From: Lepidodermella squamata | Taxonomy: Eukaryota; Animalia; Gastrotricha | Length of the DNA: 64,000 bases | Direction: 5' to 3' | Assembly (NCBI GenBank): GCA_047495785.1 | Contig: JBLDXI010000028.1 | Coordinates: 1,736,001-1,800,000 of the forward strand | Part shown: in pieces, positions 1 through 64,000 of the stretch | Numbering within the stretch: position 1 is the first letter of the stretch | Layout of the letters: every line of letters starts with the position of its first letter | Notes under the pieces: model-generated | Databases searched by the model: none | The model's input: only the letters and a program-made list of their open reading frames with translations | What the model was told of the DNA's origin: nothing | Position numbers and translations under genes: made by a program

Positions 1-61
1 ATAACCCTCATTCGCCACTTCTTCTAAGACAATTTTACTAAGCGTGAAAACATTGATAAAT

Positions 62-220
62 CAATTTCAGACTTGCGAGAGGCGATGGTACCATTTCACT
101 ACGCAGAATGATTAAGAAAAGACTTGCTTACACCAAAAACCAGAAAACGATGGCGCCGATTATACGAGGCTAGCGTGCAAGAATCATAGAAGTAATATCA
201 GATATCAGTAAAGAATGTCT
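62..220 (+). pseudogene. Degenerate fragment of Kunitz gene exon 3
   Basis: Aligns with 4291-4445 (tttcag acceptor, gaaaagacttgctta, aaaaccaga, tggcgccgat, ctagcgtgcaagaatc) but has a TAA in place of a Cys codon and indels. Positions ~15-60 match the intergenic 4855-4900. Confidence 0.8.
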
Positions 221-358
221 ACTCACGAGAAAAGGGGTGTAACGCCATGGGCGCCACAGATGTCCTGCTGATTCATCAATTTCTTGAAATCGGAAAATTT
301 AACATTTCCTCCATTTATTTCTTAGCGATGAAAAGTGGCATTGTGAAGAATCAAATGC

Positions 359-1495
359 CATCAGGGAAGCCCTTTGAGCCCGCTTCTATTCATCTTCTAC
401 TGCGCAGATATGCAGCCCCTTAGAGTCAACCCCGACGACGGCCGAAAAATCGTGGGCACCGGTACCTATGCTGATGACGCTGCAAACTGGGCATGGGGGC
501 TCCATTATGAGCAATGTGTTTCGCGGCTTCAGTCTCGCTTACGTTCGACAGAAACCTGGTGTGCTAGATGGCGACTTGACCTCAACCCGACAACGTGCGA
601 GTGTATTATAATCGGTCATCATGGCGCCTCCTCCCCCTCCGTCCTATTGTCTATTGGTGGTGTGCGAATCCCGCAAGTGAAAGAGGTTAAGTACCTCGGA
701 ATCACATTGACTTCGAAACTCTCGTGGGAGAGTCATCTTGATCGGCTCTCAGCGAAAATTAAACCGCGAGCTGCATGCTTACGAGGTATCGCCGCACGAA
801 AGGTTGTCCCTAGTGACCTCTGCCTTCTATTCAGCAAAGTCCTTATTGAAAGTGTACTTACCTACGGTTCACCAGCTTGGTACTGTCTTCCCAAGTCGTC
901 CGAGCTACGCCTGTTCGGTTTCCAGGCCCACGGCTTGAAAGCTGCCTTGGATCTGCCCATTGAGTGCGACCCATTCGGTGTTGTCGTCGAAGCTGGCGTG
1001 GAAGCTATCAGCGACATATTTGAGCATCAACTGATGCGGTACGCCACGAGGTGCCTCAACGCAAGTAACGGAATGAAGGATTACATATCCTACGTTGCGA
1101 GCTTCCAGCCCGACGCCTTCGGCCTCCGAATGCTGGAGAAGCACTGTCCAGCATGGCACTTGCGAGACTGCATTGATGCCCCGGCCAAGCCCTGCCGCCT
1201 CATATGCGACATTTTCCCTAAAAGCTAATATGAGCCTGTTGTTTCCCTGTATTCCTTTAGGTGCCCTTGTGATCCTCGCCCTCCTGAGCCCCTCTCGAGT
1301 CAAATAACACGTAAGCTAACCGTTAATGAATTTATCCCTGCCTTGCCTTACAGAGCCCTGAGCCTGAGCCTGAGCCTGAGCCGTCATGAGCCTGACCCTT
1401 GAGCCTTGAGCCTTTCTGAACCTGAGCCTTGTCTTCATGAGCTGGAACAGCCCTGCCCTGCCCGTAAGCCCCTTAATTGCCGCTAACAAACCTCG
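359..1495 (+). mobile_element. 5'-truncated non-LTR retrotransposon (LINE): RT C-terminal half plus 3' UTR
   Basis: QGSPLSPLLF, YADD, KYLGITL and LTYGSPAW RT motifs in an open frame ending at 1228, followed by a C-rich UTR. Confidence 0.9.
1354..1432 (+). repeat. (CCTGAG)n degenerate hexamer repeat in the LINE 3' UTR
   Basis: gccctgagcctgagcctgagcctgagcc followed by variant units. Confidence 0.85.
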
Positions 1496-3311
1496 ATATT
1501 TTTCAGACCCACTCAATGGGTGCAACGAGCCCGAACTCACGATCGCCTTTTTCTACTTTTCTACAAAAACGCACAAAAAGCCACAAAAAATCGACAAAAA
1601 TCTGAAAAACAAAAATAATATAACATAAAACTGCAAAATATGAACTGCCTATGATCATGCTCAATTTATCACTGTTACGAGCCCTAAATAGCATGGGGGC
1701 AATATATGTTTCACGTTATATATGTTAACCATATGTGCCTATAGCGCCGGCCGGCGGAGGGCCTACATAAATAAAACTACGACATGCTATCAGATAGATC
1801 TCTTCAAGAGGAACACGATGACATTTTTTACTTAATTTTAAAAATAAAGGAACTGTGAAAAATGAGGAAATATGTTTTTTTTGCATTCGGAAACAACCCA
1901 TGAAAACAGCTTCAAAAAAGTTAAATTGAGCGACTTTTTGAGTAAAATCGAGTCTTCATACCAAGAGCTACGCTTTGATACTTGGAGCGATCTTGGTTAA
2001 TTTTTTCCTGATTTTCTGGGAATTTCGAAAATCTTTGGCGAATGGTATTGCATTGATTTTTGAGATTGACACTCCGCTGAATTATTTCCAACTGCGCCAT
2101 GTGGTTCCATCACACGTGCTCACACAAAAGGTTCAGGATTGAATCCTCAGTAATTTTGCATTGTTTTTTCTGGGCTGAATTCTCTAAAATTCCCAGAAAA
2201 TCAGTAAAAAGGCCCTACTACAATCTTTTTCCAGCTACGCCATGTGGGTGTGGCGCACGTGCTGTCAACAAAGATTCCAACTGGAAACCTCCAGTTTTGA
2301 AATAGCTGGAGGTTGAGATTTTTTTCCAAAATTCCTGGAAAATCAGTAAAAAATCATCGAAGGTCGCTCCAATTATTGAAATGTGGACCACGATGTGGGA
2401 TACCTGGACCACCAAAAAACTGCTTCAATTTCAATTTAAATGATCATGAAATATATTTTTATTTATAACTGCGAAACCGTTTTTTGTTTATAAAACCAGT
2501 GAAATTCCTTCAAAAATTTCGAAAAAATAACCAACGTGTTCCTCGTGATTTCCTCTGTCTGGATCCATCAACCAAACCCTTGGGAAAATCGAAACCGTCA
2601 CGGAACCAGTAAAAACAGAATCGAATATTTTGTTTACTTTTCCTCCAAGCGCTGATGAATCAGCTGACCATCTGGCGCCCATGGCGTAGAACCCTTTTTC
2701 TCGTGAATAAGCAGTCTATCCTAAATTAGGTATGACTATGATTTTAGGCCTCCAAGAAATTGATGAATCAACAGGACATCTGGCGCCCATGACATTACAC
2801 CCCAGTTCGAGGCCACAAAGAAAAGATCCTCGACTTTCAATTACCGTACTGCCCGAAATTAATGTCAGCCTCAAATAAATGTCAGGGTAGGGGTATTTCA
2901 ATTTTAGGACCCTCTTTTCTGAACGTTTCTCCGTGAGCCGGTAAACTTCGGTCGCTGGGTCGAGCATTCGAAAGTAATAAATGTCATGGTTTTTAATTCG
3001 GGCAGTACGGTAACAGGATCGCACGCATTGTTTTGACGTGGGCCCTTTCGAGTTTAATGGCAGTCATAGCTTCAAAGCAGCAATTACAAAATAAAGCAGT
3101 ACTTGAACATGATAAAATTCTTCTTCTGATTTATTACTAAACGTGAAATGTTTCCGAAAAGCTGCCTTTGTTATTTTTTGATAGCTCTATTGATTTTCCT
3201 GACGTTGGTAAAAAATTGAATGCAAAATGTTAACCACTTTGAAATGAATTTGTACTAACCATAAACGCAAAACTGTATTTCTGGTTTAAAAAAAATAGTT
3301 CAATCAACAAA

Positions 3312-3448
3312 CATTTCAACGTCTAAATAAGGATCCCTTTCGTCACTATAATCACTATAATTATAGGGCCATGGATTGCATTAAACTTGTCCCAGCAAAA
3401 CAACGCTTCTCATCATTTTCCGGAGGAGTAGCCCAGTAACCCATCAGG
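3312..3448 (-). pseudogene. 3'-end fragment of a lipase paralogue
   Basis: Matches 5033-5157, including a shared tcattttccggaggagtagcccagtaacccatcagg (LMGYWATPPEN), and truncates abruptly at 3448. Confidence 0.85.
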
Positions 3449-3852
3449 TGAGCGCTCAGGTCAGAATGCCTAAAAGCTTGATCATTATCTGTAGTAGATT
3501 TCGCAGTTGCTTTTTAGGTTTTCTTTTCGAAAAACTTTCCATCGCTGTGAAGATACCTGAAACATAAAACAATTACTATAATTTTTATCGTGGTGCAAGG
3601 TGTCAGATTCGTATGGATTGCTCAGCCAAAGCAATTTTGGGTAACGAAAATTAACATTTCTTCCTAGAATCAGTTTATTGCCTAAAAATACACTGCAGTT
3701 GAGTTGTATTCTGATTCCGATTTTTATTGGTTTGCTGACACATTTAAGTCTTGATTTTCGAGAATTCCGCAGCAGTATCACTTTCATTTTCCTAACGAAG
3801 CTAAAATTGCTTTTCAACATCTGTGAAATTACGCATTTAAAAATACGAAATC

Positions 3853-4705
3853 ATGCTCTATTTGACTCTGATTCTGTTGATTGTACTTGCCCATGCGTCG
3901 GCAGCTATTTCTAGTCAGCCTTCACCCAACTGTACCACGCCTGATTATGAATTAAGTTGCGAGCAAACCGGTACAGCTTGGCGTTACAATCCGAGTCTCG
4001 GCTACTGCGAGAAGCAGCCGGTGAGTTGACTCCAGTATCTTACCATTTCTGATTATTTTGAGGATGACTTATCTACAGACCTGCGAGCAGACCAGTCAGA
4101 ACGCATTCAAGACAGAAGCAATGTGTCTTAAAGAATGCCGGCCTATACCTGACAAATGCAAAGTCTGGTTCGTGGAATTTTGTGCGGTTAGCTTGCCTAG
4201 TTATGCCTGGACTTTGGAACCGTCTTCATACTCCTGCAAATACAATGCGGTAAGTGTCAAACCTCGAGGACTATAGGGGATAACAATTAATCATTTTCAG
4301 AATTCTGGGCGTAGAAGTTATCATTTCGATACACAGAGTGATTGTGAAAAGACTTGCTTACCGCGAAAACCAGACAATGATGGCGCCGATAATGAGACTA
4401 GCGTGCAAGAATCGAATGAGGACAATGATCGACCACGGGAGTGCTTTCTTCCACTCAAACAAGGCACTTGTCTAAAGAAGCTCACGGTCGATCGTTCAGT
4501 CCCTAAGAGCTACTACTACGACAAAGAGTGGCGAGAATGCTTTTCTTTTCCCTATTTAGTATGGCTTCCTTAAATTGAAATTCCATCGTAAATGTTTAAC
4601 CTTTAGGGTAATTTGCCTGGTTGCAAAGGTGGGAACGAAAACCGATTTTCAACTAAGAAACAGTGTGAAAAAGTTTGCGTGAAAGATGATGATCTTGATG
4701 ACTGA
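3853..4705 (+). CDS. Secreted three-domain Kunitz/BPTI-like protein 1 (231 aa)
   Basis: Exons 3853-4020, 4079-4249, 4301-4558, 4607-4705 with phase-0 GT-AG introns. Signal peptide MLYLTLILLIVLAHASA; C-terminal GCKGGNENRFSTKKQCEKVC; AATAAA at 4742. Confidence 0.9.
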
Positions 4706-5015
4706 TAGCCGCTCGAGGCCCGTTTGACAATTTGATGTCACAATAAAATTCATCGGCATTCGTTTCGCCAAAACGTAAAATATGTGGATACAGATGACAG
4801 TTTAATCATAGCTTTCTAACAGGAATCGCATATTAGAGCATAGCACCATTGACAACTTCTTCTACGACAATTTTACTAAGCGTGAAAACATAGATAAAAA
4901 CCTGCCAGTTCCTTTACCTCTTTTTATAGCTCGTTGTGCGATTTTCCTGAAATCAATAAAATAGAATTTGCGTTACCGCAGAACTTTATTTCTAATTTAA
5001 AACAATAACAATAAT

Positions 5016-6579
5016 TTAATCAGCAAAAATCTTGTCCACGTCTAAATAAGGCTCTCCTTCATCACTGTAATTATAAGGCCAGGGGTTGCATTTACTTGTC
5101 CCAACAAAACAGCGCTTCTCCTCATTTTCCGGAGGAGTAGCCCAGTAACCCATCAGGAAACGGTTTCGCCAATTGCTGCAGAATTCATAAGTGCAATTAG
5201 CTTCAAGCTGCCGTTGAAAGAACGCTTCATGCTGGGTCGAAAGTACCGATAAACAAGAGCAGTACTCCATGCGACATGACGGCACGATGCTTGAAGTGAA
5301 AACGTCGATAGCCAGATAATGCGAGCAAGTGTTTGCGTTGAATTCGTTCACCTTGTTCGAAGTGTGGCGGGATAAACCACCCAACGCGATTTCGCCAACA
5401 GTTTTATCGCCGGAGAAGCCATTCGGCGAACCAGTTAGATAGCTGACAACGTCATCGTTATGCGCCCAATCGATGCCTTTTATGAAGGTTGACAGAAAGT
5501 GCTTCCAGCCATCGATTTCTTTACCGAGTTGTAACTTCGGCTGTTGAGGTATCTGCCTTCGTTTCCGTTTCAGCCGGATCTTCCCGTCGAATGGTTGAGG
5601 CTCCACATTGCAATCGGGCTGCGGTCTGGTTGGGTCATTCACGTAAAAGTCGACATGACCAATAGCTCGAAGAACACCTAGTATCGAAGTATGGACAACG
5701 TCGACAAATTCGGCATCAGCCTTGTCCAATCTCTCAGGACCATAGTGAGTGTCGAAAGCTGGGCCGGCAGGATCGAGTCCAGTTATCCGTCCCAAGCGGC
5801 CAGTTTTCAATGACTTTCCGACAAAACCGCAGACGTGCGCTGGAAAATACATCAAAGTAATCTAAGAAACGAATTGGACCTTGCTTACCTCCAAGGCTGA
5901 AACCAATGCAATGGACTGTAGCTAGATCGATGTGGGGTTCTGATTCCAGAAAACCGGCAACAACGGAACCGACAAATTTGACATTCTGAGCAGGAACAGC
6001 GTAAAGTTTGTCCAGCTTCCAAAACCGGAGCCAATCGCCGCCGTATGGCGACGCGCTGCTCGACCAATCGACCAACATCAGATCAGAATCAGGCTGAGAA
6101 GTCCTGCTGTTTGATTTATCGAGATTCAGAAAGTTTAGGCTTACGGTTATAAATCGCAGAGCGGAAATAAGGTTTCGATGAGGAGCTTGCTTCCAAGTTG
6201 CTGCCGAGCCGGAAAATCCGTGAATAAGAATGATAAGCTTCCATGGGTTGAGTTGCGTACTATGCCACATCATTCATGGAATAAGGATAGAGACATTTTC
6301 GGAGAATTACCTGCTTCTTATGGGTTCCAAGTTGAATCTTTGCTTGTTCCATCTGAAAAACTTCACACTCTCAGCAACATCTCTGGGTATAGGAAGCTGG
6401 GGTCGAGGAGCTGTTTCATTTCTTGTGGGTGATTCGGTCTTCTCATCTGGCGAACAGTAAGTAGTAGCTGTCTGACCTGTTGGATCGCTGTCATCTCGAT
6501 AAGTGACACATTCTGGGGAAACGCTCAGAACGGAAAACGATAGTGTGAAAATTATGACGAAAGGTAATTTTATTTTCAT
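5016..6579 (-). CDS. Secreted pancreatic-lipase / phospholipase A1 family protein (~470 aa)
   Basis: Exons 6579-6311, 6259-6145, 6093-5889, 5839-5016. Signal peptide, IIHGF-type oxyanion motif (ILIHGF), VDW, GFSLGAH (catalytic Ser), RITGLDPAGP (Asp), DAEFVDVVHT, GHVDFYVN and CSH (His). No C-terminal PLAT domain apparent. Confidence 0.92.
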
Positions 6580-6883
6580 GGCAAATCAGTAAGGAATAAT
6601 TAGAATTTAGTTTACATTGAATTGGTCGATTTGAATATTAGGGCTAATATTTGCTTAGAATGGTTCATTTAGACAAACAACAAACCCTACCTTTTAAAAT
6701 TTTTGAGATATTTATGCAAAAATTCACGAATTCTGGTCCTTATTTCGAATATTTCGAAAAAACCTACTCAAAAATTAATCTGTGAATGGTTGTTGTATAA
6801 AAAACAAAACGCACGCGCTTGGAAATAATGCATGAAAAGGTTGCTCTAAAGAGGCCAATACATTAAAAGGTTTTGCTTTCAAA

Positions 6884-8428
6884 ATGACTTTTGTGACCTT
6901 GGATCGTTTCCGAATCACAATAGCCCCGCTAGCTTTAAGCTGTTCACTTGCCATCTATGTACTCATCTTTCAGAACATAGGGTTGAACAGTCCGTTATTC
7001 TCGTCTATAACCCAAAAAGCATGGTCTGAAAGTAACTTTTTCGAAGAGCAATGCAGAGCATTACTGAGAGAACCCGGTGACTGCGCTTCGCTGATTAAAG
7101 CCAACGTTTCTCGCGGCAAATGGATTGACCCGACGGGCGCAAACTTCTCGAGAACTCATTTGGATCTCAGTCGTGTTGTCCTTGTCATCTACTTCAACGA
7201 TCCTCTATACGTTACAGCGGCAAAAAACTACGCACTCTACCGAAGGTAAGATTCTCAATAGAAATGTCGAGTAGATAGTCATTCCAGATTTTTACAGGAT
7301 ATTCGGTGAAATTATGTTCTGCGGCCCTGAAGACAGCGAAAAGACAAACTTCTGGCCTTTATGGCAAGTGGTGCGCGAAAAAATGCCACAATTATCCCTA
7401 CCGGAGCGTGTCAAATTCTTAACTTATCCCAAACCTAAATGGGACAACGGCGAATCGGCTTACCTCTGCTTCAACCAAGCGCTGGACACGATTTGGCAGG
7501 CTGATTTCGATGGCATATTGGTCGCAGCTGATGACGTTCTGCTGAATTATTGGCAGTGGGGCGGGCCAAATGATGTGAAAAGAAGCCTGGATAAAAACTG
7601 GTTTATGATGATGCAGTACCCTGGTTTGCGGCCAAGAGATGTCACAAGGTACTTTGTCATCCATCAAGTTGATTCGGTGAGTAAAATTCATAGCATCTCA
7701 TCTTCTCCAATCTATGAAAATAAAAGGGAGGGGGTTGTGTTGGCCTGAACTCGAATAATTCCGTCGATTGCGAGAAATCATCAAACTGGGTGTATACTAC
7801 CCGGTACAAAGAAGAGCTGACATCCTTTTACAACGAATTCGATTCGCTAGCCAATTCCAGCTCGGAATTCTGGCAGCGGGCTCATCAAAACCTTCTGAAT
7901 GCAACGTACGGTCCGAGACGTGTGATGTTCAGCGGCGGCGACTTTTTCTACATTACGAAATCGCAATGGTACTCTTTTGCTGAAATCTTCAATTTGATGG
8001 CAAAGTAACAAATCGCTATTCCCTATTTTGAATGTAGTTTGATTTTATTTTGGATTTTCAGACACAAGGTATGGCTCGAACTCGCAGTTGGATCCTCTGT
8101 TTGCGCTCTTCTCCAGCCCGATGATGTCCAATTGCTGAGCTTGGCCGGGCAAGACTGGTCTAATGGTCCGATTCGAGTGAATCCTATAGGCGCACTCTAC
8201 GACATGACACTGCCTTACATGCATCCAATCAAACTGAGCTCGGTTTTCCAAGAAAAATTGGCGTATCCAAAGGAGCTGATGGGTATTATCGCCAATAAGT
8301 CTGCAATAAAAGTACACAGCAGCAATACTGGCCGCTACCTTAAGAATGACACAACCAAAAACTGCGTCTTTTGTCATGTTCTCAGCATCTCATTGAAAGA
8401 CTTGCTTGAAAACAAAGAGATTCACTGA
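6884..8428 (+). CDS. Type II membrane protein, STELLO/DUF288 C-terminal-like putative glycosyltransferase A (461 aa)
   Basis: Exons 6884-7245, 7298-7676, 7727-8004, 8062-8428. N-terminal TM anchor; VLVIYFN..LY...IMFCGP, G..AYLC, GILVAADDVLLNYW, GDFFYI, VWLELAV and HPIK motifs as recalled for STELLO/DUF288 C-terminal halves. Confidence 0.8.
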
Positions 8429-8600
8429 AAATAAAAAGCAATCATCTACAAAATGAGACAAAATGATTTTGCGTTTAACGTGTAACATGGGTGATGACCT
8501 CAATAAACTACAAATCGCTTATTTCATTTCATTCATGAAATAGGCACACGACGTGTTAGTCGAAACGTATGCTTTTCACCGTATTTTTTTTATTTTCCTA

Positions 8601-10095
8601 ATGGTTTCATTACCAATCAAACGATCGTGTAGAGTCCTGCTTTTAATATCTTGTAGCCTTTTCACGGTTTACCTTTTCGTCTCGCCCTACAACTCGAATC
8701 TGGTAACAAATCAGGAAGCACGACGCAGCAATTATTTCGAGGATAAATGCCGCGACCTGTTACAAAACTCGCCTGAATGCTCGGCCCTTGTTGACGACAA
8801 CGTCTCGAAAGGAAAATGGTTCGCACGACAGAACGAAAACCTCACTAGCCATTTACAGCTGAGTCGAGTTTTGCTTGTCATATATTTCAACGACCCACTC
8901 TACATTACAGCAGCCAAAAATTACGCGCTCTATCGAGGGTAAATTGTCTTGATATCGGTTAATTACCAAGAGGAACCTTTGATTATTCTAGAATTTTCGG
9001 TGGTATCATGTTTTGCGGCCCTGAGTCTGGAGATGAATCGAATTTCTGGCCACTCTGGAGAATTATTCGAAAGAGAATACCGGAACTCTCCCTGCCTGAA
9101 GAGTTCAAATTTGTGACATACCCGAAGCCAAAATGGGACAACGGTGAACTAGCATACATTTGCTTCAATCAAGCTCTCAATGCAATATGGCAAGCTAATT
9201 TTGACGGGATATTAGTAGCAGCTGATGACGTTATGCTCAACTACTGGAACTGGGGCGGGCCTGCTGATCTGAGATCTGTGGATAAAAACTGGTTCATGAT
9301 GAGTCATTACCCAGGTCAGCGTCCTCGCGAAGTAACACAGGCTGTAGTGATTCACCAAGTTGACACGGTAAACCATGGTGTACATAACCATGTTGGTGAA
9401 AAAATTATCTGATTTAGGGCGGTGGATGTCTCGGGTTGAGCTCGAATAATTCAGTTGATTGCGGAAACTCTTCGAGCTGGTTCTATACTTCAGTGTACAA
9501 GGATGCGCTTGTATCGTTTTTCGACGAATTTGATTCGTTAGCTGTGTCTGGCTCTCAATTCTGGCAGACGGCGCATCAAAACGCTGCTGATTGTACATTC
9601 GGTCCTCGGCGAATTCTGCATAGCGGAGGGGATTTTTTCTACATAGCTAAATCACAATGGTCATATTTTTCTGAAGTCTTCACATTGATGGCCAAGTAAG
9701 GTTTTATATAGCTTTTATCACTTTTATATCACTATCTGATCAGGCATGGGGTATGGCTGGAATTTGCAGTTGGAACGTCTGTTTGCGCCTTACTACGCCA
9801 AGAAGATGTCCAACTACTGAGCTTGGCCGGGCAAGACTGGTCGCATGGTGGCATTCGAACGAAACCAATTGGCGAGGTCTACGACATGTCACTGCCTTAT
9901 GTACACCCTGTCAAGCTAAGCTCAGTATTTGCTTCTGGGCTGACGCCTCCGAACGACCTGGCTGATGCCATCGCCAAAAAATCAGCCGTGAAATTGATCA
10001 GCACAAACACTGGTCGCTATCTTCAGAACGATACAACTAAGGACTGCGTTTATTGTTATGTCTTGAACATTGCGTCTCATTGGCGGCTTGATTAG
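8601..10095 (+). CDS. STELLO/DUF288 C-terminal-like putative glycosyltransferase B (447 aa), tandem paralogue
   Basis: Exons 8601-8938, 8992-9367, 9418-9695, 9744-10095. Intron positions and motifs are the same as in paralogue A. Confidence 0.8.
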
Positions 10096-10556
10096 AGGCC
10101 CGATAAATATGATGGGAACGAATAAAGGAAATCCTTGATTAACATGGCTGTCATTCAAAAGATAGGCTGAATCGTGGTTCCCGATTTGCTTTGTGTACCA
10201 TTAACAAGGTTATACAAGTCGCTTGAGATCACAGTCATTAAGTTGCCTATATAAGGGCCTGTATTACTGGGAAAGTATATACCATGTTGTACGCCGGAGA
10301 CCGATAATGCAATTTTCATTACTTTCGCTGGCCAATTTTCTCTCATTTACCCGCGCCACTATTATAAGACGGAAATAAGGATAGTTGGCAGATCGATTTG
10401 CGGCTGCTTATAGGCGCGCGCCTAAAGAAGCTGACAACAGCAATTACTTAGGCCGTCGTAATTCGAAAATTACGTGATATAGAAAAGGACGCAAAGTAGT
10501 ATGCTAAAAAAAATGGCAGCTGAGCCATAATACATAGAGCGATTCGGCAAAAATAT

Positions 10557-12111
10557 ATGTACCCCCGCATGGATTGCGACAGAAACACCCGCACGAAATG
10601 GCGACATTATCTCGAGATAATTGAAGGCGACATAAAGTCGAACAATCAGATGCTCGCTGAACAACACAGTGAGGAAATCCCTGCCAACTTTGACGAGATG
10701 GAATTCGAACTAGGTTCTGTCGTTGATATCTCGGATAGCCTAATCATCCCAGACGAGTACAAAGACATCATAAGATCAACGATGAAAGGTGAGTGATGAT
10801 TCATACTCCAAGTCCCATATGGTAAGCTATTACCCCTAAAATAGACCATATGATCACCCCTGGACAACTGCGATGTTACACCGAAGAGAGGCTTCGAGAG
10901 ATCTTCCCGAAAATAGGTCTGCGAAATGTGGTCCTCTCGTGGCAGAAAGAACCGGAGATCAGAAGACGCATAAATGATTTGGTAAGCTACTCCTGTTTCT
11001 CACCACAGACCCAATTAATGTCTTTCACCAGGCGCTGAATCGAGCCCATCAGTGGCACTTCTTCGCGATGAAGGGGAACATTGCCGCTTTGCGAATGCTT
11101 GTCTCGGAACTTGTCTCCCGGCTTCCTGATGAAGTGATCTCTGTAAGCCAAACGAAATTGCTCACGTGCCTTAGACCTCTCATCGAGCATAGGAGTGACA
11201 ATGTCCACAGATACACTGCCCTATTTGAAGCCGTCATTTTCGGCCATCTCGAACTTGTGGAGTATCTTGTTATGGAATTAAGATCTGACGTGTATTCCAG
11301 AGATTCTTCAAACGCGACAGTTCTTCATGTAGCTGCAGAGCATGGTCATGTTGACATTCTTCACTTCTTCATGAACTTCAGAGATCTCTTAGAATCTACA
11401 GATAGATCAGGAGACACGCCGTTATGCCGAGCAGCAGCGCATGGTCGTCTCAATGTTGTAGAGTACCTTGTAATCAAGGCGAAGGCTGACGTCGAGGCAA
11501 GGGGTCAATACGGTCGAACTCCTTTGTTGTTAGCCGCCGAGTACGGCCGACTTGATGTTGTTCGATTCTTGGTCGAATTTGGTGCCAATTTGGATGCGAC
11601 AGTTAATGGATCGACCAAATCTACCGCAATCCATCTAGCTTCTTACAAATCTGGTGATGTTGGCTTAGTAGACTATCTGCTAAATGAGAGACCATACTGG
11701 CTAGAGCTTGAGAATAAGGAAGGCGATACGCCGTTGCATCTAGCTGCTCTTGGTGGTCATTTGGCTTTGGTGGAGTATTTCGCCCAAGCTCGAAAGGCGG
11801 ACGTCGATGCGGTTGGATGTTTAGGTAGGACGCCTCTTCACGCCGCGGCTAGGAAGGGACATTTAGAGCTGGTGAAGTTTTTCTGTGAGAGGACGAATGC
11901 CGATGTGGAGGCGAGAGATTTCGAGGGCAATACGCCGGTTTCTGTCGCTGCGTTGGGGGGCTGGACGAAGGTGGTCAAGTACTTCCTGGAGGTGAGGCCA
12001 GATTTGCTGGAAATTGAAAACGACTCTGGCAGGACATTGCTGGATCTTGCGAAAATTTCGAAAAGACCAGAAGTTGTGTTTCTACTTCAGTCACGAGGCG
12101 CTGCTCGTTGA
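10557..12111 (+). CDS. Ankyrin-repeat protein with an N-terminal SAM-like domain (~482 aa)
   Basis: Exons 10557-10788, 10845-10981, 11032-12111. About 9 ANK repeats (GDTPLHLAA..GH); DHMITPGQLRCYTEERLREIFPKIGLR resembles the SAM consensus. The start codon is uncertain. Confidence 0.85.
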
Positions 12112-12211
12112 AATAACTCATTTTAGAATATATTTTTATTTATTTCGAGTTTTTGTGCACAACTTCTTGCGGAGAATAAAAGATTAAAATTATGATTCGT
12201 GGACTTTTAAT

Positions 12212-12630
12212 TTAAGGTTGTACGACTTTTCAGCAGGGACATTTCAGCAAATGAGGGTCAAATTATCAGTGACTTTTCATCAGTGACAAATGAGCAATGA
12301 CATTTGAGCTGCGACATTTGTGCAGTGACAAATCATCAGTGCCAAGTCAGCGGGGATTTTTGTTAATTCTTCCTATATTTTTTCAAATTTATTATTTTTA
12401 TCTCAGTGACATTTCAGCAGAGACATTTCATCAGGAGAATTGTAGCCATATTAAGCAGGGGGCCTTTGCGCTGCATTGAAGTTGAGCTCAAAAAGTGTAA
12501 GTTCAATCCTCAAGATTAATAAATAAAAATCGATGAAGTGTCACTTGCTCATTTGTCACTGTTGAAAAGTCACTGCTGATTTGACCCTCATTTGCTGAAG
12601 TGTCACTGCTGAAAAGTCTGACCACGTTAA
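12212..12630. mobile_element. MITE with ~90-bp TIRs flanked by TTAA
   Basis: gacttttcagcagggacatttcagcaaatgagggtcaaat on the left vs atttgaccctcatttgctgaagtgtcactgctgaaaagtc on the right; internal CAGTGACA subrepeats; TTAA on both sides. Confidence 0.85.
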
Positions 12631-12967
12631 ATTAAAATGTAGGTATTATTTTGGTTCGGGATAAGATTCGAATTTAATTTTAATTTGAGATAGAAGATTC
12701 GCAGATTTAAATATTTCAAAACATTTTTCGGCGATTTTTGAAATAACCAAAATTTAAATTTTGATATTTATATAGCGAAGTCATAGACTAGACCTAATTT
12801 AGTCTGTAACTAGTCACCCCGATTTTCTGCACGACACGCGCCAAGAGGACAGGTTATTCGACGAGAGAAAAGGCACGAGCCGTGATCACTTTTCAAATTT
12901 TCAAGTTTTTCTTCATCTCAAAACACAGAAATAGTAATTTTATCAGCAACAATACTCAATAAGTGTC

Positions 12968-13992
12968 ATGCATTTTTGTACGGCGGTTTTAATTACTGCG
13001 CTTCTCAGCGCATCAAATGTCATGTCTCACCAGACCCCATTAAGATGTACAACGCCTGATTTTGAGACACTCTGCTTCTCTGGCAACGCTTGGCGTTACA
13101 ACTCAACACTGGGCTACTGCGAAAGTAAAGCGGTAAACAATTAAATCCAAACTCCTTCCGATTTTTTTTATGATTTCATGATCATATATTTAGGTTTGTG
13201 AGCTGACTGGACAGAACAAGTACAAAACAGAGATCGAGTGCCTTAAAGCGTGCCGAACGGTTCGAGGCGCCTGTAGATCGCCGACTTTTGAGACCAAGTG
13301 TTACACAGGCGAAGTTTGGCGGTTCGACCTCGATTCCTATAGTTGCAAACTGTTGGCGGTAAATACCTTCAATTTTAAACCTAGAAAATGTTATTAAATT
13401 TTAGAAATTCCGATGATTTTATGATTTTGAGACAATTATGAATAACGCCTAAAAAATTAAAAAATTAAAATTGAAAATCTCTAAAATTAAAATAATTAAA
13501 ATTTTTGAATTTTCAGGTTTGCGGACAAACTGGCAAGAACAAATACGCAACACAACAGGCTTGCGAATTGGCTTGTTTGCCGCAAAAGCCGAACAATGAT
13601 GTCCCAACTTCAACTACAACATCAACAACAAGCTCTACTACCAGTACTACAACCACGACATCGAGCACTACGACCCCCGTCTATGACCAGACCTGCGAGC
13701 CAGAATCGAGCGAAGAAGGCGCTGAATTGCCCCGCCCGGCCATCTGCTACCAATCAGTTGATCAAGGCACCTGTCCCAATGGCCCTGCCACCGGTGTTTT
13801 GACGCCAATTAGCTACTACTTCAACAAAGATACTGAAACTTGCGATCCATTCGCTTTTTACGTAAAATCCTGAATTTTATATTTAATTTTAATTTGTTTA
13901 ATATTTTTTAGGGTAATTTGCCTGGTTGCAGCGGCGGAAACGCGAACCGTTTCTCGACCCTGGAGCAGTGCAAGAAAACTTGCTTGTCTTGA
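12968..13992 (+). CDS. Secreted three-domain Kunitz-like protein 2 with a Thr-rich linker (251 aa)
   Basis: Exons 12968-13132, 13194-13358, 13517-13861, 13912-13992, all phase 0. Signal peptide, two compact Kunitz-like units, a TSTTTSTTSSTT linker and a terminal GNLPGCSGGNANRF..CKKTC domain. Paralogue of 3853-4705. Confidence 0.9.
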
Positions 13993-14139
13993 AAAAATCT
14001 ATTCCCAGCTCAATTATTACTTAATGACTAATGCGACGCAGCTAAAAAAGCGTGTAATTATCGTTTTATTTTACTGAAATTCTGCGACTTTCAAATTTTT
14101 TTTAATTTTCGCCCTATACTGAAGAATAAAATCAAACCA

Positions 14140-15384
14140 ATGATACATCTAATTTTGGTCAGCTTTCATTTTATCGTTGAATTTTTGCCGCTCGGAGTCG
14201 AAGGACAGCAAAAAGTCTTGCCTCAGAATTGCTATAAACCAGAATTCGAACTAGAATGCTACTCAGGCGATCTGTGGCGCTACAACAATGAAACAGCAAC
14301 TTGCGAACTTCAACCGGTTTTTTTTGATATTTTCTATATTTTTTCCGAAATTTTCGATTATTTCTAAGGTTTGTGGATTGAGTGGGCGAAATAAGTACGA
14401 AACGCAAGAAGAATGTTCAGACGCCTGTCGATTGCTTCCAACCGACTGCATTTCGCCGCAAATTGAGCCGTTGTGCTACTCGGGCGAGCGGTGGCGATAC
14501 AATCCGGTGAAACAAATGTGCGAACTTCGAGGGGTAAAAATTTCCCAATTTAGAAAAATTGAAAAAATTCTCAAACAATTGTGAATTTTGATGAATTTTT
14601 ATTGAAGGTTTGTGGCTTTGATGGGCCGAACAAGTTTGAAACGCGTGAAAATTGCACGACGCGATGCTTGGGCGTTGCGAATCCTATCGATGACCCGCCG
14701 GCCTACTGCTATTTGAAGCCTCAAAAAGGTCCCTGTGACACTATTGTTCTTCGCTATTACTACGACCCAGGCATGAGACTATGCCGACGATTCGCTTACG
14801 GAGTAAGTTTCATTCTTTTTCAATTTTTTCAAATTTTTTAATTTTTTTTAGATTTTATTCGAATTTTTTCCATTTTATTTTTTCTGATTTACTCTATTTT
14901 CTCGTCCCCTATTGAAAGTACAAAAAAGCTATTATTTCCAGGGTTGCAATGGAAATCAAAACCGATTCACGACACGTCTCGAATGCGAACAGATTTGCGG
15001 CCGAAAACAGGATTCACCGGATATAACCGATGATTCATCGAAAAACAGCGGAAACACGAATGTCAGTGATGAAGCCGGTAATACGTACGTGCCTAAAAAA
15101 TCGATCTGCTTCCCGCGACCCGACCCAGGCCGGTGCGTGTCATCACGTGACCGCAAAAAACAACACCGCGGCTATCCTCAAATTCGCTACTACTACGACA
15201 TAAGATCTGGAAAATGTTCCGTATTCGCCTATCATGTAATAAATTTCGATGTACCAATTTTATTCCTTTCACCCATTTTTTCCGTCCTCCTGCTTAGGGC
15301 TGTGGCGGTAAACGAAACAAAAACAACTTCAAATCGATGTCGAAATGCGTGTCAACTTGCGTGCCTCGCCGTGACTCGTATTGA
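14140..15384 (+). CDS. Secreted four-domain Kunitz protein 3 (305 aa)
   Basis: Exons 14140-14316, 14369-14533, 14608-14802, 14942-15235, 15298-15384. Domain 3 is canonical (GPC..RYYYD..C..FAYGGCNGNQNRF...CEQIC). AATAAA at 15427. Confidence 0.9.
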
Positions 15385-15532
15385 CGTGAAACAATTCTAT
15401 TGATGGAAAATGTTGATGAAAATTGAAATAAATTATTTGATAAATTCACCACGAGCCCCGGAGTCGTTTACATCGCGTGTTCTAACAAAAAATTCAAACT
15501 AAAATAATAACGTAATTTTTTAGAAATTAAAA

Positions 15533-16946
15533 ATGAATAACAATAACAGGCGAGAGCCTAAAAGGCGATGGGCGGTGTGCATGCGGTTGTGGCACCGCTG
15601 GAACCGCGTGGTACCGTATGGAACCGAGCAAAAATCGAGATTTTCGTGGCTTTTTGACCCGAATTTGGCGCGGAAGCGAAATGATGGTCACGAATTGCGC
15701 ACCTCAAGCAAACGGCTGGCGAAAAAAGCCTTCTGCCTCGGCGGCTTCATATGGTTCCCTATATCGATACCGGCTATCGTTTTTTCACACTGCGGTAAAA
15801 CAGAGTGAGTGGGCCACAAATTTGAATATTCAAATTTAAATATAAAAATTGAATTGATTGTTGCTCATTAAATTTTACGAAACAGCGGTTATTGTTACAT
15901 AATAACGATCATGTCAGGGCCGACTTTGTACTCGCTAAATTAAATTATTCATGCAGCTCTGTAAAATTTTCACTGCTCGTGTTGTTTGTTGGAAAAGCTT
16001 TTTTACGTTTTCTACCTATGGCGAGTTTTAACTAGTTTTGGTCAGAAATTATTAGGTAGCTTTGGTATAGGTCCTTGTTTTCCTAATAATAAGTGAGCTG
16101 ATCAGGTCATTATATCGCCACCTCACGACACGCCAAAGTCGATAACAAAGGTGAGATAAGGCTAATTCTTTGCTTTGGGGTCAATTTACAACAGGTGTGT
16201 GAGCCCAATTAGTCGCGAAAATTCGGCACGAAATCGTGCTTTCAAGTTGACCTGATTTTTTATTACGTCAAAATTACACCTGTAAAATTAATAAAATAGT
16301 GGCAATAATGAGGTGATAATGATAATTACTCCGCAAAATTCATTTTTTATTCCGATTTTTTTAAATTATGTTCTTGAATATTATAAAAAAATTAATTGAG
16401 CTTCTAATTGAAAACTTCGATTTTTCTGATATTATCGGGGATTTTATTGCTAAATTTGGGCTCGTAGCCAAAATTTTACATCGAGCGCACTGTGTCCTCG
16501 CAACTTAGCGCTAATTTAACTGTTTTTTGTCAACATTCATTTTTTTACGTCATTTGAGCATTTCTGTGTATATCAACCTCAGATTCACAACCCGCGTGTC
16601 AGTCCTACTCAGTGTGATGTCGCTTTGCCTCGGCGTGCCCACCCTAATCGCACTTATTTGGTACCTAATACTCTGGCCAATTTTCGAGTTGTATCAAACA
16701 GTGCTCGAATCGTTACAAATGTTCCCAACTGCGCTTCACAACGCGTTTCTACGGCCCTCAATCGAACTTTCGAGATCAATCGGGCAGGCTATCAATCGGC
16801 ATGGCGCGAAAATTATTGAAGAAATGGAAAAAGTCATGCATGAACACGGCCAAATCGCGGCTGATACGCCTCAGCGAACGGTCAACGACCTTGAACGGCT
16901 GTTCCGCGACATTCGGCTCAATCTAAAAAAACACGTTGGCATTTGA
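15533..16946 (+). CDS. Membrane protein, CD225/dispanin-like 1 (211 aa)
   Basis: Exons 15533-15804 and 16583-16946 (phase 2) join in frame. Two hydrophobic segments: AFCLGGFIWFPISIPAIVFS and VSVLLSVMSLCLGVPTLIALIWYLILWP. Confidence 0.65.
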
Positions 16947-18071
16947 TGGGAAAATTGCTCGTTATATTCTAGCCGCCGCAGCTCCGTGACCTCTGGTAAA
17001 AAAAAAAAACAAGGCGATAAAAAAAAGTCACGCACTTTTATTTAATAATCGATTGATCTAATTTATTATTATCAAGTGTTTTACTTATTTTTTTCTTTAT
17101 ATCGCGCAATTTTTTGTCTCTTTATAGGTTTTTTATTTAGCTGTTGTCTGGCGAATATTCAATTTTTGATCTAAACAACGACGGCTGTGAAAAAAAATGA
17201 ACAACTTCCGTAAGCCCTCTGGTAATTCCGTTTTAAATTTCGATTTATGTCCCCCAAATTTAGTTTCTCTCAAGATTAAGTGAATGAAAACAAAAATCGA
17301 TTTTAGGTTAGAAGGCGGGGTAATCACGTGTCCCGATTATATACTCCATTTCCTTTTAGTTCGAAATTACATATCCTCTTCCGTCCTAATCCTAAAAAAA
17401 ACGTACAACGCTATATACTAAGAAACTTCTCAATCGATTTTTCAATGGAAAAATCTTTTATCCTAATAAAAGACACTAGTGAATGATCTTTAGGACAAAT
17501 AGGAAATGTTCAAAATCACGCTTTTTCACGCACCTGAGAGTTAATTTGCAAAATCGATTCACGTTTTTTTCGCTCGAATGGGTTCGGTAATCAAATCTCG
17601 CTCATCATTTTTCCTGTCTTTTCCTGTTGTTTTGTTATTTTTTCTATCTAAATCGCATCATTTTTTACAACAATTTGATTGACTTGTTTTTTGGCTGGTT
17701 TTTTATTCCTGATACACACCGTCGAAATAAATGCGCTCTTTTGTAGAAACCTCGAGCAGATGGCCGCGGAGTTGATTTCAATTTATTATTTAAAATGAGT
17801 AAAAAAACGCACTCGTTGGCCTTTGCTCTGCTCATAGTTCCGCTTATCACATCCGGAATTGCATTAACCTCGACCTTGAATTAAAATTTTGACCACACAC
17901 ATGAAAGTTATAGGATGATTCATCACGTGCCTCGTTTTTGATATCACGCCAAAAATAAGCGCATAAAATTAGTTAGTTAGGAAACGTTTTATCACTTCAT
18001 TACCAGTTATTTCACACCTCTGACGTGATTTATGTTTTTGTTATAGGAATTTAACAGATTTTTTCATTGAA

Positions 18072-19682
18072 ATGTGGGCGCCACCTATGGATTGGATGCC
18101 GCCCGGAATGGCTAAGAAGCCGGTCGTAGTCGCTCAGCATTTGTTATCAGCTTCGAAGGGCAAGGAAAATGGCTCGAAATTTGTTAAAAAATCAGCGAAA
18201 TCCGGTGCTGTAAATATCAAACAAAAGTCAGAAGCAACTCAGCTGCTGAATCCGAGATGTGTCAGTAGCCATCCTCATGCGATAGCCGCCATGCTGAGGT
18301 CTATGCCGAATTCGCCTCGCGTTGAGAAAAGTCGGAAAGCGATGATTAAACCAGTTGCTAGAACTCGGCATTTATCGATAGGAAATGATATGGTCAATCT
18401 TCAGGCGAAAACAAATCGGACAAGAAATGAGAGGTAAAAATCTAAAATTTAACGATTTTCGAAGTTATTCTCGGATTTAATTAGAATTTAAAAAATTTCA
18501 AATTTTTGCTTATATGTTACTGATCTATATTTCCTATCTATCCGATCTATATTTTCCTATATTTAAAATTAAAATAGCAAGAATTTCAAATTTCAAAAAT
18601 TCGAACAAAACTGAAAAAGTTTGAAATTGAAAATAATGTTTTTGAATTTTTGAATTTTGCTTGATTCCAAAAATTCGTCTTTCAACAAATTTCAAACAAA
18701 TATTTTTCAAATCCATGTCTGAATTTTTTTTGATAGTTATCGGTTGGCATTACCTCGTCGAAGCTTACCAGTGATACCCGAAGTAGTGTCCTTACTCTCC
18801 CTCGAACCAGCCGAGATGGATCGGCCATTTCCGGTCAGCGTCTCAGTCATGTCCGACTTTGACTCGATATCATCCAGCGGCGAGCAGCACTCAAATTCAA
18901 GCCTATCAACGGCCGAAACCTTGTCGACGCAAAAGCTCGACGGCAGTTTAATGTCCTCAACCCCGTTACTGCCCTTCGATAAAGCTGCTATTATCAAATC
19001 CTCGTCGCAGTCTTTGGTGATACGAACATCAGGCCCTCGAACTTCGATAGTTCAAATTGCGTCGAAAATTGTTCACCGCCAGAAAGACAATCCGAAGCGG
19101 CTGGCGCTGCTTTCGTTCTTTTTCGGCGGCTTCCTCGTCTTCCCACTCAGTTTAGCTGCTATTTTCATGGCTTATCGCGGAAAGTCCAGGTATGGTTCGG
19201 ACTTTTTTAATTTAAAAATTCAAAAAGTTGAGAAAATTCAAATTTTTGAACTTAAAAAATTAGCTAATCAAATTTTTAAATTTTTGAAAATTAAAAATAT
19301 AAAAAATAAACAAATTTCAATTTCAATTTCAAAATTCGAGTGAACATTTTTTGAAATTTTTTGCCGAATTTTTTCAATTTTTCTTGTTTAATTTTCACAT
19401 TTTTCAATTTTTTCAGACTGATTTCATTGAATTATTTGATTGTTCATTTTCAGATCCCATTTCGGATGGTCAGTATTGCTGAGTTTTATGACGATAGCTT
19501 CAACTTTGGTCATCCTTTTCGCAACGGTGATCGCCTCGCTTCTGTTGTTCCAGTACAGCGATCCGGACAACAATCGAAGCGGAAACATGTACTATTCTTC
19601 CTCATACCACGCCATCGGCAATTTAGCCGCTGCTGCTGCCTCGGTGACTCATCCTAATGGTGGCGTAACCCACGCTAATTAA
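18072..19682 (+). CDS. Membrane protein, CD225/dispanin-like 2 with a long Ser-rich N-terminus (347 aa)
   Basis: Exons 18072-18433, 18737-19189, 19454-19682. RLALLSFFFGGFLVFPLSLAAIFMAYRGK..WSVLLSFM aligns with 15533-16946 and shares its phase-2 intron. Confidence 0.7.
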
Positions 19683-21283
19683 ACCCGGCCTTCTGAGTGA
19701 TGATCCGTTATTTATTAACAATTTTTTCACAAAAAAAATAATGAGCAAGCGTATTGCTGCTAAAAAAAAATCCGCATAAATATCTGAACTGCTGCTATTG
19801 GAACTTTTTTCTACCACACGTATACTTGAATGTTCGAAGAAACTGGTGAATCATCCGTCACTCTCGCATTAATATTTTCCTAAAACTCGGATTATCTAAT
19901 AAAATGAGATATGACTAAAAAAGGTTGAAGAATTGTTTTTCCTATAGGTAGAGGACCCAGAACGGCACGCAGTAAGCTGAAATAAGGCATGGCGAGCTGT
20001 TATTAACTGCTGGAGCTGATTTCATGGCCGCGATTTCGGCCGATTTTTTGCTTTTCTATCCAAATACCGTAGTGCATGGTAAATTTGGATAGGTTAATTT
20101 TGGATACTTCGACTTTTGATCTTTCGAATGAAGCCAGGAGCAAAGTGATTGGAGCAATACTTGAATTTTAAGAATTATTATACGCAATGCAACTCAAATG
20201 TCGATTTGGGAACCCCCTCTAATCTTCCAAATAAATATAATCATTACGGGACGAAAAAATGCTAAAAGCGTTGCTCTCTCAGTTATTGGGAAAAATGGAG
20301 ATCCAACATGTGGTATTTGCAGGGCGTTTATCTTTCATCTAAATGAGCTATTTTCATTGCTTGTCGCAGAAAATCCACGTTTTGCATGGTGGGATTTCAA
20401 AAAAATAATGATAAAAAATCTTGAAATTTAGAGCAGGAATCCCTAATTTCGGCCGCTGCGACCTAACTTCGACCAACGGACGAAATTTGGACACGAAGTG
20501 CCTAGCAGCAGTTTTCTTTTTGCACGGAACTCAAGAAATTTGCATTGTTGAGCCAATCGTTTCATGATTTTTCAAGCACACGTGATCGCAAAAAAATCTG
20601 AATGGGTCATGAAGCTTCTCGAGTGCTTTGCTACCATAAACACCAGAGTTTCAGGCATCACATCGTCAAGGAAAAGGGCACCCGGTTCCCTAATTCCGGC
20701 CAGGAGTCTAGGTGACTTCAAAATCAAGGTAAAATCGTCCGGACTTGAGGAAAACCGGCATTTTATAGCCCAAGAATCCTCTACAATTCTGTATTTGCCG
20801 AATATTTTCTAAAAATTCACCTAGCTGGCAAAGTAGGAAATACCCGAAAAGTGGCCGAATTTAGGGCGGGATGCTCTAAAATATTGCCGAATTTTTCAAT
20901 TGTAAACTTCAATTCAAGCCCTTGCTCTAGTTTCGTTGCGCAATAATCATCGTTTGAGCTAATAGCGCGATGCACCATCTGTTCATAATTTTTTCACCCA
21001 AAGCTGAAGAAAAACTGAAAATTCAAAATACCATTCCGTATGCAAATGAGCGTGTCCGCAAATTGTCTAACTTTAGTCATACATTTTTTCGATGGCCAAA
21101 AATCAGGTAAAAATCTTAAAATCACCCAATTTTACCGATGCATCGGGGCTCACCTTACACGCCTTAGCCCCAACAAATCATCGATTTCTGAATTAGTACC
21201 GAGATTTTTAATCCTCGAAAATCTTTATTGTTTTGTCCAAAATTACCTTCACCTACGTTAATTTGACAGCGTCTTGTTAGACC

Positions 21284-21928
21284 ATGTACATTCGCAATTA
21301 TTTGACCATGGGCGTTGAAAACTTCTGCTGGCACGCCGAGCGTTTGGGTGGTGTCGATTTCGACTACATAGGTTTACGTGAAATATTTTTAAATCACCCT
21401 GAAACCATCCCGAAGAAGTACTTGAAACCTGACCAACCGGGTTTCCTCCAAATCGGTTATGTCTTTGTTGATGAATACGAAGAGAACGATGTGGAATGGC
21501 CGAGTCTAGTCTCAACCATCATTCTAGCAAGTGGCGTTTCAGCCGGCGATGCGGCTTATAGCGATCGCCACGCAATTATCTTGGCTATGCGCGAAATTTC
21601 AGTGACAAGCCAACCGGAAAGAGCTACGGCGATTTTCGAATTTTTCATTAAACCTCTGCTGCGCTCGGGCACGCGGCTGAGGATTTCATCGCTGGACAAT
21701 CCGAGTGGAGCAGCTATTTTGTCGGACTCGCGTCTGTTTCCGCTGATGGCTGAGATGTTGCAAGATTTCGGCAGAATTTACAAGCGCCCGTTATTCACTC
21801 TGATGACCGGCTGCCGTCGAGCAATTCTGAACCGGCTGAGGCTCGGGCTGGCGCAGCGTGAGGACGATGTCGAAAGTTTAAACTTGCCTGATTGCATGAA
21901 ATGTTACCTTAAATTTAACGATTTATGA
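21284..21928 (+). CDS. SOCS-box protein (214 aa, single coding exon)
   Basis: The C-terminal PLFTLMTGCRRAILNRL...VESLNLPDCMKCYLKF matches the BC-box plus cullin-box pattern. AATAAA at ~22007. Confidence 0.8.
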   Translation: MYIRNYLTMGVENFCWHAERLGGVDFDYIGLREIFLNHPETIPKKYLKPDQPGFLQIGYVFVDEYEENDVEWPSLVSTIILASGVSAGDAAYSDRHAIILAMREISVTSQPERATAIFEFFIKPLLRSGTRLRISSLDNPSGAAILSDSRLFPLMAEMLQDFGRIYKRPLFTLMTGCRRAILNRLRLGLAQREDDVESLNLPDCMKCYLKFNDL

Positions 21929-22050
21929 GTTTCAACTATTTGTGAGTTTCGTGTTACAATTCCGTTCCGTTGCAATGCTTCAAGAACATCATTAGCAGAA
22001 CAGGGGAATAAAAGGCGAACGAGTTGAAAATGAATGTGTTCAATTTTGTA

Positions 22051-22235
22051 AGGGCGTGCCAAGTGCGCACCCTAAATTTAGGGTTCCAGCACGAAATTTG
22101 AGACTCCAGCACTAGATTTCCCCTAAATAGGGGTTGCCGAGTTTCTAGTCTTTCTCAAATTGTTTGATATCATGCCTAAACGATAGAACTTCAAATTACG
22201 CGTATTTCGCGCTATGAGCGGTCAGTGTACGAATT
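22051..22235 (+). mobile_element. MITE family A, copy 1 (partial; hAT-like terminus AGGGCGTGCCAAG)
   Basis: Reverse complement of 55670-55837 and of 59090-59260. Confidence 0.8.
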
Positions 22236-22251
22236 ATACTTCATCTTATAG

Positions 22252-22879
22252 AGTTTTGAAGCGTGGAGATCTCGCGTCTTGGCAACAGTTACTATGATTT
22301 TGTGTGTCGGTTTTCGTTGCCAATTTTTGTAGCTTGCAGCTAGTTCTGCTAGGTTTGTCCTACACATTCTCAACTTTTCGAGCCCTCTACACGAAAAATC
22401 TTGTCACACTTATTTGAACGCTCGAGTTGGGTCGTAGTTTAAATTGGCACTGAATGGCCAAATTTAAAAAATTAAGTAGAACCAATTATTAAAAGGTTCC
22501 GTCTGTAACAGGGCTGTTTTTGCTACTATTAATTGGGGACGGAAACGCGTGCTCAAGCTTTTTAATTAAACCACCCTCGATTTAGGTGACGAGTATAATC
22601 AACAATGATTTTTTCCCGCGCTCCGCGCTCTCCACCGTTTCATTAATGTTCTCATTTTCAGACTCATCAAACGCAGATATTCAAGATATTCAATCGAGAT
22701 CATTTCTGAAAATGAATTCAAAGCTTATCCTCTTCTCAATCTTTTACTTGAGCCTTATCAACTTTTCTGCTCAAAATCCTCCTCCCTCACAATACTGGCG
22801 TCGATGTTTTTCTCAAGCCGACGACAGTTTTGTGGAATGTCGGAAGGAACCAGAAGATACCTACTGTAAACCCGGATGA
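22252..22879 (+). pseudogene. Truncated tandem duplicate (upstream region plus exon 1, CDS 22712-22879) of the Cys-repeat gene
   Basis: Highly similar to 23141-23678; the frame stops at YCKPG* where unrelated sequence begins. Confidence 0.85.
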
Positions 22880-23507
22880 TTCAAACCATGTCCTGCTTGA
22901 TCACTTCGTCAAACAGATGTCGCCATAAGTCGACCCGATGCGGACACTGCAGCTCGCCAGTGGTGGCAACAGTTTAGGTATGAGAGTTAAACCGTCTAGC
23001 CTAACAAATCAATAAACCGTTTTTCCGGCCAGGTTACCCCCACACCACTGTGACAAAAATGCTGCGTGATTTTCAGTAGTTTTGTTGGGGCTGATTACCA
23101 CATTGAGAACTCACTCATTAATAGTTTGCCTTCGGTGCCAAGTTTTGAAGCGTTGAGATCTCGCGCCTTGGCAACAGTTTCTATGATTTTGTGTGTTGGC
23201 TTTCGTTGCCAATTTCTGTTATTCGTCTAACTATAGCTTGCAGCTAGTGTTCTGCCAGGTTTGTCCTAAACACCCTCAGCGATGATCAAATTATAAAAAT
23301 TAAGTAGAACGTCTGTAACGGGGCTGTTCTTGTTATTAATCAGGGATGCAAACGCGTGCTCAAGCTTTTTTAATTAAACCACCCTTCAAGGCGACAGGAA
23401 TAGAATGAACAATGAATTTTTCCCGCCCTTCGCGTTCTCCACCGTTTCATTCATGTTCTCATTTTAAGACTCATATTCAAGATATTCAAGCGAGATTATT
23501 TCTGAAA

Positions 23508-24826
23508 ATGAATTCAAAGCTTATCATCCTCTCAATCTTTTACTTGAGCATTATCAACTTTTCTGCTCAAGATCCTCCTCCTCCTCCTGCCACACAATAC
23601 TGGCGTCGATGCTTTTCTCAAGTCGACGACAGTTTTGTGGAATGCCGAAATGAACCAGAGAGTACTTACTGCAAACCCCTCGAGTACCATGTATGTTCCT
23701 ACAAATTCCGCGAAAATAAAGTTGATTCTTCAATTCCCATAGCTGGGATCATTTCCGAGTGAAAAATCATGCAAGTCCGGGGTGAGATTACTATTTGAAG
23801 ATATTTTCTTAAAACCTTGAGTTCGGTCCGTTTTTTAAAAAGACTGTCAAACTTTGCTACAACTACCGTGGTTACACGCCATTCTGCCGTCCATCTGGAG
23901 TGCGATGCAGATCTGATGAGATTCTGGTTAGTTACTTATACCTTTTCTGGACATTTTTTGGTGAAAAGAATCTTTCTACTTTCTACGACTACTACGACGG
24001 AAATGTACCAAACTGTACCCCATTTTCAGGTACGTCGGTTCAATGGTCGCGTTCAACTGAGAACTAACATGGCGTATTGCGAGGCTGCTGTTCAAAAGTT
24101 TCAGGTTTGGCTGGAACGCAAATCACCATCTCTTTTCATTTATTTATCAAACCTTTGTAGAGCCAGCGTTTCAAAAGGTGCGAACGCGACGGGGAGATCG
24201 AAATATGCGTACCCGTCGCTTCACTAACTTCATGTCCTCTCCCGACGGTAAAAGGAGCTGTAGCTGATGACTTCAAGATGCATTTGCGATTCATACTTTG
24301 GTTTAGATGCCATCGAGGCGAACCTTCGCCAACCTGAAAGCTTGCTTGAACAATGCTGGTATAGTTTGTTCATTTCTTTCAACCGATATTAATTGTCCTT
24401 TTCCGTCTGATAGATCGTGTTCCCGACAATCAAATGCCTCATGTCCGATGTTTCAACAAGGCAACAACTGAATTCGTAGCCTGCCGCCTGGCTGGCCAGG
24501 GTTGCCGAATGAATGCCGAGTTTGAATTTCCTCGGGCGTTAGTTTTCAAGAACGAAGAAAACTGTCTCATGGAGGTTAGCTCGCGAAAAACCGTGACACA
24601 AATATAGTTGATCTTGAATATTCTTTTACAGTATAGGCTTGTCCGATGCGCGGATAGGTTTAGACGGCCCGCTTATTGTCAAAAGCAGACTATTGGCTGT
24701 GAGTGGCCTGCCCGTTGGGCGTTCCCCGACAACTACTTCTTCAGCAGCGATGAGTTCGAATGTTCAAGCAGCGGAATCGGAGCAAGAACGACAAGAACCA
24801 CGAAGGCGACGACTCGTTTGCCTTGA
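23508..24826 (+). CDS. Secreted protein with five copies of an unrecognised 4-Cys module (~291 aa, 8 exons)
   Basis: Exons 23508-23690, 23743-23781, 23843-23926, 24030-24104, 24161-24247, 24307-24358, 24414-24574, 24632-24826 join with GT-AG into one open frame. Signal peptide MNSKLIILSIFYLSIINFSA; 20 Cys in the mature chain. Confidence 0.8.
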
Positions 24827-25841
24827 GGAACGTTAATAATTAATAATTGCGAAGGAACTTCCGTTTTTTTGAAGCTATGGAATTAAAGTTGAGATGTCCA
24901 TGTCGATTAACCGCACATGAAAAGATCGAAAAGATTATTTCACCTATAAATAATAATAAAAAAATTTTTTTCTTCGCTCGATATTGTATGAGTATCATAT
25001 AGCATGACTTATAGCATGAAGATTTAAAATGACGGTTGAAGTAACAGGATTTCTGCTGAGATCTGTGACTTTCAAGTTTCATGGCAAATAAAGCAGATAG
25101 TAATAACGAATCGAAGTGGTTATCTTGAGGCATATGAAATGCAGAATTGTATGGCGCCATTGAAAAGCCATGATTCTGTTGGCATTCTTCCACGATCCTA
25201 GAACATATTGCTCCTCAAAAATAATGGCTTAAAATCGATAATGCATTTGTGTTGCCAACAACAACAATGATCATTTTATTTTATAAAAAACGATGGTCTG
25301 CAGGTAGCGCATAGGCCCCTGTTGCCCGAAGACACAGAATGAATATATAGTTTTTGTTTACAACAATAGCAGAATTAGGAAAAAAAAACCACAAAGGTTA
25401 GGTAGATCTAGCTATATAGATGCCGCTGGACAATCACTTTGTTGTCCCTAATCACCGACAGAGCACAATAAAATTTAAAAAAAAATTATTTCGATGTAAA
25501 ATCTAGGTAGAATTTACATTACCTCTCATGTTGAGAAAGTTCATGGGTGATTACTGAGGAGAAGTGTTCAAGCGGTTCAAGGTCCATTTTTTAGTAAACC
25601 ATGTAATCAAAAACGCCTGCCATATAGGTCAAATTAGCGCAGTTTTAATTGCCCTCTGCTATTAGCGTTGTTTATTGCAGCGCCGAGCTCGTGCTGAACT
25701 TTTTTTAGTAATTAACTCATGGAAGGTGACAGGAATCAATGCAACAATGCCTCAATATTCCCGCGCTATAATACACGGCTTCAACAATTAGCAGCATTAA
25801 TTAGCTTAGAAAACCGAGATAGTTACATTCGATTTCTGAAA

Positions 25842-26470
25842 ATGATGTATAAGGTCATGGTATTGCTTCGTTGAGTTTAATTAACTCTAGCGCTGAAGAC
25901 TATTGGCTTCGATGCTTTTCCCAAATCGACGACAGTTTCGTCGCATGCCGCCAACAGCGGGAGAATACCTACTGCAATGCCTTCGAGTTATCACGTATGT
26001 GTTCGCCTGTTCGCCCAAATTTTCGCACCAATCAAGTTGATTGTTTATTTTCTTTAGTTGGGATCGTTTCCGACTGAAACATCTTGCAAGGCCGGGGTAA
26101 ATTCATCCTTTGGAAAAGCTTGCAATTCAGGTTGTGTTTTTGTAGACGGTTAAACTTTGTTACAACTACTGCGCTTTCACGCCATTCCGTCAACCCTCCG
26201 GAGTGCGATGCAGGTCTGGTGAGATTTTGGTTGGTTACCTTAGCATGTTCTTATTGATTATTGTTGCGAACAGTTTTCTACGGCAAATTGTATCTCTCTC
26301 AACTTGTATCCCAGATTAGCCATAAAAATTATCGTCGCACAAACCTTGAATGGTTTCTACGATATCTTGAATTTCTCTTCATCTTCATGTACGCCGGTTC
26401 AATGGTCGCGTTCAACTGAGAAGTAACATGGCCTGTTGCGAGGCTGCTGTCAAACAGTTTCAAGTATTGC
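25842..26470 (+). pseudogene. Frameshifted paralogue of the Cys-repeat gene (exons 1-4)
   Basis: YWLRCFSQIDDSFVAC, LGSFPTETSCKAG, TVKLCYNY and RRFNGRVQLR exons are recognisable. There are frameshifts near 25870 and 25988, and exon-4 splice sites are mutated. Confidence 0.85.
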
Positions 26471-27486
26471 TGGGATACATTAGCAATCGATCTATTTTCT
26501 TCATTTCTCAAACTCAGATGAATACTTACTCTTTCAATTTCAATTTAAATAATCTGGTTTCTCTTATCATGGGAAAAATAAAACGTTGAATGCTGATGTT
26601 GCTAGCGTATTGTTTTGTGTTACCTAAGTTTATTTTTCTGATGAGATGCTAATAAGGCGAGGCTTATGGAAAACAGCTATGCCTTTCTTTTGGCCTCAGC
26701 CTCAGAATTGCGCTCCTGTCTTCTGCTGTTTTTTTACGTCTTTTTTAATCGAAACATTCGTTTGACCGCTTAGCGTAAAGCTGAATCGTGAAAATGGTCA
26801 AGGCAAATGAATTGTCTGAACTTGATCCAAAGAAAAATTAGTTACAATATATTTTTTTATTTTCATGGCCAGATTGGTGTTTATCGATTTCCTTTATTCA
26901 TGAATCGCATACAAGTCTGACGCTGTGTTTCAAGCGGGTCCAATGTTTTTATATCAGCCGCGAATTTCTCCGAATTCAGCCCACACAAAAACAGCGCAAA
27001 ACTGATATTTTCTTGCAAACGCGTCAGGTCTTTGCTGTCGATGCGGCTGAATAGTCGATCAGGAGAAGCCAGGGCGTTGCCAAGTGAAACAAGCTCTTCG
27101 AGAAAATTTCCCCTATCCGCCAGGCCTTTGTAACAAGGTGGAGAGTACCAGAAAGGCTTGACTTTGGGCAGGTGGATCAAGGCTTTGCCGGTCGCATGCG
27201 CCAATCTTCCAAAGTCCTCTTGTAACTCAATGTTGAGAGGATCGTTTCGAAATTCACGGGCGAGAACAGGTAGGTTTTGAGTGACGAAAAATGCAAAGGA
27301 AGGCTGTTCACCCATGGCTATGGCGATGCTTTTCTCCAGGGTGAGTATGCACCAAATAACGTTAGGCGAGGCGTATAAGGCGCAGTTGGGCTGTCGAAGA
27401 ACGAAGTGGAAAATGTGACCTAAAATAATAAAAAATAAGAGCAAATTACAAAAACTTGGCAATTGAGCTCAACATTTAAAATTAGG

Positions 27487-27962
27487 ACAACGCCGTCCGC
27501 TTCGTCCTCCCGATCCGCGAAGCTGTCGAGCAACTACGTCTCTCTGCGAACCCGGTGCCCCGGTCTCCGCTAGCCCTGATCGCCAGCAGGCTTCCTCGGG
27601 GTCCTCTGCCCACCTTCGGTGTGTGATCTTTCCGTGTCTCTTCCGTCTTTCTACATCTTGTACGTCTTGTCTTGTATCATCCTGGTTCCTCTTCTCCTTT
27701 CTTTTCTTTTTCTTCCCGCTGCACTCCTTCTGTTCTGATTAACCCATTACTTGTAATCTTCTGCATACGATAAATATTCGTTTAGCTCGCCCACTAGCGT
27801 CCTCAGCGCACTGCCGCCGGCAAGCGCATGTCGTTTCGCGACCGCGTGCCATCTCTGTCACTTTGTAATGTTCGAAAGAAGGGAATTTATTATGTTATAT
27901 TGTTCTTTTATATTTTTGTGACTGATGGACAAATAAATTTGAATTTAGAATTTAGATTTAGG
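27487..27962 (+). mobile_element. Probable LINE 3' end
   Basis: GC-rich segment and pyrimidine tract, then AATAAA followed by a TTTAGA-type tail repeat at 27932-27961. Confidence 0.45.
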
Positions 27963-28204
27963 CAGCTTGAATTTTAATTTGCAAACTTCGCAAGCTACAC
28001 CCTATCCTAGGGTGTCATTACGGACGAGCCCCCTTTCCTGAGTCTCTGATCGTTATGGCAGAAGGTCATCAACGGAAAAACGGATGCCTTGATGGCGTCT
28101 ACGGTGTTAAACTTCTTCTTTCCTAGTTTGTTAAAAAAACCCATCAGCGACGGTCAAAGAAGATGAAAAAGCATAGGTAAAAGCGATTACCCTATGCTTT
28201 TTGG

Positions 28205-28400
28205 ATGCAAGCTTCGCACCATGATTACATTTTTTGTTATGCCGATTTCAGATTGGGTGACGCAATAGAGAACCTAGGTTGTTTTTTTTATATGTCAACA
28301 ACAGGTATTTCAGTTGAACACGGGGCCTAGGCGTTTTTACTCCCTATTTTAATGCTACCGAGTTCAGAATTTCAAATCGCAATCACGCATCGTTTATTAG
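28205..28400 (-). pseudogene. Degenerate duplicate of 29305-29500 (TPR-helical family fragment)
   Basis: Shared gccgatttca.attgggtgac, tatttcagttgaa and ttactcc.tattttaatgc blocks. Confidence 0.65.
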
Positions 28401-28904
28401 GCAAGCCGACATCACGCTATGTATCCAGAGATATGCGCCTTTTTCAAGATCACTAGCGCTCAGAGGAAATAGCTGGCTTGTCGAAATCTAATACGGCCCC
28501 AAAGTTATTTCCTGAGTGTCCGAAACCTTTTGTTGATCAGCTGCCCGAGCCGAAGCGTTCGAAGCGCAAAGCCCCTTCTTCGGAAGAGGTCAGCGTGAGC
28601 TGGACCAAAGTTATAAGGCGTTCTCCTGCAGCAGATCACTCGAACATCTAGTTTTTTCAATTACATCTGCAGCTGAATTTCTCGTGATAAACAACGAGTC
28701 AGATCAGGATACTGCGCATATTCATATTGCACCGGCGAAACCGATATGGACCCGCAAGAAATAAGCTACATACGCAAGTGGGAAGAGACGGAGCAGAAAG
28801 AATGGTGGTGGAGATACGAAACTCATGGTAAAGCGGCGTATGACAAGAAGAGATTTGAGCGATCATGGAAGAAGCTAGTCCAGTGGTTCGGAAATCGGCC
28901 GCAA

Positions 28905-29215
28905 CACTCTCGGCGTGGTTATGGGTACGAGCAACAAGGAACTAAAATGTCACCCTGTTGGGGTAGCCGTTACTGGAGGAGATAGGCCGGAGGATCACCG
29001 TTTTGCCTTGAAGAGTGTGAAGGATGCTTATTTACGAGTGTGCGGTAAGTGGCGCTTAATCCTTCTTAAAATATCATTAATTCAACTTCATTATAGGTGT
29101 AGAGCAACATAGGCCGCCTGTGGTCGTGCACGATGGTGCGCCGGCTGTAGCAGGTGCTATCACGGACGTGTACGGCGCGGACGTTCTGCAGCGAATGTGT
29201 AAAATAGGCTATACC
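28905..29215 (+). mobile_element. MULE (Mutator) transposase remnant with an intron
   Basis: GVVMGTSNKELKCHPVGVAV..EDHRFAL, then intron 29045-29096, then PVVVHDGAPAVAGAITDVYGADVLQRMC (second catalytic Asp region). Confidence 0.75.
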
Positions 29216-32200
29216 GAAGACCGAGGGAGCTAAAGACGCGAAGAGCAACAAGTACAAAATACGAAAATTCTTGTGTGCGATTACACAATGCTTTAAAGCT
29301 TGTGACCGGAGTTCGCGCCATGGCTACATTTATTTCGGCCGATTTCAAATTGGGTGACAGACCCCAGGGGTGACAACCTAAGCAGTTCAATTCGATAAAG
29401 CAACAGCTATTTCAGTTGAATGCCCGCCAATGCGAGGCCTTGAGATGCGACTTTACTCCATATTTTAATGCACGCGGGTTCAGCATTTCAAATTTCACCT
29501 TGTGTACTACATCTTCAAACATGCGTTACGATCTAGGTGTTTTGGATGCAACGAAATGCGACAAGCGTATTATTGAATGCTTCACATTGTCAAGGAGTTG
29601 CCCATCAACTGTCAAAGGCCGCCAGGCAGACAGTGATAATGCTTTGTCCGATGATGCAATACTAATCTACAATTGCTTGGCGCAAACAATCTGTCATTAA
29701 TTTCGGCAATTCTAGACCCTGCCACACGACGGAATTATATAGCTTCCCCTGAACCCATGCGGACTTCTGGGAAAAAAAATGATTAAACAACTCACTTAGA
29801 TTTGAAGCAATTGCAATAGAATTTCCAAGCTCAGATTGGGTAGCTTTGCGCCATGGGTCCAAAATCCATTTCAGCTTCTCATCAATGAAGTTCCTGAATC
29901 TCGTCAGAGCCAATACAAACGAATTTTCCTCGCGCATAACCAGTTTTGGGGTTGAGCAAAACGCCGCAAGCCAACAGTGAATACCGAACGTTGGATCGCA
30001 AATCGGGAAGCGGTCTCTGATGAAATTATCACGCATGTCCAAGCTGGTTTCCACCTGAAGTACGATTCGGAGGAAATATTCGAAAATCAGCCGATGAACG
30101 GGTGATTGGACCAACAATCGAATCGCGTCACGTTTCACCATTTGCCCACCCAGCGAGCATAGAAATTCAAAGAACCATAGACCAGGGGTGAAAATCAAGG
30201 GATTTATGGTGTGATTTCGAATTTCAGGGTTATCAGTGAGATGAATCAGTAACAAAAAGACCAGCTGCAAAACCATTGCTTCGAAAAAGTTCAAGGTTGT
30301 AAAATCGATTTTAGTAGAAAAGAGTCGAGTAATCAGCGGAATTCGAGGGATGACTTTCATCAGAGATGCGTCTTTGAGAAATCGAGGACATTCTTGAGCA
30401 TGCATGACGAGTTCATACAAGGTAAATAAAAATTTAGCTTCAGTGCTTGCGAGAGAGCCAAATTGAGTGATTGATGGCAAAGTTCCGAGTAGAATCAGCC
30501 TTTCTTTTGCGGATTTCAGAGTCGCAGCATCGAAGCGGGTTTCCTGGCCTGGTTTGCGATTGATGCGAATTTGACCAATCTTAGCTTCGAGTTCTAAGAT
30601 AAAATATTGAAAAACGTAAATTATACAGAAATTTAAGCTTTTAAGAACATTTGGTTGCATTCAACAACCATTTCATGATTCGAAGTTTCCGGGTAATTGT
30701 TATTTTTATTCAATCTATTAAACAGCTCCTTTGTTTAGATCTATCGTCATTACACTATTTTCCATCAGTCCTTACCGCGAAGTCCACGTTCTTAATAAAT
30801 ACCGCAAGCACGTATCAAAATCTAAATCGACGCCGTCGTCGACTTTGACTTCGGCGAAGAAGTGGCGCCGGAATCTTGCAAATAAGCGCTGCGCACCTGA
30901 TGAACCTACACCAAAGTTTCCGCTTGCCCTTTGCAAAAAGCGAAAACTGGGACATAATTTCGCTCAAAATTTCAACTCAGCTCATCGAACAGTGCTCACC
31001 TTGGTCGAAACTCCTAGCGGCTCTGCGAAAATTCTATCTTCAAGAATAATTTTTATTTATAAATTAACCATTTTTGAAAACAAAAATTAAGGTCGATTAA
31101 CTACGCTTCTCCGACTACTTATTCTTTGACTATTAAGTCCTAGGCGAAGGCACTCTGGAAACTTTTCGACACTACAAAGAGTAAAAACTTGGATTTGAGC
31201 AAAAAATGGAGAAGAACGACTTATCTCGATCGCTCTTATTGCCATTCGCTATAATCTCTAATATATCTTATTCCACAGACCTACATTAACCACTCCACCG
31301 ATATCTCAATGATTCTACCAGATATAACCCCGGACGAACACTCTTACGATTGTTCTAGAGCATATCGGAATACCACCATAAGTTCTTACGAATGAAGTGG
31401 TTGTGTCTTTGTTTTATAGACAATTTATTATGGACAGACGTGTCCACTACCCCAACAGGGGCAAAAACCCCTTTTTGGGCCATAACCCTTCTTACTATGC
31501 CTCCAGAGCTCAAGCAACTGCATCGACCTTCAGAAACTACGACAGTCATGGTCATAAGACCGCCAGGAAAATCCTGGATGAAATCTCCACCGCCAACCCA
31601 GCTATAATGGCAAAGCTAGAGTCGGGGCCTTCGTTTGAATTCGGGGATATGTGGGGGTCAGCAAGAAGCTGCCTCCTCTACGACTAACCCCGCTCTATCT
31701 AAAGAGGAGGAAGCCCTGAAGAAGGATATCTTCAGACTTCTAACCCAAGCCCAACAGGGCTGGTTTCAGCACTATTTCGATGAAACTCCGGACCAGGATT
31801 TTAACACAGTCACGGCAGCTCTATCGAAGTTCACGTCGGTAGACGAGTCCATCTCACCACCACAGTGTCTAAAGTCCACCATGGCGTGGGAAACCCGTAC
31901 CAATCTCGGCAACCAACTACAATAAGTATCACTGTAAGTAAAGTAAGTAGGCAAGTAACTGTAAAGAACGTAGTTGAAACAGTATCACTTACAGTTCGAT
32001 AAGAGGACAAGAACGAGTTTTGCGGAGCTGTGTTTACTCTTAACTTGTCCCAAGCCGAGAATCACATGTAAATTATCTCACTACCTACAGATTTTTTAAT
32101 AAATTTGCGGTATATTATTAATTTTGTGAATGCTAATAAAAGGCCAATAATCCGCTCTGGCGCATATGGCAAGCGACTCCGCAAGCTCATTCAGCCGAAG

Positions 32201-32599
32201 GTGTTATCCAGGGAGAGATTGGTTGAAATTCGATTCAGCGACGCCACCTGGGCAACTATTGAGCAATTCTCACCTATGCATGAGCGAGAAGTAAAAGATA
32301 AATCGGATTATGTCATTAACTAGGTGAAATCGTCAACCACCAAGCGCGACAAGGCCGGTAAAATAGTTCAAATTACTAAGTAGAAGGTTTCTAAATTGTA
32401 AATTCCGTAAACCGATTCTTGTACGTCTCAAGTTTTGGAACTGAGTACGATTGCCTCGTGTATTTCCGCTGGTACTTAGTAGAGCTTCACACTGTCACTA
32501 TGGTCGCAATTGCCGAGTCAGCAGTCAGACATATTTGCTACTTCTGGAAAGCGTGAGAAACAGAACCGCATAATCCCCTTTTCGATCTAGATAACATGG

Positions 32600-33440
32600 A
32601 GCCACTCATCATCAACAATTGTCGATGGCTGCTGGAAAACGGCTCGCTAAGCCGTGGCTGCCACGCTTTTCGCGATCGCTGTCGACGGTGGTAGTGCCGA
32701 CTTATAATAACAACGTCTCTGACCTGAATCTCGCACTTGACCAAATTAACGAATGGACGAATTCTTGGCAACTTCAACTTTGCTTAAATGATGTACGATA
32801 CAGATTCAACATCTTCGTCATCCAGCCAGCCGTCTGCTAATTCGTCTACTTCAAGTGATGAAGATGTCTGTCGTCAAAAACAGAAGAAGAGGAAGGAAGA
32901 CAAGTGACAGCTTGAAGCGCCGTCGACGCAATAAAGCTGCCAGCTCCGCTAGTTGGTATGCAATTTGGGGGTGTGTAACGAAATTTTGGGCTGGGTAACC
33001 CTTGCCTAGAACGATCTATAAAATTGGTGACCACGAATTGACAATTGCTAATTCCATTCGAGATCTCGGTGTTGATTGATGATAAACTCTCTTTCTCTGA
33101 ACATTGCGATTCAGTTGTGAAAAAGCAATGCATCGTGTAAATCCTTTCTTCCACGCTTGCAAAACTCGCGATAAAGCCACGTTATGGAAATTGTGCAGGC
33201 ATGTCATGATTCCGCTATAGAGCAGTAGGGCAAGTTGTTTCGCATGGTCAGGGATGTTAGCGCGGTTTTCAAGCGATGGGCCAGAAGCCCTGATGGCGAG
33301 CCTTTTTGAGCTTTGGTGCGACAACTGCGAGGTAGACACTCACTCGACAGAGGCCTGCCGCTTTGCCAAACGCCGCCCGCCAGCCTCTACCGTCTACTGA
33401 CTTAATGCTGTCTTGATAATATAAATCTAAATCTAAAAAA
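32600..33440 (+). mobile_element. CR1-type LINE RT remnants and tail
   Basis: DLNLALDQINEWTNSWQLQL (32720-32780); YKIGDHELTIANSIRDLGV and IDDKLSFSEHCDSVVKKA (33016-33130); (AAATCT)n tail at ~33424. Confidence 0.75.
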
Positions 33441-36400
33441 TATATAATTTCCTGTGATTTGTGATGAATATGATTGAAAATATGCTAGTAAAAGTTATTC
33501 TCATCGTAAATACGATTTGGTAGGGTGGGGAAGTAGGTGAGGTTGGGCTCTTGCCGAGCGTAATTTCTCACCCTAACCAAGATCGCGTGCCTAATGCCTA
33601 ATTACATTCATTCACGTGTTATTGTTATTGTTAATATCAATGTTGGCGGGAAGTTAGCTCTATGTAAACAGCTTAGGAGTGATAATAAAGAGTTCAGTCT
33701 CAGTCATTCTAGTCTTTTTATTCACTAAAGCACCTAATTATTTTTTGAATATTTTCAGTCGTACAGCTTATAGCTGTCCTACAAACCAGGTCATTCCCTT
33801 AACATACTCGCTAAATTTGTGTCCTATTGGGACTATTTTGACTTTCAGCAACGGTGGCTCGCTAACGGTGAAGAATTAGCTCATGAAATGTTGTGAGCTT
33901 ACTGGAATGGGTTCTTACTGTTCATGGTCCAAGTTTGACCCCGTGGTTATAAAATGACAGCCGACAGCCGATAAAGGTAACCTGACACAATTTTTCAAGA
34001 ATGTAAAAATTGTCATGCAGCCCTGGTTTTTCGCAAACGATGTGCGAATTCCAGACTAAGGATCGGAACATTTTGCGCAGTACTAAACCCGCATCAATTC
34101 ATACCAACGACTGATATTAAATAATTACCTGTCATAAAATCCTTCCCAGCTCGAGGCGACGCGACGTACTGCATGTGAGCCAATTCATTCTCAACCATGC
34201 GATCGAAACCAAGATGAGCAAATGCAGTCGCACACAATTGGCTCGCTCGAATCGAATCAGTATTGATCTGAAGCGCAAATTTTGCGAAAATAACAGCTTC
34301 TTCGTATCGAGCGAGTTGGATTAAACTCTGGGCAGCGTTTGTGTAGAAACGGATATCATTAGGCGGTGGCCAATCCGCTGAGAAAATGGCTGATTTGTAA
34401 GATTCATAAGCTTCCGCGTATTTCCTAGCTTCGAACAATTTGTTGCCAGCAATGCGAATTCGCTCTTGTTTAGCTGCCAAATCTTCGACCAATTTTTCTC
34501 CTCCGCAGATATCGAATTGAATCTCACGCTGCAACTTTTGAACATCTTCCAGCGACTTCAGCTCGGCAAGTAGGTCCAAACGTTGCCAATCCGAAGATTC
34601 GACTCGAGCATCGTATTCATAAGGGCCAAAGATCCTCTCGAAACTTCTCATGCTATAAAAATTCTACCTTTTAAGGATTTATCGTAATTAAACACAATAA
34701 GAAGGGCACGTGTTCCTGCCCGCTTAATATGTGAAATGATTAGTTTAGAGCTCAACAAGCCTAGGCGGCGGCAAGAATTTGGTAATTTCATTAAAGATTC
34801 GCATCCGGCCAGCATCGCACATAGGGGTCGGAAACCAGTTGGGCTGTTTGCAAAGTACACCGTCAGTTCATACAGGGTGATTAGAAGCGTGGTCTCATCG
34901 ACGATGGGTGAGCACTTCCCGAGAGGAAAAATAGCCGATCCAAGGCTGATTTCATCGAATCATTGTCCGATTTCAAATTTCGATCGGTGCGAATCTTCGA
35001 CGCCAAGTCTAAGATAAAATGAAAAGTTCATATTATGACGAATGAATGAAGTATTCTTTACAGAAAACTTTGCAATTTATAACTATATGCCGGCTATTGA
35101 AAAAGTTGAGAAGCTCTGAACAACAAGTTTATGTCTGTTTTACTGAGGGTAATGGCTGTTAACCATGTACCTCTAATTTCACTTTCACGGAGGATTCCTT
35201 TGATTAAATTTGATTAGAATTTGATTAAACTAAAATACTGGAACTCATGGAAAATATGTCTGACTCTTGCGCTGTTTTTCCCGACAGGCAAGCTACTTCA
35301 TTTTATTAAGCTCTTTGGCATGGAAATTCTATCGTCGTCTCTTTGTTCGAAAAACTTGAAGCGCTGGTCGAGAATCAACAATGAACAACTGAACAATGAA
35401 CAATCAACAACTGAATGGCCTGCCATTAAAGAGGGCGTGCTAGAAGAAGTAGGATAATTCTGGCAAAAAATCATCAACGGTAAAATGGTCGCCTCCAAGG
35501 TGTATACCATGCAAAACTTCATGGACATCCGAGTTGAATACCTTGGCGTATTCTTTCTAGTTTGTTCCTAGTTCATTCGCTCTGGTAAAACGCTGCTGCC
35601 GCGCAAAAAAGATGAATCACCAACCGAGCAGCAACAACGAGGTCCTAACTTCACCCGCGGAACACGTTCTGGGCCAAAACTGGGCCAAGTCAACATGACC
35701 GTAACCTTGAATCTGCAACGTCGAACACATTTGACTCATCCACATGGACCGACTTACTATTATCAGCGACAACTTCTCACGTTTTGCAATTAAAAATCTC
35801 GATTGCTAGAATGACTTACGATGCAAAATTTCACCCCAAGCGCGGTCATCCAACTGATGGACGCGAACCGGTCAATAGCAAATCTGCCGAGGCCGGTCGA
35901 CAGCTTTATGAAGCAGAACGCACTGAAGAAAAGAATAATTACTGCATCAGTTTCGCAGAGAAAGGATCAGACTGTCGCAGTTCGAAAAACAAAATGGCTT
36001 ACTATTATACGGATTACCGTTGTCCAACACGAGGCCTTGAGATGGACCGAAAACATATTCGTGTTTGAGATGAAAGACGCATCTCCCGACCCGAGATTTC
36101 GTCTCAGGCATCCCAACAAGCCTCCTCACCCGAGCAACAAGCCGCCCCCCGTTGCCCAATGCAACGTTGCGCCTGTCGACTGCAGCCAACGACGCCTCAT
36201 TCTCGCCTCGTGCCTTAATCACAGGGCCACCGGGAGATCATCTTCCTTCGTTGTGTCTTGCTACGACGACTACTCCGGAGTTTCCATTGCCGATCACGAG
36301 CCTGACCACATGGATTTACCAACCATTGTGGAATCGGAGGCTGATAACCACAGAGTAAACCCTGGAATCTCGACCTCTGTCGAGGTAGAGGCAGCAAACC

Positions 36401-38350
36401 TTGGAGCAGAACTTCAAATGCTGACTCCTGATGAAACCATGGCTGCTGAGTCAACAAGTAAATGCGAAGTTTCTTCACCTCAATTCTAGTTGTTTCTCTA
36501 CCATTGTCCAAATTCATCGTCAATGGCGTAAACCGTTTGAACCAACCAGCCTCGCCTAACACCAATCTTTATCTGCACCCGATACCAAAAATCATATTCA
36601 AAGAGATTAAGATGCTGATTTTTAACATGTTTCCCAACAATATCACCCAAATCAAGTATAAGCGCCTCACTGCTGAACTAGCAACTGCTAAAACTGGGCG
36701 AAAATGTCACCGCCTTCAGGTCGATGATTCATGGCCGCCGTGTACAAGAGTTGATCAAACTGACAGTCGCGTCATTTGTCATTTCCGACTGTATTGTTTT
36801 ACGTACGAGATGACATTCACCAATGCGATTGGCCCTTTCGCTGCTGTTTTTTTTTATTTACCGAGTATTTTCAGCTATAATCAAAGATCAAGGCAAAAGT
36901 CGGAATTAAATCAAGCAAATTCCTTGACGAAGAAAAGCACTCTGGAAACTTTACGACACTACGAAGATTGAAAACTTGGCTTCGAGCAAAAATGGGGAAT
37001 TCCCATTTCCGATCTAATAATGAATCCATGGTTCCAACTACGAGCGCTCAGTGGCTCAGTTCCGTCGGAGACCTCTTTACGGCTAAGCGTGGTCATAAGA
37101 CCAGAAAAACCCACCAAGGTACCACGGTTTATCTGTTATTCAGATTGCGAAATTTGATTCATAAAGTTGTTTCACTGCCCAATTGATGGTGGTCTTCCAG
37201 CCAGAAGGCCACCGCTATCACCGGCCTACTGCTGCTAGTGTAACGATGTGCCGGGTGGCAGCTGGCATCTTCGCAATGACTAAGAACAATATTGTGATTC
37301 TCATGTGACAGCTAATTAGGAAGTGATCGCGTGTTCGACTTGTATCGCTAATATTTAAGGCCTTGAAATCCAATGATCAATGTTCGATTCATTCACAATA
37401 AAGTATAGAGTAGTGCCTGGCCAAGTCTTGATGTTTCCCTGACAGCTAGTCGCGATTGTTTCGTTCTCAGCTCACTGGCAGGAGCCATGTTGTGGTTGCG
37501 AAGGTCCTAGGTCCTAGAAAGAACTGTTTCAGCAAAAGTGTGAGCTTGTGCGTCGTGAATTGATAAAATGAGAGAGGCCAAAATCATTGTTTCAACCCGA
37601 TCTTTGACCGATTTTCAAAAAGTCGATTTTAGGACCCACTCTTATCTCTGCCGAGGGCATTCAAACTCCAACAGTACCGTTAATTAGTTAATACGTTAAT
37701 ACGGTGAATTTCATCGAATAACCCACTCGAATAAATGCCAGGCCTACAGGTTGAAGCCAGATATGATTATCAATAGCATTTCTCACTGCGAAATCAGATT
37801 GAATAAGGTTTGGGTTTGGGTTAGGTTTAGGTAATTCAACCTGACCAGCCTTTCGATTATCACGTGATTTAATGATGATGAGCTTAGATCTGGTCATCTT
37901 TGTTTTTAATTGAGCCTTAATGTTCCAAGACATACTATGGCCTCTGTGAGAAAATCCAACAAAAACCTGAGGTCCGTCATGAAATTAGTCGCCGACGTTG
38001 GTTTAGCTGCCAGAAAGAAAAGGCGGTTCAAACCCTACGCTATGTAAACAAGTCTTCACCTCAAAACTCTACAGGCTACGAAGTACGAAGGTATCGTTGA
38101 ACAAGCTCTGAAAGCAGCAGTAGAGTCCAATAATTACCGTGAATTTTTTGCACACTTCTTCAACCTGATAATGCGTTGATCGTTGAAACATACACACATT
38201 GTCTCATTTAATTATTATGTGACACATAAAAGGTGGCTATTCAAGCCGACTGTTCATATCATCAGCCTAATGTCTGAACTCATATCTCTGTTTCAATCTG
38301 TTTATTAGCAATTAGCTATTAGCAATACCCAACTGTTTAGTGAATAGGAA

Positions 38351-38530
38351 ACTTACCAGAGTTAGATTTGATTGCAACTACATTGCCGAGTTCAGCCTTC
38401 GAAACCTTTCGGCAGGGTCCAATAACCATTTTTTACACGCATTCTTCATGTTTCTGAGACGAGCCATCGCTCAGTCGCCTGAAGCAGTTCAATCAGGTAA
38501 TGAATGTGGCGAATTTCACCGACCTGCCGG
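38351..38530 (-). pseudogene. TPR-helical family fragment (LRNMKNACKKWLLDP / AELGNVVAI exon end)
   Basis: Homologous to the 60151-60260 exon end with the same phase-1 GTAAGT donor; also close to 48734-48870 at nucleotide level. Confidence 0.7.
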
Positions 38531-38689
38531 ACATCAACCTCAAGATATAATCGATTTCATGGTTCACACTAACAAAATGAGCGGCTCGCCTTCATTTTTG
38601 ACAAAGGTTATTCGCAGGCTGGGCTGTTTAGCGCTTGCTTCAGTGGTTTTCTTATCACCAGCCGGACCTGGCCAGAAGAGGTTCCGAGT

Positions 38690-41346
38690 CATGGTCGCTC
38701 ACCCCGATGATCCCGCGCTCGCCGCTGCTGCTACAGCTGCTACAGCTGATTTCGAAGTTGCCCGCGCTGCCTCTAACGCTGCTCGCGATGCCCTGGGCAT
38801 TGCAATCGACGCCGCTATTCGCTACAGGCGAACCCGCGACCAAGAGTTGGCAGACAAACGTCGACTTGCTGCATCAATCCTGGTTCGACTTGTAGGGCCT
38901 GCCTATTATTACATCACCAGGGCGGCTGGTGACGACCCCAGGGCGATATGGTCAGCGCTCAAGGCGCATTTCGAGAGGACCTCGGCTGCCACTGAGTCGA
39001 GGCTCCTGGCTCGGTTTCACAGTTTCGCTATGGCTCCAGGAGCCACCCTCGCAGCTCGCAGCGCACTTTCGGGACTTCGCCCAGTTGCTCCAGGCGCTGG
39101 AAAACGCAGGAGTATCTATCGAGGAGCGGATGAAGCGGGCCGCTCTGTTCCATTCGCTGCCGCCGAGTCTGGGAAACATGAGAACAATGCTTCAACATCG
39201 AATCCCGCCGCCATCGGTCGCCGAAATCCAGCAGGCGCTGCTAGCCGAGGACGACCGGCTCAACGCTGCTCGCCCCGCGTCCGCCCCCCCGGGTCAAGCC
39301 CGGCACGAGGCCGCAGCCCTGATGATCGCTCAAAACCTCGATCGACGCGACCGTCGCCCCGCAGCTGGGATCGGAAGAGCTCGAGGCTACCCGCGTCAGC
39401 AACCAGCCCGCCAACAGCCAAGACAACCTGGTCGTCAAGAAAATCGGCCTCCGTCGGCTCAAGGCGGCGCCCGAAACGACCCGCCATGCCCTCTCCCTCG
39501 GCACCAAAACCACACCGCTTCGCAATGCAATAAGGCCAAGGCCGACAGCCGGTCAAAATGCTACGATTGTGGTCAGTATGGGCATCGTCAGCGCGACTGT
39601 CCCACACCAGTCGCCGGTGGTCAAGGCGAGGAACGCGTGCTCCAGGCACGTACCGCTCGCGTTTCCGCTCAAGGCGGCTCCAGGTATCATGATATCCCCG
39701 AGCAGCGAGAACGCGAGCTCCTTCAAGAGGATCGCTACTCAAACTCGTCCGCCGAAGAGGAAGAAGGCGAGGAGATGGAAGATGGTGAAGTCGAAAAGTC
39801 TCTATGACTGCCGAGTAGTTCCCGTCAAGGTAAACAAACTTATAATCGGTTCTCGCGTTCAAGACTGAAACATAAATTTTATGACTCCAGGTCCGCTCTA
39901 GGCGCCAATCTAGCCACTCAAGGTGCGAACGTCAGCTTTAATCCTTCTAACGACTCTATGTCGGATACCGATTCCGAAAGTGCGGTAAATGCCACCTTCG
40001 GTCAACTCAAGTGTCACACCTGTATCTGAACTCACAGTTGAATCAAATCGATAACTTGATCGACTTGAATAACAGATGGTGTCGAATTTATTGATAATGC
40101 GGTTTTATTGGCAAACTTCAGAACAATATAACGGGTAGAAATCTTAGGAAGCTTTCTTCGACTATTTGCAGTAAGGACTCTAGTATCATTTACTACAGCG
40201 ATAAAAACTGATCTCTTAAATGCAGAAAATCAGTGGTTTATATATCTTCCGGGTTACAGTACTTTATATAGCCAAATGCGTCATTGGATTAATGCCAAGT
40301 CTCATTTTCGCAGTTGGATTGTTGCCAGGGTACATTTATTATGTGGATGAATCATCATTTCTGTTGCGTAGTGTGATGCGCAGTTATCGTTGTACTTGAC
40401 TGATTCGTCGGCAACTTTCATACACTGACTGATTGATCCTCCGGCACTGTTGTGCGGCTCTTTGATGTTTATGCCAACTGCGTAGCGCAGGTATGCAGAA
40501 ACCTAAACTGCGTGTTTGAGGTGATAATGCTCTCAACTGGTTACTCGTATTTTAATTGAGAATAAACAGTGATACCCGCATTGGTGTTGAGTCTTTAACG
40601 GGTTTACACAAGGTTCGACCCGAGTTCCCGGCCACCGCACGGAAAAATAATAGTTTTACTCAAGGTATTTTGAATGCGTACTCAGGCATGACACCCAGAA
40701 AATTATATTCTTTACTCGCTAGCAAGGCTCAATCTAATAAGTGGGTTCTAGACTCCGGCGCCAGCTCGCACATGTGCAACAATCCTCGTCTCTTCAGGAA
40801 CCCGACTTGTCGAGCAAACCAACGTCTACCTGGGGGACGGGCGTCGTATTCCAGTCAACTGGTTCGGCGCGGTGCAAATTCAAGCAGCAGCATCGGATTC
40901 GTCTGCATTCTGGGTGGAACTCGAAGACGTCATGTACGTACCAGGCCTGGCCTCAAATTTATTTAGCGTACCAGCAGTCACGGAAAAAGATAATGTAGCT
41001 ATTTTTACAAAAACTCACGCTCAAATTCGATATTTGAATTTCTCAAATAAAGAAGTGTTAATTGCTGACAAACTTGACGGACTTAATTTTTTGCGACAGA
41101 AATCACATCACGCACTACTCGCACCCACGTACACTCAATGACATCGAAGATTCGGCCATGTCGGATCGCCAGCATTGAAACAAATCCTTCGACATAACCT
41201 GGTTGATGGTCTTAAGGTCAGCGGTCGCCACATTCTCGAGGATTGTGAACCCTGCGCTCTAGGCAAGGCTCATAGAGCAACACATTCCAGCGTCAGTTAT
41301 CAACGATCAAAATGCGAGTTGGATCTAGTCCATATGGATGTTTGTG
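38690..41346 (+). mobile_element. Degenerate Ty1/copia retrotransposon (gag, protease, start of integrase) with an unrelated ~550-bp insert at ~40021-40576
   Basis: DDPRAIWSALKAHFE (copia gag), CYDCGQYGHRQRDC knuckle, WVLDSGASSHMC protease and HRRFGHV..CEPCALGK..LDLVHMDVC. Frameshifted and truncated at ~41346. Confidence 0.92.
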
Positions 41347-41416
41347 TGGATGTCGCCGCCGCCAATCGAATTTCTCATCTCCAGATTACTCATTTGACTT
41401 TTCGCTTTTAATTATT

Positions 41417-42517
41417 TCAATAATGACTCACAGCTGTTAAGTAAAGCCAGAGAACGCCCATGCCATAAATTTGAATGAAAATAACAACGAAAAGAAGATC
41501 CAAAGTTTTTCCTGCAGACAATGTAAAATATCGAGTTTCGAATAGCGACGAGGTGAACCATTCTGGAAAAGAGTTGGCTAAGCCACAGGTTACACAGCAG
41601 TAGATTACAGCGAATCCGATCAGGAATTCACATGTTTTCATGAAAAATAGTAGAAACACAAATCCTGGTTTTCTAGGGAGATGGTTTAGCGCTTCAACCT
41701 CCATGAATATTACCGAAACGAAAATAGTCAAAGCTAAAACTGATCTGTCGGACTGCTTAGGGTCTAATAGAATGATTAGGAATACAACAGATGTTGTTAC
41801 AACAAATGGTATGATTATGTTCCACATGTAAAACTCGGGATTTCGGCGCAACGTTAAACCTATTTTCAACTTCACCCTATTTTCGACAGAGGCATTTCCG
41901 GGAGTAACAAGCCAGTTTGATATTTTATAGTTCAACCGCTTAGAGGTTGTAGGTGAAGTGACACGTATGGAGTATAAAGGCGACGTTGGTGCGGTTTTCA
42001 ACTCGATCCAACAGTTTTGCTTGTCAAAGGGGAACAGAGTAACATCAAACGAACAAGTTGAATAAAACTTATTGACAGTTTTATACCGGAAAGCCATGCC
42101 TCTCTTATAGAAAACAGCCTGCATCTCCGATTCTTGAATGTCAACTAGTGTTGATGAAGGATTCGCGTGGTATAACTTCGGTGTCCAGAATACATTCAGC
42201 GGCAAATTAAAACGACTCCCTTCGTCGATGTCTAACCACTTGCACGAAGTTACATAGTCGATTCGCATTTCAAGAGATGCAATGAAGCTTTGCCGTTGGT
42301 CGCTTATGGCTTCGACTCGGAGACTAATCACTGAAGCCAACAGAACAAAATTGGAACATTGATCCTTCACTTCACTTTTGCAAATCGGCCCGAAATATTC
42401 CGTCGAGAGCCATGAGCAATTGGATAATAAATAACTCGTTCGAGGTCTCAGGGAAATTCTCGTACCTGCAACAACAAGTACCACAATTATCAGAAAACAT
42501 GAGGAGACTTGTTCCAT
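41417..42517 (-). CDS. Intronless divergent Cys-loop pentameric ligand-gated ion channel subunit 1 (366 aa from the ATG at 42517)
   Basis: Signal peptide, FWTPKLY, Cys-loop CSFDVTLFPFDKQNC, pre-M1 LRRNPEFYMWNIIIP and four TM segments; uninterrupted ORF. Confidence 0.92.
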   Translation of the reverse strand: MEQVSSCFLIIVVLVVAGTRISLRPRTSYLLSNCSWLSTEYFGPICKSEVKDQCSNFVLLASVISLRVEAISDQRQSFIASLEMRIDYVTSCKWLDIDEGSRFNLPLNVFWTPKLYHANPSSTLVDIQESEMQAVFYKRGMAFRYKTVNKFYSTCSFDVTLFPFDKQNCWIELKTAPTSPLYSIRVTSPTTSKRLNYKISNWLVTPGNASVENRVKLKIGLTLRRNPEFYMWNIIIPFVVTTSVVFLIILLDPKQSDRSVLALTIFVSVIFMEVEALNHLPRKPGFVFLLFFMKTCEFLIGFAVIYCCVTCGLANSFPEWFTSSLFETRYFTLSAGKTLDLLFVVIFIQIYGMGVLWLYLTAVSHY

Positions 42518-43742
42518 ATTTGAACAGAGAGCATCATACGCATGACTGAGGCCGCATGTGAAGAAGAGCTGCAATTGATCATCAGCACGATCAATAATAA
42601 ACAAACACAGCAACGGATGTCGAGACTTCCAGGCAGCTAAAGCGCAGACCCAGAAATGTTATTTGTCAAAGCGAATATATTGTGAAATATAGCACTTATA
42701 CGGCCAAGGCCATGCAGCACACGGCGGTACAGCAGCCGCCCCAGTTCGCTCATCAACCTGGCAAAGGAGGGCTATAACAAGCAGGCGTTACAGCAACAAC
42801 TGCCTAGTTAGCAACCGCCGCCTTTCCGTCCAAATGGCCGGCCGCCGGCACACCGCAACGGCCCACGGCGACCGCCGTGGCCTGACGACATAAGCCAGAT
42901 GGCCTATTACCACCAGCTCAACGTTTGCTGGCGTTCGGGCGCCGGGGACCATTGCTTTCGCGACTTGGTGGGCCCAAGAATGCCAGCCCATGTTAAGGAG
43001 GCCGTAGCCGGTATGCCGAACTCACATGATCTCATTAAAAGTATCTCATTGGTGATTCACGCACATAGAGATGTACTACGAAATCAAATACCGGGATTCT
43101 CCGAAGAAAGTACTACGCGGAAACCCAATTTAGACCCCAGAATTATTCTGTCTGTTAAGCACCTTGATCAGTTATGGCCAAGAACCGCATAGCGGTTCAC
43201 TGACTATTGAATTTTTTCAACCAAGCGGGCCGGTGTACTGCTATGGCTCTATTGACGCTCCCGTCTAACAACAACTACTAAAAAATCCCAAATATATCAT
43301 TGACATAAATCAGTTAGTGATCAGGACTACACTCAGCGTTTCCAGCATTTATTGGCAGCCACGTCAAACAAAAAAATCAATTTCTTTCTGTAGAACAAAT
43401 ATTTTGATTTGAAAAAGGTAGATAATCTGCGGGTAAAAAATTAAAAAAAATTCGGCCTTTCAAGTGCTTTTTTGAATTCCAAAATTTTTCAATGCGAAAG
43501 CAATTTTCTCGTGCATAACTCACGGGCTAGATTAAAGAAAATTTGCTCTTCATTTCTTAGTTCCCTTAGTTTTTTTTATTTACATATCTTTCGGGTGCGT
43601 ACTGATGATTATAACGACATCCCCAATCCGTTCATATATCATTTGAAAAGGTCAATATTAACAATTTCCGGAAAACAGGTTTTCGGTATTCCGTTCCATA
43701 GTTGAATTATTTCACAATAAAAAAGATTTTCGTTTTCGTTTC

Positions 43743-45825
43743 TGTTAGGTTCTTGCAATTATTACTTTGTGAGAAATCGGTCAAATAATAACCCAATTCC
43801 CAGGTTTAATTACTAACTACCGTAATATCAAAATATACGCACTAACAGTTGTGTAAAATAAGTGATTTCGATTTACAAATATTATTCTACCTCCAAATTT
43901 CTATAAAATGACGTTGCTTTACTAACTAGGGGTTTTTCAATAAATACTTTTGATAATTTTCAAATTGACTTTTGTTGCTGGTCCCAACAAATTGGCGACG
44001 CGAGAAAAACACTATCATGAGCGATTTGGCCGCGATTTTGGAGCGTTTGACTACATTGACAGCTTCGCAGGCCGAGGCATTAGCGCAGCATTCCGCTGCG
44101 CTCGACTTGTTGTCATCAAACAATGAAACCAAGGTTACCAAAGAATTTCCAGGGTTCGACCCGCAGTCCGAGATATGGGAAGATTATCAGGAACGGTTCG
44201 ATAATTTTACGAAGGCTCACGCGAAATCGAAGACGAAAGCGGCCTATTTCCTGAGTTGCCAGTCTGAGGCGATTTTCAAGGAGATCAAAACTTACCTTCG
44301 GCAGCTGCCTTCCCCGAAAAAAGTGAACGATGCGACTTACGACGATATCACGGTGTTTATGCAGAAGCAGTATGACCCGATGAAGTACGTCGTCCGCGAG
44401 CGTCACAAGTTTTGGAATAATATTGGCAGAAAAGCAGGCGAGTCGATTCCTCAGCTGGTTGCCAGAATTCGCCAGGACGCTGCTACCTGTAGTTTTTCGA
44501 GCATCACTAACCCCTTAGATGAGGCCCTACGGACGCGTTTCATCTGCTCAGTCAAGAATGAATCTGTTCTGAAAGCGATTTTTAAAATTTCGGATACAGA
44601 TCTTGATTTTCAAAAGGCTATCGATACAGCTATTGAGGTCGAAGAAGCTTCTAAAGTTGCGAAAGAGACGGTCCGAGGTGAAGAAGTTCAGTCCTCCTCA
44701 ACGCCCACGTCGTCGGTTTTACGAGTCAAGACCAAGTTCAAAGATGGTTCAAAGCACGAAAATGTTTCCTCTTCCAATCAAAAATCGTTTCCACCTTGTC
44801 ATTCGTGCGGCAGGACGAATCACTTGCGCGAAAATTGCCATCATAGGAATGCTGTTTGCGATTTCTGCGGTAAAAAGGGTCATCTGGCTGCCGTCTGCCG
44901 TAGCAAATTAAAGGCGGAGGAGATCCCGGTGAACTCAATTAAGTGTGGAGGGAATTAGCTCATTTCAAACTTACCTCGATTTCTTACTGCATTTCTTGAG
45001 CTTCTACTATTCGGCAATTTCAATTACTTGTTTCCTGAATTCCGATGCGAATTTCGAATTTCGAATTTATCTCATTCGTTGAGGCAATGTCTTCAATCTA
45101 TTTGATACAGCCAAGTCTATAATTTTTCATAATCGAATTTCTGCTACGATATTTTCGAGTTCCTATTTCTTCATGCTCCAGTGCGAGCGATCAAATTCGA
45201 CTTTTCCGCTGCTTTACATAAGAGCGAATTCAACTGTTTCTAAATATACGATGAGTTCGATGCGATTCCGATCGAATCATTTTTCATGTCGAATTAATTA
45301 CGATTCAAGGTTGTTGCAAAGTCACGACTACTGCTGTTTCTACGAGTTTTGTCTGTGCTACGTCAAGACTAATGTTCTTCCTTATTAATGTCCATTTCAG
45401 TCCTCTCTGTTGTGGCTGGTTTTCTCTATTCTCTATTCTCTATTCTCTAATTCTCGAATTTATATTGCTTACTCTTATTTCAATTATACGAATTATTCTG
45501 AAATTCAACGGTATTATTATGAGTTCTTATATTTTCAGCTTCAAATGCCTTCGGTGCATTCTCAGCTTGGGGTGGAGGTGTTAGGTTCTTGCAATTATTA
45601 CTTTGTGAGAAATCGGTCAAATAATAACCCAATTCCCAGGTTTAATTACTAACTACCGTAATATCAGAATATACGCACTAACAGTTGTGTAAAATAAGTG
45701 ATTTCGATTTACAAATATTATTCTACCTCCAAATTTCTATAAAATGACGTTGCTTTACTAACTAGGGGTTTTTCAATAAATACTTTTGATAATTTTCAAA
45801 TTGACTTTTGTTGCTGGTCCCAACA
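43743..45825 (+). mobile_element. Gag-only Ty3/gypsy (Mag-like) LTR element, 2083 bp, very recent
   Basis: 247-bp TG..CA LTRs at 43743-43989 and 45579-45825 with one mismatch seen; 5-bp TSD GTTTC at 43738-43742 and 45826-45830; PBS TGGCGACG at 43993; PPT GGGGTGGAGG at 45569-45578. Confidence 0.97.
44017..44958 (+). CDS. gag: Retrotransposon Gag with two CCHC zinc knuckles (313 aa)
   Basis: FDPQSEIWEDYQERF, ERHKF...GESIPQLVARIR..AATC.F, LRTRFICSV, CHSCGRTNHLRENC and CDFCGKKGHLAAVC. Confidence 0.92.
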   Translation: MSDLAAILERLTTLTASQAEALAQHSAALDLLSSNNETKVTKEFPGFDPQSEIWEDYQERFDNFTKAHAKSKTKAAYFLSCQSEAIFKEIKTYLRQLPSPKKVNDATYDDITVFMQKQYDPMKYVVRERHKFWNNIGRKAGESIPQLVARIRQDAATCSFSSITNPLDEALRTRFICSVKNESVLKAIFKISDTDLDFQKAIDTAIEVEEASKVAKETVRGEEVQSSSTPTSSVLRVKTKFKDGSKHENVSSSNQKSFPPCHSCGRTNHLRENCHHRNAVCDFCGKKGHLAAVCRSKLKAEEIPVNSIKCGGN

Positions 45826-46331
45826 GTTTCGAATGCATCAGATAGCACTATTTACAGAAAAATTTATTATAACTTAAAAACAGCTCTTCCAAGATAACTG
45901 CACAAGTGATTTTCCCAAAAGAGATGGGATAGCAATCAAAAGATAGTAACAAATTTCCCCGAATTTTCCCATCTTTCTAAATAATTCCAAAAAATATTTC
46001 ACTCTTCAAAACCTGTAAAAATTGAAAGTTGATATAAAGGAAAACTCGAGTTAGGAGTATTGCGCAATCTATTCTTTGTTTACGCACATATTTATTCCAC
46101 TTCATAATTCCGCTCTCGTGTAAAAGCGGCTACTCAAGCGGAGTTACTCAAGCTGCATGTTTGAATTAACCTCGACTGATAGATAGGTGTGACACACATA
46201 CATATCAGAAGAAATGAGCATACAATAGATACGTATATCACGTATTATTGAATAGTTCTAGATCGGCGCCTCCCCGTACTTGGCTTGTTTCTTGCAATTG
46301 ACATGCGAACCACGGACTAGGGATGGGACTA

Positions 46332-47468
46332 TTAATGCGCAGTGTTATCCGTATATCGAACAGGTTCAAGAACGGCGATGCAAATTACACTGAAGGCAAT
46401 AACAGCTACCGAAAAAGCTATAACGTCCATCAGCCTATTTCGAGACAGCTTGAAACGCCCACGAACTATGACGTTCCGATTGTACCATTTGGAGTACTTT
46501 TTCGCCATGTAGCACGTTACAAATGCGTACACAGTAATCAGCAGCGTCAACAGTTCACAGGAGCGCGTGAAATCCGTTAGTAGCATCCGTCCGGGCTTAG
46601 CTGGAGTCCTTCGGCTAACTTCAAGCCTCAAAGCGGTCATAGCAAGGAGAACAGTAAACGCAAAGACTGGCCTCAAAGGCTTGGTTGCATGAATAGCGAC
46701 AGAGAGGAACTGCATCGAGGTCAAAATGATGCAAGGAACAATTAGAAACCAGACATAGAAGTGGGGTCGTCTTTTGAGAACAATTTTGAAAACGGGGGAA
46801 CGAGAAGCCAGGGAACGAGGATCTACATTCATTCGGATTGTCAGAAGTTCCCAGTTGTCACGAGTTGGCGTATTGGAATCATAACGGGCTTTTATTGTTC
46901 CTTTTACTATGGCATCTTTAATTCGATTTCCTAAGCGAATACCAATCGAACATTCTTGGTAGTCAAATGGAAAATTCCTCAAGTCTATATCACATAGAGA
47001 AGTAGCCATACCTCGCAGAACCATCAGGGAAGACGCAAAACCTCTCTTTGTTTGAATAATTAGATCCTTGTGAAAATGTTTCATAGAAAGATCATCAATA
47101 GAATTGTCGTGATATATCAGAGGTGTCCAAAAAAGCGAGGCATTCGGGTAGAATAATTCTCCTTCATCGTGTTCTAGTGCTTTGCAGCTGACAGCCCACT
47201 CAACTGAAACGCTGAACAGCAGCTTGAAGCTCTGATTTATGTCATCAATTCCGTAGTTGCGATAGACGACCAAACTAATTTCAACAGGCGTTGGCGTGCA
47301 AGAGTGGTCGGAGTAGGCGAAACTGCTGCTAGTGTTACAGCTCGGATTCACAGATTCAACTGACAGGTGACCGCACTTATTCAACAAAGCTATACTTCTA
47401 GCATTCGCTATTTCCGAGAATAGCCAGCTAGAGCCTACGTTCGAGAGTATGATGAATAGGAAAAACAT
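46332..47468 (-). CDS. Intronless divergent Cys-loop pentameric ligand-gated ion channel subunit 2 (378 aa from the ATG at 47468)
   Basis: Signal peptide, FWTPLIY, Cys-loop CDIDLRNFPFDYQEC, LKRRPHFYVWFLIVP and four TM segments; uninterrupted ORF. Confidence 0.92.
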   Translation of the reverse strand: MFFLFIILSNVGSSWLFSEIANARSIALLNKCGHLSVESVNPSCNTSSSFAYSDHSCTPTPVEISLVVYRNYGIDDINQSFKLLFSVSVEWAVSCKALEHDEGELFYPNASLFWTPLIYHDNSIDDLSMKHFHKDLIIQTKRGFASSLMVLRGMATSLCDIDLRNFPFDYQECSIGIRLGNRIKDAIVKGTIKARYDSNTPTRDNWELLTIRMNVDPRSLASRSPVFKIVLKRRPHFYVWFLIVPCIILTSMQFLSVAIHATKPLRPVFAFTVLLAMTALRLEVSRRTPAKPGRMLLTDFTRSCELLTLLITVYAFVTCYMAKKYSKWYNRNVIVRGRFKLSRNRLMDVIAFSVAVIAFSVICIAVLEPVRYTDNTAH

Positions 47469-48733
47469 CTCTGGTTCAAATATTGCGATAATCAATCGAC
47501 TTGAGTTCGACCACGCACTCGTTGACTAGGCTATGCTGTGTTATTCACCAGGAAATGAAAGGATTCGCAGCAAAAGAACCTCGCCCATTTTCCGCATTTC
47601 ATCGTACAACGGAAAAGCAAAGCCTGCGCAATAAAAGTATTAAGCAGCTACCAGTGGAAAAAAATTAAATTAATTCAAATAAACAGAGGTCTCAGACAAT
47701 AATTCGAATGTTCTCATAAGTATAGGGTAAGGTGCCCTAATGATTCGTTCTCCTCTGTAAACTTTACACCAAGTTGGCGAGAAATTCTCAAAATACATTG
47801 GGGATTCGAAATAGGCTGACTCTCAGGAATGTTTGACACCCGAGGACAATTAACAATTTCTTATTCCTTTTATTACGTGTAAAGATTATCCCTTGGGTTT
47901 ATCCACTTGTAAGTCAAGCTGCTAAAGTTTCCTATTACTTTGACCTCGTAGCGAGAAATGCGGCAGGATCAGGGCGGGTAGGAAAAACATTTTATGGCAC
48001 AAATATGGCGGAATTCAATCGGCTGAAGTTCAGATGAAATGAACGCGCGCTCGCCGACAAGGTTCCTCTGTGTTGTTTACCCGGAAATGAAAGACTTCAC
48101 CACAAATAGCGACACACATTTCGCACTCCATCATGAAACAGCTAAGAGTTGCACGACAAAATCATCAATACAATCATAATCCTCCTAAATCCACTATACT
48201 CACTTCTCGGAGTCATAGAAAGTGCATTCGGAAATTCAACGCCGTGCACTGGGGATTATGAGGGAACTGGATCTGTTGAAATCACAGTTGGAGGATCTGC
48301 CGTGAGATTTTCTTTCATATGCTCACTTCGAGCGAGTGATGCGAGAAATGGACAAAGTAAGGAGTCCCGATTGGCCACTGATTCAGTACTGATTCGTAGT
48401 TTCTGGTTAGCACGAGAATGAAACCTTATATCGCCATAAAATAGGTTGTTTTATGTTACGGTCTTTATCAATAAACCAGTTTTGAACCAATCAGTTGCTT
48501 TTTACCGTTCGACACGCGCTATTAAGTTTTTAATCAAAGCAACGTGTCCGATCAAATGCTAATTATTCAACTTAACAACGGAATCTGAATACTGTATAGA
48601 CTCAAGTTGGGGATGAAGCTTCCTTTCTGGGTTATATAGTTCCCTATTCCCTATTTAATCCATTCTTTAATCATCCGTATTTATCAAAGCGAATGAGGTA
48701 TTTTCAAAACTTTAATTGTTTCGTGAAAGGGAA

Positions 48734-48958
48734 ACTTACCAAGTTTCGATGCGACTGCAACTATATTGCCGAGTTCAGCCTCCGAAACCATTCGGCTTCA
48801 CAAGCATCCTTCATGTTTCTGAGACGAGCCATCGCCCAGTCGCCCAGAGCAAGTTCTACCAGGTAATGCATTTTCTTATCACCAGCGAAGCCTGGCCAGA
48901 ATAGGTTCCGATTTATGTGTTTGATAATGCATTCGTATTGTCGCGCCAGATTATACAC
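48734..48958 (-). pseudogene. TPR-helical family fragment (MARLRNMKDACEAEW / AELGNIVAVASKL)
   Basis: Same exon end and GTAAGT donor as 38351 and 60150; frameshifted. Confidence 0.7.
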
Positions 48959-49262
48959 GAGATGCCCTAAGAAGCAAATAATTAAAATGTATTAAACAAT
49001 TTCAGTAAATATTCAATGTCGATGTCACGATGCCAATGTCAAGCGCCTTCTATGACTCTTTGGTTCATTATTTGGTTTATTAATAATTATCAATTCTTCC
49101 CCGCAATCACGGAATAAAAAGAGAACGGATTAACATGACTACCAATAATGACGATAGTTATGACAACACGCCTCGAAAAGCAGTGTTACATTCGATCCAC
49201 TCCACGACACCACGATACCACTCTAGTTCGAAGATATTGATGAGAAAACATATGTTGCTGAC

Positions 49263-49520
49263 GTGAATTTCGTCCATAAGCTGATTGAACTTCAAGATAG
49301 CATGCAGCTCTTGCTGGCGAATTCCTTGGCTAAAAATCATGCAGACTGGGAGAAAAGGCCGATGAAATTCAAGTATGCGATTCAAGTTTTTTCAATGAGC
49401 GTCGCAAAAGCTTTGAGCTTTTTCAAAATCGACGCAAAACATGCAAGATTTAAGGAAGCTGAAGGTACGGAACTCCTACTGTTTATCATAAACGACTGCT
49501 GGGACTGTTTGAACGAGATT
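49263..49520 (+). mobile_element. P-element/THAP9-like transposase remnant
   Basis: LLLANSLAKNHADWEKRPMKFKYAIQVFSMSVAKAL...GTELLLFIINDCWDCLN matches the P-transposase GTP-binding insertion region. Confidence 0.8.
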
Positions 49521-49974
49521 TCTTTGAATTTTCATAAAAAATATTGGTAATTCACATGGAATACGACCTTTTATATATAAGCACGGCGACAGGCTCATCG
49601 AGCAGCGAAGACTCTGTTAATTCGCCGCCCAAAAGGCGAGGCTAAGGCATCGCCTACACGGAGACATCAACGCTTCGGCTGTCCATTTATATATCTGGAG
49701 CATCAACAGCATCAGCAATTGAAAATCGAATGCCGGTGTACTTGGGCAGATTTTCAACTTGCTGCAGGCTGGCGGTTCTGGGAGTCCGTCAAGCTCACAT
49801 GGGATTTTTCCGACCATGAGCCCCGCGCTGGGCGACCAGCCTACAAATATTAATTACAATTTCAGCTCTGTTTTCGATCAGCCATCGTCGAGTGGACTGA
49901 TTAGCATTAAATATATCAATGATTGATTCGGTTTCAACTTTCTCTTACTGAGCAATTTCTCAAAGCCCACTGGA

Positions 49975-50390
49975 CAGGATTGCCAGCGTCATGATGGGAG
50001 TGATTGGAAGTGTCGGTAATTTAGTTCGATTTATTCTGGATCAAAACTCATCTTAATTTGTAATGAGGTGAAATTTTGAAAAGAATTTCCGGTCTGCTCT
50101 GGATCTTTCATTGCGTGGCACGTCGCATTAAGCTAGCTGTCCGTGATGCTATAAAAGATAATAATTCGGCAAACGCTTTCATCTCTTTCGCAAATGCTAT
50201 TTATCGGTTCTATAGCCCGTCCCCAGCTCGAATTTAGCAGCTGAGAGAAATCGCCGAGGCTTTCGGAGTTGTCGTTAAAACAACGCAGAGGCTTCTCGAT
50301 GTGAGGTGGGCATATTTATCTATGCATCATGCATCACTGAATGCTATACAATGCAACCTCCCAGCGCTGCATGCTCATTTTTCTGAATCG
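49975..50390 (+). mobile_element. hAT transposase remnant
   Basis: ASVMMG, FHCVARRIKLAVRDA, IYRFYSPSPAR and RLLDVRW motifs, with stops. Confidence 0.75.
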
Positions 50391-50939
50391 CCACTACTAT
50401 ACCTTATCCAAATATGTTAATCCAAACATATTAGGTTAGGCGAAATTTTTTCTAATCAATTATCAATAATTGCCATGATTTCAGAAATTTGGCATTATTT
50501 CGAAGCACGTTGCCATCGGAACACTGGCGGAGGTGGAGAATATTGGGACATTTGATGACCTACCGGAGATCTCCTGCGAAGATCTGGGTGCTTTGCAGTC
50601 ACTCTCGGCCCCCTCGTCTGGAGCTAATCTAAACCCGGCACCTGCAACTGAAGAAATCTCAGTCTGGCACACGAAGGCAATCCTAATTCGGCACCTGAAG
50701 GCAATCTTACTGGCCCGGCACTATCTTGGCACCGGCATCTGTAGGCGATCAGAATCCGGCACCTGAATCTGAAGACAACCTCAATCCGGTACTGGCTCCT
50801 GAAAGCGAACCCGTTCATCTCCCTTAACCGGTACCAGCGGTATAAAGCACACAACACGAGAGCGACATCTCGTAAGCTGAAGCTAATACCAAGCCCTGAA
50901 GCTCAAAGTCATCAAAATTGTCGCTATTAAGGAGAGTTG

Positions 50940-51080
50940 GCTGCAACTAAGCGAAGGGCGAGTACAATTTTCCACAAGCTATCCAGTCCAAACTATGTTC
51001 AATGCGGAGTTGTTGCCTTCCGACACCATCGGTGTGAAACTCTTAGTCGCCAATTTATCAATGAATTGTTGAAATTAGGG
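50940..51080 (-). pseudogene. TPR-helical family fragment (PMVSEGN)
   Basis: gttgccttccgacaccatcgg is identical to 57331-57351; the downstream TG..CTR aligns with copy Y. Confidence 0.55.
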
Positions 51081-51107
51081 AAATCAGCGACTGGTTACAA
51101 GTTGGCA

Positions 51108-51600
51108 AGCGTCCGTGACATCTGGGCACTGTTCCACTACCAACTTCAGGCATTTCAGGCGATGTACCGGCCGGGTCCGAATGTCACCCGTGGTCGCTGC
51201 TCATTCCACCAGGACATGCCGTCAAAGCCCGTCAAGTACGGCATCAAGATCTTCTGGCTTTGCGATGCCGAAATCTCGTATCCTCTTGCCGGTGAAGTGT
51301 ACCTTGGAAAGCAAGAAGGCTTCGCAACAAAGTTACCGATCTAACAATGCGATGATGCCGATGCATTCTCAACACTGGTCGAAACGTCACCTGTGACCTG
51401 TGAACCCAGACATATGACCATGTTACACTACTTCACGAGCTGTTCACTTGCGGAGCAGATACTCGCCAGCAACACAACTCTGGTCGGTACGTTGAAAGCC
51501 AACAACCCGGATATTCCTCTTGCATCGAAGACAAGATCTATGGCATCTTCTCGATTCTGCTTCGATGATCACATAAAGATGGTCAATTACGCTACCATCT
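51108..51600 (+). mobile_element. piggyBac transposase remnant
   Basis: VRDIW, GRCSFHQDMPSKPVKYGIKIFWLCDA..YPLAGEVYLGK, YFTS..LA and TTLVGTLKAN; catalytic Asp positions are deleted or mutated. Confidence 0.88.
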
Positions 51601-52754
51601 TGTTCGGCTGTACAACTGCCGTCGAATCTCGCGCAAATGGTCGAATGTCTTCTTTTTCAACATTTTGGACATCGCCAGCTTCGCGGCTTATGTTGTCTAA
51701 ATGAAATTTGGTACCGGCATGAGATTTTCCCCTGACTCGTAGACTAAAAACAAGATTTATTCAGCCAACTCGGCCATTCGTTCGAACACATTCTAGCTTT
51801 ACGAGCACAAGCTTCAAACCGTAATTAAGTTATCAACTGAAATCATCACTGAGAATAAAACTGAAAAAAGTAATGGCAACTGACCCGAACAGGTTTAAAA
51901 TGAATGCAGATCGAGCTTGATTGGAATCGGCTTCAACTTCGAGCGGAACCTGCAACCTCGAATCCCAGCTCAACATCTCTTCGACAGTGCTTGCAGCGAT
52001 GCGCCAGTTTGGTGCTAACAAAAGACAAAAAAGCCTGTAATCGACAAAATCATCGAACTTAGTTTGAATTTCGACATTTTCGTTGTAAAATTAATGAAAT
52101 ATTCATACACGAAATTAGCTTAATATCAAGCCCATAAATCGCATAATGTTAGATCCCTAAAATTTCCAGCTTTCATTCTCAAGGCCAAGGTGAATTTATC
52201 TCCCTGATAGTCAAAAAGAGACATGACTTGACACATTAACATGACTAACGACAACGAGGATAATTATGACTACCCGACTCGAAAAAGCAGGGTTACATTC
52301 GAACCACTTGACGACTTAGATAACTCTCCAGCAGAAACCAAGCGCCGTGGATCACGAGGTTGCGGTAAAGCTTCTACGAGTTCTAAGCGTGGAAAGTCTG
52401 CTACCGGTTATCAACGTGGTCGAGGTAGAGGGTCAACATTAAATGCCAAAGCTAGGTAATCACGGCCGACCTTTTCATGATCCAGGAAAAGTTCAGGAAA
52501 ACTCAGAAAAGCGGACAGTCAGCGGAAAAGTCGATCGGCCGAAAAAATCGGCAGCGTTCCACATTACGAAAGATGATGGTGTTACTTCAGAGAGATCCTC
52601 TGACAGGTTTGATTTGTGTTGACAGATTACAGTATTCATCTCACTAATTCAAGAATTCAATTTTTTCTCTGCAATGCCCTGTTTAAGTGATGTTGCTGAG
52701 CCGCCGAATCGTGCATCTCCTGAGAGATCTTCGAATATCATTTTGTTGTGACTG

Positions 52755-52995
52755 ACGAACTGATGGCAGAAATTGAAAGGCTGTGCGAGCCGATGGCAGT
52801 TACTGGAGTAACGGGAGCTGTCTGGGCAATGCGTTGCTGTCAACACTGTCTCTGAGACTGTCGAGTTTTTACTAGAGTCATGGCAAACCCAGTTGCGTCA
52901 TTAAATTACGTCAGCAAGCTTGTTAGAGTCCCAGCGTTGTCGGGTAACCACAGACCTCGCGGCCCAATGGGGCGGATTGTTCAAATGCTTGGTTT
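52755..52995 (+). mobile_element. Possible BEL/Pao integrase C-terminal remnant
   Basis: ELMAEIE, RWQLL and RPRG.MGRIV resemble BEL/Pao integrase and DUF5641 motifs; very degenerate. Confidence 0.35.
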
Positions 52996-55544
52996 TGATT
53001 TAGTCGAGGCCAACAGCGCATTCAATGAACGAGATCCTGTGAGCATTACCAGGACCCAAGTCCCTGACGAAGTACTACCGACCGAGGCGACTGGATCCTG
53101 TTTCTTTCAGCAGGTAAAAATATTTTTGTACTCCAAATTTTATAATAATTTCTCAGCTTCCAAAGCATATGTGTGACCACGTGGAAGTCAACAATTCTAT
53201 TTTTCTCCCTTTAAACTAAAAGGGCAATGCTAAACGCTACTAATCCGCGAAAAGAATGCGATAGTTTTGCGACCACCGTCTAGTGCCACGTCTGATATTT
53301 TCAATGTTCCGATTTACATTTTTTGGACTGAAGACCGTCAGGACAACGACCGAGGGTGGACGCGGTTTTCGCCGTCTTCGTGGCCCAGTTTCCTCGATCG
53401 CAATCAACCATTCCTCTGACGGCAACTTGAGCAATTTTGAATTAGAACATATTAGTTTTACATTTTCCGAGCGTGAACCCCATATTCAATCGATTCAAAA
53501 TGTAATGAATTAGTGTGTTTACATAGCAAATCGTGCACACCCAGGTATCAACACCCCCTGAGCAGCTAATTGTGCCATAGCCATAGATACACAACCCTGT
53601 GTTCACATCGCTATGTCCATGGACTGATCTGCTGTGCGTTGTTTGCGTTGTTCGAAATCTAATACTACTAAATATGGGACGTTAAATGAAATAGCAAATA
53701 CGATTGAAAATATCGGAAAATTTATTGGCGATAATGATAAGTAAATAGAATCCTGCTCACACACAGACCGGCTGTGACAAACAATGACGCCGCATTTTAG
53801 TATCCATCTTAGATGTAGGAATTAGCTCATTTTAAACGTATTTTTCCCGGGCTCGTGAGCGCTTACAAAAATGAAATTGAAAGTTTCATAATTTTGCGCT
53901 TCTCGGGCTCTCCGAGCAGTCATCCTAAGCGTCGTCGATGGGGTTTGAACCACCGACCTGTGTCGCACCCGTCGGCAGCCACGTGGTCACAATGTTCTAT
54001 TTCACCCAAGCTACCAGACACCGACCCGACAGTATTCGTCTCGCTGGCTGTGCGAAAGAACAACTAAAATGGTAAACTTCGAAATGTTCACTTGAATTAT
54101 TCTTATCTACATAATTATCAGCACAGATCTCACGGCTTGGTTCAATCTGTTAGCGAGATGGTGACTGGTATGGCTGAGAACATCCAAGATATCTGCATCT
54201 CAGCTAACCCTATATCACCCTAATCTAAAAGCAGTCCTAAAATTAAAATTAAAATTAGGCGTGGTGTTCTTCGCGAGAAGAATATTTCATAGAACGGGGG
54301 AATTTCAGGGAAATAAGCAAGAGGCTAATTAAAGACATGAGTTCGCTCCGCATTAGTAGTAGTGTTAGTATAGCGGGGTTTGCTGCGATTTGGAATGGGG
54401 TGAGGAACCACTAAAGGTTGGGGTCGATTGTAGGTGTGAGAATCGGATTTCTAGAAAATTATTCTGTCGCTTCGTTAGATAAAAGTGGATAACAGTTAAA
54501 CGGGCTTGAGCTGAAAAAACCGTCCGAGATTTTTAGAAATATAATGAATGCGACACCTGATGGTATCAAACAATAACTCAAAAACACACTCGTGTTTCAT
54601 ATAGATCATAGGCAAAAGTTTCTCTAGGGGTTTTAAAATAATATATGAGATGTCTATATTTGAGAATGTCAACCATCGCCGGCCAATCGGATGTAAGCTC
54701 AAAAGGCCATTCTGCCACAAAATCTCCTTTTTTGATGAGTCGGTAGCTTGTAATGTACCGCTCGAGGTGTTCAGGATACTGTTCCGGCTTGTTTTGTGTG
54801 GACCACACTTAGTAAGAATCGGGCACTGAAGATAATCAACACCTATTTTAAGGTTATTACAAAGGGAAATACTGGAAATATCCATTACTTGTTGAGATTG
54901 AGTTTTTCCACCAAGGCTTTTATGACTAGATCAGCCACTTGCTTAAGTTTGTCAGTCTGAATAGTAAAAACGGGGACTTCGAAGACGCAACGCTTAGATA
55001 CACAGAGGTGGTCGTGGTATATATTTACGGTTTCCAACTAGTTATCTTGAATGAGTGTTTCAGAATTTCGACCTCGAGAGTCAATTCGTCGTCGAAGCGT
55101 TAAGCTGAGGCACGTAGACGTCTAATTTGACGAATTGACGGTCGGGTCATGCAACGGTGGACGGTCGGGTCTTTGATGCACGTTTTCAAGAATAAAACAC
55201 TTGAAGTTAACGAAGGGTGTCTTTTGCCAATAAGCTTCGCATATAGGTGAAATCGAAAAACAGCAAACTGTACTACAATTCCTCTGTTCAAGTTCATCAA
55301 GGACCAGAACTTGGAACGCTTCCCAAGCAGCCGCGTCGAAACCAAATAGATCAAGCGCGATAAAGCTTTCGATTCTTAAAGCATTTCGGCCCAAATATTC
55401 GTATTTTGGACTAAAAATGATGTTTCAGCGCTAAATTTAAGCGTCATGGCACTACATTTTTTACTTTCTTTGCGATTTCGATGATTTCATCTTTTTATCG
55501 AAATTGATGCCCTCTGAACATAGCATTTTTTTGTTTAGCTACCT

Positions 55545-55837
55545 GGCGCCCCAAGCTACGTAGACAAATTATTGATGTTTGGTTCTACGACGGGTGATAG
55601 CGGAAAAATCACTGATTTGTAAAATCGATACTTGAAATCGATATCGGCTCGATAGAATGAAGTATAATTCGTAAACTGACCGCTCATAGCGCGAAATACG
55701 CGTAATATGAAGGTATAACGGTTAGGCACGATAACAAAAAATTTGAGATTATAGTGAAGACTAGAAATTCGAAAACCCATATTTAGGGAAAATCTAGTGC
55801 TGGAACCCTACATTTAGGGTGCGCACTTGGCACACCC
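55545..55837 (-). mobile_element. MITE family A, copy 2
   Basis: Homologous over ~290 bp to 58985-59260; ends in ttagggtgcgcacttggcacaccc. Confidence 0.8.
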
Positions 55838-58349
55838 ATTAATAATTAATAAGATACCATATTCTACCCTCAAATGAGTCATAAATTGCATGACATCATA
55901 AAAAATAAGTTCTAGAAAGGGCAAGATATTTTAAGAAAAGCAAAGGGAATCAACTTCATAAAAACCACTCCAATTCAAAATAAAAAATGGATAAGGGAAC
56001 AGAAATAATCTGAAAATTAATCTCGAATTTACCTGTAAAACAATTGGGTTAATCGCGTCTAGACTGACGGTCCAGTCGGAGATCAGCCGGGAAGCGGATT
56101 TACCAGTTTGCAAGGCTGTCACGGATTCAAGGAATATATTCGATTCCCTGAAGATAACGCGCATCTTTCAAGAATTACAACCGGCCAATAAGTTAATTTT
56201 GTTGAATCAGTCCCATTTCGAACGAGTCACAGCGTCACCGTACTCCACCGGACAAAAATGATGCATTTCCTCAACATGTAAACAACACAATTGCCAGGTA
56301 GCCCTATGAATCAAAGATTGGAAAATCAAAATCGAACTTTCTGAAACCAAATTATTGCTGACAAACTATATTCAGAAAATAGAGCAAAATAAAATATGAG
56401 ATCCAGTTATCACTCATACAACACGAATGGATCCCTCCATGTTAGGGAAGAACAACGAGCAAGTCGGATCTACCAGGTGGATGAGAGTGGCAAATTTCAT
56501 CGACTTGCCGGCCATCGATCCCAAGAAAAGTACAATTTTTCTCTTCAACTTATCAAAATAAATCGGCTTTTTGTCATTTTTTGACATGCGGTCACATTCT
56601 TTGCCCAGAAGGATAAGTTCTTCGATGAAGCTGCCTTTCAATTCTTTGCTGACTATTGGCGGCTGCTCCCAAAATGACGCGAGTTTCTTGCCATCGCCAT
56701 AGGTGATTTTAATCATCACGTTGATCAAACGATCGACGTCTTTGCGGAGGAAAAAATCAGCAGGATCGTTGCGGAAGTCGCGTATGACCTGGGCGAGATT
56801 CCGGGTAACATAAAACACGAAGGCTGGCTGCTTCACGCACGCGCTTGCGATTTTGACGTCATCAGCCGCGACTTGCCAAAATAGGTTCGGAGTCATGTAA
56901 TATTCAGTGCCTTTGCATTGACGCGCCAGAAAATTCATGAAATGACCTAAATGATAATGAAAAAGCATTATAATTTCTTCTGAATTTGATTTTTCAAATA
57001 CTTGAGGCAAACAATAAATTTATCTTTATTGAGGCTTTTATGACGAAGCGCAAGTTTTGTTTGGAAAAACATGAGCTGGGCATGCTCGAATTTCTCGATT
57101 ATGTGGCTCAATGTCTCTCTGAGCTGAACCTTAGCATTTCTAAAGTTATTTTTTCTCGATTAGCAAACGATGCCGTACTTCATAAAGAAACGTCCATATA
57201 ATTCAACATATTTAGCTGTGGTTCGGCTAGAGCAAGCGAGGAAGCAAAACATTCCCTTTTCTGACAACCTGGTGCAAATCTCGCTCTTCGAGTGTCCAGT
57301 TTGAAAAAGTTTAGCCCGCTCGAATAACTTGTTGCCTTCCGACACCATCGGCGAGCTGTAGACACACTCAACAGCTTCGAATAATCCCAACGATTTCGCT
57401 CACCTGAGTAGCAATCGACTACATTTCTTTGATATATGTCGACCGATTGCATCAATACAGAAGCATTTAAAGAAATGTTAACAAATTGGATTCCGGGCCT
57501 TATTAAAGTTGTTGGAGTCATCTATATTCCTGTGAAATCGTTACTTCTTTACTTTGCAAAGAAGTCGATAATAATCGAAGGATTTTTAGCCCAGGTAATA
57601 TATTTTTTATTCCAGCTATTCGTTGATTGTGAAGATTAAACTCCCTATCCGACTCCCACTGCTACATCCTCGTCATCGGCTGTTGCCCGTCCTGATGTCG
57701 TTCGACCGTTGGCCCGCAAATGCCTGTTATAGTTTACTGGATCGTTTCATTCGTTGAGTGTAAAATGCGACAATACGCGCGTTCACGACCCCCTCCTGAC
57801 CAACCATAACCCAACCCTAACCCAAACCAGGAAAACCCCGAATATTGATGAAAAAGCAAATTTCACTTTGAAAAATAATGTAAACTAGTTAAAATATACC
57901 ACATGATTATGTAAAAATAGGCGCTTTGTTAATATAATTTACAAATTTACAAATTGACTTGATAGGTTTCTGATCAATTTGGAGTTCCTTTGATCATTTC
58001 AACCTGCTCCTTACGATAGTGCGCGGGAAGCCATTCGTGGCCTCGAATAAAATCCGGGCCTTTGAATATTTTGAACTCTCTATTCGTACCCGGGTTGATC
58101 ATTCGCATAGAGACAATAATCTCCCGCATTTTTCGCGTATTTCCTCCGACTCGAACGACTGTGTACGTGGTATTTTCAAATGTTCGCACATTGCCGCAGT
58201 CCTGGAATATGCCCTAGTCAATCTTACCAAAACCGATGTGGTCGTCAAGTTGGCGCTTCCCCATCCAGACCGTGTAATTAAAGCTATTGTTCAGAGCATT
58301 AAGCGCAAAAAGTTAGGTTTAATTCCTCCTTGCTGTTCAACGTTAATCT

Positions 58350-58850
58350 AAACTCGAATTGAATAATAGGAAACGATCTGGTACCATCCAGGCAGATGTG
58401 CAGATCGATTTTTACACGAAACTGCGAGGCTTCACCCGCAGGAAGCCCTTGCCAGTCGAGAAAATGAAGCCGCTAGTAGATATTTATCGAAAAGACCTTC
58501 CTGGAACCGACACGATGATAAGAGCCCAATTAGATCGTTGGAAATCATGTTGTGCATTTCTTGATCCAAAGCCTGACAGCGATCCACAATGGGGAAAATC
58601 TTGTTTCTGCCGCTTTTATTCAATTTCACCACGGTATAAAACCCCCGATGAGATTCTTGATATCTTGGCGCGCAAAGCGGCACGGCGCCTCAACCATGTT
58701 CTGCGATAGTTGAGACTGCGGAGAGATGAAAACGCTCTCAAAAATAATAAAAATCAAAGCCCATAGTCCATATATAACAAAGTTTTTCTTTTTCTAAAGT
58801 GTTTAGCTCTTGTGAAAATAAAACTATCAAACCCAAATCCTGGCTGCGCT
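58350..58850 (+). mobile_element. hAT-like element 3' remnant
   Basis: PDEILDILARKAARRL is typical of hAT transposase C-termini; ends in aaatcctggctgcgc (hAT-type TIR). Second copy at 59720-60072. Confidence 0.6.
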
Positions 58851-58984
58851 TGAAATTAATAATAAAAATTATTAAATTATTTAAATTATTTGAAATTTTC
58901 ATTTTTTTTCAATTTTCATTTTTAATTTTAATTTTAAATTAAACAAACATTTTGAAGAGATTCTAAATTCGATACTGATGATGT

Positions 58985-59260
58985 TCTAAGCTGTTACGTA
59001 GGAAATTATCGATTTTGGGTTCCAAGACGGCTGACAGTTGGAAAATCACTGATTTGTAGAATCGATACTTGGAATCGATATCGGCTCTATGAGCAGTCAG
59101 TTACGCGTAATATGAAGATCTAATGGTTAGCATGATAGCAAAATATTAGAGATTCTAGCGAAGACTGGAATCTCGAAACCCATATTTAGGGGAAATCCAG
59201 TGCTCGAGTCTCAAATTTAGAGCTGGAACCCTAAATTTAGGGTGCGCACTTGGCACGCCA
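58985..59260 (-). mobile_element. MITE family A, copy 3
   Basis: Homologous to 55545-55837 and to the reverse complement of 22051-22235. Confidence 0.8.
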
Positions 59261-59319
59261 AATTCCACTCTCTCACATACGGATAATTTGACGGTGGGTA
59301 GCATAGCTGATGAACAATT

Positions 59320-59665
59320 CGTGGAAAAATAGTTTCGGAAATTTACTTTGATCAGCCTGGTAAACTTGTTAATTCTGAAGATTTTCCACTTTTCCATTTT
59401 TCAACGTCAACTTCCTAAAACGCTTTGAGCTGCCAACAATTACTGCACACGACATCGCGATCTCCGTGATCAAAGACTCAACGCGCAACGTGAACAACCA
59501 CATTTACAACAGATGATTAAATAATGTTTTGTGTAAAATCTCAAAAATTTAACTACTCAGTGTCCTAAGGCAACTAATCACGGCAACTAATCGCGGAAAA
59601 CTAGTTTCGGAAATTTACTCTGATCAGCCTGGTAAACTTGTTAATTCTGAAGATTCTCCACTTCC
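59320..59665 (+). repeat. ~72-bp direct repeat (59320-59392 and 59592-59664)
   Basis: tagtttcggaaatttact.tgatcagcctggtaaacttgttaattctgaagatt.tccactt occurs twice. Confidence 0.9.
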
Positions 59666-59719
59666 TGTATGCTTAGACTTTATTGTATAAGTTGTGTTGC
59701 TTATATGTATAAGTTGATC

Positions 59720-60072
59720 CAGTGGCGTTAGTGTTTTTTGTTTACATGTTTTAGCGGAGCTTTTCGACGCGTTGGAGGCTAAAAGCCTGGTTGCGATCTA
59801 CAGTGGGGAAGAGCGTTTTGTCTCTGCCGCTTTTATTGATTTCACTACGGTATAATTCTACCCCTGATGGGATTCTTGATATCTTGGCGCACGAAGCGGC
59901 ACGGCGCGTCAACCTTGTTCTCGGATTGCTGAGTGCTGAGACTGCGGAGTGATGAAAAAGATTTCAAAAATTGAAAAATCAAAGCCCATAGTTCATACAT
60001 TACAATGTTTTTCTATCTATTAAACTATCAACTATCAAAAACTATCAAACCAAAATCCTGACTGCGCCCCTG
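59720..60072 (+). mobile_element. Short non-autonomous hAT-like derivative
   Basis: CAGTGGCG...CGCCCCTG termini; 59823-60067 matches 58606-58849. No TSD found. Confidence 0.6.
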
Positions 60073-61149
60073 CTTAATTAAAATTGTTTTTAATTAAACA
60101 TTATGAAGATATTCCAAATTTAAATTAAAGCTAGTAAATGAGTTACCTACCTAAAATGGAAGCGATAGCGATGGCATTTCCGAGTTCGGCTTTCGACGCT
60201 TTCCGCCACGGTTCCAAGTACCATTCTGAGCATTCGTCCGTCAGATTTCCAAGCCTAGCCAAAGCCCGAGCAAACGGCTCATTTAGCCGCATGACCATAT
60301 CGGTGGATGAACAAAACCCAGCTAACCACATGTAGACTGCAAACGAAGGGTCGCAAAGTGGATAATGGCCTCGGACAAATCGCTCCCTCATCGCCGGACT
60401 GTCGTCAAACGGAATTATGAGACCAGCATATCGTTCCAAAATCAGCCGATGAATCGGGGAGATGGTCAAAAATCGAATGCCGCTACGTGTCGTCATTTGT
60501 CGGCCCAATTCGCACATAAACTCGATGAAATTAGGCATAGTCGCCAAATCACGCATTGCCATGTTTTTGAGATCGACATCCTCGGTTTGCTCGGGTACCA
60601 AGTACTCAAGTAGCGCTAAAACCAGCTGAACAATCATAGCTTCAAAAATTGAAAGTTTCACCAAATCGATTTCCGGCGAGAATAATCGCTTGAGCAAGGG
60701 AATTTGCTTGAAAATTCGCATGAGACCTGCATCGTAGAGGGGGCGTAACTCAGTCGGACCCTTTATAGCATAGGACACAAGTTCAATTAACGTGAAAAGG
60801 AATGTGGTCTGTTCAATCGAGCCATGATTCATAGGTAAATTTCCGGTTGTAATAAGCCGCCTTAATGCAGTTTTCATGGATTCTGTTCCGAGAACTCGCT
60901 TTCGGCCAGGTGGACGCTGTTTTCTTATCAGCTCACACTTCGCAGCCGATTCTAAAAAGGAAAACAAAGTTTTGTTGAAAATTAAATGCGCCAAGATCAT
61001 AAAACGCTTTTTTCCTTCATTGCTTTGCCAACTCTAACCCGCTAGCCCCTGCTAACCTGTCTTGCTTACCTAGAAGCATTCGAATCTAATGGGCGTCAGT
61101 TCCGAACCTCTGATTCTTCACACCCCGCTGCCCATTGGGACAACTGGTC

Positions 61150-61444
61150 CTCGCGTATGCGCTGGAAACTACAGAACGAGCGCCCGCCCCGCGACGAACT
61201 AGTCGATGGTACCGAAGTCCTAGCTCCGGATGCTGCCATCGATGAAGAGGCGGAGTTCAAAGCTCGCCAGCGAAAGGGTTGCATTATCCTATCCGATCAC
61301 ATCGACAGGACCCTGAAATTCCGTTCCAAAATCAAAGAAGAAAAGACTATTCCCGAGCGAGGGCGCTTTTCAATGAAAGTTATGTCGACCAGACTGAATC
61401 ACGAAGTATTCGAGTGTAAAACTCTCCATAATAAGCGAGAATAG
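61150..61444 (+). mobile_element. Probable copia gag remnant
   Basis: ELVDGTEVLAP..AEFKARQRKGCIILSDHID resembles the copia Gag N-terminal region. Confidence 0.45.
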
Positions 61445-62257
61445 TTTCTTATCATAAGCGCGATTTACTTACGTAAGCACAAGATTTCCATATTCCATTG
61501 ATGTTACACGATTAATGGTTTCTCGTTTTGCCGTTGAAGTGCGCAGCGAAATGGTGAACCGTTTCCTGGCAAAACCGTACTCGAGCTAGTCGAAGCGATG
61601 CAGCGTCATTTAGCCAGCCGAGCTCGACAAGTTACTACGTTGGCGAATGCCGGAAAATTGGCTCGCTAAGACTATGAAGCGCACTTGAACAACCCGGGCG
61701 ATACCGCTAATTATCCCGAGTGCTGTGAGCGTGATGTACGATTTTTCACTTCGCTGATCTGCAAGCACCAGATCTGATCCGAGTAGCTTTGCCGGCTTGT
61801 AACAATCCCATTGGTACTGATGACAAAAATGATATATTACTGTCCCGGTTTTGGACACTGATCACCGTTTTCACCGAGCTACTCGCCAAAGCCGCTCGCT
61901 GATCGGGCAGCAGTCAACGAACGAAAGATCCTTGATAATGAAAATCTACACCGAGGGCGATATGCGCTTCGCCCGCGAAATCGTTCGTCGTCTCGCGAAA
62001 AATAATTTGAAAATAATGAATCGCACTACTTATTTTTTCCGAGTACTTAACACCGCTTCAATGGCTCGTGGATGCGACGAAGTCTTGGCCGTAATGCACA
62101 TGGACAATCCGGGTATCAATCGCTCGATCGTCAGCCCAAAGTCGACCAATATTTCCGGATTAAAAGATAGTAACTAGCGTAGTAGTGGCGAATAGTCTAA
62201 GCCACTAGGTTACCGCGATAGTTCAAAAGTTTCATCATTTTCTTTTCAATATTTCAA

Positions 62258-62550
62258 GTGCTGTTGCTTTGTCAAGTGCTTGTAGCCAAATGCTATGCTC
62301 GTATCCTGGAAGGAAAACTCCGAGATAAACTGGTGAAAATCCTTGAAGACAATCAGCATGGTTTTATGAGGAATAAAAGCATAGGCGACTGCACGTTCAT
62401 GTTAAAGCAGCTAATTGAGAAAGTTGTTGAGTTTGATCAATTATTTTTTATCAATTTTATGGACCTCGAGAAGGCATTCGATTTATTAAACAGGGAAGAG
62501 GTATGGAAAGCATTAGAAGATCTTGGCGTGGAAAAAGACCTCGATTATCA
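62258..62550 (+). mobile_element. RTE-like LINE reverse transcriptase fragment
   Basis: KCYARILEGKL..QHGFMRNKSIGD..FMLKQLIEK..FMDLEKAFD..REEVWKAL..LGV. Confidence 0.9.
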
Positions 62551-64000
62551 ACACTACAGCTCGATTTCCATTGGCTTTTTCTAGCTCTTTGCAGGACAAG
62601 CAGCATGCTTAGCGCACGGACGCGCTCAAGGCGCGATCGAGTGCACACGCGCGGGAGACTGTAATTATCTTGAATTTTGCGCAACGAGCCCCAACCATTA
62701 GGAGCGCGCGCGCAAAGGAAACTCCGGCGGGCCGGGAAATGTGCTGAACTTCGCGTTATTAAGCTTTGGGAATCCTGCCACTCCCAACCATTTAACATTA
62801 GCTGAGCGAAATGAGAAAAACTAAAACCTACACTTGTATATGAAAAATTGAGAAATTTTGAAATCTGAAAACTACTCAAGCAACTCGATATTATGTAAAA
62901 AAAATTCGAATCTGCGAACTCAATAAAAAAACAAGATCGAAATACCTTTGACAACAGTCATAGAGGCGGGTGGCTTCATCGCTATCATCAAAGTTATGCA
63001 GTCTTCAGCCATTTCATCATAGCCAAGATGCGAGTAAGCGATAGCACACAACTGAAAGGCTCTCAAAGGCCGCATGACAAGTCGCATGACCAGCTTCGAA
63101 TAGATTATCGCCTCTTCGAACCGATTCAGTTGAATACAGCATTGCGAGGCGTTGGTGTAGAAACGAGTGTCTTCGGGCGGCGGCCAATCGGCTGAGTAGA
63201 TCGCAGATTTGTACGTTTCAAGGGCTTCTTCAAATTTTTTAGCTTCAAACAACTTGTTACCCAGGATTCGACGTTCTTCCTGCCGTGCAGCGACTTCGTT
63301 GACTAATTTCTCGCCACCGCCTAGTTCAACTTGAATTTTCCGGTGCAATTGTTCCACATCTTCAAGAGAGTTGAGCTCAGAAAGCAGGTTCAAAGTTGCA
63401 TCGCCGTCCCAATTGGAGGACTTCACCTTTTCGCCGTACTCAAAGTTACCAAACAGGGTCTCGTATAACTTCATTTTGCATATAAAATACCTAGAAATCG
63501 AGAAATAAGAATAATTACGGGACTCGCCCTAGCTGACAAGCATTTTTCAGCGCTTTTGATTTCGCTGCATGCAAATCCAGGATGTACATGATGCCATAGA
63601 GAATCGAATGGTATGAATTAAATGACCATAAACAAGTGAAAAGAGGGGCTTGGCATCTTTTCTGTATTTGCCAGCAAATAATGGCAAAAAGTGTGTTGAC
63701 TTCACGAGGGACGATTCCTGGAATCCTAGATTTTTTAACCAAGTTTTTCCTAAGGATTTGGAATTTTCAAAATTTAGAGCTCTAGGATGCTCCCATCCAC
63801 CTCGGAAGATGAGAAGCTTATTTCATAGGCAGAAAAGCCGAAAAGGCAGAATTTATTGCGCCACGAATTATAAATTGATGCAATAAAAAACACAATTTTT
63901 TCAAGCGCGCCTTTTTTCGAATTGACCCTTTCTCAGTCAAATTCTCTCAGCAACAAGAGCAAGTTCTCAGGTAAATTTTGAAGCTCATTTTCTCAGCAAC

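Follow-up and report, generated by a model that had tools for sequence, protein, structure and literature searches.

A lipase gene of the gastrotrich Lepidodermella squamata with a 94-residue lid and a furin-type motif inside it

Introduction

The lid of pancreatic-type lipases opens at the lipid interface and sets both the activation of the enzyme and its substrate choice. Proteolysis is also known in this family. Cleavage of LPL at residues 296-299 separates the domains and inactivates the enzyme. In horse PLRP2 (1W52), the nick is reportedly located in the lid and the chains are said to stay together, so that a nicked enzyme that remains stable would have a precedent there; pancreatic proteases are said to make this nick, and the lid is of normal length and has no dedicated convertase motif. 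According to the passage of PMC8287333 that cites Mancheno et al. 2004, horse PLRP2 was crystallised in a proteolysed form (1W52). In LPL and endothelial lipase, convertases use R-x-K/R-R sites to regulate activity, and these sites are outside the lid; the furin site of LPL (residues 296-299) comes after the lid (217-238), towards the PLAT hinge (PMC8319833). In the full-text literature, convertase cleavage was found only for LPL, endothelial lipase and ANGPTL proteins and never within a lipase lid, and no paper was found that describes a convertase site inside a lipase lid.

Two loops are used to sort the members of the family. Triglyceride lipases have a beta9 loop of more than 15 residues, and PLA1-type enzymes have one of about 13 residues or fewer; the short lids of the PLA1 type have about 7-12 residues, and the longest lids, of 45-49 residues, belong to wasp venom lipases (PMC7240578).

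In this study, we analysed a window of 64,000 nucleotides of L. squamata (positions 1,736,001 to 1,800,000 of contig JBLDXI010000028.1) and describe a lipase gene within it. Like the members of PF00151 that consist of the catalytic domain only (invertebrate neutral lipases, vespid venom PLA1, PDB 4QNN), the encoded protein has GxSxG, the triad and no PLAT. It shares with them a lid that is bounded by a Cys pair and placed just before the catalytic His, and probably secretion as well; its short beta9 loop is as in PLA1-type members. Its lid has 94 residues, whereas that of pancreatic lipase has about 23 and those of PLA1-type enzymes have 4-12. Unlike the catalytic-domain-only members, it has a polybasic convertase-type motif in the lid, and about 60 further residues, including two Cys, extend its N-terminus. 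LPL and endothelial lipase belong to the same enzyme family and have R-x-K/R-R as well, and cleavage of the site in the window is predicted; the motif of the window protein lies inside the lid, between the lid cysteines of a protein with no PLAT, whereas the LPL site lies outside the lid.

Results

Gene structure and a homologous gene

The lipase gene is located on the minus strand and is intact (Table 1). Translation of 5016-5837 on the minus strand gave one continuous piece of 273 residues, hereafter the exon-4 piece.

Table 1. Features of the lipase gene, in positions of the window
Feature	Position	Strand	Evidence
Lipase gene, four exons, intact	6579-5016	minus	ORFs, sequence, homologue comparison, sparse RNA
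Exon 1: ATG and Cys-containing N-terminal extension	6311-6579	minus	ORF, sequence
Intron 1, 51 nt, GTAATT..CATAG	6260-6310	minus	required for joining the reading frames; L001 intron between the matching parts
Exon 2, encodes ..LIILIHGFSGSAATW..RFIT	6145-6259	minus	translation, alignment with L001
Probable intron 2, 51 nt, in frame, stop-free, GTAAGC..TTCTCAG	6094-6144	minus	comparison with L001
Exon 3, ends in nucleophile elbow G-F-S-L-G (Ser codon 5898-5896)	5889-6093	minus	translation
Intron 3, 49 nt, GTAAGC..TTTTCCAG	5840-5888	minus	spliced junction in run X1; L001 intron at the matching position
Exon 4 with stop codon	5016-5839	minus	PF00151, PDB matches, 51-sequence alignment
Lid: two Cys codons (5612-5610, 5327-5325) around 94 codons	5325-5612	minus	translation
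Basic run R-L-K-R-K-R-R, then Q-I-P-Q-Q-P	5556-5576	minus	sequence
Candidate in-frame 48-nt GT..AG, judged coding	5477-5524	minus	RNA read pieces and comparison with L001
Amphipathic segment GWKHFLSTFIKGIDW	5466-5510	minus	hydrophobic moment; helix in AF2 model at low confidence

A word-indexed protein search with the exon-4 piece, limited by its length window, gave matches only to the first 28% of the query, and a search with the lid and the C-terminal part only, limited in the same way, found nothing. No full-length orthologue turned up when 1.84 billion representatives were searched exhaustively with HMMER; the two-stretch matches were mostly fused tandem lipase models from arthropods. When JGI metagenome contigs were scanned with the alignment, 11 lipase loci were found, 0 of which matched past residue 88. 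Only a fragment of 91 residues (P0143) matched the C-terminal part in the HMMER search, and it led to the contigs L001-L003, which are ENA metagenome assembly contigs near-identical to one another. They represent the only independent close homologue that was found.

The gene on L001-L003 has a matching exon structure, and its product shares 48% identity with the window lipase over exon 4. No synteny was found between the window and L001. The identities in the catalytic core, the first 20-27 lid residues, the remaining 67 lid residues (104-170 of the exon-4 piece) and the post-lid part were 67%, 20%, 36% and 68%, respectively; the alignment had 2 gaps in the core, 7 in the first part of the lid and 2 after the lid, and the 67 residues aligned without a gap. 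The lid of L001 has 87 residues. Exon 1 of the lipase gene was 31% identical in alignment to L001 1807-2049, and its hydrophobic N-terminus MKIKLPFVIIFTLSFSVLSVS was signal-peptide-like when judged by eye.

Intron 3 splits the nucleophile elbow (G-F-S-L-G/A). The position and the phase of intron 2 are those of an L001 intron (RFIT/PDSDLMLVDW in the window and SNVA/PQSAILFVDW in L001). We took 6144-6094 as an intron because L001 has one at the matching site and phase and because its removal restores the family spacing before VDW; the stretch, over which no RNA read was found, is probably a true intron. A coding reading of 6144-6094, which would give a protein of 487 residues, was dropped, as L001 has an intron exactly there. 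After removal of the stretch, the predicted lipase has about 470 residues. This probable intron sits within an open reading frame, and an ORF-based reading would probably miss it. Short in-frame stop-free introns can hide in ORFs of this genome, which matters for gene prediction.

Family, catalytic residues and enzyme class

The exon-4 piece matched Pfam PF00151 with 82.9 bits (cutoff 27; E 3.6e-23), and the match covered residues 1-78 only, up to the first lid Cys. The exon 3 piece alone gave a weak match (16.9 bits). In PDB, the sequence matches of the exon-4 piece were LPL, hornet PLA1, PLRP2 and PL. In exon 4, the catalytic Asp (5774-5772) is followed by the beta9 loop (5693-5655) and the lid; the catalytic His (5321-5319) comes next, and the C-terminal part is rich in Cys. 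The triad is made up of the G-F-S-L-G-A elbow over the exon 3/4 junction, the Asp in ITGLDPAGP and the His in C-S-H, and its columns are invariant; in the exon-4 piece, D22, C76, C171 and H173 are invariant columns of the 51-sequence alignment. By analogy with the family, the lid pair C76 and C171 presumably forms a disulfide. The PF00151 match, the intact Ser-Asp-His triad and the PDB relatives bear out the assignment as a lipase that had been made in a preliminary description of this DNA.

No PLAT domain was found: PF01477 gave no match, and the protein continues for only about 100 residues beyond the catalytic His. The beta9 loop HTSILGVLRAIGH has 13 residues (His to His, by the counting of PMC7240578) and falls in the PLA1-like short class. 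Despite this short loop, the gene is not to be classed with the standard PLA1 enzymes, because the lid has 94 residues; the lid is longer than that of any class in PMC7240578, so the usual loop rules cannot predict the substrate preference. The lipase core was most like rotifer (Seison, Brachionus) and insect sequences. Judged from its sequence, the product is a secreted-type lipase or phospholipase of the pancreatic-lipase family that consists of the catalytic domain only.

The 94-residue lid

The first lid Cys is preceded by QPD, and the second directly precedes SH. Translation gave C-94 residues-C at coordinates identical to those from which 94 in-frame codons between the lid cysteines had been described before. 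Among the 184 lipase modules retrieved, lids typically had 4-34 residues and only four others had more than 40; among the retrieved relatives the lid length spanned 4 to 81 residues. The lid in the window is about four times the normal length.

The comparison with L001 shows that the lid has two parts, a variable and probably flexible linker of 20-27 residues and a conserved module of about 67 residues, for which the model predicts three helices, the first of them amphipathic. The amphipathic segment that had been noted in the lid was recovered as GWKHFLSTFIKGIDW, over which the helical hydrophobic moment peaks at 0.58-0.59, and its counterpart in L001, GFKNIFSHFVYGVDF, is conserved. This amphipathic helix may be just the usual lid helix. 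The lid alone gave no match to Pfam at E up to 1, and a feature-based comparison with the ESM Atlas gave only lipase fragments at 0.80, which was not significant.

RNA reads and the candidate 48-nt intron

The preliminary description had pointed to an in-frame 48-nt GT..AG within the lid (5524-5477) and had warned that it might be spliced out. The stretch is present and has 48 nt. The caveat was reasonable, because another in-frame stretch of the gene, the 51 nt at 6144-6094, appears to be truly intronic.

In run X1 (labelled 'RNA?'), a contig runs past 5841 into CCAAGGCTGAA, which is the reverse complement of the exon 3 end. This contig joins exon 4 to the end of exon 3 and thus contains a spliced junction, which indicates that X1 holds lipase mRNA. 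One X1 read piece is located at 5477-5522, wholly within the candidate intron, with its mate at 5579-5635. A second X1 piece, deduced from bin depth arithmetic and not a listed record, lies at about 5514-5570, across the candidate donor. No skip joint over 5524-5477 was reported in X1, where the depth was only 3-10. As far as these sparse reads show, the lid is retained in the RNA. L001 codes straight through the region and lacks a GT..AG there; of 16 residues, 7 agree between the two proteins (KEIDGWKHFLSTFIKG and KQWDGFKNIFSHFVYG), a share above the lid average.

A real intron at 5524-5477, possibly an alternative one, would leave a mature lid of about 78 residues without the amphipathic helix. 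By its letters alone the candidate could be read either way. In length and in AT content (0.60) it is closer to the true introns (49-51 nt, 0.61-0.65) than to exon 4, which has an AT content of 0.51; its donor GTAAAG is acceptable, and the probable intron 2, in frame and stop-free, suggests that such a stretch can be an intron in this very gene. The acceptor ATAAAAG is weak, and the X1 pieces inside the candidate and over the donor, together with the homologue that codes through it, speak against splicing. An intron would not stay conserved as protein at such a distance, and for this reason and because of the RNA reads, we believe that the 94-residue lid is the best model. The stretch is most likely not spliced, and a mature lid that lacks it is very improbable; because the RNA coverage is thin, a minor spliced isoform or alternative splicing of 5524-5477 may nevertheless occur.

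The polybasic motif

The furin-type motif that had been reported in the lid is present, with RLKRKRR directly before QIPQQP. The basic run contains the overlapping motifs R-L-K-R, K-R-K-R and R-K-R-R, and R-x-[KR]-R occurs nowhere else in the protein. In 262 fetched lipase-family proteins, R-x-[KR]-R occurred at 2.7e-4 per residue, from which about 0.025 would be expected in a lid of 94 residues. The linker of L001 is Asn-rich and unrelated in sequence, yet it ends in N-R-Q-K-R at the aligned place. The Gln with which the segment after the cut had been proposed to start is not conserved, as the homologue has Ser or Tyr there.

Among the 184 lipase modules, R-x-[KR]-R within the lid was found, besides the window and its homologue, only in P0152 and P0253, two lipases from metagenome contigs, both of which have long lids. 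Both resemble the window lipase in the expanded lid with a convertase-type motif and differ from it in that their lids are shorter (60 and 81 residues, respectively) and not alignable, and the motif of P0253 comes late in the lid. The 60-residue lid of P0152 starts with VSRRRRQ, which BLAST aligns to RKRRQ of the window, and P0152 shares the elbow IGFSLGA.VCGF with the window lipase. P0152 and L002 come from one metagenome sample, so P0152 is probably a paralogue in the organism of L002. P0253 (L016 3001-4245) comes from a different sample, is intronless and has 414 residues; its lid is acidic and Ser/Thr-rich before RRRKR, and RRRKR is followed directly by EWFALKLWNKGKKKIKNMIKAI, a strongly cationic amphipathic helix. 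Judged from its sequence, P0253 is the clearest example of a cleavage-type site followed by an amphipathic peptide. The lipase P0181 of the rotifer Seison nebaliae has a lid of 43 residues with FKRR, which is dibasic only, as P4 is not Arg.

All four long lids (those of the window lipase, its homologue, P0152 and P0253) have Arg at P1 and at P4 and either Lys or Arg at P2, in a small sample of four sequences from perhaps three organisms. Such a recurrence is unlikely to be due to chance, and a generic basic patch would account for the pattern less well than a convertase site.

Structure prediction

AlphaFold was run on the exon-4 piece alone with an alignment of 51 rows. The mean pLDDT of the model was 59, and that of the lid was below 50 (about 40). 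The amphipathic segment (residues 105-118) was predicted, with low confidence, to be helical, as were residues 127-135 and 147-156. Residues 85-104, the stretch with the basic run, flanked by Pro, Gln and Asn, were coil with pLDDT below 50, a low confidence that is compatible with disorder and is not proof of it.

The full-length model of P0152 was used as a proxy and had a pLDDT of 84, above 90 in the core and below 50 (about 40) in the lid. It matched pancreatic lipase, PLRP2, LPL and hornet PLA1 (1LPA, 1HPL, 4QNN; E down to 8e-26), and through these models the pancreatic-lipase fold is confirmed for the clade. Structure prediction, which had been proposed as a check on the lid, thus gave the family fold through the P0152 proxy, while the lid geometry was unusable. 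With the lid pLDDT below 50, the models neither support nor refute the lid mechanism.

Surroundings of the lipase gene

Several features around the lipase gene were recorded. At 3303-3447 on the minus strand, 1.6 kb downstream of the lipase, there is a fragment with about 90% protein identity to the last ~45 lipase codons, a similar 3' flank and a frame break, which looks like a partial duplicate or a pseudogene remnant. The X2 assembly graph branches at this lipase-duplicate region, with a loose end at 5157. The plus strand has, at 3853-4600, a small gene of several exons that encodes a secreted protein rich in Cys; one of its ORFs has a sub-threshold Kunitz/BPTI match (19.5 bits; cutoff 21). 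X1 contigs with loose ends at 4309-4436 suggest that this gene is expressed and spliced. At 4653-4764, one X2 contig has 126 other letters in place of 110 bases, and it carries several substitutions at 4797-4812; this suggests an intergenic allelic or haplotype variant.

Just upstream of the lipase, two ORFs on the plus strand (6884-7249 and 8553-8942) share long near-identical stretches (..SRVLLVIYFNDPLY.TAAKNYALYR) and are followed by more similar ORFs. They look like tandem paralogues of one gene family. A Cys-loop channel ORF also neighbours the lipase in the window, and a search with this ORF gave no match. Farther away, an ORF at 38340-39533 on the plus strand matches copia-type gag (PF14223, E 1e-6) and is probably a remnant of an LTR retrotransposon.

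Discussion

In this study, we consider a long two-part lid with a convertase cut as a maturation or activation step, after which the chains would remain joined by a disulfide, to be the best explanation of the locus, and we give it about an even chance. We infer that the lid is cut, that two chains result and in which direction this would alter the activity. A furin-like convertase in the secretory pathway would cut after the basic run. Convertases act in the secretory route, and the hydrophobic N-terminus is consistent with the protein entering it. The two halves would be held together by the disulfide at the base of the lid and by their common alpha/beta-hydrolase core, in which the strand and the His after the lid would be part of one fold with the first half. 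The lid module, with its N-terminal end freed, would swing off the active site more easily, and cleavage would be a maturation or activation step. Convertase cleavage of LPL and endothelial lipase inactivates these enzymes and does not activate them, which counts against the activation reading. The convertase reading is further weakened by the fact that a single independent close homologue was found, by P0152 being probably a paralogue in that organism and by the missing P4 Arg in the lid of Seison nebaliae.

We also considered that the lid might be an internal pro-segment. The enzyme would then be a latent lipase plugged by the 67-residue module, and the convertase cut would turn it into an active, disulfide-linked two-chain enzyme by a zymogen-type switch that would have been used repeatedly in the lineage. 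A switch of this type has not been described for the pancreatic-lipase family. We regard this reading as possible but rather doubtful. A haemolytic or membrane-binding activity of the lid peptide is a speculation.

It seems unlikely to us that the basic run is a binding patch by which the enzyme holds on to anionic surfaces (glycosaminoglycans, mucus and acidic phospholipid membranes, for example) and that the long lid stays uncut and serves as a cap for interfacial binding. Basic clusters in the pancreatic-lipase family also bind heparin, to which the basic region around the furin site of LPL contributes as well, and this counts against reading the run as a cleavage site. In the window the K/R-rich cluster adjoins an amphipathic helix, and P0253 has a highly cationic helix after its motif. 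The furin site of LPL, too, lies within a basic region (PMC8319833). A binding patch needs no Arg at exactly P1 and P4, yet the sequences of all four long lids fit R-x-K/R-R. In the homologue, moreover, the basic stretch would make a poor polycationic patch, because it is only a short NRQKR in an Asn-rich linker. The two roles are compatible with each other.

It is quite improbable, in our opinion, that the lid is only a tolerated, fast-evolving loop with an incidental motif, in an enzyme that otherwise works like any invertebrate neutral lipase or PLA1. In favour of such a loop, the lid contains no recognisable domain and was modelled with low confidence, and lid length is highly variable in the family: the retrieved relatives span 4 to 81 residues, and wasp venom lipases have lids of 45-49 residues (PMC7240578). 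Against it, 67 lid residues align free of gaps at 36% identity, in a pair of proteins with 48% identity over exon 4, and the motif is present in four long lids and missing from about 180 ordinary ones.

A long lid at whose base a convertase motif is conserved points to proteolysis as a second layer of control on the lipase. So far, the lipase family is known to offer only one form of such control, the convertase cleavage of LPL and endothelial lipase at sites outside the lid. If the reading is true, the gene would encode a natural protease-switched lipase, which would be of interest for enzyme regulation and engineering.
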